A stretch of DNA of 64,000 bases from Candidatus Marinacidobacterium sp. (GCA_965220965.1 OZ244852.1:2560001-2624000), one strand, 5' to 3'; counted from the stretch's first letter, positions 1-64,000 are shown. The notes: a model not told the origin generated them from the letters alone. Translations and numbers: made by a program.

Positions 1-14431: not shown

Positions 14432-15984
14432 TGCGGTGCGCGCTCGGGTCCGCGGTCGGCGCGGCGGTTCTGCTCGGCTGGCTGGGTTCGGTCGCTTCGG
14501 GCGTCCAGCAGCCGCCCGACACGACCGTCCGCGCCCGGATGGAGGCGGCGCTCGCGCACCTGGCAGGCGGCGAGGCCGAGGCTGCGATCCCCCTGCTGCT
14601 CTCGGTCGTCGACGAGGTTCCGGACCACGGTCCGGCGCGGCTGCAACTGGGAGCCCTCGCCATCGGGCGACGGGAATGGGGCGTGGCCGAAGACCACCTC
14701 CGCATCGCGCTGGCGGCGACCGGACCCGACGCGCCTCCGGGCGCCGTTCCGGCGCAGCGCCCCGGCCTGGCGTGGGCGCTCCTGGCCGAGGCGCTCGACG
14801 GGCGCGGGGAGCTCGCGGAAGCTCTCAGGGCGACCGAAGAGGCCGTGCGTCTGGCGCCAACGTTCGTTCCCGCGCTCCTCCGGCGCTCGGACCTCGCCCG
14901 CCGGCTGGCGAGCGATCCGGACGCTTCGGCGGCCTGGACGCCGCTCCGCGTTGGATGGGCGGAGACCGCGCTCGAGACCGCGCGCGCGGCGGTCGACCTG
15001 CTGCCGGAGCGCCCCGGACCGTGGACCGCGCTGGCGCTCGCCGCGCTGGGATCGCAGGCCGATGACCTCGCGCAGTGCGCGGCGCGCCGGGCCGCCGGGC
15101 TGGCGACGCAGGACCCGGCGGCCTGGTTGCTCCTCGCGCGGGCGACGGCGCGCTCCGACGAATCGGCCGCGCTCGAGTTCGCGGAGCGGGCGCTCGAAGC
15201 CGGTGGTGAGGATGACCCGGGGGCCTGGATGCTCCTCGGAGAGCTCCGCGCCTTCCGGATGGATCTGGAGGGCTCGCTTGCGGCGTACGCAGAGGCGCTC
15301 CGCCGCGACCCGGCCGCGGCGGGAGAGATCGCGAGCCCGGCCCTCGATGCGCTCGCGGCCCGGCAAGACGCGGAACTCCTGGCCCTGCTCGCCGAGCGCG
15401 CCGACCGGGTCCCGGGGGCGCTGAACACCCGCTTCACGCTCGCGAAGCATGCGTTGCGGGAGGGACGGGCCACCGAGGCGCTGGAGTTGCTTCGCCGTCT
15501 GGCCGCGCTTCGCCCCGACCACGCGGCGATCCTCGCCGCGCTCCACACCGCGCTCCGCCAGGCGGGCGACCCCGCTGCGGACGAGGCGCTCCGTCGTCTG
15601 GACGCGGTCAAGGCGGCCGAGGCCGCCGCCTGGGAGAGGGCGAACGCCCAGGCGCGCCTTCGCCGCCGCGCACGCGAGGCCCTCGAGCGAGGGGAGTTCC
15701 AGGTCGCGGCCGACGCCTGGGAGGAGCTGCTCGACGGGACCGAGCTCGCGGAAGACGACCAGGGCGCTTCGGACCACGCCGGGCTGGGCCGGGCGCTCAC
15801 GGGGCTTGGCCAGGGCCGCGAGGCGCTCGCGGCGTTCGAGGCCTCGCTCGCCCTCCGGCCGTTCGACCCCGCCGCGCTCGAAGCTGCGACTTCCGCCGCC
15901 GGGGCCGCCGGAGCGTCCGACGCGCCGGACCGTTACGCCGCCCGCGCCGCGCTCGCTGCGGCGGATTGCGACGTAGCCCGCTGA
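14431..15984 (+). CDS. tetratricopeptide repeat protein, secreted
   Basis: Hydrophobic N-terminus and repeated A..LG...G...A...ALE..P helical repeats; TGATG overlap with the CRTAC1 gene. Confidence 0.8.
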   Translation: MRCALGSAVGAAVLLGWLGSVASGVQQPPDTTVRARMEAALAHLAGGEAEAAIPLLLSVVDEVPDHGPARLQLGALAIGRREWGVAEDHLRIALAATGPDAPPGAVPAQRPGLAWALLAEALDGRGELAEALRATEEAVRLAPTFVPALLRRSDLARRLASDPDASAAWTPLRVGWAETALETARAAVDLLPERPGPWTALALAALGSQADDLAQCAARRAAGLATQDPAAWLLLARATARSDESAALEFAERALEAGGEDDPGAWMLLGELRAFRMDLEGSLAAYAEALRRDPAAAGEIASPALDALAARQDAELLALLAERADRVPGALNTRFTLAKHALREGRATEALELLRRLAALRPDHAAILAALHTALRQAGDPAADEALRRLDAVKAAEAAAWERANAQARLRRRAREALERGEFQVAADAWEELLDGTELAEDDQGASDHAGLGRALTGLGQGREALAAFEASLALRPFDPAALEAATSAAGAAGASDAPDRYAARAALAAADCDVAR

Positions 15985-16290
15985 GCTGACGCAGGGCCTG
16001 ACCGGGCCGGCCTCCTCACCGTGATCTCAACGAGAGTTACATCTGCGGCTCAGGACGGCGTACATCGACCGTCTCCGGCGCGGTCCAATAGTTGCTGTTT
16101 GAGGGGTGGAAGCGATGCGCGCCCGGGTCTGTCACAACCGCCAAATGGTTGAAATCCCCGGAAGAATCGGCCCACAATCTCCGATTCGGATGCGCTGGCT
16201 CGCGTTCCATCCAACCCGCCGGATCCAACCCCGCGGTCCATGGATGCCGGCGGCTTCCGATCATCCGTTCCCGACCGAAGGAGTCAATTC

Positions 16291-19140
16291 ATGAAGCGAA
16301 GCGTCCCCCTGGCGCGTCCGGCGCGGTTCGCCGTCGCCCTCGCGCTCATGCTGGCGCCGATTGCCGCCAGCGCGCAGGACAACGCTCTGATCCGGGGCAC
16401 CGTCACCGACAACACCGGCGCGGTGGTGCCCGGCGCCACCGCGACGCTCCTCAGCGACGCGATCATCGGCGGAACCCGTACAGCGGTCACGAACGAGTCC
16501 GGGGTTTTCCGCTTCCCGACGCTGCCCGCCGGGGAATACGCCGTCGAGATCTCGCTCTCGGGGTTCGACACGCTGCGCTACGAGGGGATCCGCGTCAGCC
16601 AGAACTCCACCGCGACGCTCGACGCCACGCTGAGGCTCGCGAGCGTCACCGAGACGGTCCAGGTGGTCGCCGAGGCGCCGCTGCTCGACGTGGCCTCGAA
16701 CGCCTCGATCACGACCTTCAACTCGGAGCTCGTGGAAGAGCTGCCCACCGAGCGGAACTTCTACGACTACATCCACATCGCTCCCGGCATGACCCAGATG
16801 AACAGCGGCGGCGGCGGGGACCGCACGATCGCCTTCGGGTCGAACCAGCAGTCGAACTCGTGGAACATCGACGGCATCGAGTCGAGCGCCCCCGAGACCG
16901 GCTCTTCCTGGTGGGATCCCAATGTTGACGCCATCGAAGAGGTCGAGATCATCGGGATCGGGGCCCCGGCGGAGTTCGGGAACTCCACCGGCGGCGTCTT
17001 CAACATCGTCACCAAGAAGGGCGGCGACACCTTCAGCGGAACCGGGAACTACTTCTACCAGAGCAACGCGTTGACCTTCCCCGAGGTGTACGCCGACACC
17101 GGCACCGGAGAGCGGGTCGAGGCCGGGAGCGCGAACGCCTTCGCTTACGAGCGCGAGAACTACCAGGACATCACCCTGACGCTCGGCGGCCCGGTCGTGC
17201 GCGAGCGCGTCTGGTTCATGGCCAGCGGCCAGTACTCCCGCGACAGTTCCTGGGAAGCCGGGAACGACCCGGCGAGCGCCACCGCCGACCTGGACCGGAA
17301 CGACAAGATCGGGCTCAAGCTGACCGCCAAGATCAACGACCGCAACGAGGTGTTCGTGAACACCCAGCTCGAGGACTGGGCCTTCATCGGCGGAAGCTCG
17401 CCGAACGTGGCCGCGTCAGCAGCCTTCGTCGAGCGAGGCGGCAACGCCGCCTACACCGTAGGCCTGAACACCGTGCTCTCTGACAACACGATCTTCGAGG
17501 CGCGCTACGCCGGCTGGCGGGCGAGCGACATTCATGATTCGCCCACCGGCAGCTTCGAGATGCCTTTCCGGAACGACGACGCCGTGCCGACGACGACCTT
17601 TTCCGGGGGCATCATCTATCCGTGGGACTACCGGACCTGGAGCAACCAGTTCGCCGCCAAGGTGACCCACTACGCCGACGACTTCCTCGGCGCGCAGCAT
17701 GAGTTCCGCTTCGGCGTCCAGATCGCGCAGGGGGTTGCGGTGACCGGCGTCGCCGCCGGGCCGAACAGCGCCTACCAGTACCAGTCGGGCGGCGTTCTCT
17801 ACCAGGTCATCCAGGAGCCCTACCGCTACGGCGGCATCTCCCGTGACAACGGCTTCTATGTGGACGACACCGTGACCGTGAACGACCGGCTCACGCTGAA
17901 CCTCGGGCTGCGGGTCGACCTGAACCGGGGCGAGATCCCGGCCTACGAACTCCTCGCTTCTGTCGAGGGCGGCGAGAGCGAGTTCGAGGCGATCAACGCC
18001 GTCGCCGTCGAGGGAACCGCCCCCGGCGATCCGGACATCGTGGAGTGGAACCTGGTGAGCCCGCGCATCGGCTTCACCTTCCGCCCCGATGAGGCGGGCC
18101 GCTCGGCCATCAAGGGGTTCTTCGGGATCCACTACGACCAGAACGTGATCGGAAACTGGGACGCTCCGGCGCCCGGGACGACGCCGTATCAGCTCTATTA
18201 CGTCAACGACGACGGGTCGCTCGGAGACCAGATCTTCTCCGTCGAGGCGGGTGATGTGACCCAGCCCGACAACCTGCTGGCGCCGCGCTCCTACCACTAC
18301 ACCGCGGCTTACGAGCGCGAGATCGGCAACAGCATGTCGGTCGGGGTCCAGTACGTCCACAAGTACACCGATCGGATGGTGGGCTGGTCCGTCCTCGGCG
18401 GCGCTTACGAGACGGTCCAATGGGCCGACCCCTACAACGGGAACCCGATCACGCTGCTGAGTCAGACGGAGCAGCCGACGCTCGTCAAGGGGAACTTCCC
18501 CGGCGATTTCCCCGGGGCCCCCGAGAAATACGAGCAGACCTACGACGGCGTCATCTTCAGCTTCGCCGCCCGGGAAGCCAGCCTCTGGAACCTCCAGGGG
18601 TCCTACACCTGGTCGAGGTCCGAAGGCCTGATTCCCCGCCCATGGCCGGAGTCGCAGAACAACCCCTTCTACGGCAACCGGCATGGGCAGGATCCCAACG
18701 CCTATCTGAACCTGAACAACGGGCAGCGGCTCCAGGGCGACCGACCGCACATGTTCCGGCTGCAGGGGGTGCTGTTCCTGCCTTGGGACTTCCTGCTCGG
18801 GGTGAACGCCAACTTCGAAAGCGGCAAGCCGTATTCCCGGCAGATCCGGGCGCCCGGCAGTCTGGTCGGGCAGCAGTCTCAGAACTTCATCGTGGAGCTC
18901 GCCGGCTCCCGGGACGGCCTCAGCCATCCGACGATATGGATGGCCGATGTCCGTCTCGGGAAGCGCGTCAACATCGGCGATGTCCAGTTGAAGCTGGACG
19001 CCTACCTCTACAACGCGCTGAACAGCACCGCGAGCATCTGGAACAGCAGCCTGCGGCTCGAGACCCCGGGCGAGGACTTCATCCCCTCGAGCTGGGTTGA
19101 ACCCCGCCGTCTGATGCTGCTCGCCGGGTTCGTGTTCTAG
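16291..19140 (+). CDS. TonB-dependent receptor (Oar-like, N-terminal carboxypeptidase-regulatory-like domain)
   Basis: Motifs GTVTDNTGAVVPGA, APAEFG..TGGVFNIVTKKG and LTLNLGLR; C-terminal F; SD AAGGAG before ATG 16291. Confidence 0.93.
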   Translation: MKRSVPLARPARFAVALALMLAPIAASAQDNALIRGTVTDNTGAVVPGATATLLSDAIIGGTRTAVTNESGVFRFPTLPAGEYAVEISLSGFDTLRYEGIRVSQNSTATLDATLRLASVTETVQVVAEAPLLDVASNASITTFNSELVEELPTERNFYDYIHIAPGMTQMNSGGGGDRTIAFGSNQQSNSWNIDGIESSAPETGSSWWDPNVDAIEEVEIIGIGAPAEFGNSTGGVFNIVTKKGGDTFSGTGNYFYQSNALTFPEVYADTGTGERVEAGSANAFAYERENYQDITLTLGGPVVRERVWFMASGQYSRDSSWEAGNDPASATADLDRNDKIGLKLTAKINDRNEVFVNTQLEDWAFIGGSSPNVAASAAFVERGGNAAYTVGLNTVLSDNTIFEARYAGWRASDIHDSPTGSFEMPFRNDDAVPTTTFSGGIIYPWDYRTWSNQFAAKVTHYADDFLGAQHEFRFGVQIAQGVAVTGVAAGPNSAYQYQSGGVLYQVIQEPYRYGGISRDNGFYVDDTVTVNDRLTLNLGLRVDLNRGEIPAYELLASVEGGESEFEAINAVAVEGTAPGDPDIVEWNLVSPRIGFTFRPDEAGRSAIKGFFGIHYDQNVIGNWDAPAPGTTPYQLYYVNDDGSLGDQIFSVEAGDVTQPDNLLAPRSYHYTAAYEREIGNSMSVGVQYVHKYTDRMVGWSVLGGAYETVQWADPYNGNPITLLSQTEQPTLVKGNFPGDFPGAPEKYEQTYDGVIFSFAAREASLWNLQGSYTWSRSEGLIPRPWPESQNNPFYGNRHGQDPNAYLNLNNGQRLQGDRPHMFRLQGVLFLPWDFLLGVNANFESGKPYSRQIRAPGSLVGQQSQNFIVELAGSRDGLSHPTIWMADVRLGKRVNIGDVQLKLDAYLYNALNSTASIWNSSLRLETPGEDFIPSSWVEPRRLMLLAGFVF

Positions 19141-19160
19141 GCTTTCCCGACCCTTTTCCG

Positions 19161-19189
19161 AGGGGAGCCGCCCGCCGGGCGGCTCCCCT
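19161..19189 (+). terminator. GC-rich stem-loop (terminator or mRNA-stabilising hairpin)
   Basis: AGGGGAGCCGCCC-GCC-GGGCGGCTCCCCT, a 13-bp perfect stem with only a weak U tail. Confidence 0.6.
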
Positions 19190-19212
19190 TCCTTGTACCC
19201 GGAGGTAGACCC

Positions 19213-20742
19213 ATGCCACGGATCGTCGCCCTGATCCCCGTCCTGCTCCTTCTCGCGGTCGGCGTTCCGGCCCAGGAAGCCGCGGAGGCCGAGGCCCCCG
19301 GCAAGGAGCGCTGGGAGTCGAGCCACTCCATCGAAGTGGGCGGCGAGACCGTCGAATACGACGCGGTCGTCGCGAGTACGACGCTCACGAACGACGACGG
19401 AGAGCCGGCCGCCGAGCTCTTCTACACCGCCTACTTCCGGACCAACGGAGCCCCCTCCTCCGATCGGCCGCTGATCTTCTCCTACAACGGCGGTCCCGGG
19501 TCCGCCTCCTTCTGGCTGCACATGGGGATCATGGGTCCGCGCCGGGTCGTCACCCCCGAGGTCGGACCGCAGGGCGCCCCGCCCTACCCGCTCGAGGACA
19601 ACCAGTACACCCTCCTCGACATCGCCGACATCGTCATGGTGGATCCGATCGGCACCGGATTCAGCCACACCCTCGGCGACACCCCCGGCTCCGACTACTG
19701 GGGGATCGATGAGGACGCCCGCTCGCTCGCGCAGTTCGTGCGGCGCTTCCTGAGCGAGTACGACCGCTGGAACTCGCCCCGCTTCCTCCTCGGCGAAAGC
19801 TACGGGACGACCCGCTCCGCGGTGCTCGCCGGGCATCTCCAGCGCGCCAACATCGACCTGAACGGCATCGTCCTCGTCTCGGTCGTGCTCCAGTTCAACA
19901 CCATCCAGTTCGCGCCGGGCGACGACCTGCCCTACATCGTGAACCTTCCGGGCTACGCCGTCACCGCCCGCTATCTCGACGCGCTTCCCGGAGGATCGCC
20001 CGACAACCTCGAGGCCTTCATGGCCGAGGTCGAGACCTGGTCGCTCACCGACTACGCCACCGCGCTGCTCGCGGGCGGGACCCTCGACCCGGCGACCCGG
20101 ACCGAGGTCATCGAGCAGATGCACCGCTACACCGGCCTCAGCCGGGACTTCATCGACAAGTCGGACCTGCGGGTGACCGCGCCGGCCTTCGAAGCGGAGC
20201 TGCTCCGGGATGAGGGACGGATCGTGGGCCGTCTCGACTCCCGCTTCACCGGCCCCGCCGGCGATGTGCTCGGGACCCGCCCATCGCACGACCCCCAGTC
20301 GACCGCGATCAGCTCGGCCTACACCTCGGCGTTCAACGCCTACCTGCGGGGCGAGCTCGGCTACAACGGCGACCGGGAATACACCCCGAGCGGGGGAACC
20401 CGGAACTGGAACTGGGGCCGCCTCGGCGGCGGGGGCTTCTTCGTGCGCGGCGGCGGCACGCCGAACGTGGCGCCCGATCTGGCCCGCGCGATGCAGCGGA
20501 ACCCCGAGCTCAAGGTGCTGCTGGTGAACGGGATCTACGACCTGGCGACGCCCTACTTCGCCGCGGTCTGGACCGTGGACCGGATGGGCCTGACGCCGGA
20601 GCTCCGGGCGAACGTCGAGCGCTCCGACTTCGAGGCCGGGCACATGATGTACGTCGAGCAGGCGCTCCTTTCCCAGTGGAAGGAGGTCCTCGACGACTTC
20701 GTGCTCCGCGCCTCCGGCGCATCCAGCCCCGCGTCGCCGTAG
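19213..20742 (+). CDS. peptidase S10 (serine carboxypeptidase), secreted
   Basis: Motifs YNGGPGSAS, DPIGTGFS, GESYG (nucleophile), YDLATP and GHMMY. Confidence 0.93.
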   Translation: MPRIVALIPVLLLLAVGVPAQEAAEAEAPGKERWESSHSIEVGGETVEYDAVVASTTLTNDDGEPAAELFYTAYFRTNGAPSSDRPLIFSYNGGPGSASFWLHMGIMGPRRVVTPEVGPQGAPPYPLEDNQYTLLDIADIVMVDPIGTGFSHTLGDTPGSDYWGIDEDARSLAQFVRRFLSEYDRWNSPRFLLGESYGTTRSAVLAGHLQRANIDLNGIVLVSVVLQFNTIQFAPGDDLPYIVNLPGYAVTARYLDALPGGSPDNLEAFMAEVETWSLTDYATALLAGGTLDPATRTEVIEQMHRYTGLSRDFIDKSDLRVTAPAFEAELLRDEGRIVGRLDSRFTGPAGDVLGTRPSHDPQSTAISSAYTSAFNAYLRGELGYNGDREYTPSGGTRNWNWGRLGGGGFFVRGGGTPNVAPDLARAMQRNPELKVLLVNGIYDLATPYFAAVWTVDRMGLTPELRANVERSDFEAGHMMYVEQALLSQWKEVLDDFVLRASGASSPASP

Positions 20743-20775
20743 CCGCTCCGGCTGGACCACAGAGCCAGACGGACC

Positions 20776-21195
20776 ATGCCCTCCCGGCACGATGACTGGT
20801 TTCGGCAGGCGGCGGCCGATCTGCGCCATGCCCGCAGCGCTCGCGCGGAGGCCGCGCACGACTGGGCCTGTTTTGCAGCCCATCAGGCGGCGGCGAAGGC
20901 GCTGAAGGCCGCCCTGATGCGTTGCGGCGCCGACGCCTGGGGACACACCGTGACCGGGTTGCTCGGGGCTGTGTCCGGCGACGAGGAGCCTCCCGCTGAT
21001 CTCGTCGACTGCGCCAAGGCGCTCGACAAGCATGCGATTCCCGCCCGTTATCCCAGCGCCTTCCCGGAGGGCGCCCCCATCGACTTCTACACGGGCCGGG
21101 ACTCCGACGAGGCCATCACGTTTGCTGAACGGCTCATGGCCGTTACTCGCGGTGTGGACATGCTCTCCCGCGAAGCTGAACCGGCGGATCGCTGA
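20776..21195 (+). CDS. HEPN domain protein, orphan and possibly degenerate
   Basis: Motifs W..QA..DL..A, WACFAAHQAAAKALKA, WGH and IPARYP. Confidence 0.85.
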   Translation: MPSRHDDWFRQAAADLRHARSARAEAAHDWACFAAHQAAAKALKAALMRCGADAWGHTVTGLLGAVSGDEEPPADLVDCAKALDKHAIPARYPSAFPEGAPIDFYTGRDSDEAITFAERLMAVTRGVDMLSREAEPADR

Positions 21196-21218
21196 CGCCG
21201 ACGGAAGCCGACCCCTCC

Positions 21219-22226
21219 ATGTCCGGCGCGCCGCTGGCTGGCCGGGTCGCCGTCGTCGCCGGGGCGACGCGCGGCGCCGGGCGGGGGATTGCCCGGATGC
21301 TGGGGGCGGCGGGCGCCACCGTCTACTGCACCGGACGCAGCGTGTCCGGCGGCCCCGCCACCCCCGGACGCTCGGAGACGATCCAGGAGACCGCGGAGCT
21401 GGTCACCGCCGAGGGGGGCCGGGGCATCGCGGTCCGGGTCGACCACACCGTCGAGTCCGAGGTAGAGGCGCTGTTCGCCCGGATCCGGGAGGAGGCGGGA
21501 CAGCTCGATGTGCTCGTCAACGACATCTGGGGCGGGGATGCGCTGACCGAGTGGGGATCGCCCTTCTGGAAGCTCACGACAAGCCAGGGGATGGCGCTGC
21601 TGGAGCGCGCCGTCCACACCCACATCATCACCAGCCGCCACGGCGTCCCGCTCATGGTGGAGCGAAACGCCGGGCTCATCGTGGAAGTCACCGACGGGGA
21701 CACGCTCGGCTACCGGGGCAACCTGTTCTACGACCTCGCCAAGAACGCGGTCATCCGGCTCGCCTACGCCATGGCCGCCGACCTCGAGGCTCATGAGGTG
21801 ACGGCGCTGGCGCTCACCCCCGGATTCCTCCGCTCGGAGGCGGTGCTGGATCACTTCGGCGTCACCGAGGCGAACTGGCGGGACGCGATCGCGAAGGATG
21901 CCTATTTCTCGGAGTCGGAGACCCCCTGCTTCGTGGGCCGGGCGGTGGCGGCGCTCGCCGGTGATCCCGACGTCGGGAAGAAGAGCGGCGGGCTGTTCTC
22001 GAGTTGGGGGCTCGCCCGGGAGTACGGGTTCGACGATCTCGATGGACGGCGACCCGACTGGGGGACGTTCTTCCACGGCAAGGTGGGGGAGATCCTCGAG
22101 CGCGAGAGCCCGCCGGACGAGATGGACCGCTTCGTCATCCGGACCCGGCTCTTCCAGGCGGAGCTCGATCCGTCGCTGAAGGACGAAGCCGCCCGGCTGC
22201 GGGAGTGGCTCGACCGCCACGGCTGA
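21219..22226 (+). CDS. SDR-family oxidoreductase
   Basis: Motifs GATRGAGRG, LVNDIWGG, YDLAK (YxxxK) and SETPCFVGRAV. Confidence 0.92.
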   Translation: MSGAPLAGRVAVVAGATRGAGRGIARMLGAAGATVYCTGRSVSGGPATPGRSETIQETAELVTAEGGRGIAVRVDHTVESEVEALFARIREEAGQLDVLVNDIWGGDALTEWGSPFWKLTTSQGMALLERAVHTHIITSRHGVPLMVERNAGLIVEVTDGDTLGYRGNLFYDLAKNAVIRLAYAMAADLEAHEVTALALTPGFLRSEAVLDHFGVTEANWRDAIAKDAYFSESETPCFVGRAVAALAGDPDVGKKSGGLFSSWGLAREYGFDDLDGRRPDWGTFFHGKVGEILERESPPDEMDRFVIRTRLFQAELDPSLKDEAARLREWLDRHG

Positions 22227-22259
22227 AGAAGTCCTGGCCGCCCCGCGGAGGGGCGCCGG

Positions 22260-23405
22260 TCACGGCCAGAGCCGGTCCGTCTCGAGGGCCTCGAGGAAGC
22301 GCCGGAGCGGCCAGACCTCGATCCCGCCTTCGGTCACGAACCGCTGGTCTCCCAGGTACACCAGGATGCGCCTCGCCAGGCCAGGCAGTTCCTCGACCGC
22401 CTGGAGCCCGCGAAGCTGCGCCGAGTGGAACCGCTTCGACGCCTTGATCTCGATGGCCAGCCGTTCGTCGCCCCGGACGAGGAGCGCGTCCACCTCGGTT
22501 GCGGCCTCCGCCGGGGACCAGAAGCAAAGCTCTTCGTAGAGCGGCCCTGGTTCGCGGTAGGCGCGCAGCAGGCCCAGGACCCAGCCCTCGAACATCGCGC
22601 CGCGCTCCTCGGCGCCGACCGGGCCGAGATGGCGCTTCATGGCGCGCGCCAGGCCCGGGTCCGCCCAGTAGAGCTTGGGTCGCTTCCGCTCCCGCACTCG
22701 CAGCTTCGCCTCGAAGGCTGGCAGTCGCCACGCCAGCAGCGTGTCTTCGAGGACCTCCAGATAGCCCGCGACCGTGGTGCGCGCGACCCCGGCGTCGCGC
22801 GCGATCCCGGCGACATTGAGTTGCTGCCCGTGGAGTAGGGCCGCCACCCGGAGGAACCGCACGAAGCCCGGCAGGTTGCGGAGGCTGGCTTCGGCGCGGA
22901 TCTCCTCCCGCAGGTAGAGCTGCGCGTAGCTTTCGAGAGCCAGCCGGCGATCCTCCGAGGCCCGGACCAGCGGCATGGCGCCATGTCGCAACACTTCGTC
23001 CAGATCGAAATCCGCGCCCATCTCCTCCGGCAGGAGCGGGAACATCTCCATACGCAGCGCGCGGCCGGCGAGCAGGTTGACGCCGCCGGCGCGGAGCTTC
23101 CGGGCGCTCGACCCGACGAGAGCGACCCGGCGACCCTCCTCGATCAGGCGGTGGACCTCGTTCAGCAGCTCCGGCATGCGCTGGACCTGGTTCACCACGA
23201 TCCAGGCGTCCCCGGGCGCCGCTTCGGTCAGCGCCCGGAATCGCCCCGGTTCGCCCTGAAGATCGAAGAGCAGCGCCTCGTCCAGCAGGTCCAGATGGAG
23301 CGCCCCCGGGAGGGCGTTCCGGACCCAGGTGCTCTTGCCAACGCCGCGAAGCCCGAGGAGAAAGAAGCTCCGCTCGGGGAGTGTCAGCCGTCTTCTGTAG
23401 AGCAC
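22260..23405 (-). CDS. AAA_14-type ATPase with DUF4143 and a C-terminal nuclease-like motif
   Basis: Walker A GLRGVGKS; GSSARKL..LAGRA; PKLYWADPG; EVD...AIEIK. The Walker B position reads VVNQVQ. Confidence 0.88.
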   Translation of the reverse strand: MLYRRRLTLPERSFFLLGLRGVGKSTWVRNALPGALHLDLLDEALLFDLQGEPGRFRALTEAAPGDAWIVVNQVQRMPELLNEVHRLIEEGRRVALVGSSARKLRAGGVNLLAGRALRMEMFPLLPEEMGADFDLDEVLRHGAMPLVRASEDRRLALESYAQLYLREEIRAEASLRNLPGFVRFLRVAALLHGQQLNVAGIARDAGVARTTVAGYLEVLEDTLLAWRLPAFEAKLRVRERKRPKLYWADPGLARAMKRHLGPVGAEERGAMFEGWVLGLLRAYREPGPLYEELCFWSPAEAATEVDALLVRGDERLAIEIKASKRFHSAQLRGLQAVEELPGLARRILVYLGDQRFVTEGGIEVWPLRRFLEALETDRLWP

Positions 23406-23502
23406 GCCGTCATGTTACGGCGTAAAGCGACGGAAAGATGTGCAGTTTCCCGAGTCCGAGCCCACCCGCGCCCGACTGCCTCCCCCGGGCCGCCCGACCC
23501 GC

Positions 23503-24699
23503 TCAGGCGAAGAGCGATCGCACCCGGTCCGCGACCAGGGCGTCTTCCCCCGGCCGGAGCATCCACATCGAGATGCGCAGTTGTCCTTCGCCGGTGCGCG
23601 ACACCGCGACCGGAGGATCCCCCGCGAGCAGCCTCGCGGCGGCGTCCTCCGAGGTCAGACCGAGCTGCTCCTCGCTCCAGCGGACGACCACATGGGGGAC
23701 GTGGTTCGCGATCCCGGGGACGACGGTCTCGCAGGAGAGCCCGGTCACCGGCGCCAGGACCCCGGTGACCCGCTCGGCGCGGGCGTCGAGCTCCGCTCGC
23801 TCGGCCTCGTGGTCCAGGGTGAGGTACCGCTCGACCGCGGCGACCAGCCCGATGATCTCCTCCTTGCCGACCTTCATGCCCCGGCCGATGCCCGCGAACG
23901 GGCTGATCGCCTTCCGCGAGGCCTCGACCAGGTCCGGGCGGCCGAGCAGGAGCCCGGACGCCTGCGGCCCGCGAAGGCCCTTGCCGCCCGAGAAGATCAC
24001 CATGTCGAAGCCTTCTTCGACGTAGGTTCTGAGCCGCTCCGGAGGGGGAACATCGGCGGCGGCGTCGTTCATCGTCGGGATGTCGTGGGCTTTCGCCACC
24101 TCGATCCACTCGGCGCGGCCGATCTGGCCGTTCGGGTCGGCGAAGTTCAGGAAGAACATCATGGCCGTCCGCTCGCTGATCGCCGCCTCGAGCTCCTCCC
24201 GGGTGTCCACCCAGACGATCTTCGCGCCCACCAGCTCCATCTGGGCCTGGTAGCCGGTGCGGTGCGCGCGCTGCTGGATCACCTCGTTCTTCATCCCGGT
24301 CGTGTCGGGAAGGCGCCGCAGCATGTCGTCATCGCCGCCGGTGATCGCCGCCGCCGTACCGCTCGTCATCGCCGAGGCGGCGCCACACGAGATCATCGCG
24401 GCGGGCACGCCGATCAGGCCGGCCAGGTGGTCGCCGGCGCGCGCCTGGAGCTCGGGGAGGGGGACGAACGAACGCGAGGCGGCCACCATTGCGCCCGTGA
24501 CTTCCGGCGGCATGAGCGAGCCGCCCAGCACGGTCACCGTGCCCACGCCGTTGATCACCGGCCGGATGCCGAGCCGGAGGTAGACATCCTCGGGCGGCGC
24601 GGCCGCTTCGCCCCCCGACTCGGCGCAACCGGTCATTCCCAGCACCGTCGCGGTGGCCCCTCCCTGAAGGACCCGCCGCCGCGTCATCTTCTCCGGCAT
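23503..24699 (-). CDS. SelA-like/DgaE-like PLP-dependent enzyme with Tat (lipo)signal
   Basis: Motifs INGVGTVTVLGGS, DAAAD, FSGGKGLRGPQ (PLP Lys) and GRGMKVGKEE; N-terminus TRRRVLQ...MTGC. Confidence 0.87.
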   Translation of the reverse strand: MPEKMTRRRVLQGGATATVLGMTGCAESGGEAAAPPEDVYLRLGIRPVINGVGTVTVLGGSLMPPEVTGAMVAASRSFVPLPELQARAGDHLAGLIGVPAAMISCGAASAMTSGTAAAITGGDDDMLRRLPDTTGMKNEVIQQRAHRTGYQAQMELVGAKIVWVDTREELEAAISERTAMMFFLNFADPNGQIGRAEWIEVAKAHDIPTMNDAAADVPPPERLRTYVEEGFDMVIFSGGKGLRGPQASGLLLGRPDLVEASRKAISPFAGIGRGMKVGKEEIIGLVAAVERYLTLDHEAERAELDARAERVTGVLAPVTGLSCETVVPGIANHVPHVVVRWSEEQLGLTSEDAAARLLAGDPPVAVSRTGEGQLRISMWMLRPGEDALVADRVRSLFA

Positions 24700-24715
24700 G
24701 TTGCTTCTCCCGCGC

Positions 24716-24921
24716 TTAACGGTCCGTTGATAAAGTCGCGTGCAGCGCCGAGAGCGGTGAGGCGCCCGGCCGACAAGGCGCGTGAGCGAGGAATATCGCG
24801 AATATTCCGAGTGAAACGCAACGATGAGCGCCCCAAAGGGGCGCGGTTCGGGCGGGATGCATCGCCGCTCGAGCCCCTGCCGGGAGAACCGGGCCGCGGG
24901 ACTTTGTCAACGGGCTGTTAA
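24716..24921. mobile_element. MITE-like element with imperfect terminal inverted repeats, bounded by TTAA
   Basis: TTAACGGTCCGTTGATAAAGTC (24716-24737) versus GACTTTGTCAACGGGCTGTTAA (24900-24921): 19 of 22 positions complementary, non-coding interior. Confidence 0.72.
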
Positions 24922-26249
24922 CCACGGAGCCGGTCGAGGATCCCGTCCCAGCGCCCGTCTCCCTGCGCTCCGTAGTCGAACGGGAGTGCGCGCCAGTCCT
25001 GGCGCGTGCGCCCGTTCAGGTCCCACGCGAGCCGCCCGTCCTTGAACGTCATCTCGCAGACCAGCTTCTCGCGCCCATCGTGGCGCGCGCCGAAGCTGTC
25101 CACGAACCCGAACTCACCGGTCTCCAGCTTCAGCACCGCGACATCGGCGACCGCGCCGACCGAAAGGTGGCCCAGCTCGTCGCGGTGGATCATCCGCGCC
25201 GCACGCCAGGTCGACTGGTCGATCACATCCTCGAGGGACACCCCCAGCGCCAGCAACTTGCTCATCGTGGTGATCTGGTCGTGCATCCCGCCGTTCATGG
25301 AGCCGATGTGGAGGTCCGTCGAGATCGTGTCGGGGGGGAACCCGGCTTCCAGACAGCGGGCCGCCACGCTCCACTTGAAGCTGCCCCCGCCGTGCCCGAC
25401 ATCGAAGAGAACGCCCCGCTCCCTGCCGGCGAAGAGGCCGGGGTTCGGCGTTCCGTCGTCCAGCAGTTCGCGCCGGTTGCCTGCGTAGCAGTGCGTGTAG
25501 ATGTCTCCGGGGCGCAGCTTCTCGCCGAGGAGCGTCTCGATGGGACGCTCCGGCAGGTTCGACCCGAAGTCCACCATGACCGGGATCCCGGCGGTCTCCC
25601 CGGCGCGGACCGACTCCTCGATCGGGAACCAGTCCGCTCCGGCGTAGTGGGCGGTCTTGACCCCCACCACGAGGTCGGCGTGCTCGCGCGCGAACGCGGC
25701 GGTCGGGGCCGCTTCCATGTCCGCGAGGTTTTGCTCCACCTCGCCGCCGCGCATCCCGTGGCCGACGATGTTCAGGAACGCCAGGATCCGCGTCTGGCTG
25801 CGGCCGATGACCGTTTCCCGGAACGTCTCGAAGTTGCGCCACCCGGCGCAGCCGGCGTCCACCGCGGTCGTGACGCCGGAGTGGAGCGTGTGGCCGTCGG
25901 GATAGAGGCTGTTGTCGCCGACGAACGATCCCGGCTCGTTCTGTCCCGCGAAGACGTGGACATGGACATCGATCAGCCCGGGAGTGACGAGGAGTCCCCG
26001 GCAGTCGACGACCTTGAAGGCCCGTTCGGGCGCGATCGCGGCTTCGACCGCCGCCACCCTGCCGTCCCGGACGGCGAGGTCGCGGATCGCGCTCACCGAG
26101 TTGCGCGGGTCGATCAGGCGCCCTCCCGCCAGCAGGAAATCGAACTCCGGCGCCTGGGCGGAGCGGGCCGAACCGGCCAGCGGCAGCGCGGCGGCCCCCG
26201 CCAGCAGCTCCCGGCGCGAGAGGCCGGGCTTTCCTCGGGTCATGCGCAT
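24918..26249 (-). CDS. amidohydrolase/deacetylase-family metallohydrolase (dihydroorotase-like) with Tat signal
   Basis: Motifs PGLIDVHVH, GVTTAVDAG, GVK, THCY, FDVGHG and ISTDLH; N-terminus SRRELL; start 26249 has SD GGAGG. Confidence 0.88.
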   Translation of the reverse strand: MRMTRGKPGLSRRELLAGAAALPLAGSARSAQAPEFDFLLAGGRLIDPRNSVSAIRDLAVRDGRVAAVEAAIAPERAFKVVDCRGLLVTPGLIDVHVHVFAGQNEPGSFVGDNSLYPDGHTLHSGVTTAVDAGCAGWRNFETFRETVIGRSQTRILAFLNIVGHGMRGGEVEQNLADMEAAPTAAFAREHADLVVGVKTAHYAGADWFPIEESVRAGETAGIPVMVDFGSNLPERPIETLLGEKLRPGDIYTHCYAGNRRELLDDGTPNPGLFAGRERGVLFDVGHGGGSFKWSVAARCLEAGFPPDTISTDLHIGSMNGGMHDQITTMSKLLALGVSLEDVIDQSTWRAARMIHRDELGHLSVGAVADVAVLKLETGEFGFVDSFGARHDGREKLVCEMTFKDGRLAWDLNGRTRQDWRALPFDYGAQGDGRWDGILDRLRG

Positions 26250-26296
26250 CCCTCCCGGGGAGAGTGTCTCAGGGACTGATTGCCGCTGCCGTTCGC

Positions 26297-27769
26297 TCAG
26301 GCCCGCCACGGGTAGGGCGGCCGGCGGCGATGCCAGTCGGTCTCCCGCTGGAACGCCATCCCGAAGTCCATGACCGCCTGGTCGTCCATGGCCGAGCCCA
26401 CGATCTGGAGCGACAGCGGGAGCCCGTCCTCGTCGAACCCGCACGGAATCGCGAGACCCGGGTGCCCCACCAGATTCGCAATGTAGTTGAGCCTCGGCGT
26501 CCCGTCGCTGACGTCCCCGGGGGGCTCCCACTCGGGGCGCGCCGGGATCGGCCAGCCGTCTTCCACCTCCCGCCGCGCGGCGCCGTTCGGCCAGGTGGGG
26601 GCGACGACCGCATCGAAGCGCGACAGCACCTCGTCCGCCTCGCGGACGAGCTGGTTCCGGATCCGCTGGGCGGTGACGTAGTCGGCCGCGGGCAGCATCC
26701 GGCCCGCCATCCAGCCGGCGCGGCGATCCTCGTTGAACGAGAACATGTCTCGGGCCCGTCCATCGTCGAAAAGCTCCCGGAAGTTCGTCCCGCTCTCCAC
26801 CGTCACGATCGTGGTGAACAGCGCTCCGGTGGGCCGCAGCGGCAGCTCCACCTCCTCGACCTCCACCCCGATCTGCCGGAAGACATCGAGGGCTTCCTCG
26901 AAGACGCGGCGGGTGGTTTCCGACTGCGACAGCTCGAACTCGGGGCGGTGGACTCCGAGCCGCCGCCCGCGCATCGAACCCGGATCGGACCGGAAGACGA
27001 AGGGCTCCGCCACCGTGCTCGGGTCGCCGGCGTCGGGCCCGGCGATCTGCTCCAGCACGAACCCGCAGTCTTCGACGCATCGCCCGACCGGGCCGATCTT
27101 GTCGAGGCTCCACGACAGCGCCATGCAGCCGACTCGGCTGACCCGCCCGAAGGTCGGGCGGAGTCCGGTGGCGCCCACTGCGGACGCCGGGAACACGATG
27201 GATCCGCCGGTCTCGGTTCCGATCCCGAAGCCGATGAGCCCGGCGACCGCCGCCGCCACCGTTCCGCTCGAGGAGCCGAAGCTCGTCCGGTCCAGCTTCC
27301 AGGGGTTCAGCGCCGAACTGGTGTTCCCGCCGGCGAACTCCCCGAGCGACATCTTGGCGAACATCACCGCGCCCGCTTCCTCGAGAAGCCGGATCACCGC
27401 GGCGTCCCGGTCCGGGATCCGGTCGGCGAAGATCCCGGAGCCCCAGGTCGTCCGCACGCCGCGGGTGTCGAGGAGATCCTTGACGCCATACGGGATGCCG
27501 TGAAGGAGGCTCCGGCGGGTTCCTTCCGCCCGCTCGCGGTCGGCGCGCCGGGCGTCCTCGAGCGCCCGGTCACGGGCGATCGTGACCATGGTGGCGAGCT
27601 TTCCCTCGTGGTCGAGGCGGGGCTCGCTGGGCAGCGGGAACGGCGGGACGTCGAGTTCCTCCGCCCGTTCGAGATACGCCTCGGTCAGTTCGACCGATGT
27701 GAAGTCGCCGGCATCGAGGCCGGCGGCCAGCTCGGGGACCGACCCGAACAGGGTGTCCTCGTTGACCAT
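26297..27769 (-). CDS. amidase-signature enzyme (GatA/AtzE-like), no signal peptide
   Basis: Ser-cisSer-Lys triad motifs LHGIPYGVKD, GSSSG and GTETGGSI; also GLRPTFGRVSR. Confidence 0.92.
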   Translation of the reverse strand: MVNEDTLFGSVPELAAGLDAGDFTSVELTEAYLERAEELDVPPFPLPSEPRLDHEGKLATMVTIARDRALEDARRADRERAEGTRRSLLHGIPYGVKDLLDTRGVRTTWGSGIFADRIPDRDAAVIRLLEEAGAVMFAKMSLGEFAGGNTSSALNPWKLDRTSFGSSSGTVAAAVAGLIGFGIGTETGGSIVFPASAVGATGLRPTFGRVSRVGCMALSWSLDKIGPVGRCVEDCGFVLEQIAGPDAGDPSTVAEPFVFRSDPGSMRGRRLGVHRPEFELSQSETTRRVFEEALDVFRQIGVEVEEVELPLRPTGALFTTIVTVESGTNFRELFDDGRARDMFSFNEDRRAGWMAGRMLPAADYVTAQRIRNQLVREADEVLSRFDAVVAPTWPNGAARREVEDGWPIPARPEWEPPGDVSDGTPRLNYIANLVGHPGLAIPCGFDEDGLPLSLQIVGSAMDDQAVMDFGMAFQRETDWHRRRPPYPWRA

Positions 27770-27780
27770 CCGCCCCGTTC

Positions 27781-28095
27781 TCAGGCCCGCCGGAAGATCA
27801 GCAGCGGCGGCTCATCGGGGTCGAGCGGGAAGTCGCGCAGCTCGCGCTGCACCCCGACCATGCCCGACAGCGCCCGGCGCAGCCGGTCGAGCTCCTCCGG
27901 ATCCTCGTAGATGCCGCGCGGCCCCTGGTGGTCCAGCAGCGCCTGCGCGGTCGTCACCGAGACCTCACCGGTCTCCTCGACTTCGGCGCAGGCCGCCGAC
28001 CACAGGAGCCCGGAGGCCGCGCCGCCGGCGGCGAGGAAACGGCGCCGATCCACCGGTCGCCCGGCTCCGATGGGTCCCGGGGAGGGACGGCTCAG
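27781..28095 (-). CDS. small Tat-signal protein, AtzG/GatC-like putative amidase partner (start CTG 28095 or GTG 28053)
   Basis: DRRRFLAAGG...SAAC followed by a helical body ending LRDFPLDPDEPPLLIF; directly upstream of the amidase. Confidence 0.65.
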   Translation of the reverse strand: MSRPSPGPIGAGRPVDRRRFLAAGGAASGLLWSAACAEVEETGEVSVTTAQALLDHQGPRGIYEDPEELDRLRRALSGMVGVQRELRDFPLDPDEPPLLIFRRA

Positions 28096-29456
28096 AGCTC
28101 GCTCACCGCCTCGGCGATGTTGTCGAGCGCGAGCTGGATCAGCCGCCGCGAGGTCCCGAGGTTCATCCGGAGATGGTTCTCGCCGCCCGGGCCGTAGCTG
28201 GACCCGGCGTTCGTGTAGACGCCGGCGTTCTCGACGAGCCAGCGGACGACGATGGTCTCGGGACTCACCGTCGCCCCCTCGGCCTCGGTCGCCGCGGCCG
28301 CCTTCTCGACGGCGCCGATCGCGTCGGCGATCTGGCCGACTTCCAGCCAGGCGAGGTAGGTGCCCTGCGCCTTGGTGTAGCGGATCTGCGGGATCCTCTC
28401 GCGGAGATACTGCTCCACGAAGTCGTGGTTCCCGTCGAGGTAGACGAGCAGCTCGTCCAGCCAGTCCTGCCCGCCGCGCAGCGCGGCGTGGCTGGCGACG
28501 ACCCCCAGCGTGTTCGTCTGGGCGTCGTGGTGGAGCTGGATCTTCTCGAAGAGTTCGGGATTCGTGGTGTGGAACCACGCCACCTTCATCGCCGCCAGGC
28601 TGAAGGTCTTGCTGACCGACTGGAAGGTGACGCTGTTGTCGACGACCGCCTTGTCAGGCAGCGTGGCGAACGCCGTGTACTTGTTCCCCCGCGTCACGAA
28701 ATCGCAGTGGATCTCGTCCGCGAGAACCAGAACCCGGCGCTCGAGACAGATCTGCCCGAGCCGCATGAGGTCCTCCTGCGACCAGCAGTTCCCCGTGGGG
28801 TTTTGGGGATTGCACAGGATGAGCACGTCGGTGTCGCGCGAAATCCGGGACTCCAGATCATCGAAGTCGAACCGGTGGACGCCGTTCTCGACGATGAACG
28901 GGCTCTCTTCGGCGACCGTCTGCGACCGCCGCAGGTCGAAGTAGAAGCCGTTGTAGGTCGAAGTCGTCAGCAGCACCTTGCTGCCGGGCCGCGCCACCGC
29001 CTTGAGCGTGGCGATGAGCGCCGGGTGGACGCCGTCGGAGAGCGCCATGAGGTCGGGGTTGATCTCGAGGCCGTGCCGCTCCCGGTTCCAGTCCACGATC
29101 GCCGGGAAGAAGTCCTCCGGCATGTGGAGGTAGCCCCAGTTCTCGTGCCGGACCCGCTCCATGAGGGCCTCGGTGACGACCGGGGCGCATTTGAAGTCCA
29201 TGTCGGCGACGCCCATCGCCACCTGGATGTTCTCGGCGCCGTACTGCTCGATGATGCGGTCCCACTTGTTGGAGTCGGTCCCGATCCGCTCGTAGGGCTC
29301 GTCGAAGTCGAAGCCGCCCGAGCCGCCCTGCCACGGGGCCGCCAGCGCCGCCGCGGGATTCCAGAGCGAGCCAGCCGAGGTCGCCGCGCCGGCGGCGGCC
29401 GCCGCGCCCGCGCTCTTCAGGAAGGTTCTCCGGTTCAGCATGGTTCGTCCGGGCAT
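28092..29456 (-). CDS. MalY/PatB-family PLP C-S lyase/aminotransferase with Tat signal
   Basis: Motifs MGVADMDF, LCNPQNPTG, ADEIHCD, SVSKTFSL and GTYLAW; N-terminus NRRTFLK; SD GAGGAG. Confidence 0.92.
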   Translation of the reverse strand: MPGRTMLNRRTFLKSAGAAAAAGAATSAGSLWNPAAALAAPWQGGSGGFDFDEPYERIGTDSNKWDRIIEQYGAENIQVAMGVADMDFKCAPVVTEALMERVRHENWGYLHMPEDFFPAIVDWNRERHGLEINPDLMALSDGVHPALIATLKAVARPGSKVLLTTSTYNGFYFDLRRSQTVAEESPFIVENGVHRFDFDDLESRISRDTDVLILCNPQNPTGNCWSQEDLMRLGQICLERRVLVLADEIHCDFVTRGNKYTAFATLPDKAVVDNSVTFQSVSKTFSLAAMKVAWFHTTNPELFEKIQLHHDAQTNTLGVVASHAALRGGQDWLDELLVYLDGNHDFVEQYLRERIPQIRYTKAQGTYLAWLEVGQIADAIGAVEKAAAATEAEGATVSPETIVVRWLVENAGVYTNAGSSYGPGGENHLRMNLGTSRRLIQLALDNIAEAVSEL

Positions 29457-29601
29457 GGCGTCGACTCCTCGTTCGCTATCGTCCCCGCCGTCAGTGCGGT
29501 CGGCTGCGCGGATCCGGGGACCGCGCGGCGACCATCGGCGCGGGCAGATCGGCCACTATATGCGGGTTGCTGACATTGGCGAAACGGCGAAGGCTCGCTC
29601 C

Positions 29602-32313
29602 GTGAACTCGCGCTCCCCCTGCGCCCGCCGGAGGTCCGGCGCGCTTCCGACCACGCTGCTCCTCGTGCTGGTGGCGGGCGCCCCGGCCGCTGCGCAACCC
29701 CCCTCCCCCGAAGAGGTGCTTGGCTACCCGATGGGCGCGGCGCTCACCGACTACGGCGGCCTCTACCGGTACCTCGCGGCGGTGGAGGACTCCGAACGGC
29801 TCCGGGTCTCCGTCTTCGGCGAGACCTTCGAACATCGGGAGCTGCTTCTCCTCACGATCAGCTCGCCGGAGAACCTGGAGCGGCTCGACCGGATCCAGGC
29901 CGACACCCGCCGCCTCGCCGATCCGCGCGGGCTCGATGCGGAAGAGGCGGAGGAGATCCTCGCCCGCACGCCCGCCGGGGTGTTCCTGAACTACGGGAAC
30001 GACGGCAACGAGTCGGCCGCCTTCGAGGCGGCGCTCTGGATGGCGTGGGAACTCCTCACCGGACGCCACGACGCGCTCCTGGAGGATCTCGTCGTCTACA
30101 TCGTTCCCGCCTCGAACCCCGACAGTCACGAGCGCTTCGTCGCCTGGTTCAACTCGGTGGCGGCGTGGCCCGACGGGGACCCCGACCCGAACGCGGTCGA
30201 GCACCGCGCGCCGTGGGGCCTCTCCACGAACAACAACCACTACCAGATCAACCTGAACCGGGACTCGATCTGGAGCACCCAGCCGGAGAACCGGGCCCTT
30301 CTCCGGCTCTATCTCGAGACCCGCCCCATGGTGTTCGTGGACCACCACGGGGAGACCGACTCCTACATCGGGCCCTGGATGGTCGAACCGCTCCACAGCG
30401 TCCTCACCGGGAACCAGCGCGACTGGCTCGTCGAATACGGCCGCCGCATGGCGGCCGACTTCGCGGGGGCCGGCTACCCCTACAGCCCATGGGAGTTCGG
30501 TCAGTTCGACCCCGGCTACTGGGACACGCTGCCCAACTTCACCGGGTCGATCGGGTTCACCCTCGAGACGACCGGCGGCGGCTGGCGCGGACTCCGCATC
30601 GAACGGCCAGGCGGCGGCGAATACACCCTGCGGGACGGGATCGAGCAGCACCTCGTCGCCGACCGGAGCCTCCTCGCGTTCACCGCCGGGAACCGGGAGC
30701 GGAGGCTCCGGGACTACCTCGCCTACCGGCGGGACGCGCGCGACGGGGATGGCGGGCCGGCGGGCTGGTTCCTTTCCGGCGACGGGGATCCGGCGCGTCT
30801 CGACGAGGTGCGCGCCATGCTGCTCCGCGCCGGCGTCGAGGTGCGGCGGACGACGCGGGAGACCGTCGTCCCCGGGGCCGCTCCGATGTTCCCCCTCACC
30901 GGAGCGGCCGGCGAAGTCCGGCTGCCCCCGGGAAGCCTGATCGTCGCCCGCGACCAACCCGAGGGCCGGCTGGCGCAGGTGTTCGTCGAGCAGGACGCCC
31001 GCTTCAGCGAGGAGTTCCTGGGCCAGGTGGACGAGCACCGCGAGCGGCGCGGCGACCCCGGCTTCCAGCACCCGGACATCTGGACGACCGCCGACGCGTT
31101 CTACGACATCACCGCCTGGTCCGTCCCGCTGACCTACCGCCTCCCGGCGGGGGTCGTTGCGGACGCCGCCAACCTGCCTCTGGACGAGGCGACCGAACTC
31201 CTGGCCTTCCCGGACGACCCGCTGGCCGATCCCCGGCCGACTCCGGGCCGCTTCGACCGGCCGGACGCCGCCTACGGCTTCCTGGTTGCGGGAGACACGG
31301 ATCACGTCTCGATGGCGGCCGTCTGGCTCCGGAACCACGCGGTTCCCTTCCGGGTGGCGACCGCGGAGTTCGAAAGGGACGGCGTCAACTACGGCCGGGG
31401 ATCGCTTCTCGTGTTCCTCGGCGAGGCGCCGGATCCCGCTCTCCTCCGTTCGGGTCTTCGCGAACTCGCCGGGGCCGGGGCCCGGATCGCCGGGGTGAGC
31501 GATCCGCTGAGCGAGGCTGGCCCGCATCTCGGCTCCGACCGGTTTCTCCCGGTGCGCACTGGCCGGGTGGCGATGGTCTACGGGGGGCCGGTCCGGCCCT
31601 CGGCCTACGGCAGTCCCTGGTATCTGTTCGAGCGGCGCTACCGCCTCCCGTTCACCGCGCTCTGGTGGGACCGCCTCGCCGACACCGACCTGCGCGGCTA
31701 TCAGGTTCTGATCCTCCCGGACGGGAGCTATCCGCCGGCGGACACGCCAGAGGGCGCCCGGGTCCTCGACCACCTCGGGGAGTGGACCGCCGAGGGTGGA
31801 ACGATCGTCGCGATGCGCGGCGCCTCGGCGTGGCTCGCGGAGGAAGGAGTGGACTGGACGCGCTCCCGCTTCCAGCCCGGCTTCACCTCGAAGTCCGCGT
31901 TCATGACGGATGGCGGGCGCCCCGACGACCCTCCGGCGCCGGGCGAGACCGGGGTCGCCCCCGCCGAAGTCGTCCCCGGCGCGATCCTTCGCGCGCTCCC
32001 GAATCCCGAGAGCTTTCTGTCGTTCGGCTACGAGGAGCCGTTCCCGGTCATGGTCTGGTCCAGCCTCGCCTTCGAACCCGACCCCTCCATCGCCGTCGGG
32101 GCGCGATTCCCCGAAGACGCGGCGGAGCTCCTCGGGAGCGGGTTCGCGTTCCCCGATTCGCTCGACCGGCTCGCGGGAAGTCCTTATGTCGTCACCGAGC
32201 GCGTCGGCGCCGGCCGGGTCGTGCTTTTCCTGGACGACCCCAACTTCCGCCTCTTCTGGTCCGGGCTGACCCGACTCTTCCTGAACGCGGTCCTCTTCGC
32301 GCCGACCTTCTGA
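29602..32313 (+). CDS. M14-family zinc carboxypeptidase, secreted, with C-terminal GATase-like domain
   Basis: Motifs GETFEHREL, DGNE, NPDSHER, NHYQINLNRD, DHHGE, YDITAWS and DPNFRLFW; start approximate. Confidence 0.85.
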   Translation: MNSRSPCARRRSGALPTTLLLVLVAGAPAAAQPPSPEEVLGYPMGAALTDYGGLYRYLAAVEDSERLRVSVFGETFEHRELLLLTISSPENLERLDRIQADTRRLADPRGLDAEEAEEILARTPAGVFLNYGNDGNESAAFEAALWMAWELLTGRHDALLEDLVVYIVPASNPDSHERFVAWFNSVAAWPDGDPDPNAVEHRAPWGLSTNNNHYQINLNRDSIWSTQPENRALLRLYLETRPMVFVDHHGETDSYIGPWMVEPLHSVLTGNQRDWLVEYGRRMAADFAGAGYPYSPWEFGQFDPGYWDTLPNFTGSIGFTLETTGGGWRGLRIERPGGGEYTLRDGIEQHLVADRSLLAFTAGNRERRLRDYLAYRRDARDGDGGPAGWFLSGDGDPARLDEVRAMLLRAGVEVRRTTRETVVPGAAPMFPLTGAAGEVRLPPGSLIVARDQPEGRLAQVFVEQDARFSEEFLGQVDEHRERRGDPGFQHPDIWTTADAFYDITAWSVPLTYRLPAGVVADAANLPLDEATELLAFPDDPLADPRPTPGRFDRPDAAYGFLVAGDTDHVSMAAVWLRNHAVPFRVATAEFERDGVNYGRGSLLVFLGEAPDPALLRSGLRELAGAGARIAGVSDPLSEAGPHLGSDRFLPVRTGRVAMVYGGPVRPSAYGSPWYLFERRYRLPFTALWWDRLADTDLRGYQVLILPDGSYPPADTPEGARVLDHLGEWTAEGGTIVAMRGASAWLAEEGVDWTRSRFQPGFTSKSAFMTDGGRPDDPPAPGETGVAPAEVVPGAILRALPNPESFLSFGYEEPFPVMVWSSLAFEPDPSIAVGARFPEDAAELLGSGFAFPDSLDRLAGSPYVVTERVGAGRVVLFLDDPNFRLFWSGLTRLFLNAVLFAPTF

Positions 32314-32432
32314 TCCCGGGCCGGGGCCGGTTTCGCGGGGTCCCGGCTGCGCGCCCGGCATGTGACGTGAAATGGCGCATTAGCGCCGATTTCCGGGCTA
32401 CATTCCCTCCCGGTCCGGGGAGGGAGTCACCT

Positions 32433-35306
32433 GTGCATTCATTCGATCAGCGGCTGAGTCGGCAGTTTCTCCTCGCTGCGTTCCGCGCGGCGAACTCGCG
32501 TCCCCGCCTTCGCTCGCAACTGGCCGAGTGGATCCATGAGAGTGAGGTCGACCTCCGCTCCGTCGGCGCGGCGTTCCTGGTGACCGCCTCCGCGAAGAGG
32601 CTCCTCGCCGAGGACGAAGACGAGGGGTTCGCGGGTCACGATCCGCTCTTTCGCCGCCGGTCGCGCCGCGAAGTCCCGCGTCCGGACGCCCGGTTGCGCC
32701 AGTACTTCGCCCGCGTGATTCCCCGCCTCGAGGCCTCGCTTGCGGGACCGGGGCCGGCCCGCACCGGCGCCGCCCGGGCAACGCAGATCCTGGTCAACGC
32801 CTTCCGCCTCAAGGCCCCGTGCGGGACGCTGCTCGACCTCGTCCGGCTCCATTCCGAGCGCGGTTCCGTGGTCTACCAGACCTGGGACCGCGTGAACGAC
32901 GAGTTCCGTGACCAGCTCGCGACGACCGCGGCCCTGCTCGGCATCTCCCGGCGCTCGGTGGAGGCCGCGCTCCGCCGGCTTGACCGGGCGGGCCTGGGCG
33001 ACCCGGAGGACTGGGGCCGCGCCGGCGCCGACCCGGACGACTACCTGAACCGCTGGGTCGAGCGGATCTACAGCCCCCCGGTCACCACCGTCGACGAGCT
33101 TCGAACCCGCCTTGCGCCGCGAGCCGCGCCGCCGCTCCTCGGGCTTCGGGACTTCGAGCACCTCGACGAACGGGATGACGCGCTGAGGCTCCTCAAGGGC
33201 GCGCTCCGCCGCGGCGCCGGGCTCCGGGTGCTGCTCTATGGTCGACCCGGGACCGGCAAGACCGAGTTCGCGAAGACGCTGGCCCATGCCGCGGAGGCGC
33301 GTCTCTACGACATCGGCGGTCCGCTGTCTCGCCGCAGCTACCGCGCGGAGGAAGATCATCACACCCACGATCGTCCTTCGAGGAACCGGAACCGTTTGCG
33401 GTTCGCGGAGGCCCTCCTCCGCAGCGACCCGGGGGCCGTGATCCTCTGCGACGAGGTGGAGGATGTCCTGTCTTCGGAACCAGGGCGAAGGCGTCAGAGC
33501 CACTCGATGCTCGAGGAGTCGAGAGTTCCGGTCCTCTTCACCGGCAACGACCTGAGCCGGTTCGACGAGGCAGTGCTTCGGCGCTTCGATCTCATGATCC
33601 GGTTCCGGCCCCTCAGTCCCCGGCGCCGGAGGTCCGTCGTCCGCCGGATGCTGAGGACCGCCGACCTCCAGGGTGTGGGGGCCGACAGGATTGACGGGCT
33701 CGCCGTCCGTCTCGCGGACGAGCTGGAGTGCCCCCCGGCCATCATCGAGCGCGCGATCCACGCGACCCGGCTCGTGAAGGGTTCCGCAGAGGACCTGTTC
33801 CGGTTCGCCGAGCGGAACGAGCGGGTCCTGTCGCGGCGGACGCCACGGCCCCGGCTCGGGCCGCCGGTCGAGGCGGAGCTGGGCTGGGCCGCCTTCGCCC
33901 ATCTGGGAGAGCCCGCGGAAGACATCCGGCGGGTCCTGACGGCGGCCGTGGCCGCGAGGAAGGAACGTCGTCGCACAACGGCGCCGGTCAGCGCCCTCTT
34001 CCACGGCCCGCCGGGCGGCGGCAAGACGGCGTTCTGCCACGCGCTCGCCGCCGAAGCCGGCGCAACGCTCTACGCGGTCGGGCAGCGCGACCCCGGTGTG
34101 AACCCGCGTCCTTCGGCGCCGCGGTCCGAGGCGCTGGCGCACGCGATGGAGGCGCTCGCCGATGAGCCCGGCGCCGTCCTTCTGTTCGATGAGATCGAGG
34201 ACCTCGTGTTCGACCGCCCGAAGTTCTGGCTGAACTCGCTTCTCGAGGAGTGCCGCGTTCCCCTTCTGATGACGGCGAACGCCACCGAAGCTCTCCGGCG
34301 GCATTTGCCGCACTTCCTCGACCGCGTGACCTGCTCGCTCGAGTTCCGGCACATTCCGCGAAGGCGTCGCGCCTCCATGTTCCGGGATCTGCTGGGTGGA
34401 GACGAGGAGTCGCGTCGCGAAGCCCTGGTCACCCGTCTCGCCGAAGACCGGCGCGTCACCCCGCGCGCCGTTCGGAACGCGGCGCAGGTCGCCTCGCTCA
34501 CCGGACTCGGGATCGTCGCGGCCCGGCGGGCGGTCGAGGCGCACCAGAGCCTTCGGTACGGGCGCTCCGGCGCCCGTTCGAAGCCCGGCGCGGACTACGA
34601 CGTAGCGCTCATCTGCGCCCGACCGGATCTTCGGGCTCTGCGCGACCGGATCCTGGAAGCGGGTTCCGGTCGGCTGGGACTGCTGCTCGACGGCCCGTCG
34701 GGCAGCGGCAAGTCGGTCTTCGCCCGCCAGCTCGCCCTCGAGATGGGTCTCGATCCAGTGGTGAAGCGGGCCTCCGGGCTCCTGAGTTCCTGGGTCGGCG
34801 AGACCGAAAAACGTATCGCGGCAGCGTTCGCCGAGGCCCGGGTGGACGGAGGCTTCCTCATCATCGACGAGGCGGACTCGTTCCTGTTCGACCGCCGCGA
34901 CGCCTCCCGGACCTGGGAGACGAGCATGGTGAACGAGGTGCTCAGCCAGCTCGAGACCCACGACGGCCCCTACGCGTTCACGACGAACCTCGCCGACCGC
35001 CTCGACCCCGCGGTAGCCCGGCGGTTCCTCTTCCGGGCGACGTTCGACTATCTGGACCGTCCGAGGGTCGAGCGCGCCTTCGTCCACTTCTTCGGCGCGG
35101 AGGCGCCGCCCGCAGTGCTCGCGCTCACCCGGCTCGTGCCCGCCGACTTCGCGCTGGTGCGCGAACGCGCAAGCGTCCTCGGCTACCTGGACGACGTCGT
35201 CAGGCTGGAGGAGGAACTCCGCGCGCAGTCCGTTGGCCGCGAGGCCCGGACCCACGCCGGCTTCCGCATCGGAAGTCCGATGCCGGTGGGAGAGCGCCGG
35301 CCATGA
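32433..35306 (+). CDS. AAA+ ATPase with three tandem AAA domains (about 957 aa)
   Basis: Walker A/B pairs GRPGTGKT/LCDE, GPPGGGKT/LFDE and GPSGSGKS/IIDE; pore loop WVGETEK in domain 3; SD GGGAG before GTG 32433. Confidence 0.9.
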   Translation: MHSFDQRLSRQFLLAAFRAANSRPRLRSQLAEWIHESEVDLRSVGAAFLVTASAKRLLAEDEDEGFAGHDPLFRRRSRREVPRPDARLRQYFARVIPRLEASLAGPGPARTGAARATQILVNAFRLKAPCGTLLDLVRLHSERGSVVYQTWDRVNDEFRDQLATTAALLGISRRSVEAALRRLDRAGLGDPEDWGRAGADPDDYLNRWVERIYSPPVTTVDELRTRLAPRAAPPLLGLRDFEHLDERDDALRLLKGALRRGAGLRVLLYGRPGTGKTEFAKTLAHAAEARLYDIGGPLSRRSYRAEEDHHTHDRPSRNRNRLRFAEALLRSDPGAVILCDEVEDVLSSEPGRRRQSHSMLEESRVPVLFTGNDLSRFDEAVLRRFDLMIRFRPLSPRRRRSVVRRMLRTADLQGVGADRIDGLAVRLADELECPPAIIERAIHATRLVKGSAEDLFRFAERNERVLSRRTPRPRLGPPVEAELGWAAFAHLGEPAEDIRRVLTAAVAARKERRRTTAPVSALFHGPPGGGKTAFCHALAAEAGATLYAVGQRDPGVNPRPSAPRSEALAHAMEALADEPGAVLLFDEIEDLVFDRPKFWLNSLLEECRVPLLMTANATEALRRHLPHFLDRVTCSLEFRHIPRRRRASMFRDLLGGDEESRREALVTRLAEDRRVTPRAVRNAAQVASLTGLGIVAARRAVEAHQSLRYGRSGARSKPGADYDVALICARPDLRALRDRILEAGSGRLGLLLDGPSGSGKSVFARQLALEMGLDPVVKRASGLLSSWVGETEKRIAAAFAEARVDGGFLIIDEADSFLFDRRDASRTWETSMVNEVLSQLETHDGPYAFTTNLADRLDPAVARRFLFRATFDYLDRPRVERAFVHFFGAEAPPAVLALTRLVPADFALVRERASVLGYLDDVVRLEEELRAQSVGREARTHAGFRIGSPMPVGERRP
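35140..35255 (+). repeat. copy 1 of a 116-bp imperfect direct repeat (3' end of the AAA gene)
   Basis: Aligns without gaps to 36574-36689, with 17 mismatches by manual count. Confidence 0.88.
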
Positions 35307-36547
35307 AGGCGATGACCAGGGACACGGGGTCCGACTACGGCTTCCTGCACACGATCGCTCCAAGCGACTTCGAGGGCCATCTGACCCGCATCTTCGCCTG
35401 GATCCTGCAGAACACCGGATTCGGCGAGGAGTATCTCGAACGCCTGAGGAAGAGATCCCACAAGGTTCCCGGCCCCACGGGCGAGGCCCCTCGGTGGGAC
35501 ACCGAGGTCTCCTTTCCACGCGAGGGAGGAGAAGCCATTCGCCCGGCGATGGTCTGCCGGTTCCGGAGCGGATACTCCGAATCCGGCGTCATCTTCGCCC
35601 ACACCGTATGCGCCCCTCTCCGCGATGGCCAGATCCAGGAATACCGGGACTCGGCGCCTCCAGAGTTGCAGGGAGCTCCGGTCGTTCTGATCTGTGAGAA
35701 CCCCGGCCAGATGTCCATGGACGTCGATGTGGAGCACTTCTGGTGGGACGTCCACACGTGGCTCGAGGCCTGGCTCCGCTCCAACCGCGCCGGGCTCAGC
35801 CCGGAAGTTGGCTTCGTTGTCCGCGACTTGCTGGAAATGATGGATCGGAGAGGGCTCAGTGAATCATCGTCGGGCATCCCATCGCGCGCTCACTGGACTG
35901 CGCTCTACTCTGCGCGAATCAGCGCCTCCGTCCATAAGCTCCTGCGGCTCGTGGTTCATCAGTGGCGCCTGCCGCACAACGTCGTGGAGGACTGGGGCCG
36001 GATCGGCTTCATGGCGCGCGGCGACTTCGAGCGAACCAGGGGCGCGGTTGAGGACGCTCCGGGAGTCTTCGTCGGGATCCTCCTGCCTTGTCAGGACTGC
36101 TTGACGCCCGAAAGAGAGCTGGAGGCGGTAGTGATGCTGTGGGGTGACGTGCTGTGCGACTGCACCCAGCCATCAGCCTTCCACGCCTTCCGAATCGAAC
36201 TGTTGCGGCGACAAGGAGATCTTCCGGAGGGTTGGAAGATTCAGGAGCCATGGAAGGCGGAGTTGGAACGGCCTTGGCCGCCCAGGGGTCCCAGGCCCTG
36301 GCGGCTGCTGGAACTACGACGTCCTCTCGCGGACGTCCTGTCACGCGTCGAGAGTGGTATCAGGCAGGCGCAGCGCTTCCATGATCAAGCCCGCGAGGTC
36401 GTCCGGGTGGTGGAGGAATGCCTCTCGAGTGCCGGAGGTAGTTGGGACTGGCGGTCAGACGACGAGCCGCCAGAAGTACAGGAGGCCGATGCGGGGTTCT
36501 CGGTCGACGAGTCAGAGGACGAAGAGGAGCCTGATGTGGGGTTTTGA
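35303..36547 (+). CDS. PD-(D/E)XK-fold protein with a degenerate catalytic motif (414 aa)
   Basis: E.HLTRIFAWIL...WDTEV...RPAMV...IFAHTV.APL.DGQIQEY parallels the family pattern RPD...FEHKV..L..GQL..Y; ATGA overlap with the AAA gene; acidic tail ending DVGF. Confidence 0.62.
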   Translation: MKAMTRDTGSDYGFLHTIAPSDFEGHLTRIFAWILQNTGFGEEYLERLRKRSHKVPGPTGEAPRWDTEVSFPREGGEAIRPAMVCRFRSGYSESGVIFAHTVCAPLRDGQIQEYRDSAPPELQGAPVVLICENPGQMSMDVDVEHFWWDVHTWLEAWLRSNRAGLSPEVGFVVRDLLEMMDRRGLSESSSGIPSRAHWTALYSARISASVHKLLRLVVHQWRLPHNVVEDWGRIGFMARGDFERTRGAVEDAPGVFVGILLPCQDCLTPERELEAVVMLWGDVLCDCTQPSAFHAFRIELLRRQGDLPEGWKIQEPWKAELERPWPPRGPRPWRLLELRRPLADVLSRVESGIRQAQRFHDQAREVVRVVEECLSSAGGSWDWRSDDEPPEVQEADAGFSVDESEDEEEPDVGF

Positions 36548-36573
36548 CAGGAATCGGTCAGGCGTTTCGTCCT

Positions 36574-36689
36574 CCGCCGGCCTCGCGCTGGTGCGCGAGC
36601 GCGCCGGCGTCCTCGGCTTGCTGAAGGAGGTCGCCCGGCTGGAAGAGGAGCTCCGCGCGCAGTCCGGCGGCCGCGAGGCCCGGACGCAC
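36574..36689 (+). pseudogene. remnant of a paralogous AAA ATPase C-terminus (repeat copy 2)
   Basis: Encodes ALVRERAGVLGLLKEVARLEEELRAQSGGREARTH, versus ALVRERASVLGYLDDVVRLEEELRAQSVGREARTH in the AAA gene. Confidence 0.8.
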
Positions 36690-36882
36690 CCGGCAACCGA
36701 AAAGGGGCCTGACGGGCGGGCGACCGGGCCAAGAGAACAAAAAAACCGTCGCTAAGAGCAGAATTCGCCCGTTCCTGCGTCGATCGGCGCAATCTGGGCT
36801 CTCCATCCAGTGAACCGGTTCCTCGCGGGGCCGACCACCCAACGAGGGATCCCCCTCACTGCCAAGCCAAGGAGGACATGGC

Positions 36883-37941
36883 ATGACAACCCCGAACATC
36901 TTCAAACACGCGACCTCGGAACTCTCGCAGGACGCGATGATTTGCTGGCTCGTCGACTGTGCGCGCGAGGCCACCGGGAGGCTACGGGAGTGCGGACTGG
37001 CCTTCGTTCAGGCGCTCTTCGACGCGGATGAGCGACGCGTAGTCCCTCCCGACAAGGGTGACGCCACGCCCTATTCGGGACCGGGAGAGGTGACTTCGGT
37101 ATCTTGCCCCAAACGTCAGTACGGGAAGATCGACGTCTATTTCCAGGCCGCCGTCGACGGTCAGACGGTCAGCTTCATCATCGAAGACAAGGTGCACTCC
37201 GGAGAGCACAGCAACCAGCTCGCGCGGTACCTCGAGGTCGTTCGAAGTGACGACGACGTGGAGGCTCTGATCAAGCCCACCTTCTTCAAGACCGGATACA
37301 TCTTCGACGACGAGAAGGACACAGCACGTGGCAACAACTACGCGCTGTTCTCGGGCGAGGATGCCGTCAAGGCGCTTGATCCCTTTACGGAAGTGCATCC
37401 CCTGATCGACCAGTTTGTGGCCCACCTGAAGAAGCACCAGCGAGACCGCGAGTTGGCTCTCGCTAATGCGTGCTTCGGTGATGCTGTGGTTCAGTGGGAG
37501 TTCGCCAAGCGACTCCGGGCAGCTCTTCCCGAAGACCTTCGGGGGGGGGCCGCGCCGAAGTGGACGCAGTGGAACGGAATCGGACGCGGCATCAATCGCG
37601 GCGGCGGGCCGTGGACCCAGTACCCGTTCGCGGGTCACTTCTGCTGGCGGCTGGATTCGCCCAGCTTGCGACTGATGCTCTATCCGAGAGAGGGGCTCAC
37701 ATCGGAGCCGGAGATGAGAGAACGATGGGAGCGTCTGAGCAGCCGCTTTGCCACGCTCGCGGCGGATGGCCGCCTGTCAGTCGTGAAGCTCCGCAAGAGG
37801 CGGACGTACAGGGGGCAGATCGTCAACGAGGGCACGGTCGGGGCGCTCGCGCTTCCCGAGACGGGTCCGTCCGGATGGGGCGCGTTCGTAGACCGGATCG
37901 TGAGCCTCACCGAGCGCCTTCTTAAGGAGGCCGGAGCGTAA
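36883..37941 (+). CDS. PD-(D/E)XK nuclease (PDDEXK_4-like)
   Basis: NIFKHATSELSQDA..CWL, IDVY...IIEDKV and NQLARY; strong SD AAGGAGG. Confidence 0.82.
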   Translation: MTTPNIFKHATSELSQDAMICWLVDCAREATGRLRECGLAFVQALFDADERRVVPPDKGDATPYSGPGEVTSVSCPKRQYGKIDVYFQAAVDGQTVSFIIEDKVHSGEHSNQLARYLEVVRSDDDVEALIKPTFFKTGYIFDDEKDTARGNNYALFSGEDAVKALDPFTEVHPLIDQFVAHLKKHQRDRELALANACFGDAVVQWEFAKRLRAALPEDLRGGAAPKWTQWNGIGRGINRGGGPWTQYPFAGHFCWRLDSPSLRLMLYPREGLTSEPEMRERWERLSSRFATLAADGRLSVVKLRKRRTYRGQIVNEGTVGALALPETGPSGWGAFVDRIVSLTERLLKEAGA

Positions 37942-38130
37942 GTGAACGGCCGGCGCGCTCCGGCGGAAGGTTGCGAGCTACGGGAGTACGATCTCGCGAA
38001 CCGGGTCCCGGAGGAATGCGTTGGCGAGAATCCGTGGACGCCGGACCCGTGACGCAGCAGCCACAGCCCGACACGGGGCTCTGATTCCCGGTCGGGCTGA
38101 CGGAGAGCGCCGGGGTCTGATCCCCCGCGA

Positions 38131-39294
38131 TCAGGCCTCGGCCATCCGGTCGAACAGCGCCTTGTGGGTGTTCACGATGTGGTCCCGGGCGGCGGCGTTG
38201 GGTTCGAGTGACCACTCGCCCTTTTCGCCGGTGCCGCCCAGGATGATCCCGTCGTTTCGCGGCTGCATGCTGACGCCGGTGACGCCCGGAGGAGCGCCCG
38301 GGGCGGTGGTCGAGATGCCGTAGTTCACTTCCGCCTGCGGGACGAGCACGGTGAGCTGGCCCCGGAGCGGCATGAGCTCCGGGTCCTCGAACAGCTCGCC
38401 GGAGCCGAGCCCGGTGCAGTTGAACACGAGCGACTCCGGGAGCGCGGCGATCTCGCGCACATCGCTGAACTTGCGGATGACCAGCTTGCCCCCGTGGTCG
38501 CGGAAGTCCCGGACGAGCGCATCCAGGTAGGTCGCCGGCTCGATCCGGATCCTGGTCCGCCGCACCGCGTATTGCGTCGGGAAGTTGTGCTCGCCCGGAC
38601 CCAGCACGAAGCGGCCTCCACCGCTGAGATGCTCCGGGAGCAGGGGTCCCCGTCCCCGGGTGGGTCGGGGCGGCCGCGGTTCGCGCGGCGCGTCGTCCCG
38701 CAGCGCGTAGTGGTCGAGCCAGGCGATCCCGTATCCCCGGCCGGCGAGCCACTGGAACTCGAGATACGAGATCTCCACCGCCTCGCGGAACTGCGCGTCC
38801 CAGGCTGGCGTCCGTTGCGGATCATCCACCAGCCAGGCCGCCGGGGTGAACCCGGCCCACGCCATGTTGGAGGTCGTGTTTGGGGGCACGTTCGCGGCGT
38901 AGATCGTCACCTCGAAACCGCGCCGCTGGAGCTGACGGGCGGTGGCGAGCCCCACGGCGCCGCTCCCGAGGACCGCCGCCCGGCGGCTCGAATGGTCGAG
39001 CGCCATCTCGGCGGCCATCCGACCGGTCCCCCACGAGAGTGAAATGCCGGCCCCGCCGTGGCCGTAGTTGTGGATCAGCGTCTTGCTGTCGAGCTTGTCG
39101 GCGCGCAGGATGAACCCCGACGGCCGGTGCGGACGGAGTCCGACGGTCGTCCGGATCACCCGGTTCCAGGCCACCCGGACCGGGGCGAAGCGAAGCGCCG
39201 GCCGAGGCTGGATGTCGGCCCGGGTCGAGCACGCGCCGAGGCCGAGCCCCACCAGACCGGCGCTCCCCAGCTTCAACAGGTTCCGTCGTTTCAT
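38131..39294 (-). CDS. FAD-dependent D-amino acid oxidase-like protein with Tat lipoprotein signal
   Basis: GLRPHR and HNYGHGGAGISLSWG precede GSGAVG; NCTGLG and RGQL present; N-terminus MKRRNLLK...LGAC. Confidence 0.88.
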   Translation of the reverse strand: MKRRNLLKLGSAGLVGLGLGACSTRADIQPRPALRFAPVRVAWNRVIRTTVGLRPHRPSGFILRADKLDSKTLIHNYGHGGAGISLSWGTGRMAAEMALDHSSRRAAVLGSGAVGLATARQLQRRGFEVTIYAANVPPNTTSNMAWAGFTPAAWLVDDPQRTPAWDAQFREAVEISYLEFQWLAGRGYGIAWLDHYALRDDAPREPRPPRPTRGRGPLLPEHLSGGGRFVLGPGEHNFPTQYAVRRTRIRIEPATYLDALVRDFRDHGGKLVIRKFSDVREIAALPESLVFNCTGLGSGELFEDPELMPLRGQLTVLVPQAEVNYGISTTAPGAPPGVTGVSMQPRNDGIILGGTGEKGEWSLEPNAAARDHIVNTHKALFDRMAEA

Positions 39295-39374
39295 GCCTCT
39301 CCCCTGGACCCGGGTTGCTCCTGCGCGAACCCGCCGAACCCTATCAGCCGCGAACGCTACCGACGGGGCTCGTC

Positions 39375-39614
39375 TCAGTCGTCGCCCGCACGGCTCCGCC
39401 GGACCTGGCGCAGCACGTCGGCCGCCGGGACTCTGGGCTCGACCGGGGGCAGGGCGGCGAGAGCATCGAGCACTTCGGCCCGGGTCGGACGAGCCAGCGC
39501 CTTCTCGATCCACTGGCGGACGAGGACCGGGACGGAGACCCCTTCCCGCGCAGCCCGCGCCTTCAGGCGAACCACGATCTCCGGAGACACATCTCGAATC
39601 AGCAGGTCTGGCAT
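39375..39614 (-). CDS. FitA-like ribbon-helix-helix antitoxin/DNA-binding protein, orphan
   Basis: MPDLLIRDVSPEIVVRLKARAAREGVSV; no PIN toxin gene downstream. Confidence 0.78.
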   Translation of the reverse strand: MPDLLIRDVSPEIVVRLKARAAREGVSVPVLVRQWIEKALARPTRAEVLDALAALPPVEPRVPAADVLRQVRRSRAGDD

Positions 39615-39692
39615 GGCCGAAGACCTCGCAGGACTTCTCTCGGGATTATGCGTGGTCCAAGCCATGGGGAGCGCGGAAACCGCCTGCTGGTC

Positions 39693-40685
39693 TCACACTT
39701 CGATTCCACATCGGGTAGCCAGCTTGCGGGCGAGCGCCTCAAAGTCCGCCCTGCAGTCGAGGACGGCGTAGGTGTGGGCGCCGAGGGCGCCGTCTGCCGA
39801 GCGAAGGTGGAACATGGGCTTCCTGGCCTCCTGCGCCATGGCCATCAGGCTCCGGTAATGCTTGAGCGTGGCGAGACAGTGTTCGTCCTCTTCATCCCCG
39901 CTGGCGCCCCCGTCCGCCTGTTCGAGCATCTCTGTCCGGTAGACCCCCGGGATCCTGCCGCCCCACCACTCGTAAGCCGCCGCTCGTCCTCCGATGCGCA
40001 CGCCGTGCTCCAGCACGATGTATCCCGCCGGCTCCATGCGCCCCGACGGAAGATCGGAGTCGATGACTCCCGGGGCTTCCCGGACTCGCCTCCGCCATCC
40101 CTTGCGCCAGCTCCCGAGCGTGGGGCCCATGCTGCGCAATGCCTGAAGGGCGACCACGTCGGGGCCAAGCGGGATCACCACGAAGTCCGCCGCGAGCAGT
40201 GCGGCCCGATTGATCGCGCCCAGGTTGGGCCCGACGTCTATCAGAGCGACATGCGCCGCGCGGCCCCGGGCCGCGTTCGCGATGAGTCGGTGGAACCCCG
40301 AGACGGTGCGAAACGCCGCCTCGTTGTGGTCGAGGCACTGGGGCCAGGCGGACGAAAGGTTGTCTTCGAACCGCGACAGGCCCAGGTCTCCGACCAGCAG
40401 ACCGAGCCCCGGCGCGACCTCTTCGACATGAGGCGTCGCCAGGATGTCGCCCGTCCCTCTAAGGATCGGAGACACCCCTCCGAGAATCGTGTCCGGATGG
40501 TCCCCCTCCCGCCAGAGCTCTTCCAGCCGTTCCTCTGCCAGGAACATCGTGGACGCGTTCGCCTGCGGATCCAGGTCGGCTACGACGACCGGTACGTCCA
40601 GTTCGGAGAACATCCATGCCAGGTGGTAGACGAGGGTCGTCTTGCCGACGCCCCCCTTGTTGTTGAAGAAAGCGATCGTCGTCAT
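39693..40685 (-). CDS. ParA/MinD-family ATPase
   Basis: Deviant Walker A FNNKGGVGKTT, DLDPQAN and IDVGPNLG. Confidence 0.9.
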   Translation of the reverse strand: MTTIAFFNNKGGVGKTTLVYHLAWMFSELDVPVVVADLDPQANASTMFLAEERLEELWREGDHPDTILGGVSPILRGTGDILATPHVEEVAPGLGLLVGDLGLSRFEDNLSSAWPQCLDHNEAAFRTVSGFHRLIANAARGRAAHVALIDVGPNLGAINRAALLAADFVVIPLGPDVVALQALRSMGPTLGSWRKGWRRRVREAPGVIDSDLPSGRMEPAGYIVLEHGVRIGGRAAAYEWWGGRIPGVYRTEMLEQADGGASGDEEDEHCLATLKHYRSLMAMAQEARKPMFHLRSADGALGAHTYAVLDCRADFEALARKLATRCGIEV

Positions 40686-41869
40686 GGCTGACGCCGGATC
40701 GTCGCCACGACCGAGGCCTGTTCGAGATCGAAGTGCGCCGCCGGGCTCCCGTTGTGTCGGAGTGCGTCCTGCGCCCGGATGATCCCGCGACCGAACCGGT
40801 TCACGTACCCGAGGGTGGCCATGGCTTCCGCCAGCACCGGATTCCGGTAGTCGGTCACCGGGGGCGGCCCGAGGCTGGCGCTGCCGTAGAAGCCGCCCGG
40901 ATTCTGGATCTCGATTCGGTCCGCGAACCAGTTGAAGCGCGTTGGCGCATTGGACTCGTAGGATCGGTGCATTACCGCGTTCAGCAGGAGCTCCCGTATT
41001 GCGACCGGAGGGTAGTCCTGCAACCGGGTCTCTCGCAGCGCGGTGGCGGCAACGGGTCGGGCCCTCGACGGACGGGACGCGATGGACTCGAGGAGCCGAA
41101 GAACGGTCAGGAGATCACCGCTGACGACCTCCTCCGCGATTGGCTCACTCGCGAACGAATCGCCCGCCCACTGCACGAATTGGAGCCAGGCTCCCGGAAT
41201 CCATCGCAGCGGCTCCTTTCCGAAGAGGAGGATGCCGGCCATCGTCGGACAGCGCGAACGGGGATCGAAGAAGCGGAGAGACGCCATCTGTTCTTCGAGT
41301 TCCCGGTCGTTCTCCTCGATCACGTCATGGGATACCGCCTGTGGGAGGTACGTCCCCTGGAAGAGTTCGGGAACGAGGTCGTCAAGAGAGCTTCCGACAC
41401 ACGGTCGCAGATCGAAGGGAAGATGGCGCGAGGCGCGCTTTTCCACCAGGATTCGCTCCTCCTGGCGATTCGCGGCCCGACGCGAAGGGCCGACACGAAT
41501 CCAGACGCGGCCCTTGTAGCGCACTGGCGGGAGGTCGGAAGGCAGCACCTCGACGATGCCCACGTCGCCTTCCGGCAGAGCGACCTTGCCCACGGTCAGA
41601 GCCGGAAGCGGCTCCAGGTTCACGTTCGAACGCAGGGACGCCACCTCACGCAGCGTCTTGTCAGAGATCTCCCGGCCAGCGGGGCGCCCGTCATCGTGGA
41701 CGCCGATCAGGAGATATCCCGGCGCCCCGTGATTCGGGAAGTCGTTTGCGAAGGCGCAGATGGCCTCCGCGAACTTCTCCGTTTTGCCGATCGCGTTCGT
41801 GAATTCGATCCGGTCGGATTCACCGGCGTCGAGGAGATCCCGCAGCCGGGACTCCTCCAGAGCCTTCAC
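40682..41869 (-). CDS. AlbA_2 (Schlafen-like) domain plus HATPase_c_4/RecG-C-like domain protein
   Basis: ESDRIEF, ICAFAND..GYLLIGVHDDG, RELLLNAVMHRSY, IEIQNPGG and YRNP; GTGA overlap upstream and ATGA overlap downstream. Confidence 0.85.
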   Translation of the reverse strand: MKALEESRLRDLLDAGESDRIEFTNAIGKTEKFAEAICAFANDFPNHGAPGYLLIGVHDDGRPAGREISDKTLREVASLRSNVNLEPLPALTVGKVALPEGDVGIVEVLPSDLPPVRYKGRVWIRVGPSRRAANRQEERILVEKRASRHLPFDLRPCVGSSLDDLVPELFQGTYLPQAVSHDVIEENDRELEEQMASLRFFDPRSRCPTMAGILLFGKEPLRWIPGAWLQFVQWAGDSFASEPIAEEVVSGDLLTVLRLLESIASRPSRARPVAATALRETRLQDYPPVAIRELLLNAVMHRSYESNAPTRFNWFADRIEIQNPGGFYGSASLGPPPVTDYRNPVLAEAMATLGYVNRFGRGIIRAQDALRHNGSPAAHFDLEQASVVATIRRQP

Positions 41870-42438
41870 GAATCGTGGAGCCGTCGCCCGGTGATGCCCA
41901 GCTCCTCGGCGTGCGGGCGCAGCGCCGCGACGATGAAGTCGATGTGCTCTCCGAGGTCCACGCCCAGCAGCTCCGCGCCGATGCGGCACTCGTGCCGCTC
42001 CACCTTCGCTGCGAACGCCTTGTCCTTCAGCTTCTTCTTCACGCTGCGGGCGGTGAGGGTCGAGACCCCCTCGGGGCGAACCAGGCAGCACGCGACGATG
42101 AACCCGGTCAGCTCGTCACACGCGAGCAGGGCGCGGTCCATTGGCGACTTCAGGGGGACGCCCCACCTCGTGTAGTGGCCCGAGATCGCGTAGGCGAGGT
42201 CCTCCTCGCCGCGCTCCCGCAGCCACGCCACGATCCGCTTCGGGTGATCCTCCGGCCACTTCTCGTAGTCGGCGTCGTGGAGCATGCCGGCCATCCCCCA
42301 CCGCTCGGGGTCCGCATCCGGCCCGCCGTAGCGGCTGGCGGCGGCCCGCATCACGATCTCCACCGAGCGGGCGTGTTTCCGGAGCGACTCCGTCTCGCAC
42401 CACTCCGTCAGGTGCCCCCAGGCTTCGTCCCGGGTCAT
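41866..42438 (-). CDS. HD-domain phosphohydrolase (HDIG-like)
   Basis: Motifs SLRKH..VE..M, LHDADYE, ACDELTG and KKLKDKAFAA. Confidence 0.88.
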   Translation of the reverse strand: MTRDEAWGHLTEWCETESLRKHARSVEIVMRAAASRYGGPDADPERWGMAGMLHDADYEKWPEDHPKRIVAWLRERGEEDLAYAISGHYTRWGVPLKSPMDRALLACDELTGFIVACCLVRPEGVSTLTARSVKKKLKDKAFAAKVERHECRIGAELLGVDLGEHIDFIVAALRPHAEELGITGRRLHDS

Positions 42439-42851
42439 CAGGAGCTCTCGCCTTCGCTCTTGGACTTCGGCGGACAGCAGGCGTCCACGCTCCACTTGCC
42501 GGAGCCGGCGGTGGCCAGGAAGGCGAACACGATGCAGTAGACCAGCGCCAGCTCGCCGTCGTTTTCGATCGGGAGCAGCCCCTCAGGCTGGTGCCGGTAG
42601 AAGTAAGCGATCAGCATCTGGATCGAGGCGAGCGCGGCGGCGATGCGGGTCTGGTAGCCGGCGAGGATCAGCGCGCCGGTGACGAGCTCGACGATCCCGG
42701 CGGTGTTGTAGAGCCACGCCGGCGAGTAGGGCGTGCCCTCGCCGAGGAGGTACGCCACCGCGATGATCCCGTGGCAGAAGAACAGGAACCCGGCGACGAT
42801 GCGCAAGAGCGCATACGCGGTGTCCCGGTGGTCGGCGAGAACGGTCTTCAT
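42438..42851 (-). CDS. DoxX-family membrane protein
   Basis: LLRIVAGFLFFCHG...GIVEL...N-GELA-like motif...GSGKWSVD. Confidence 0.85.
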   Translation of the reverse strand: MKTVLADHRDTAYALLRIVAGFLFFCHGIIAVAYLLGEGTPYSPAWLYNTAGIVELVTGALILAGYQTRIAAALASIQMLIAYFYRHQPEGLLPIENDGELALVYCIVFAFLATAGSGKWSVDACCPPKSKSEGESS

Positions 42852-42873
42852 GGGTTCTTTCCTCGTTGGCCGG

Positions 42874-44817
42874 TCATTCCTCCGGCGGGAGCGCGAGCGC
42901 GACGAACTCACCCGGGAAGTCGCGGGCGCCAACCGCAACGACCAGGATCTGCCGGCCGTCGACCTCGTAGCTCATCGGAGTGCCCGACTGGTTCGCGGGA
43001 AGCTCGAACTCCCACAGGATCTCTCCCGTCGCCTTGTCGTGGGCGCGGAACATGGGGCCGCCGGTTCCGAAGGCGGCGAACAGCCCGCTGCCCTCCCCGG
43101 CGAAGAGAAGCGTCTTCGTCACCAGCAGTCCGCCGCGGTCGGCCTGACCGGTGCGGCCCAGCTCGACGCCCTCGAGCGCCGGATGCTCGCGGATCCACTC
43201 CGGAGTGTCCGAGTTCGGGACCCACCAGGCGATCTCGCCCCGGTTCAGGTCGATCGCGGTGATCTTCCCCCACGGCGGCTTCAGCAGCGGCAGACCCTGC
43301 GGGCCGCCGCCCTCGGGCAGCCGGATGTCGCGCCCCCGCCCCTGGATGTAGTCCATCGTGGACCTCTCCGGGTCGTTCTCGAGCCCCAGCACGTTCACGT
43401 CGAGCCCGGAGGAGACGTAGAGCATGCCGGTTTCCGGGTCGGCGGCGACGCTCGGCCAGTTCGCGCCGCCCAGCGCGCCGGGAACCGTCAGCGTGCCCCG
43501 GTTCCCTCGCTCCTCGATGAGCGTCGGTGGGGTGTAGAGCGGGCCGAGCGTGTAGAACCGGGCGATCGCTTCGGCCTCGGCGCGGAGCTCCGGCGTGAGG
43601 TCGAGGAGATCGTCCTCCGAAACGCCCTGCCGCTGGAAGGGCGGGGGTTTCGTAGGGAAGGGCTGCGTCGGGGCGGCCCGCTCACCCGGGACCGTCGAGG
43701 CGGCCATCGGCCGCTCCTCGATGGGCCAGACCGGCTCTCCGGTGCGCCGGTCGAAGACGAAGGTGAACGCCTGTTTCGTGACCTGCGCCAGCGCCGGGAT
43801 CTCGCGCCCGTCCACGACCAGGTCCAGCAGGACGGGCGCGGTCGGAAGGTCGTAGTCCCAGATCCCGTGGTGGACGGTCTGGAAGTGCCAGCGCCGCTCG
43901 CCGGTGGCGGCGTCGAGCGCCACCACGCTCTGGGTGAACAGGTTGTCGCCCGGGCGATGGCCGCCGTAGTAGTCCCCGGTGGCGGCCTCCAGCGGAAGGT
44001 AGACGAGCCCCAGTTCCGGGTCGGCGCTCATCCAGGCCCAGACGCCGCCGTTCCCGGTCGTCCGCCAGCTCCCGTTCTCCCAGGTGTCGTTCCCGAACTC
44101 CCCTTCGCGCGGGATCGTGTGGAAGGTCCACAGCAGCTCTCCGGTCCGGACGTCGTAGCCGCGCACCGGCGAAGGCGGGTTCTCCGGCGAGGGCGGAGCG
44201 CCGCCGCTCGGGAGCGCCGCCCCGACGACGACCACGTCCCCCACGACGGTCGGGGGCGAACCGGAGCCGATCGGGGCCCGCTGCAGGTCGACCTCGCGGC
44301 CGAGGTCGCGCCGCAGGTCCACCATCCCGTCGAACCCGAAGGATGGGACCGGCCGCCCGGTCCCGGCGTCCAGCCCTACGAGCTGGTAGGCGGGCGTCAC
44401 CAGGAAAAGGCGCGCCTGCTCCCCGTCGCTCCAGAAGGAGAGTCCCCGCCCCGATGTCTGCCGCGGCGCGGACCGCCCGCGCGGCCCCTCGTCGAGGCGG
44501 TACATCCAGAGGGTCTCGCCGGTGAGACCGTCGATCGCCACCGCGACCCGGCGGGCGCCGGCGGTGGCGTAGAGCACCCCGTCGATCGCCAGCGGGGTCG
44601 TCCGCAGGTTCCAGTCCTCCCGGGGCCCGAAGTTCTGCGAGGTCCACCGCCAGAGGATCTCCAGATCCCCCACGTTTCCGGCGTGGATCTGGTCGAGCGG
44701 CGAGTAGCGGGTGGACGCCAGATCCCCGGCGTAGTGGGGCCACTCGCCGGGCTCGCGATCCTGGGCGGCGGCGACCGTCCCCAGGACCAGCGCGGTCACC
44801 GCCGCGCGCGGGATCAG
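42874..44817 (-). CDS. PQQ-dependent (glucose/quinate-type) dehydrogenase, periplasmic
   Basis: Motifs W..YAGDL.STRYSPLDQI, WHFQTVHHGIWDYD, GGANW and KPPWG; start CTG 44817 or GTG 44799. Confidence 0.92.
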   Translation of the reverse strand: MIPRAAVTALVLGTVAAAQDREPGEWPHYAGDLASTRYSPLDQIHAGNVGDLEILWRWTSQNFGPREDWNLRTTPLAIDGVLYATAGARRVAVAIDGLTGETLWMYRLDEGPRGRSAPRQTSGRGLSFWSDGEQARLFLVTPAYQLVGLDAGTGRPVPSFGFDGMVDLRRDLGREVDLQRAPIGSGSPPTVVGDVVVVGAALPSGGAPPSPENPPSPVRGYDVRTGELLWTFHTIPREGEFGNDTWENGSWRTTGNGGVWAWMSADPELGLVYLPLEAATGDYYGGHRPGDNLFTQSVVALDAATGERRWHFQTVHHGIWDYDLPTAPVLLDLVVDGREIPALAQVTKQAFTFVFDRRTGEPVWPIEERPMAASTVPGERAAPTQPFPTKPPPFQRQGVSEDDLLDLTPELRAEAEAIARFYTLGPLYTPPTLIEERGNRGTLTVPGALGGANWPSVAADPETGMLYVSSGLDVNVLGLENDPERSTMDYIQGRGRDIRLPEGGGPQGLPLLKPPWGKITAIDLNRGEIAWWVPNSDTPEWIREHPALEGVELGRTGQADRGGLLVTKTLLFAGEGSGLFAAFGTGGPMFRAHDKATGEILWEFELPANQSGTPMSYEVDGRQILVVAVGARDFPGEFVALALPPEE

Positions 44818-45941
44818 CCGCCGGAGTACCAAATCCGGTAGATCGCGCCGGCCCGGTCGTCCGACACCAGAATGTCCCCGGAGGGGAGTTCGAGGATGTC
44901 CACCGGGCGTCCCCAGGGGCTCTCCTCGGGCGCTCCGATCCAGCCGGTCACGAAGTCCTCGTATCCGGTCGCGACGCCGTCCTTCGTCCGCACGATGGTG
45001 AGGCGGTAGCCGATCCGCTCGGTGCGGTTCCACGAGCCGTGCTCCGCGACCAGCGCCTGCCCGCGGTATTTCTCGGGGAACTGGTCGCCCCGGTAGAAGG
45101 TCATCCCGATGGCGGCCACATGCGGACCGAGCTGCTGCGTGGGCGGCGTGAAGTCGTCGCAGGCCCCGTCGCGCGAGAACCACGGGTCGGGCCGGTCCCC
45201 GCCGTGGCAGTACGGGTAGCCGAAGTGCTCGCCGATCTCGCCAAGGATGTTCATCTCACCGGGCGGGTTGTCGTCGCCGAGCCAGTCGGGGTTGTTGTCG
45301 GTGAACCACATCTCCCCGGTCTCGGGGTGCCAGTCGAAGCCCACCGACATCCGCACGCCGCGCGCCGCCACCTCGAGCCCGCTCCCGTCGGGGAGCATCC
45401 GGGCGATGGAGGCGAACAGCGGGTCCGCCGAGTCGCAGCGGTTGCATGGCGCCCCGATCGGGACGTAGAGATAGCCGTCCGGACCGAAGTCGATGAACTT
45501 CCATCCGTGGTGGCGCATGTTCGGCAGATCGTCGGTCACGACCTCGGGCTCGCCGGGATCGGCCAGACGGGACTCGATGTCCGGGAACCGGAGGATCCGG
45601 TTCACCTCCGCCACGTAGAGGTCATCCCCGCGCATGGCCACGCCGTTCGGCATGAACAGCTCCTCGTCGAGCTCGTGGATCTCGTCGGCCCGGTGGTCGC
45701 CATTCCGGTCCGCGATCGCGTAGACGCTCCCGGAGGCGTCGCGGGTGCCGACGAAAATCGTCCCCCCGTCTCCGCGAGTCAGCGACCGGGCCCCGGGGAT
45801 CCGTCCCCAGACCGAGACCTCGAAGCCCGGCGGAAGCTTCAGCCGCTCGAGCGGAAGCGCGGCGCCCGGAGAGGAGCGCTGGGCGGTCGCCGGCGCCGCC
45901 AGCGCCAGCGAAAGGAGCAGAAACGCCGGGGCGTTGCGCAT
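44814..45941 (-). CDS. sorbosone dehydrogenase-family (soluble PQQ-type) beta-propeller
   Basis: Motifs LPPGF, HHGWKFIDFGPDG, GAPCNRC, AEHGSWNR and WGRPVD; signal peptide. Confidence 0.9.
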   Translation of the reverse strand: MRNAPAFLLLSLALAAPATAQRSSPGAALPLERLKLPPGFEVSVWGRIPGARSLTRGDGGTIFVGTRDASGSVYAIADRNGDHRADEIHELDEELFMPNGVAMRGDDLYVAEVNRILRFPDIESRLADPGEPEVVTDDLPNMRHHGWKFIDFGPDGYLYVPIGAPCNRCDSADPLFASIARMLPDGSGLEVAARGVRMSVGFDWHPETGEMWFTDNNPDWLGDDNPPGEMNILGEIGEHFGYPYCHGGDRPDPWFSRDGACDDFTPPTQQLGPHVAAIGMTFYRGDQFPEKYRGQALVAEHGSWNRTERIGYRLTIVRTKDGVATGYEDFVTGWIGAPEESPWGRPVDILELPSGDILVSDDRAGAIYRIWYSGG

Positions 45942-45972
45942 TCGGTGGGTCCTCGCCTGTGGAATCGGGAAG

Positions 45973-47580
45973 TCAGTCGGCGCCGTGAGCCCGGGGAATC
46001 GCCTCGACGAGGAGCGCGAGCGCGTTCTGGAGCGCCCGGTTCGCGTGACCGTCGAAGGAGCCTTCGTACATGCCGAGCCGGGCCACGACCATTTCGTAGT
46101 CGGGAACGACGATCGTGCTCTGCCCGCCGGCGCCGGCGAAGCTGTAGGTATTGTTCGGGAGCGACGGGAAGCGCTTCTCACCCCCCCGGGGAGGGTTGTT
46201 GATCCAGATCAGGCCGCCGTAGATGGGGCGTCCGTCGGCTTCCCACGAGGGCGCGACCGAGGTGGCGAACGTGACGAAGTCCTCTCCGAGCACCCGCTCC
46301 CCATTCGGGGCCAGCCCGCCGTCGAGGTAGAGCTGACCCAGCCGGGCCCACGCGCGCCCGCTGCCGAAGCCGTAGCCGTTCAGCAGGAAGTTCCCGTAGG
46401 GGTCGGCCTCGGCCACGAACCGCGCGACGCCGATCTTGTCGAACAGGTGCGCCTGCGGGAACTGGTGGTAGTTGTCGCCGCGTCCCTCGACGCCGAGCCG
46501 GACCAGGTGGTTCGTCAGGATGGGGTCGCAGTTGCGGTAGCGGCCCACGGTATTGGGCGGCCACTGCGGCGGACGCTCGGTGGCCCAGATGTGGGAGTCG
46601 ACGGTTCCGGTGTAGAGGTAGAGGTGGTCCGGGTAGCCCATCGTCTCCTCGTCGTACTCGGGATCTCCGGCGTTCACGCAGCGGACCCCGCTCGACATCT
46701 GGAGGATGTCCTGGATCCGGATCGTCCCCCTCGGGTCTTCCGGATCCTCATGCCAGGCGTCGATCGGCGCCACCTGGTCCAGTTGGTAGACGCCCTGCTC
46801 GATGAGCACCCCCATCAGGGTCGCGGAGAGGCTCTTGTTCATGGACCAGCTCTCGAGTGGCGTGTCCTTCGTGATCCCGTCCTCTTCCCGGTAACGCTCG
46901 CCAACGAGCCGGCCCCGGTGGAGCACCACGAAGGCGAGGGTCATCGCGTTCTCGTCGAACGCGGCGTCCAGCGCCATCTCCAGCTTCTCGCCGTCCACAT
47001 CCTCGGGGAGCGGCTCATCCGGGAGCACATCCCCCATCGGCCACGGATCATCCTGGTTCACCGTGGAGGTCACCGGCACGGTCTCGTAGAACGGAGCGTC
47101 CTCCCCCTTGGGAAGCGCAACGCAGCCCTGGTCGCCGTGGAGGACGGCGGTGCGGGTGACGCCGGTGTCGGTCGTGATGTGGACCCGCTGCCCGTCCATG
47201 TCGATCTCCCGGCCGGGAAGCCGGTCGCGATACTCGTAGCGGGCGGTGAAGCCGCCGATCTGGTGCTGGGCGCGCTCGAAGTCGAGGCCGGTCAGGAAGA
47301 CAGCGGAGCACAGCACCTTGGCGAAGCCGGCGGCCTCGTGCTCGATGAAGCCGTCGGGATCCATCCCGCCCGGAGGCGGGATGCGCTCGGTGTCGAACTC
47401 GTACTGCTGTCCGCGCTCGACCAGGCTCTGGTTCAGCAGCTCCGCCGGACTCGCGGTCTCTTCCGCGGGAGGCTCGGCCTCTCCGCCGCCGCACGCGGCG
47501 AGGGCGAACGCGAGCAGCGCGGCCGCGGGAACCGCGAGCCAGCGCGCGCGAAGTCGGGAAGTCTGGGGCTCTTGCATCAT
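45973..47580 (-). CDS. serine hydrolase (class C beta-lactamase-like) lipoprotein
   Basis: SxxK in SWSMNKS; LQMSSG; lipobox LAAC; SD AAGGAG before ATG 47580. Confidence 0.85.
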   Translation of the reverse strand: MMQEPQTSRLRARWLAVPAAALLAFALAACGGGEAEPPAEETASPAELLNQSLVERGQQYEFDTERIPPPGGMDPDGFIEHEAAGFAKVLCSAVFLTGLDFERAQHQIGGFTARYEYRDRLPGREIDMDGQRVHITTDTGVTRTAVLHGDQGCVALPKGEDAPFYETVPVTSTVNQDDPWPMGDVLPDEPLPEDVDGEKLEMALDAAFDENAMTLAFVVLHRGRLVGERYREEDGITKDTPLESWSMNKSLSATLMGVLIEQGVYQLDQVAPIDAWHEDPEDPRGTIRIQDILQMSSGVRCVNAGDPEYDEETMGYPDHLYLYTGTVDSHIWATERPPQWPPNTVGRYRNCDPILTNHLVRLGVEGRGDNYHQFPQAHLFDKIGVARFVAEADPYGNFLLNGYGFGSGRAWARLGQLYLDGGLAPNGERVLGEDFVTFATSVAPSWEADGRPIYGGLIWINNPPRGGEKRFPSLPNNTYSFAGAGGQSTIVVPDYEMVVARLGMYEGSFDGHANRALQNALALLVEAIPRAHGAD

Positions 47581-47700
47581 CGTCTCCTTCCGGTGTGGCG
47601 TTCGCCACCCGCCCCGGGCGTTCCCCGGCCGGGCGCCGAACCGGCGATTGTACGGCGGGGCGCCAGCCGTCCGCTCCCGGCCGGGATACGCTGACTCGCC

Positions 47701-49974
47701 GTGATTCCGCCCTCCGCCGCCGCCCGTTCCCGGGTCGTCCTCGTCGGCGGCGGCCACTCCCACGTTCAGGTGCTCCGGCGGATGGTGATGCGGCCCTGGC
47801 CCCAGGCCCGGGTCACCGTCGTGCTGGACACTCCGGTCGCGGTCTATTCGGGGATGGTCCCGGGGTTCGTGGCCCGGCAATATCGGCGCTCCGAACTCGA
47901 GATGGATGTCGTTCCGCTCGCCCGGCTCGCGGGCGCCGAAGTGGTGCTCACCGCTTCGACCGGGGTGGATCCCGGCGCCCGGCGCGTCCGCCTCGAAGGC
48001 CGACCGCCGCTGGCCTACGACTTCGCTTCCTTCGACATCGGGAGCACGGTCGCCGGGCTCGACTTGCCCGGCATCCGGCGACATGCGGTGGCGACCCGGC
48101 CCATCGCCCGGCTGGTCCGCGAGGTGGACGCCATCTCGCGGTCATTCCTCGCCCACGAGGAGGACCGGCCGTTCCGGGTCGCGGTCGCGGGCGGCGGCGC
48201 CGGAGGCGTCGAGCTCGCGTTCACCATCCGGGAGCGGCTCCTCGCGGATGCGGCGGCGTCCGGGGTCGAACGGTCGCTCGAGGTGACGCTTCTCCACGGG
48301 CTCCCCGAGCTGCTGCCCGGATTCCCCGCCTCGCTGGCGCAGAGGGCGGAGCGGCAGGCGGCCCGGCGCGGCATCCGGGTGCGCACCGGCGTGCTGGTCG
48401 TTCGGGCGGAGGCGGACTCGGTGCTGCTGGAGGGCGGCGAGACCGTTCCGGCCGACGCCCTGCTCTGGGCGGTGGGCGCGGCCAGCCAGGACCTCTTCCA
48501 CGACTCGGGCCTGCCGCTCGACGAGCGCGGCTTCGTTCTGACCCGCCCGACGCTCCAGACGGTCGGAGACGACCGGGTCTTCGGGGTCGGCGACTGCGCC
48601 ACCCTCGCGGACTGGCCGCGCACCCCCAAGGCTGGGGTCTACGCCGTGCGGCAGGGGCCGTTCCTCGCCGACAACCTGCGCCGGGCGGTGGCCGGGAAGA
48701 GCCTTCGCCGTTACCGGCCGCAGCGGGACTTCCTGACCCTGCTGAACCTCGGCGACGGCGTCGCGCTCGGCGCCAAGTGGGGCCTCTCGTTCGGGGGGCG
48801 GGGGGTCATGCGGCTCAAGGACCGCATCGACCGGAAGTTCATGGAGAAGTTCCAGGTCCTCGACGACGAGGACCGCCGCGCGCCCGAATTCTCCCGAATG
48901 GACACCAGCCGGATGGACGCGATGCTCTGTGGCGGCTGCGCCGCCAAGGCGGGCGAAACCACGCTCGACCGGGCGCTGGAACGGCTGCGCGCGGAACTGG
49001 GCGCCGGACCGGGGGCGGGGGAGGCGCGGGTCCGGCTGGGGCTCGACGAGGCGGATGATGCGGCGGCCTACCGCACGCCGGCCGGCGATCTGGTGGTCAC
49101 CAGCGTGGACTGGTTCAAGGCGTTCAGCGGCGACCACTGGCTCAACGGGAAGGTGGCGGCGGCGAACGCCCTCTCCGACCTCTACGCCACCGGCGCGGCC
49201 CCCCGCTACGCGATGGCCCTGGTGACGCTGCCCGAGGCCGATCCGGAGGAGGAGCGGGCGGAGGCGCTCTTCCAGCTCCTCGCCGGGGCCCGGTCGCTGC
49301 TCGACGAGGAGGGCGTCTCGCTGCTCGGGGGCCATACGACGGTCGGCCCCGAGTTGACGGTCGGCTTTTCGGTCGAGGGTCCGCCGATCGGCGAGCGTCT
49401 CCTTACCCTCGACGGGCTCCGGCCCGGGGACGGGCTCTATCTCACGAAGCCGCTCGGCAGCGGGGTCGTCCTCCGGGGCGTCATGCTCGGGCGGGGACGG
49501 GGCGAGTGGCTCGAGGCCGCCGCCGCCCGGATGGTCTGCCCGAACGGCAAGGCGGCGCGCGCGGCGGTGGCCGGCGGGCTCAGCGCCGCGACCGATGTCA
49601 CCGGATTCGGGCTCATGAACCACCTCGCCGGGATGCTCCGCGCGAGCGGCGTCTCCGCGGAGCTGGATGTCGCCGCTCTGCCGGCGCTTCCCGGCGCGCT
49701 GGAACTGCTGGGTTCGGGTCTCCGCAGCACGGCTCACGAGCAGAACCGCAGCGTCGTGAAGGCGGTGCGGGCAGCGCCCGAGGCGAGCCGCCATCCGCGG
49801 TTCGAACTGCTCTTCGACCCGCAGACCGCGGGCGGCTTCCTCGCCGGCGTTCCCGAGTCGAACACCGGGTTCCTCGAAGCGCTCGCCGAGGCCGGGGTGG
49901 AGGCCACCCGGATCGGCGCCGTCATCCCCCGATGCGAGGACGGCGCGGTGGCGCGGGTGACGGCGGGACCGTGA
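47701..49974 (+). CDS. selD: selenide, water dikinase fused to an N-terminal FAD/NAD(P) oxidoreductase domain
   Basis: N-terminal LVGGGHSH, YSGMVPG and GVYAVRQG; C-terminal CGGCAAK, DDAA, LLGGHT, TDVTGFGL and LFDPQTAGG. Confidence 0.92.
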   Translation: MIPPSAAARSRVVLVGGGHSHVQVLRRMVMRPWPQARVTVVLDTPVAVYSGMVPGFVARQYRRSELEMDVVPLARLAGAEVVLTASTGVDPGARRVRLEGRPPLAYDFASFDIGSTVAGLDLPGIRRHAVATRPIARLVREVDAISRSFLAHEEDRPFRVAVAGGGAGGVELAFTIRERLLADAAASGVERSLEVTLLHGLPELLPGFPASLAQRAERQAARRGIRVRTGVLVVRAEADSVLLEGGETVPADALLWAVGAASQDLFHDSGLPLDERGFVLTRPTLQTVGDDRVFGVGDCATLADWPRTPKAGVYAVRQGPFLADNLRRAVAGKSLRRYRPQRDFLTLLNLGDGVALGAKWGLSFGGRGVMRLKDRIDRKFMEKFQVLDDEDRRAPEFSRMDTSRMDAMLCGGCAAKAGETTLDRALERLRAELGAGPGAGEARVRLGLDEADDAAAYRTPAGDLVVTSVDWFKAFSGDHWLNGKVAAANALSDLYATGAAPRYAMALVTLPEADPEEERAEALFQLLAGARSLLDEEGVSLLGGHTTVGPELTVGFSVEGPPIGERLLTLDGLRPGDGLYLTKPLGSGVVLRGVMLGRGRGEWLEAAAARMVCPNGKAARAAVAGGLSAATDVTGFGLMNHLAGMLRASGVSAELDVAALPALPGALELLGSGLRSTAHEQNRSVVKAVRAAPEASRHPRFELLFDPQTAGGFLAGVPESNTGFLEALAEAGVEATRIGAVIPRCEDGAVARVTAGP

Positions 49975-50798
49975 CCGGCGAGCACCTCGCCTTCGTCAAG
50001 ATGTCCGGGGCCGGGAACGACTTCGTCGTCGTGGACCACCGGGCGCCATTCGTCGCCGAGGCGGACAAGCCGGAGCTCGCCCGGCGGCTCTGCCGGCGGC
50101 GCGTCGGAGTCGGTGCGGACGGGCTCATCCTGATCGAGCCGGCGGCCGGGGACGGCGTGGACTTCCGGATGCGCTACTTCAACGCCGACGGGAGCGAAGG
50201 CGAGCTGTGCGGGAACGGAACCCGCTGCGCCGCCGCCTTCGCCCGCGAGATCGGCGCGGCCGGCGACGAGGCGACCATCGCGACTCCGGCGGGGGATATC
50301 GCCGTCGCGATCGTCGGGGCTCCGGCGGATGGAGCCCGCCGCGTCCGGATGACGATGCCCACGCCCGGCCCGGTGCGGCGCTTCGAGCTCGACGGGCTCC
50401 CGGGCGGAATGGGGGAGGTGTTCGCGGTGGATGTCGGCGTTCCCCACGCCGTCGAGGTCGTCTCCGACCTCGACGCGGTCGACATCGACGCCCGGGGGCC
50501 GGCTATCCGGAATCACCCCGCCTTCCCCCGGGGAGCGAACGCGAACTTCATCGCGCTGGACGAGGCGGCGGGGGAGTTGCGGCTCCGAACCTGGGAACGG
50601 GGCGTCGAGGCCGAGACGCTCGCCTGCGGCACCGGCGCCACCGCCGCCTCGGCCGTAGCGCGCCGCGCTCTGGACTGGCCGGCGCGGACCGGCGTTCGCG
50701 TCGCCAGCGGCGACCGGCTCGAGGTGGACCTGTCGACCGACCCTCCCCGGATGGAAGGCCCGGCGATCGTCGTCTACCGGGGTGAGCTGGCGTTGTAG
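49971..50798 (+). CDS. dapF: diaminopimelate epimerase
   Basis: Motifs KMSGAGNDF, NADGSEGELCGNG, GVPH and ERGVEAETLACGTG. Confidence 0.96.
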   Translation: MTGEHLAFVKMSGAGNDFVVVDHRAPFVAEADKPELARRLCRRRVGVGADGLILIEPAAGDGVDFRMRYFNADGSEGELCGNGTRCAAAFAREIGAAGDEATIATPAGDIAVAIVGAPADGARRVRMTMPTPGPVRRFELDGLPGGMGEVFAVDVGVPHAVEVVSDLDAVDIDARGPAIRNHPAFPRGANANFIALDEAAGELRLRTWERGVEAETLACGTGATAASAVARRALDWPARTGVRVASGDRLEVDLSTDPPRMEGPAIVVYRGELAL

Positions 50799-50802
50799 GC
50801 GC

Positions 50803-52269
50803 TCAGAGGTTGCCGTTCGTCCAGATCTCCAGACCCCGGACGATGCAGTCCTCCATCCACTCCTCGAATCGGTCCTGGATGGCGTCCGGGTCTTCCTGGT
50901 AGTTGACCTGGAACACCTCGTTCGAGAGCGTCGTCACCGGCCCCGTCTCGCGGATGTCGGGATCGGCCTGCAGCCGCTGGAAGAAAAGAGGGCAGCAGGC
51001 GAGCACTCCCCGGAACTCCCGCCCGATTCCGTGGAACGCGAACAGGATCTGGCTCTGGTCGGCGTTATCGATCACGAGCCGCGCCCAGGATCGATAGGAC
51101 TCCAGACCGGCGAAGTAGTCGAGCCGCCGGGCGGCCGAAACGATCTGCTGACGGAAGAAGTGGCTCCGCGGTCCCCGGTCCGCCTCGCTGTCCACGAAGG
51201 TGCGCCACTTCCCCGGGAGGAGCGGCAGGAGTTCGGCTTCCAGTTCCTGTTGCACCCGGCCGAGGCGCTTCGCCGCGAGTTGCCGCACATCGTCGGCCCG
51301 GTCTTTGGCGACGTTCCATTCCTTACGGAGGACTCCCTGCTGGTATTCGAGCTGCTGCCGGGTCGCGCTGATGAAGCTCTCCGCGCGCAGAGCTCGCTCG
51401 ACCTGATGCGATAGCCCGATCGCCCGCACCAGCTCCCGCCGCTGGATCGCGCTGAAGAACCGGACGAGGGGTCTCAGGTCACCTTCGTCGGCCTTCTCCA
51501 AGGTGTCCAGATACTCGCTCCTGGTCGCGCTGCGGACCACCAGCGGAAAGCGGCCCGCCTTGAGCATCACGAGCGTTGCGAGCGCGCGGGCGATCCGGCC
51601 GTTCCCGTCCTGGAACGGATGGATCTGGGTGAAGCGGTGGTGCAGCCACGCGGCCTCGACTTCGGGCGCAACGCCCTCGTGGCTCTGGTGGAGCTCGATC
51701 AGGCGGTCCATTTCGGAAGTGACCTGCTCGGGAGGGCAGTACTGGTGGACCCGGCCATCCCGTCCGGTCGGATTGTTGGGGCGCAGCTTCCAGTCGCCGT
51801 GAAGGAGCGGAATCCGGACCCTCCTGCCCGCCGGGTCCCTCCCCTCGGCATGGAGCTGGTTCCGGGTCATGAGCTGGTGCAGTTCCTTGATGTAACTGGT
51901 CGAGAGCGGGCGCTCCTCCTTGATGAAGTCGAAGAGGAATTCGATGGCGGCCTCGTGATCCCGGATCATCGAGGCGACGGCCTCCGGACTCTCGCCGGAC
52001 CCGCGGGGGATGAGCGAGGAATCGATCCCGCGCTCGATGAGGAGTTCCGTGATTTCCGGATCGAACGCGTAGACCCGTTCGATGAGTCCGGTCTCGATGG
52101 CCCACTCCCGGCGCAGCCTCCGGTGGAACTCCGCGAGCGGATCCGGGGGCGCGAGCGGCTCGAGGTCGCTGGCCCAGATGCGCGCCAGAACCGCCACCTC
52201 ACCCCCGGCCAGCGCGGTCGGATCTGACTCGTAGTCCCGGATCGGCGCCCAGCGGCGCGCGGTCCCCAT
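50803..52269 (-). CDS. Fic-family protein with a long C-terminal domain
   Basis: Canonical active-site motif HPFQDGNGRIAR. Confidence 0.9.
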   Translation of the reverse strand: MGTARRWAPIRDYESDPTALAGGEVAVLARIWASDLEPLAPPDPLAEFHRRLRREWAIETGLIERVYAFDPEITELLIERGIDSSLIPRGSGESPEAVASMIRDHEAAIEFLFDFIKEERPLSTSYIKELHQLMTRNQLHAEGRDPAGRRVRIPLLHGDWKLRPNNPTGRDGRVHQYCPPEQVTSEMDRLIELHQSHEGVAPEVEAAWLHHRFTQIHPFQDGNGRIARALATLVMLKAGRFPLVVRSATRSEYLDTLEKADEGDLRPLVRFFSAIQRRELVRAIGLSHQVERALRAESFISATRQQLEYQQGVLRKEWNVAKDRADDVRQLAAKRLGRVQQELEAELLPLLPGKWRTFVDSEADRGPRSHFFRQQIVSAARRLDYFAGLESYRSWARLVIDNADQSQILFAFHGIGREFRGVLACCPLFFQRLQADPDIRETGPVTTLSNEVFQVNYQEDPDAIQDRFEEWMEDCIVRGLEIWTNGNL

Positions 52270-52303
52270 CAGGTCGCTCTGTTGGTTCCGCGCTCCCGGG
52301 GTC

Positions 52304-53344
52304 CTACCCGCAGGCGCGTCGGAGGATGTCGAGGCCGCCGGGGACCGGGGCGCCGCTCTCGTTCACCGGCGGGGCGGCGATGAGCGTCGTCACTCCGGCC
52401 TCCCGGTAGGCCGCCATCCGCTCCGCGATCCGCGCGGGCGGGCCGAGCAGCGAGAGCTCGTCCACCAGCGCGTCGGGCACGGCGGCCGCGGCTTCGTTCT
52501 TCTTCCCGTCGAGGTAGAGCTCCTGGATCGTCCGCGCGGCGTCCTGGTAGCCGTAGCGCCGCGCCAGGTCGTTGTAGAAGTTCTTCTTCCGCGCGCCCAT
52601 GCCCCCCACGTAGAGCGCGATCTCGGGACGCAGTTCGTCGCGGAGCCGCGGCAGGTCCTCGCCGACGGCGGTGTTCACCATGGGGGCGACCTCGAGCGGC
52701 GCCGGACGGGTCCGGCGGGCCGCGCCGGCCGCGAGCGACGGACCCCAGATGTTTGCGGCTTTCTCCGGTGAGTAGAGGAAGGGAAGCCATCCATCCGCCG
52801 CTTCGCCCGCGAGTTCGGTGTTCTTCGGTCCGATGGTCGCGAGCCAGATCGGGACGTCCCGCCGCGGGGGGCGGAGCATGATCCGGAGCGGCTTCCCGAG
52901 CCCGGTTCCGCCTTCGAGCGGCAGCCGCACGGTGTCCCCCGCGTAGGTCAGCGGGGCCTCCCGCCGGAGCGCTCCGCGGATTACTTCCACCGTCTCGCGG
53001 GTTCGCGTCACCGGCCGGGCGAACGGAACGCCGTGCCACCCCTCCATGACCTGGGGCCCCGACACCCCGAGGCCGAGGATCAGCCGCCCGCCGCTCAGGA
53101 GGTCCAGCGTCGCCGCCGTCTGCGCGAGGAGCGCCGGCGTCCGCGATCCGATCGGCAGGATCGCCGTTCCGAGGTTCACCCGCCGGGTCTTCGCGCCGAT
53201 CCACGCCAGCAGACTCACGCCGTCGGAACCCCAGGCCTCCGAAACCCACACCGAATCGAATCCGGCCGCCTCCGCCTCCCCCGCCAGCGCGACCGGGTCG
53301 GGGGAGCCGGCGGTCAGGTAGCCGAGTTCCAGCCCCAGCTTCAC
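52304..53344 (-). CDS. LLM-class oxidoreductase, probably F420-dependent
   Basis: Motifs SEAWGSD, RTPALLAQTA, LGLGVSGPQVMEGWHG and YVGGMGARKKNFYN; GTGA overlap. Confidence 0.88.
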   Translation of the reverse strand: MKLGLELGYLTAGSPDPVALAGEAEAAGFDSVWVSEAWGSDGVSLLAWIGAKTRRVNLGTAILPIGSRTPALLAQTAATLDLLSGGRLILGLGVSGPQVMEGWHGVPFARPVTRTRETVEVIRGALRREAPLTYAGDTVRLPLEGGTGLGKPLRIMLRPPRRDVPIWLATIGPKNTELAGEAADGWLPFLYSPEKAANIWGPSLAAGAARRTRPAPLEVAPMVNTAVGEDLPRLRDELRPEIALYVGGMGARKKNFYNDLARRYGYQDAARTIQELYLDGKKNEAAAAVPDALVDELSLLGPPARIAERMAAYREAGVTTLIAAPPVNESGAPVPGGLDILRRACG

Positions 53345-53856
53345 GGCGTCTCCGTGCTCCCTCCGCCGGCGCCCGCCGCGCTGTCCTGGAGCCACCGGAC
53401 CAGCGCCTTTTGCGGGTCGGCGAGCTCGGCGACCGAGGCGTACCAGGAGGCTTCCCACCCCTCGAGCGGCAGCCCGGTGAACAGCATCAGGTTGAGCGGG
53501 TAGTTCTGCGAGTCGGTGCAGCGGCGGAAGTCGTCGCGGAACAGGAAGGTCGGCTTGCCCCACGCGATCGCCATCCCGAGCTCGACCATGACCCCCTCGT
53601 CGGGAGGGCAGCCGTTCACCACGCCGAAGAAGCCATCGGACTCGCGAACGTCCCGGAGGTCGGCCTGCCCGACCCGCCAGGCCCAGTCGGGCGCCGAGAG
53701 GTCGACCTGGTTGTTCCGGGCGAACGGCTCCCAGACTTCGGCGCCCAGCGCCTCGAGCGCTTCGATGAGCTCCTCGAGCGGGCCCTTTCGTTGCTGCGCG
53801 GAGAAGCCGTAGGGGTTCGCCAGATAAAGGGTCTTGCGTTTCGTCGGGGGTGTCAT
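53341..53856 (-). CDS. nucleoside 2-deoxyribosyltransferase-family protein
   Basis: Motifs LYLANPYGFS, D...V..SD, PDEGVMVELGMA and NLML. Confidence 0.88.
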   Translation of the reverse strand: MTPPTKRKTLYLANPYGFSAQQRKGPLEELIEALEALGAEVWEPFARNNQVDLSAPDWAWRVGQADLRDVRESDGFFGVVNGCPPDEGVMVELGMAIAWGKPTFLFRDDFRRCTDSQNYPLNLMLFTGLPLEGWEASWYASVAELADPQKALVRWLQDSAAGAGGGSTETP

Positions 53857-54674
53857 CGGGTCGCCTTCCTCCTGGTTCGGCGGCGCGGAGCCGGCGGTTC
53901 GTCCCCCGGGTCCACGCCGATCCGGGGGCAGATGGTCTCCAGCGAGCACTCGCGGCAGCGGGGGCTGCGGGCCGCGCAGACCGCCCGGCCGTGGAGGATG
54001 ACCCGGTGGGAGAAGTGGGTCCACTCCCGCCGGGGCAGGAGCTCCATGAGTCGCTGCTCGGTGCGGACCGGATTCGCCTTGGGGGCGAGCCCCAGCCGAT
54101 GCGCGATCCGGAACACGTGGGTGTCCACCACGACGCCTTCGTTCCTGCCGAACCACGTGCCGAGAACCACGTTGGCCGTCTTCCTCGCCACCCCGGGCAG
54201 CGTGAGGAGTTCCTCCATCGTGTCCGGAACTTCGCCGCCGAAGTCGTCCCGGAGGCGCTGGGCGGCCCCCAGGATCGAGCGCGTCTTGTTCCGGAAGAAC
54301 CCGGTGGAGTGGATCATCGCCTCGAGGTCGTCCGGGTCGGCGTCCGCCAGGTCGGCGACCGTCGGGTAGCGGGCGAAGAGCGCCGGAGTCACCTGGTTGA
54401 CCCGGCGGTCGGTGCACTGGGCCGAGAGGATCGTGGCGATCAGGAGCTGGAGCGCCGAGTCGTGGGTCAGCGCGCAATCCGCGCCGGGATACTCCTTCGC
54501 CAGCGCGCGGACGATCCGCCCCGCCCGCCGCCGCAGCGCCCGCTCTTCGGGCGAGAGCGGCGTCTTCGCCCGCGCCGCGACCTTCCGGCCCGTCTTCTTG
54601 CGGGCGGCCCGTTTGCGCCCGGTCCGCCCGGCCCCCGGCGGATCCCCGGGAGCGGGCACGACCGGACCGGTCAG
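53853..54674 (-). CDS. nth: endonuclease III with basic terminal extensions
   Basis: ILSAQCTD, HhH motif [16 protein letters not shown] and Fe-S motif C-x6-C-x2-C-x5-C; start CTG 54674 or a nearby GTG. Confidence 0.95.
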
Positions 54675-55450
54675 ACGAGCGGCGCGTCCGCGGGAGGGGA
54701 AGACGCGGTGGCGTAGCGGCGGCGGGGCATCCGTCCGGCGAGCCACGAGAGGCGCCCGGCTTCGCAGGCATGCCGCATGGCGCGCGCCATCCGGAGCGGA
54801 TCGCTGGCGGCCGCCACCGCGGTGTTGAGCAGCACCCCGTCGGCCCCCAGCTCCATGGCCACCGCCACATCGGACGCTTGGCCGACGCCGGCGTCCACGA
54901 TCACCGGGACGGACACCGCCTCCCGGATCAGCGCGATGTTGTTCCGGTTCTGGATCCCGAGTCCGGAGCCGATGGGGGCGCCGAGCGGCATGACGGCGGC
55001 GGCGCCGGCGTCCTCGAGCTTCTTCGCCATGACCACATCGTCGTTCGTGTAGGGCAGCACGATGAAGCCCTCGGCGACCAGCTCCCGGGTCGCGGCGAGG
55101 AGTTCCTCGTTGTCGGGAAACAGCGTCCGCCGGTCGCCGATGACCTCCAGCTTGATCCACTCGGAGAGCCCGGCCTCGCGGGCGAGGCGGGCCGTTCGCA
55201 CCGCCTCGGCGGCGTTGAAGCAGTCCGCGGTGTTCGGGAGCAGCGCGTAGCGGTCGCGGGGGATGTAATCCAGCAGCGTCTCGGCGGCCTCGAGGTCCAC
55301 GCGCCGCACCGCGACCGTGACCATCTCGCACCCGGAGGCTTCGTGGCAGTCCCGCATGACTCCGAACGAGGAGTACTTCCCGGTCCCCAGGATGAGCCGG
55401 GAACCGAAGCTCCGGCCTCCCAGCAGAAACGGATCCTGCGCCCCGGTCAT
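54671..55450 (-). CDS. thiG: thiazole synthase
   Basis: Motifs [36 protein letters not shown] and ATASSP. Confidence 0.97.
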
Positions 55451-55454
55451 GGCG

Positions 55455-55703
55455 TCATCCACCCCCCACGAACGTGACGATCTCGAGTCGGTCGCCGGCG
55501 CGGACTTCGGTCTCGGCGTGCCTCGCCCGCCGCACCAGCCGCCCGTTCACCTCGACCGCCACCGGCTTGTCGTCGAGACCCAGATCGGCGAGCGCCCCCC
55601 GGACCGAAGCCGGGTGAGGGAGGGGCCGCTCGCGCCCGTTCACGATCAGCACTTCGGGGCGCGGCGCCCCCGGTGGATCCACGGCGCGCGGCGCTTCCGA
55701 CAT
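55455..55703 (-). CDS. thiS: sulfur carrier protein
   Basis: VNG...VAVEVNG...[14 protein letters not shown]-terminus; adjacent to thiG. Confidence 0.92.
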
Positions 55704-55815
55704 CTTGTGTTTCCCGCCCGGAAGCCTACCCGGCCGCCGGGCTGACGAGAGGCGTGACCGGCAGGTTCGGCGGCTACCCTTGGCGCTTCCGCGCTCGTCC
55801 TCCCCCGAGCCCTCG

Positions 55816-57258
55816 ATGATGGCCCCCGCCACCCCCCCGGTACGGATCCCCGCCGTCGGGCGTCTGCTCGAAACCGGACCATTCCGGGAGCTCGCCGAAC
55901 GGTTCGGGAGGGAGCTCGTCACCGCCGCGCTCCGCCGTGAGGTCGCCGAGGTCCGGCGCGCCCTCCGCGCCGACGCCGGCCCTCCAGGTTTCGAGGGCGA
56001 TCCGGCCGCCTGGCTTTGCGGGTCGGTCGAGTTGCGCCTCGCCCGGTGGCGGGGGCCGCGGCTGCGCCGGGTGGTGAACGCCACCGGCGTCGTGGTGCAT
56101 ACCAACCTCGGACGCGCGGTCCTCGCCCCGCCCGCCGCGCAGGCGGTTTTTCGCGCGGCGAGCGGTCACGCCGACCTCGAGTTCGACCTGGAGACGGGCG
56201 CCCGGGGCAGCCGTCAGGACCATCTCAGCGGCCTCCTCGAGGCGATGTTCGGGGTCCCCGCCGCCCTCGTGGTGAACAACGCCGCCGGGGCGGTGCTGCT
56301 CGCGCTCGATTCGCTGGCCTCGGGAAAGGAGGTCGTGGTCTCGCGCGGCGAGCTCGTCGAGATCGGAGGGTCCTTCCGGGTGCCCGACGTTCTCGAAAAG
56401 AGCGGGGCGCGACTGCGGGAAGTCGGGACGACGAACCGGACGCGCGCCTCCGATTACCGCCGGGCGCTCGAGGCGGGCGGGGGCCGGGTCGGCGCCCTCC
56501 TCCGGGTCCATCAGTCGAACTTCCGCATCGTGGGTTTCACCGAAGCGGCGCGCACCCGGGAGCTCGTCGCCCTCGGCCGGGAGTTCGGGGTCCCGGTGAT
56601 CGAGGATTTCGGAAGCGGCAACCTGCTTCCCCTCGCGGACCACGGCGTCCGGGTGGGGGAAGACGAGCCGACCGTGCCCGACCGGGTGGCGGCGGGAGCG
56701 GACCTGCTCGTCTTTTCCGGCGACAAGCTGCTCGGCGGGCCGCAGGCCGGGATCCTGCTCGGCTCGGAGGAAGCGGTGGCCGCCTGCCGCGGGAATCCGC
56801 TGGCCCGGGCGCTCCGCGCCGACAAGACGGTGATCGCCGGGCTCCAGACAACGCTCTATCTGCATGCATCCGGGCGCTCCGGGGAGATCCCGGTGGTCCG
56901 GGCGATCACCCGGCCGCTCGCCGACATCCGGCGGGCCGTCAACGAGTTGCGGGAAGCGCTGACCGCGGTCGCCGCGCCCGGCTGGGATCTCGAAGCCGTT
57001 TCGGCGAGTTCCCGGATCGGCGGCGGCGCCGCCCCCGGAGCGGAGCTCCCGACATGGTGTCTCGGGATCTCCCACGCCCGTGAGGCGCCCGACCGGCTCC
57101 GCTCCCGGTTGCTCGCCGGCGAGCCGCCGGTCGTCACCCGGATCGTGGAGGGGCGGATCCTGCTCGATCTGCGAACCGTTCCCGGGGACGACATGCCCGA
57201 ACTCACCGATGCGCTCACCGCTATCGTGACCCGGAATCCGGAGGCACGGCGCGGGTAG
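55816..57258 (+). CDS. selA: L-seryl-tRNA(Sec) selenium transferase
   Basis: Motifs VNATGVVVHTNLGRA, VNNAAGA, SRGELVEIGGSFR, EVGTTNRT and FSGDKLLGGPQAG. Confidence 0.94.
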   Translation: MMAPATPPVRIPAVGRLLETGPFRELAERFGRELVTAALRREVAEVRRALRADAGPPGFEGDPAAWLCGSVELRLARWRGPRLRRVVNATGVVVHTNLGRAVLAPPAAQAVFRAASGHADLEFDLETGARGSRQDHLSGLLEAMFGVPAALVVNNAAGAVLLALDSLASGKEVVVSRGELVEIGGSFRVPDVLEKSGARLREVGTTNRTRASDYRRALEAGGGRVGALLRVHQSNFRIVGFTEAARTRELVALGREFGVPVIEDFGSGNLLPLADHGVRVGEDEPTVPDRVAAGADLLVFSGDKLLGGPQAGILLGSEEAVAACRGNPLARALRADKTVIAGLQTTLYLHASGRSGEIPVVRAITRPLADIRRAVNELREALTAVAAPGWDLEAVSASSRIGGGAAPGAELPTWCLGISHAREAPDRLRSRLLAGEPPVVTRIVEGRILLDLRTVPGDDMPELTDALTAIVTRNPEARRG

Positions 57259-57273
57259 GATCCCCGCCCCTCG

Positions 57274-58860
57274 ATGACGACGGACTCCCACGACAAGCCG
57301 CGGGCGCTGCTCAGTGTCAGCCGCAAGGACGGACTCGCCGACTTTGCGCGAGGCCTGGTGGAGCGCGGGTTCGAGATCGTCGCGAGCGGCGGCACCGCCC
57401 GCGCGCTGCGCGACGCCGGGATCCCGGTGCTCGGGGTTTCCGACGTCACCGGCCACCCCGAGGTCCTCGACGGCCGGGTGAAGACGCTCCACCCGGCGAT
57501 CCACGCCGGGGTCCTCGCGCGACCGTCGCGCCCGGACGACCTCGCGTCGCTCGACGCGCTCGGGATCCGGCGGATTTCGGTCGTGGCGGTCTACTTCTAC
57601 CCGTTCGAGCAGACCCTCGCCCGCGGCGCCCCGGAGGACGAAATCCTCGAGAACATCGACATCGGCGGGCCGTGTCTGGTGCGGGCCGCCGCCAAGAACT
57701 GGCCGGGAGTCACCGTGGTGGTGGACCCGGCGGAGTACCCGGCGGTCCTCGCGTCGCTCGACGATCCGGACGCCGCCGCCGGGCGCGCCTTCCGTCGTCG
57801 GCTGGCGGGGAGGGCGTTCGCCGCGACCTCCGCCTACGAGAACGCCATCGCCGGGTGGTTCGCTTCGCTCGAAGCTCCGGAGGACGGGGCCCGCTTTCCC
57901 GAGCGGCTCGAGCTGTCCTTCGCCCGGGTCGCCTCGCTGCGCTACGGCGAAAACCCCCACCAGGCGGCGGCGCTTTATCGCGACTCCGGCCCCGGAGCCC
58001 CCGCGGGCCGCCAGCTCCAGGGCAAGGAGCTCTCCTACAACAACATCCTGGATCTGGACGCCGCCATCCGCTGCGCCGCCGACCTCGCGACCCTTCCGGC
58101 GGGGCGGTCGGGAGCGGCCGCGGTCGTGATCAAGCACTCGAACCCGGCCGGCGCCGCGATCGCGGATACGCCGGTCTCGGCCTACGTCGCGGCGCGCGCC
58201 ACCGACCCGACTTCGGCCTTCGGCGGGATCGTCGCGCTGACTCGCGAAGTGGACCTCGATGCGGCGAAGGAGTTGGCCTCGACGTTCCTCGAAGCGATCG
58301 CGGCGCCCGGTTTCACCGAAGGCGCCAGAAAGCGTCTGCGGCGCAAGAAGAACCTCCGTCTCCTCGAAGTGGACGGCCTCGGGGACCCCGAGGGGCTCGC
58401 TCCGACAGGCCGCTACTACGCCCGGGTGGCGGGCGGCCTGCTCGCGCAGGACTGGGACGCCGGCGACGACGAGGACGCCTGGCGGGTCGTCAGCCGGGTC
58501 GAGCCCGATCCGGAGCAGCGGGACGGACTTCGATTCGCCTGGCGCGCCGCGAAGCACGTCAAGTCGAACGCGATCGTGGTGGCCCGCGGGAACGCCCTGC
58601 TCGGCGTCGGGGCCGGGCAGATGAGCCGGCTCGACTCCTGCCGGCTCGCGATCGGAAAAGCGGAGAGCTCGGTTCAGGGCGCGGTCGCCGCTTCGGACGC
58701 CTTCTTTCCCTTCGCGGACGGCCTCGAAACGCTGGGTGACGCCGGGGTGGCCGCCGTGATCCAGCCGGGAGGCTCCGTCCGGGACTCCGAGGTGATCGAG
58801 GCCGCCGACGCCCGCGGCATGGCGCTGGTCCTCACCGGAGCCCGCCACTTCCGCCACTGA
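57274..58860 (+). CDS. purH: bifunctional AICAR transformylase/IMP cyclohydrolase
   Basis: Motifs [46 protein letters not shown] and RHFRH. Confidence 0.97.
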
Positions 58861-58868
58861 GGAATCAC

Positions 58869-59338
58869 GCGCTGCGCGCGAGGGGCCGGCTTGGCCACCC
58901 TCGGCGAAGTGATCACGCCGCTGCTCGCGGCCCCTCGCGCGCAGCGCCTGGCCCTCCGGGCCAGGAATCGAAAACTGCGCTTCGCGCGAGTTTCCGATTC
59001 GACGGATCCAATTTCGGGAGGGGGACACCCCCTCCCGGGCCCTCCCCCGGGGGAGGGGCGCTGTCGGTGGCAGAGCCGGACCATTCGCCGTCTCGTCCGG
59101 TCGGGCGACATCACGGCGGCGAGGGGCCGGCCTGGCCACCTTCGGCGAAGTGATCGCGCCGCTGCTCGCGGCCCCTCACGCGCAGCGCCTGGCCCTCCGG
59201 GCCAGGAATCGAAAACGGCGCCTCGCGCGAGTTTCCGATTCGACGGATCCATTTTCGGGAGGGGGACCCTCCCCCCTCCCCCGGGGGCCAGGAATCGAAG
59301 ACTGCGCTTCGCGCGAGTTTCCGATTCACACGGATCCA
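58869..59338. repeat. palindromic REP/BIME-like repeat array: two 149-bp units plus one 54-bp partial unit
   Basis: 58878-59026 versus 59119-59267 (7 mismatches by hand); partial copy at 59285-59338; each unit holds several hairpins. Confidence 0.88.
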
Positions 59339-59383
59339 GGTGCGGGATGACGGAGCGAAATCTCCGGCTCCGCTTCGCGCTCC

Positions 59384-59389
59384 TATAAT
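59384..59389 (+). promoter_or_regulatory. -10 box TATAAT 7 nt upstream of ATG (leaderless-type promoter)
   Basis: Perfect TATAAT in GC-rich context and no SD before ATG 59397. Confidence 0.6.
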
Positions 59390-59396
59390 TTCGTAG

Positions 59397-61412
59397 ATGC
59401 AGGCGTTCCGGCGAGTGCGGCGCGGGTGGGCCCACGGCGTCGCTGCGTGTGTGCTCTGGGCGGCCGCCAGCGCGGCGCAGTCGCCGGCGGACTCGACCGC
59501 GGAAACGGCGGAGGAGCCGGTCGCGCTGGACGCGGTCGCCGCCGCCTACCGGCACTTCGCCGAGGGGCGGATCGCGCAGATGGAGCGCGATCTCGAGAGC
59601 GCCCTCATGTCCTACCAGTTGGCCGCGCAGCTCGATTCCCGGGCGGCCGGGCCGCTGATCGCCCTCGCGGAGATCCGCTTCGGGGCGGGTGACTACGAAG
59701 CCGCCGAAACCGCCGCCGCCGAGGCGGTCGCCCGCGATCCGGAGGCCGGTCGCGCGCACCGGCTGCTTGGAGCGCTCCATTACCGGCGCGCCCGCTCCGG
59801 CGGGAACCGCGCCGATCTCGAGCAGGCGGTCGCCTCCTACGAAGAAGCCGTGCGGCTCGACCCGGACGATCTCGAGACCCGCTCGCGGCTTGCCCGGCTG
59901 CTCCAGCCGATGGGTCGGGTGGAGGAGGCCTCGGATCACCTCCGGGAGCTCGTCCGCCGCGCGCCGGACGCCTTCACCGAACTCCAGGAGCTGGCGGGCC
60001 TGCGCCTCGCCGCCGGGGACCGGGAGCAGGCCTTCGACTATCTGATTCAGTCCCTCCAGGTCGAGCCGCGGAACCCCGACGCCCGCAAGATGCTCGATGA
60101 CCTGCTCCGGGAAGCCATCCCGGGCCGGACCGGCGAGGAGGCGCTCGAGGCCGTCGCCGATCTCTACCGGGGGGCCGTCTCCGAGCATCCCGAGGATCCG
60201 GCGCTGCAGCTCTCGCTCGCCGACGCGCTCGCGCGGCTCGGGCGACTCGACGAGGCCGCGGAGACGTTCGAGGCGCTGGTCGCCGTCGAACCGCAGAGCG
60301 AGATCGCGCTCATGGGCCTCGCCATGGTGCGGCGCGAACAGAAGCGACTCGCGGACGCCGAAGAAGCGCTCACCCGGCTGGTGGATCTGAACAGCCGCAG
60401 CGTGCCCGGCCGCCTGGCGCTGGGAGGCGTGTTCGCCGCGCAGTGCGAGCACGAGCGCGCGGTGGATCAGTTCGAGTCGCTTATCGCGCTTCCGACCGAC
60501 GCCTACGGCGCCGGGCGTCGACGCGAAGTCCTGGGGCGGCTGGCGCAGTCGCTCGAGCAGCTCGGTCGACACGACGAGGCGCTCGCCACGCTGTCCGAAG
60601 CCGTCCGGATCGCCGGCGGGGATCCGGAGGCGTCGCTTCCGTTCCGGGTGGCCGAGGTCCAGAACCGGCTCGAAGCCGGCGATCCGCAGGAGGCGGCGCG
60701 CCGGATCGCCGAGCTGGTGGATGACGCCACCGGCGATCCGGGTCTTCTCGCGCTGCAGGCCAGGGTGCTCGCGGCCGCCGGGCAGCCGGACGCCGCGCTG
60801 GGAATCCTCCGCGGCCTCACGTCGCGCTTTCCGGACGTGGCGGGCGTCCGGTTTGCGGTGATCCGCCACCACACCGAGGCCGGCGACCTCCCCGCCGCCG
60901 AGGAGTTGACGCGCTCCTGGCTGGAAGAGAACCCCGATGACACCAGCTTCCGTTTCCAGTTGGCGGCTCTCCTCGAGCGCCAGGGACGGCTCGAAGAGGC
61001 CGAGACCGAGTTCCGGCGGGTCATCGAGGCGGTCCCCGATCACGACCTCGCGCTGAACTACCTGGGCTACATGCTGGCGGACGCCGGGCGGCGACTCGAC
61101 GAGTCCGAGGAACTCATCCGCCGGGCTGTCGAACAGGACCCCTGGAACGGGTCCTACCTGGACAGTCTGGGTTGGGTCCAGTTCCGGCAGGGCGAGATCG
61201 AACTCGCCGAGCCGAACCTGCTGCGGGCGCAGCGCTGCATGCCGCAAAACAGCGTGGTGCTGGACCATCTGGGCGACCTCTACCAGGCGAAGGGAAACGC
61301 GGCGGAGGCCGTCCGCTTCTGGCGCCTCGCGCTCGAGCACGACGAGGACGGCGAGCTCGAAGAGGCGCAGATCGTTCGCAAGATCGAGGAAGCCGGCCAC
61401 GAGCAGGATTGA
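59397..61412 (+). CDS. tetratricopeptide repeat protein, secreted
   Basis: Signal peptide; TPR repeats; [19 protein letters not shown] and DHLGD, typical of the TPR gene upstream of lolB-ispE. Confidence 0.9.
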
Positions 61413-61485
61413 GCAATCCGGCGCTCTGCGCCGCGCTCCGGTCCCCGGAGAAACCGGCCCCGGCCGGCGGAAGCAGGCCGACGCG

Positions 61486-62364
61486 CTGTCCAACCCCCCG
61501 GGCTGGCGTACGCCGGCGAGGCGGCGACGCCTCTGCGCCGCGCTGTTCGTCGCGGTTTCCGTGGCGTCCTGTTCCAGCCGCTCGCCCCTCCCGGCTGGTG
61601 TCCCGCTCGGGGCGCCCCCGCTGACCGAAGCCGAGATCGAACGCTTCCTCACGGAGGCGGCGGCCGAAGCCCGGGCGGTGCGCCGCTACCAGGCGGTTCT
61701 CGGGGTCCGCGGCGACGGCCCGCGCGGACGGTTCTCGGGTCGCATGCTCGTGGTGTTCCAGCGCCCGGAGGATGGCTCGGACGCGGCGGCGGTGGCGTCC
61801 CTGCGCATGGAGGCGTTCGCTCCGGTCGGCGGGGCCCGCTGGACCCTGGTGGCGAGCCCGGGGCGGGCCAACGCGGTCGTCCCGTCGGAACGGGCCTTTG
61901 GCGAGGCCAGCGATCTCGCCGAGTTCACTCTCCCGCTCCTGGGCGTGCCGGTCGGGGTGGAACAGGTTGCGGCGCTGCTCGTCGGAACCGGAGTTCCGCT
62001 TCGCTCCGCCACCGCCGCGCGTCCGTCCGCGGATGGCGGCGCCGTCGTGCTCGATCAGGGGGAAATCCTCTGGTGGGATCACGGCGCCGATGCCGCCCAG
62101 CTTCGGCGGGTGGCGACGCCCGAATACGGCGCCGCCTACCCGGACGAGTGGCGCCGGGACGGCCGGCAGGTGCCGCGCCGCATCGAGGTCTTCTCCACCG
62201 AGGTGCGCGCGGAACTGACGGTCGAGGAACTGCGGGTGAACGCCGAGCTGCATCCGGAGAGCTTCGAGCTGCGGGCGCCGGCGGAGTTTCGCCGTCTCGG
62301 CGTTCGGGAACTGACCGGGGCGATGCGTCTGTCCGGGGACGGGGAGGCTTCTTCCCCGCGGTGA
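61486..62364 (+). CDS. putative outer-membrane lipoprotein in the lolB syntenic position (LolA/LolB-like fold inferred)
   Basis: [18 protein letters not shown] lipoprotein signal lies upstream of the ORF-track start; beta-rich body ending [12 protein letters not shown]; start uncertain. Confidence 0.6.
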
Positions 62365-63413
62365 ACCCGCCTTCGGCGCAGCCCGGCCCGCGCCTCGTCG
62401 TCCGGACGCCGGCGAAGATCAACCTCGGTCTCGAGGTCTGGAACCGCCGGCCCGACGGGTACCACGATCTCCGCACGCTGATGGTGGCGGTGGACCTCTG
62501 GGACACGCTCCGGCTGGAGTCGGACCCGGGCGCGCCGCCGGGAGAGGTCGTCCTCTCCGGCCAGGGGCCGGCGATCCCGCTGGATGACCGCAATCTCGTC
62601 GTCCGGGCGGCCAACCTGCTGGGGCGGAGCTATCCCGGCCGGCTCCCCGGACTGCGGATCCACATCGAAAAGAGCATCCCGGTGGGTCGAGGTTTGGGGG
62701 GAGGCAGCTCCGACGCCGCCGCCGCGCTGCTCGCGCTCAACCGCCTGTTCGGGCTGGGGGCGTCGCGCCGCGAGCTCCACCGCCTGGCGGCCCGGATCGG
62801 CATGGATGCGCCGTTCTTTCTCTACGGCGGCGCCGCGGTCTGCGTGGGCCGGGGCGAGCAGGTGTTCCCGCTCGTTTCGGCGCCCACGCTGCCGCTCGTG
62901 CTGCTGCTTCCGGACTTCGCGGTCTCGACGCCGGAGGCCTACGAGGGACTCCAGCGGCGGGTGGCCGCGCCCTCCCGCGACCGGGGCGCCGCGCCATTCC
63001 CGGCAGTAACCGAACCCCGGTTGGGTGCTGCTAGCATCCGCCGTTCTTCCGGGCCCCTTCCGGAGGCGCGGCTCCAGGCCCCGGGAGTCCCTGCAAGATG
63101 GCTCCGGAACGATCTGGAAGACTCCAGCGCGATACCGGGGATCGCTTCCGATCCGTCCCCGGGGGGAGCAGTCCGGGCGATGCGTCGATCCCTCGAGCAG
63201 GCGGGCGCGCTCGCCTCGGCGATGTCCGGGAGCGGTTCCGCGGTGTTCGGGGTCTTTCCCGACGACCGGAGCGCGGAGGAGGCGGCCGGACGCCTGGGCG
63301 CTTCCCGGGAGCTTCCCGGTTGCCGGGCGGTCGCCACTCGCGTGATCTCGCGGCGGGAGCACCGCCAGGCGCTCGTCGGAGCGCCGGGCAATGGGGCGTG
63401 GCCGAGTGGCTAG
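62361..63413 (+). CDS. ispE: 4-diphosphocytidyl-2-C-methyl-D-erythritol kinase
   Basis: Motifs PAKINLGL, DGYHDL, IPVGRGLGGGSSDAA, GRGE, NDLE and MSGSGSAVFG. Confidence 0.95.
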   Translation: MNPPSAQPGPRLVVRTPAKINLGLEVWNRRPDGYHDLRTLMVAVDLWDTLRLESDPGAPPGEVVLSGQGPAIPLDDRNLVVRAANLLGRSYPGRLPGLRIHIEKSIPVGRGLGGGSSDAAAALLALNRLFGLGASRRELHRLAARIGMDAPFFLYGGAAVCVGRGEQVFPLVSAPTLPLVLLLPDFAVSTPEAYEGLQRRVAAPSRDRGAAPFPAVTEPRLGAASIRRSSGPLPEARLQAPGVPARWLRNDLEDSSAIPGIASDPSPGGAVRAMRRSLEQAGALASAMSGSGSAVFGVFPDDRSAEEAAGRLGASRELPGCRAVATRVISRREHRQALVGAPGNGAWPSG

Positions 63414-63463
63414 GCGCCGGGTTTTGGTTCCGGTCTACGAGGGTTCGAATCCTTCCGCCCCAG
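63392..63463 (+). tRNA. tRNA-Gln(TTG), CCA not encoded
   Basis: Acceptor stem TGGGGCG/CGCCCCA; anticodon arm CCGGG-TTTTGGT-TCCGG; T-arm GGGTTCGAATCC; canonical ispE-tRNA-Gln-prs synteny. Confidence 0.92.
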
Positions 63464-63530
63464 CGCCCGCCCTTCGCTGGATTTCCCGTTCGCCCGCTCC
63501 GGTCCGGCCGGGGCCCCGTCCTTTCGGCTC

Positions 63531-64000
63531 ATGGCTAACCTGAAAAACACCGGCCCCCAGGGATTCCGCGGCAACCTCCTGCTGTTCTCCGGCTCCTCGA
63601 ACCCGGACCTCGCGGCCGCCATCGCCGGTCATCTCGGCCTGGAGCTCTCGCGCGTCCGACGCGACCGGTTTCGCGACGGTGAGGTTCGCCTCCAGATCCA
63701 GACGAACGTTCGCGGGGCGGATGTCTTCACGATCCAGTCCACCTGTCCGCCGGTCAACGAAAACCTGATGGAGCTGCTCCTCATGGTGGACGCGCTGAAG
63801 CGCGCCTCGGCGGCGCGCATCAACGCGGTCATTCCGTACTACGGCTACGGGCGCCAGGACCGGAAGGACCGTCCCCGGGTCCCGATCTCGGCGAAACTGG
63901 TCGCCGACCTGCTGTCGGTCGCCGGAGTCCACCGGGTGATCACCATGGAGCTGCATGCCGGTCAGATCCAGGGGTACTTCGATATCCCGGTGGACCATCT
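63531..64000 (+). CDS. prs: ribose-phosphate pyrophosphokinase; C-terminus runs off the window
   Basis: Manual translation: [11 protein letters not shown]...FRDGE...VRGADVF...NENLMELL...[11 protein letters not shown]...[16 protein letters not shown]. Confidence 0.96.

Follow-up and report, generated by a model that had tools for sequence, protein, structure and literature searches.

Several described systems bear comparison with the locus analysed here. IetAS (Gao_Iet) is a defence system whose ATPase, IetA, has one classical AAA module and whose partner, IetS, is a subtilisin-like S8 protease. Unfoldases of the Cdc48/p97 type, here taken with VAT, Rix7 and AFG2, are housekeeping proteins with two AAA modules. 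PDC-S26 is a single-gene PADLOC candidate of the PDDEXK_4 kind, where "PDC" denotes an untested phage-defence candidate, and BrxR (BREX) and CapW (CBASS) are WYL-type regulators. The locus lies in a window of 64,000 nucleotides from Candidatus Marinacidobacterium sp. (the whole stretch of DNA that was analysed, with coordinates counted from its first letter). The original prediction, made from the sequence alone, proposed an undescribed conflict system consisting of a triple-AAA ATPase, a dead PD-(D/E)XK partner and an active PD-(D/E)XK nuclease. Searches with PADLOC and NCBIfam gave no full match, as had been expected of a system without a name.

The first gene (32433..35306, forward strand) encodes a triple-AAA+ ATPase of 957 aa whose three modules are intact by Pfam and Walker motifs, with additional support from AF2 and Foldseek, confirming this part of the prediction. 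A helical N-domain (aa 1-245, 32433-33167) is followed on the same strand by AAA1 (aa 246-480, 33168-33872), AAA2 (aa 481-725, 33873-34607) and AAA3 (aa 726-957, 34608-35303). Pfam AAA (PF00004) matched the protein in three stretches (4.2e-41; 140.9 bits, the cut-off being 21.2), and this score together with the Walker A (GxxGxGK[ST]) and Walker B (hhhhDE) motifs identifies it as a classical AAA protein. The Walker A lysines (K276, K531 and K760) and the Walker B pairs (D340-E341, D586-E587 and D812-E813) were invariant in 22 aligned homologues, and a sensor-1 asparagine and arginine-finger-like residues were found in each module. All three modules look active. The N-domain is fast-evolving and may contain a helix-turn-helix, as an HTH-like stretch was read below threshold at aa 163-188. 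The start codon is GTG, not ATG, and is preceded by GGAGGGAG.

The best defence match of the ATPase in PADLOC and NCBIfam was IetAS (IetA, 1.7e-25; IteA_antiphage, 79.9 bits), and it shares with IetA the classical type of AAA module and a defence setting. However, the IetA match was limited to the core of AAA3 (aa 749-877, aligned to positions 124-255 of the 374 in the model), the IteA_antiphage score lay far under the NCBIfam cut-off of 510 and thus falls short of a full-length IetA, and IetA has one AAA module where the window ATPase has three. Neither downstream protein matched a protease model of any kind (Pfam, PADLOC and NCBIfam), no IetS-type S8 protease was found among the flanking genes scanned (Pfam and PADLOC), and the upstream peptidase belongs to family M14 and not S8. 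Assignment of the locus to IetAS was therefore rejected, since the IetA match is partial and below the cut-off and no subtilisin-like protease is adjacent. Resemblance to the Cdc48/p97-type unfoldases is strongest in AAA3, which matched VAT, Rix7 and Cdc48 in sequence at 1e-18 and in which a W-V-G pore loop can be read. The AF2 model (pLDDT 79.9) matched Cdc48, AFG2, Rix7 and p97 in Foldseek at ~1e-12, with a fold shared over two consecutive modules (~550 columns) that superposed poorly (rmsd ~18 Å). In contrast to these proteins, the window ATPase has three modules and a helical, possibly HTH-bearing N-domain, no canonical aromatic-hydrophobic-Gly pore loop 1, the element for threading of substrates, was read in the sequence of AAA1 or AAA2, and its gene is accessory.

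The third gene (36883..37941, forward strand) encodes a PDDEXK_4-like nuclease of 352 aa, whose predicted intact active site was recovered: D84, E101 and K103, together with Q112, were invariant in 53 aligned sequences, and by its D...(D/E)-x-K motif the protein is assigned to the PD-(D/E)XK superfamily. Many of its 61 homologues carry PF14281 (precomputed matches), while its own score of 20.9 bits, below the gathering cut-off of 22.3, marks it as a borderline relative. It is likely a DNA-cutting effector. PDC-S26 matched both this nuclease (2.2e-6, aa 78-122 only) and P0106, an active protein related to the dead one (1.2e-7). The proteins matching PDC-S26 are alike in size (~350-400 aa) and have an N-terminal D...E-x-K domain, but the matches are partial, spanning ~45-80 residues round the motif and not the full length, and the dead protein itself has no PDC-S26 match.

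The three genes lie within an island of 5.8 kb (32316..38133), between an M14 peptidase gene (stop at 32313) and a convergent FAD-oxidoreductase (DAO) gene. In nucleotide comparisons with two congeners (L045 and L046), homology ends at window position 32315 and restarts at 38134/38141; in its place the congeners have ~750 bp containing one small RHH-antitoxin-like gene, beside which L046 alone has a PIN-like ORF. The island is accessory, because both congeners are without the three genes at the same site. As the prediction had noted by eye, the two nuclease-fold genes are less GC-rich (0.639 for the 414-aa gene and 0.630 for the intact nuclease) than the ATPase (0.712) and M14 (0.713) genes, a difference of ~8 points that is repeated in GC3 (0.77/0.78 vs 0.86/0.89 for the ATPase/M14 flank). 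The N-terminus of the M14 peptidase reads as hydrophobic and signal-peptide-like.

Within the same family, 16 of 24 other genomes had a homologue of the ATPase, and none was seen in 16 genomes sampled from two sister families. In a sample of the phylum at least 11 of 400 other genomes (~3%) gave ATPase matches, all of them partial and of the two-AAA type. Relatives with two AAA modules (28-44% identity) group with the ATPase and carry recurrent neighbours (gene calls in relatives were made by a GC3-based heuristic). Among 75 metagenome loci carrying the ATPase, 18 were flanked by at least 2.5 kb on both sides, and these contained a WYL gene in 10 cases, a DUF2779 dual nuclease in 9 (plus one F9-like gene), and either or both in 14. 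HTH-WYL-WCX genes lie alongside ATPase homologues in 30 of the 75 metagenome loci and also in L022 and L033. The same holds for two plasmids from cultured Alphaproteobacteria, where the gene row is ATPase, WYL, ADP-ribosylglycohydrolase, (HEPN), PD-(D/E)XK and UvrD. PDDEXK_4 genes lie near the homologues in L051/L105 (4.8e-7; PDC-S26 6e-15) and L124 (2.9e-21). The anticipated defence-type context was also found, with PDC-S01, PDC-S44, PDC-M09A/B and PDC-M72A (PADLOC), an MTase-Mrr fusion, GmrSD and WYL regulators as neighbours; restriction enzymes, GmrSD, SIR2 and PADLOC candidates co-locate with the ATPase cassette. Additional neighbours are UvrD-type helicases, DUF2779 exonuclease-nucleases and genes of repair type, namely RtcB (L080 and L091), ExoX-type exonucleases (L125-L127), RecJ (L101) and UDG (L082).

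Ten ATPase loci, counting the window, adjoin an M14 gene. The slot downstream of the ATPase holds F9 in four of them, nothing in four, an MTase-Mrr fusion in one and, in the window, two PD-(D/E)XK genes. F9 is our label for a nuclease-like gene of ~600-710 aa that is distantly related to the DUF2779 dual nucleases, the hhalign match (69%, E 4.4e-5) running over 381 columns with the DFET motif among them. Adjacency is thus not obligatory, as 4 of the 10 M14-linked loci show the ATPase with no nuclease next to it. In three genomes with such a bare locus an F9 homologue is located on another contig or >2.5 Mb off, and none of the cassette's gene families was found beside these unlinked homologues in the three genomes checked (the fourth bare locus, L050, is a metagenome contig). 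The window shares the ATPase with the WYL/AAA ATPase/DUF2779-nuclease cassette but has neither an adjacent WYL gene nor an adjacent DUF2779-type nuclease; the sole WYL match of its genome is 266 kb away, and no F9 homologue was found in that genome. The ATPase homologues resemble the operons of BrxR and CapW in being flanked by WYL-type genes, their cargo of an AAA ATPase with DUF2779 or other nucleases corresponds to neither BREX nor CBASS, and the window island differs from the WYL-regulated operons in containing no WYL gene.

We tentatively favour the view, at somewhat less than an even chance, that the island represents one local form of a cassette that is widespread but undescribed, pairing an ATPase with exchangeable nucleases and serving either defence or a DNA-damage response. 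The ATPase family consists mostly of two-AAA forms of ~700 aa and recurs across phyla with WYL regulators and nuclease genes; on this view the nucleases are exchangeable and the site downstream of the M14 gene is a recombination hotspot. The ATPase would anchor the cassette, and the nuclease slot would here be filled by the two PD-(D/E)XK-fold genes.

The predicted association of the ATPase with nuclease genes held for DUF2779 dual nucleases (9 of 18 well-flanked loci) and PDDEXK_4 genes but not for the specific trio, as no other locus among the relatives and metagenomes showed these three genes together. Profile searches with either PD-(D/E)XK family gave one match (L018) in the relatives' 18 ATPase loci and none at E<=1e-5 in 78 metagenome loci, where weak matches to the intact-nuclease profile were seen in L124 (8.9e-5) and L095 (9.8e-4). 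The three genes might be independent passengers in a hotspot that gathers defence and toxin-antitoxin cargo, with the intact nuclease acting alone like PDC-S26, a reading that we consider doubtful. It would account for the RHH/PIN module in the congeners and for the variable cargo, or none, at this site in other genera, and it is consistent with the partial matches of relatives of both PD-(D/E)XK proteins to a single-gene PADLOC candidate, with a ribosome-binding site (AAGGAGG) read for the intact nuclease itself and a gap of 335 nt upstream of this gene, and with the unlinked F9 genes of three genomes. Moreover, 9 of 12 loci of the 414-aa protein's family are without this ATPase, the members standing by themselves in defence-island-like contexts. 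The other three place a family member within 10 kb of a triple ATPase, although the ATPase family is so sparse in the phylum sample: the window, L018/L039 (counted once), where the ATPase and an active relative run convergently, and L033, where the relative lies 3.2 kb away behind three unrelated genes.

Independent arrival is further at odds with the recurrence of nuclease genes beside ATPase homologues across phyla and with the way in which the first two genes are joined. As predicted, these overlap in an ATGA, with the ATPase stop TGA at 35304-35306 and the ATG of the 414-aa gene at 35303; a second in-frame ATG is situated 3 codons downstream. The claimed remnant of the ATPase was also recovered, as a non-coding relic of its 3' end (aa 904-947) at 36567..36694 on the forward strand. 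It matches 35134-35261 with ~83-85% nucleotide identity and the ATPase protein with 70% identity (E 4.9e-10), and is nearest to the resident ATPase 3' end, the other fetched alleles reaching at most 76%. The resulting direct repeat (35140-35255 and its copy in the relic; 116 nt, 85% identical, spaced 1434 nt) brackets the 414-aa gene, indicating that this gene entered together with, or beside, an ATPase 3' end. It may have arrived by recombination, with ~120 nt from the 3' end of the ATPase gene being duplicated in the process, and would now be translationally coupled to the ATPase.

The bracketed gene (35303..36547, forward strand) encodes a catalytically dead protein of 414 aa, probably of PD-(D/E)XK fold, that matched no model in Pfam, PADLOC or NCBIfam. 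Its family has the motif P-D...E-H-K, and the D-E-K residues are kept in 133 of 133 other full-length members, whereas this protein, the sole exception among 134, has A82, A99 and T101, in agreement with the predicted loss of the catalytic triad. The prediction called it a paralogue, but a close paralogy with the intact nuclease is not supported: the two belong to different families that are related at the profile level only, over the N-domain (hhalign 81.9%, E 1.1e-5). The N-domain probably has the nuclease fold and the C-domain a T3SS-chaperone/YbjN-like fold, followed by an acidic tail specific to this protein. In the AF2 model, the N-domain matched 1y88 (Z 8.0, rmsd 2.8 over 106 residues) and then, at Z 5-6.3, the BspD6I small subunit, SduA, NucS, Can2 and McrC; the VIA list for aa 15-163 consists mostly of PD-(D/E)XK nucleases, with Z values of 5-8.0 that are middling by the tool's rating. 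The best Foldseek match of the model was weak (E 7.9e-3).

Of 22 positions conserved at >=90% in the family, 15 are retained by the 414-aa protein and 7 are lost, including D, E, K and the neighbouring Q68. Retention of the other positions suggests a maintained pseudo-nuclease, and from the selective loss of catalytic residues in a preserved fold we infer a non-catalytic subunit and not debris, which might serve the ATPase as an adaptor that binds DNA or protein. The sensor, adaptor or decoy role that the prediction offered, with remodelling by the ATPase, is likewise conjectural. There is no clade of dead relatives among the 134 members and the nearest is only 33.7% identical (family median 43.8%), so that conservation of the dead state is not demonstrable. 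Alternatively, the protein might be a disarmed passenger, a once-toxic nuclease inactivated after transfer and drifting to loss with no role of its own. Such a history, which concerns the middle gene only and is compatible with either the cassette or independent passengers, we regard as unlikely. It would explain why this sole A-A-T member sits on one of the longest branches of the family, keeps 57 of 155 positions invariant in nine homologues (83 in another high-GC member) and has a C-terminal half modelled at low confidence. At 70% GC, too, frames stay open by chance and long spurious ORFs are plentiful, and an open frame is weak evidence. Nevertheless, the losses cluster at the active site, the frame runs for 1245 nt with neither frameshift nor stop despite the replacement of three catalytic residues (the protein matches the family profile from one end to the other, the alignment stopping at residue 396 of 414), the GC periodicity is of coding type (0.675/0.477/0.766), and the start of the gene overlaps the ATPase stop.

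That the cassette family is instead a WYL-controlled DNA- or RNA-damage regulon of the PafBC/DriD kind, not anti-phage, in which the ATPase clears stalled or damaged nucleoprotein and the nucleases process DNA, is improbable: the repair-type, UvrD-type and DUF2779 neighbours and the WYL-WCX regulators, an architecture known for DNA-damage sensing, are in its favour, but the ATPase is accessory and patchily distributed, the window locus has no WYL gene, its composition suggests foreign origin, and restriction enzymes, GmrSD, SIR2 and PADLOC candidates are co-located.

If the island is a variant of the ATPase and exchangeable-nuclease cassette, infection or DNA damage would be the trigger. The N-domain and the dead partner would then guide the ATPase to a nucleoprotein target, which it would engage and remodel, and this remodelling would license or assist cutting by the active nuclease. 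A bolder version, to which we give very little credence, is that the triple-AAA chain is a new remodelling-motor architecture that reads DNA through the dead nuclease, an adaptor kept for this purpose, and that the two together sense foreign or damaged DNA and activate the neighbouring nuclease. The chain might form a three-tier ring, or a dimer with six modules in one ring. If true, bacterial conflict systems would gain a new principle, that of AAA+ motors with pseudo-nuclease adaptors, and swaps of effector cassettes would have a built-in recombination arm in the ATPase 3' end. Within the chain, the canonical pore loop was read in the sequence of AAA3 only, and in the AF2 model the corresponding site of AAA1 is an insertion modelled with low confidence (pLDDT<50 at aa 297-312).

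The safest statement about the island at 32316-38133 is that it is accessory and joins a slot for exchangeable nucleases to a conserved AAA+ ATPase that serves as the anchor, and that in one occupant of this slot, the 414-aa protein, the active site has been selectively erased. The gene order was as originally predicted, with positions 32433-37941 filled by four co-oriented features. The ATPase gene (32433-35306, + strand; 957 aa) uses a GTG start codon preceded by a GGAGGGAG site, and its stop codon is overlapped as ATGA by the start codon of the gene encoding the 414-aa protein (35303-36547, + strand; 1245 nt), the arrangement expected for the proposed translational coupling. The anticipated remnant of the ATPase 3′ end follows (36567-36694; 83-85% nucleotide identity to 35134-35261), covering ATPase residues 904-947 with 70% protein identity, and the block closes with the intact nuclease gene (36883-37941, + strand; 352 aa), which has an AAGGAGG site upstream. 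Both PD-(D/E)XK genes had been judged by eye to be less GC-rich than their surroundings, and measurement agreed: their GC is 0.64 and 0.63 (GC3 0.77 and 0.78), against 0.71 (GC3 0.86-0.89) for the ATPase and the upstream M14 peptidase genes, in a window of 70% GC from a host genome of 3.25 Mb.

Scans returned no promoter-like sites and two terminator-like sites versus 3.0 expected, and a search for flanking direct repeats or att-like sites found only the repeat of the ATPase 3′ end. The 119 nt that separate the M14 stop codon from the ATPase start contain a perfect 14-nt palindrome (GGCGCATTAGCGCC, 32374-32387), a possible operator or terminator component. The island is present in contigs of four public runs, identical in two and as fragments in two, with no variant form; among public runs, no RNA data set holding it is listed. 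Further along the window, a 480-aa open reading frame (40733-42175, + strand) is unlikely to be a real gene, at any rate towards its C-terminus: its residues 364-480 find counterparts in relatives only if these conserve an HD-domain gene on the opposite strand.

The AAA domain was detected three times in the ATPase by Pfam, as claimed. All three modules have invariant Walker motifs in an alignment of 22 full-length homologues, namely the lysines K276, K531 and K760 of Walker A and the Asp-Glu pairs 340-341, 586-587 and 812-813 of Walker B. Conservation peaks in the last module (66-71% identity to the closest homologues) and is lowest in the first 110 residues (23-35%). The sequence of AAA3 most resembles those of VAT, Rix7 and Cdc48 (1e-18), and this module alone carries a canonical W-V-G pore loop, as read from the sequence. 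The AF2 model (pLDDT 79.9) matched Cdc48/AFG2/Rix7/p97 across ~550 columns with poor superposition. In this model the N-terminal domain (residues 1-230) is all-helical; an HTH-like stretch at residues 163-188 gave sub-threshold matches (E 0.016-0.1) that serve as a lead only, and an Atlas lead points to PF22977 WHD.

The 414-aa protein matched no Pfam, PADLOC or NCBIfam model, and a word-based search returned 9 homologues. The idea that its family is a rare orphan was overturned by an exhaustive profile search, which recovered 1113 representatives at E ≤ 1e-3 and 201 at E ≤ 1e-30. Members (P0176-P0324) are typically 370-400 aa and consist of a PD-(D/E)XK N-terminal domain and a YbjN/type III secretion chaperone-like C-terminal domain; the family is without a Pfam model, and a scan of 8 members gave only two sub-threshold PDDEXK_4 matches. 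The AF2 model of the 414-aa protein has a pLDDT of 70.3, and its N-terminal domain is confident. In a structure search of 48,161 chains, residues 15-163 aligned to PD-(D/E)XK nucleases (best match 1y88, Z 8.0, rmsd 2.8 over 106 residues; next BspD6I small subunit, SduA, NucS, Card1, Can2, McrC and Hna, Z 5-6.3) and residues ~200-380 to type III secretion chaperone or YbjN-like folds (Z 6.5-7.8), all values in the range 5-8.0 being middling on the calibration of the search tool itself. Foldseek gave weak matches, the best at E 7.9e-3. The C-terminal domain, as recognised by its sequence profile, is found in another architecture too, because a 571-aa open frame at locus L130 (G009:C1:1315920-1316309) matches only profile positions 232-368 (9.3e-22).

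The predicted lack of catalytic residues was confirmed by aligning the 134 full-length sequences (≥330 aa) out of 159 collected: at the motif positions 133 of the 134 have D, E and K, the sole exception being the window protein with A (GCG), A (GCC) and T (ACC). It keeps 15 of the 22 positions that are at least 90% conserved in the other members (minimum 18, median 21 among those members); four of the seven lost are the catalytic residues and Q68 next to them. As there is no second dead member to prove constraint, we infer rather than conclude that the protein is maintained and not decaying, because all three catalytic residues were replaced without a frameshift over 1245 nt, structural positions were retained and the codon-position GC pattern is intact.

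The intact nuclease has 61 homologues, which reach 44% identity at most; PDDEXK_4 matches are precomputed for many of them. The nuclease itself scored slightly below the Pfam threshold for PDDEXK_4. All 53 aligned sequences share its D84, E101, K103 and Q112, consistent with the active PD-(D/E)XK motif that had been predicted. The original prediction of paralogy was not upheld in its close sense: a relationship between the two PD-(D/E)XK families shows only when profiles are compared (hhalign 81.9%, E 1.1e-5), where 132 N-terminal columns align and the motifs line up. Few genomes of the phylum carry the family of the intact nuclease: 3 of 400 gave matches, which were no more than fragments or a weak partial one, and a plasmid search gave two partial matches only.

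The site occupied by the island was next compared with its equivalents in relatives. In two congeners, with 80-81% protein identity for the M14 and 85-86% for the DAO product, DNA homology to the window ends at 32315 and restarts at 38134/38141. The exact island site holds ~750 bp in both (L045:2816-3598 and L046:2762-3499, reoriented with M14 on the + strand) that include an RHH-antitoxin-like gene, beside which one congener has a PIN-like ORF. Because of this occupancy, the hotspot after the M14 gene is read from sequence as alternating between a toxin-antitoxin module and the ATPase island. In a neighbouring genus, the M14 gene is followed either by an ATPase orthologue (53-55% identity) or directly by a conserved backbone of VapBC-type PIN/antitoxin, DUF1028, HD, DoxX and PQQ-dehydrogenase genes.

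Ten M14-linked ATPase loci were available (seven genomes, two metagenome contigs and the window), and the position downstream of the ATPase varied among them. It held a nuclease-like protein of ~600-710 aa (family F9) in four, nothing in four, a MTase-Mrr fusion in one and the two PD-(D/E)XK genes in one, the window. F9 is a distant relative of the DUF2779 dual nucleases (hhalign 69%, E 4.4e-5, 381 columns). Among the loci with no downstream gene, all three from genomes have an unlinked F9 homologue elsewhere, with no family of the cassette (the recurrent ATPase neighbourhood with WYL regulators and DUF2779 nucleases) beside it; the fourth is a metagenome contig (L050) and lies outside this check. 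No F9 homologue was found in the genome of the window.

To what extent the ATPase and the dead gene belong together was judged from their arrangement and distribution. The dead gene lies between two copies of the ATPase 3′ end, a direct repeat whose starts are 1434 nt apart, and the relic is 85% identical to the resident ATPase 3′ end versus ≤76% to every other allele compared. Single-crossover insertion of a piece made of an ATPase 3′ arm and the gene would leave such a repeat, and local duplication could produce it as well. Twelve loci of the dead protein's family were collected with two peptide patterns, a biased sample of a large family, and a triple ATPase lies near three of them: the window, L018/L039 (counted once), in which an active member and the ATPase are encoded convergently, and L033, where a member lies 3.2 kb downstream of the ATPase and beside a DUF2779 gene. 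The ATGA overlap, the bracketing repeat, the similarity of the relic and these three loci are evidence for a link. Against it stand the other nine loci, which lack such an ATPase and in which the member is found alone among genes of defence type (AAA_21/RloB, SIR2-DUF4020, PIN/Phd or HNH), the rarity of the intact nuclease's family in the phylum, and negative profile searches. These detected neither PD-(D/E)XK family in the remaining 17 ATPase loci of relatives or, at E ≤ 1e-5, in 78 metagenome ATPase loci; the exact trio was found in none of these. A complex prediction for ATPase residues 1-245 with residues 1-385 of the dead protein scored 0.00 (mark 0.32), which counts neither for nor against binding.

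NTPase-plus-nuclease pairs are a standard design in bacterial immunity. As suggested originally, no named system matches the island: IetA-type models match one AAA core of the ATPase only, far below the curated cut-off, and PDC-S26 models match only the motif region. The M14 peptidase was considered as a protease partner like IetS and rejected, as it has a signal-peptide-like N-terminus (read from sequence) and is conserved in genomes without the ATPase. The locus supplies a natural three-module AAA+ chain, a pseudo-nuclease with its active site alone erased and wired by ATGA to an AAA+ motor, and a recombination scar that suggests a route for nuclease-cassette exchange behind a conserved ATPase, each of which can be tested. 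If the coupling is true, it would show how a live nuclease is controlled by a motor and a dead enzyme; if false, the locus still cleanly illustrates a defence hotspot that holds a disarmed nuclease.

The ATPase family is spread over several phyla and plasmids, although literature searches, judged by listings and the openings of abstracts, gave no paper on this family, its WYL/DUF2779 partners or cassettes, or a triple-AAA defence ATPase. Thirteen genomes of the same bacterial family carry the triple form, as do one Latescibacteria record (L033, 41% identity) and two metagenome contigs (L050, L051), the related genomes in these counts being non-independent samples. All matches in a phylum sample (11 of 400 genomes, a floor count) were of the two-AAA type, and two-AAA forms of ~700 aa predominate in the metagenome scan (78 loci, 75 with a called ATPase). 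Genes in relatives and metagenome contigs were called with our own ORF and GC3 heuristic, so that starts are approximate. Neighbour clustering at the 75 loci identified HTH-WYL-WCX regulators in 30, DUF2779 proteins with a Cas4-like N-terminus in 19 and GmrSD in 10. Many contigs are short, and the absence of a neighbour is informative only at the 18 loci with at least 2.5 kb on both sides; here WYL was present in 10, DUF2779 in 9 (plus one F9-like), and one or the other in 14. The window has no WYL gene, the sole one in the genome being 266 kb away.

PDDEXK_4 nucleases directly adjoin ATPase homologues in L051/L105 and L124. Further direct neighbours include RtcB, ExoX, RecJ, an Eco57I-type enzyme, GIY-YIG, SIR2, Macro and ADP-ribosylglycohydrolase, and PADLOC candidates beside homologues are PDC-S01, PDC-S44, PDC-M09A/B and PDC-M72A; both phage defence and damage response are thus represented. 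Two plasmids of cultured Alphaproteobacteria carry a row of ATPase, WYL, ADP-ribosylglycohydrolase, (HEPN), PD-(D/E)XK and UvrD genes. In viral contigs, 2 of 14 ATPase matches were at family level and the dead protein's family had none, and nothing in this search indicates a phage origin.

Three further arrangements were observed around two-AAA homologues. A conserved trio of uncharacterised proteins (~90, 370 and 110 aa; clusters C15, C10 and C3), without Pfam or PADLOC matches, lies upstream of the ATPase and divergent from the DUF2779 gene at L077:4241-6091 and at similar loci in L062, L063, L065, L066 and L083. At L027:4659-7023, strong PDC-M09A (3e-102) and PDC-M09B (1e-149) genes directly follow the ATPase, which may be an unrecognised third component of this candidate system or a mere neighbour. 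Finally, RtcB RNA ligase genes lie directly 3′ of the ATPase on two unrelated metagenome contigs (L080:2521-3735 and L091:1295-2644), which hints that part of the family may be linked to RNA repair or tRNA damage.
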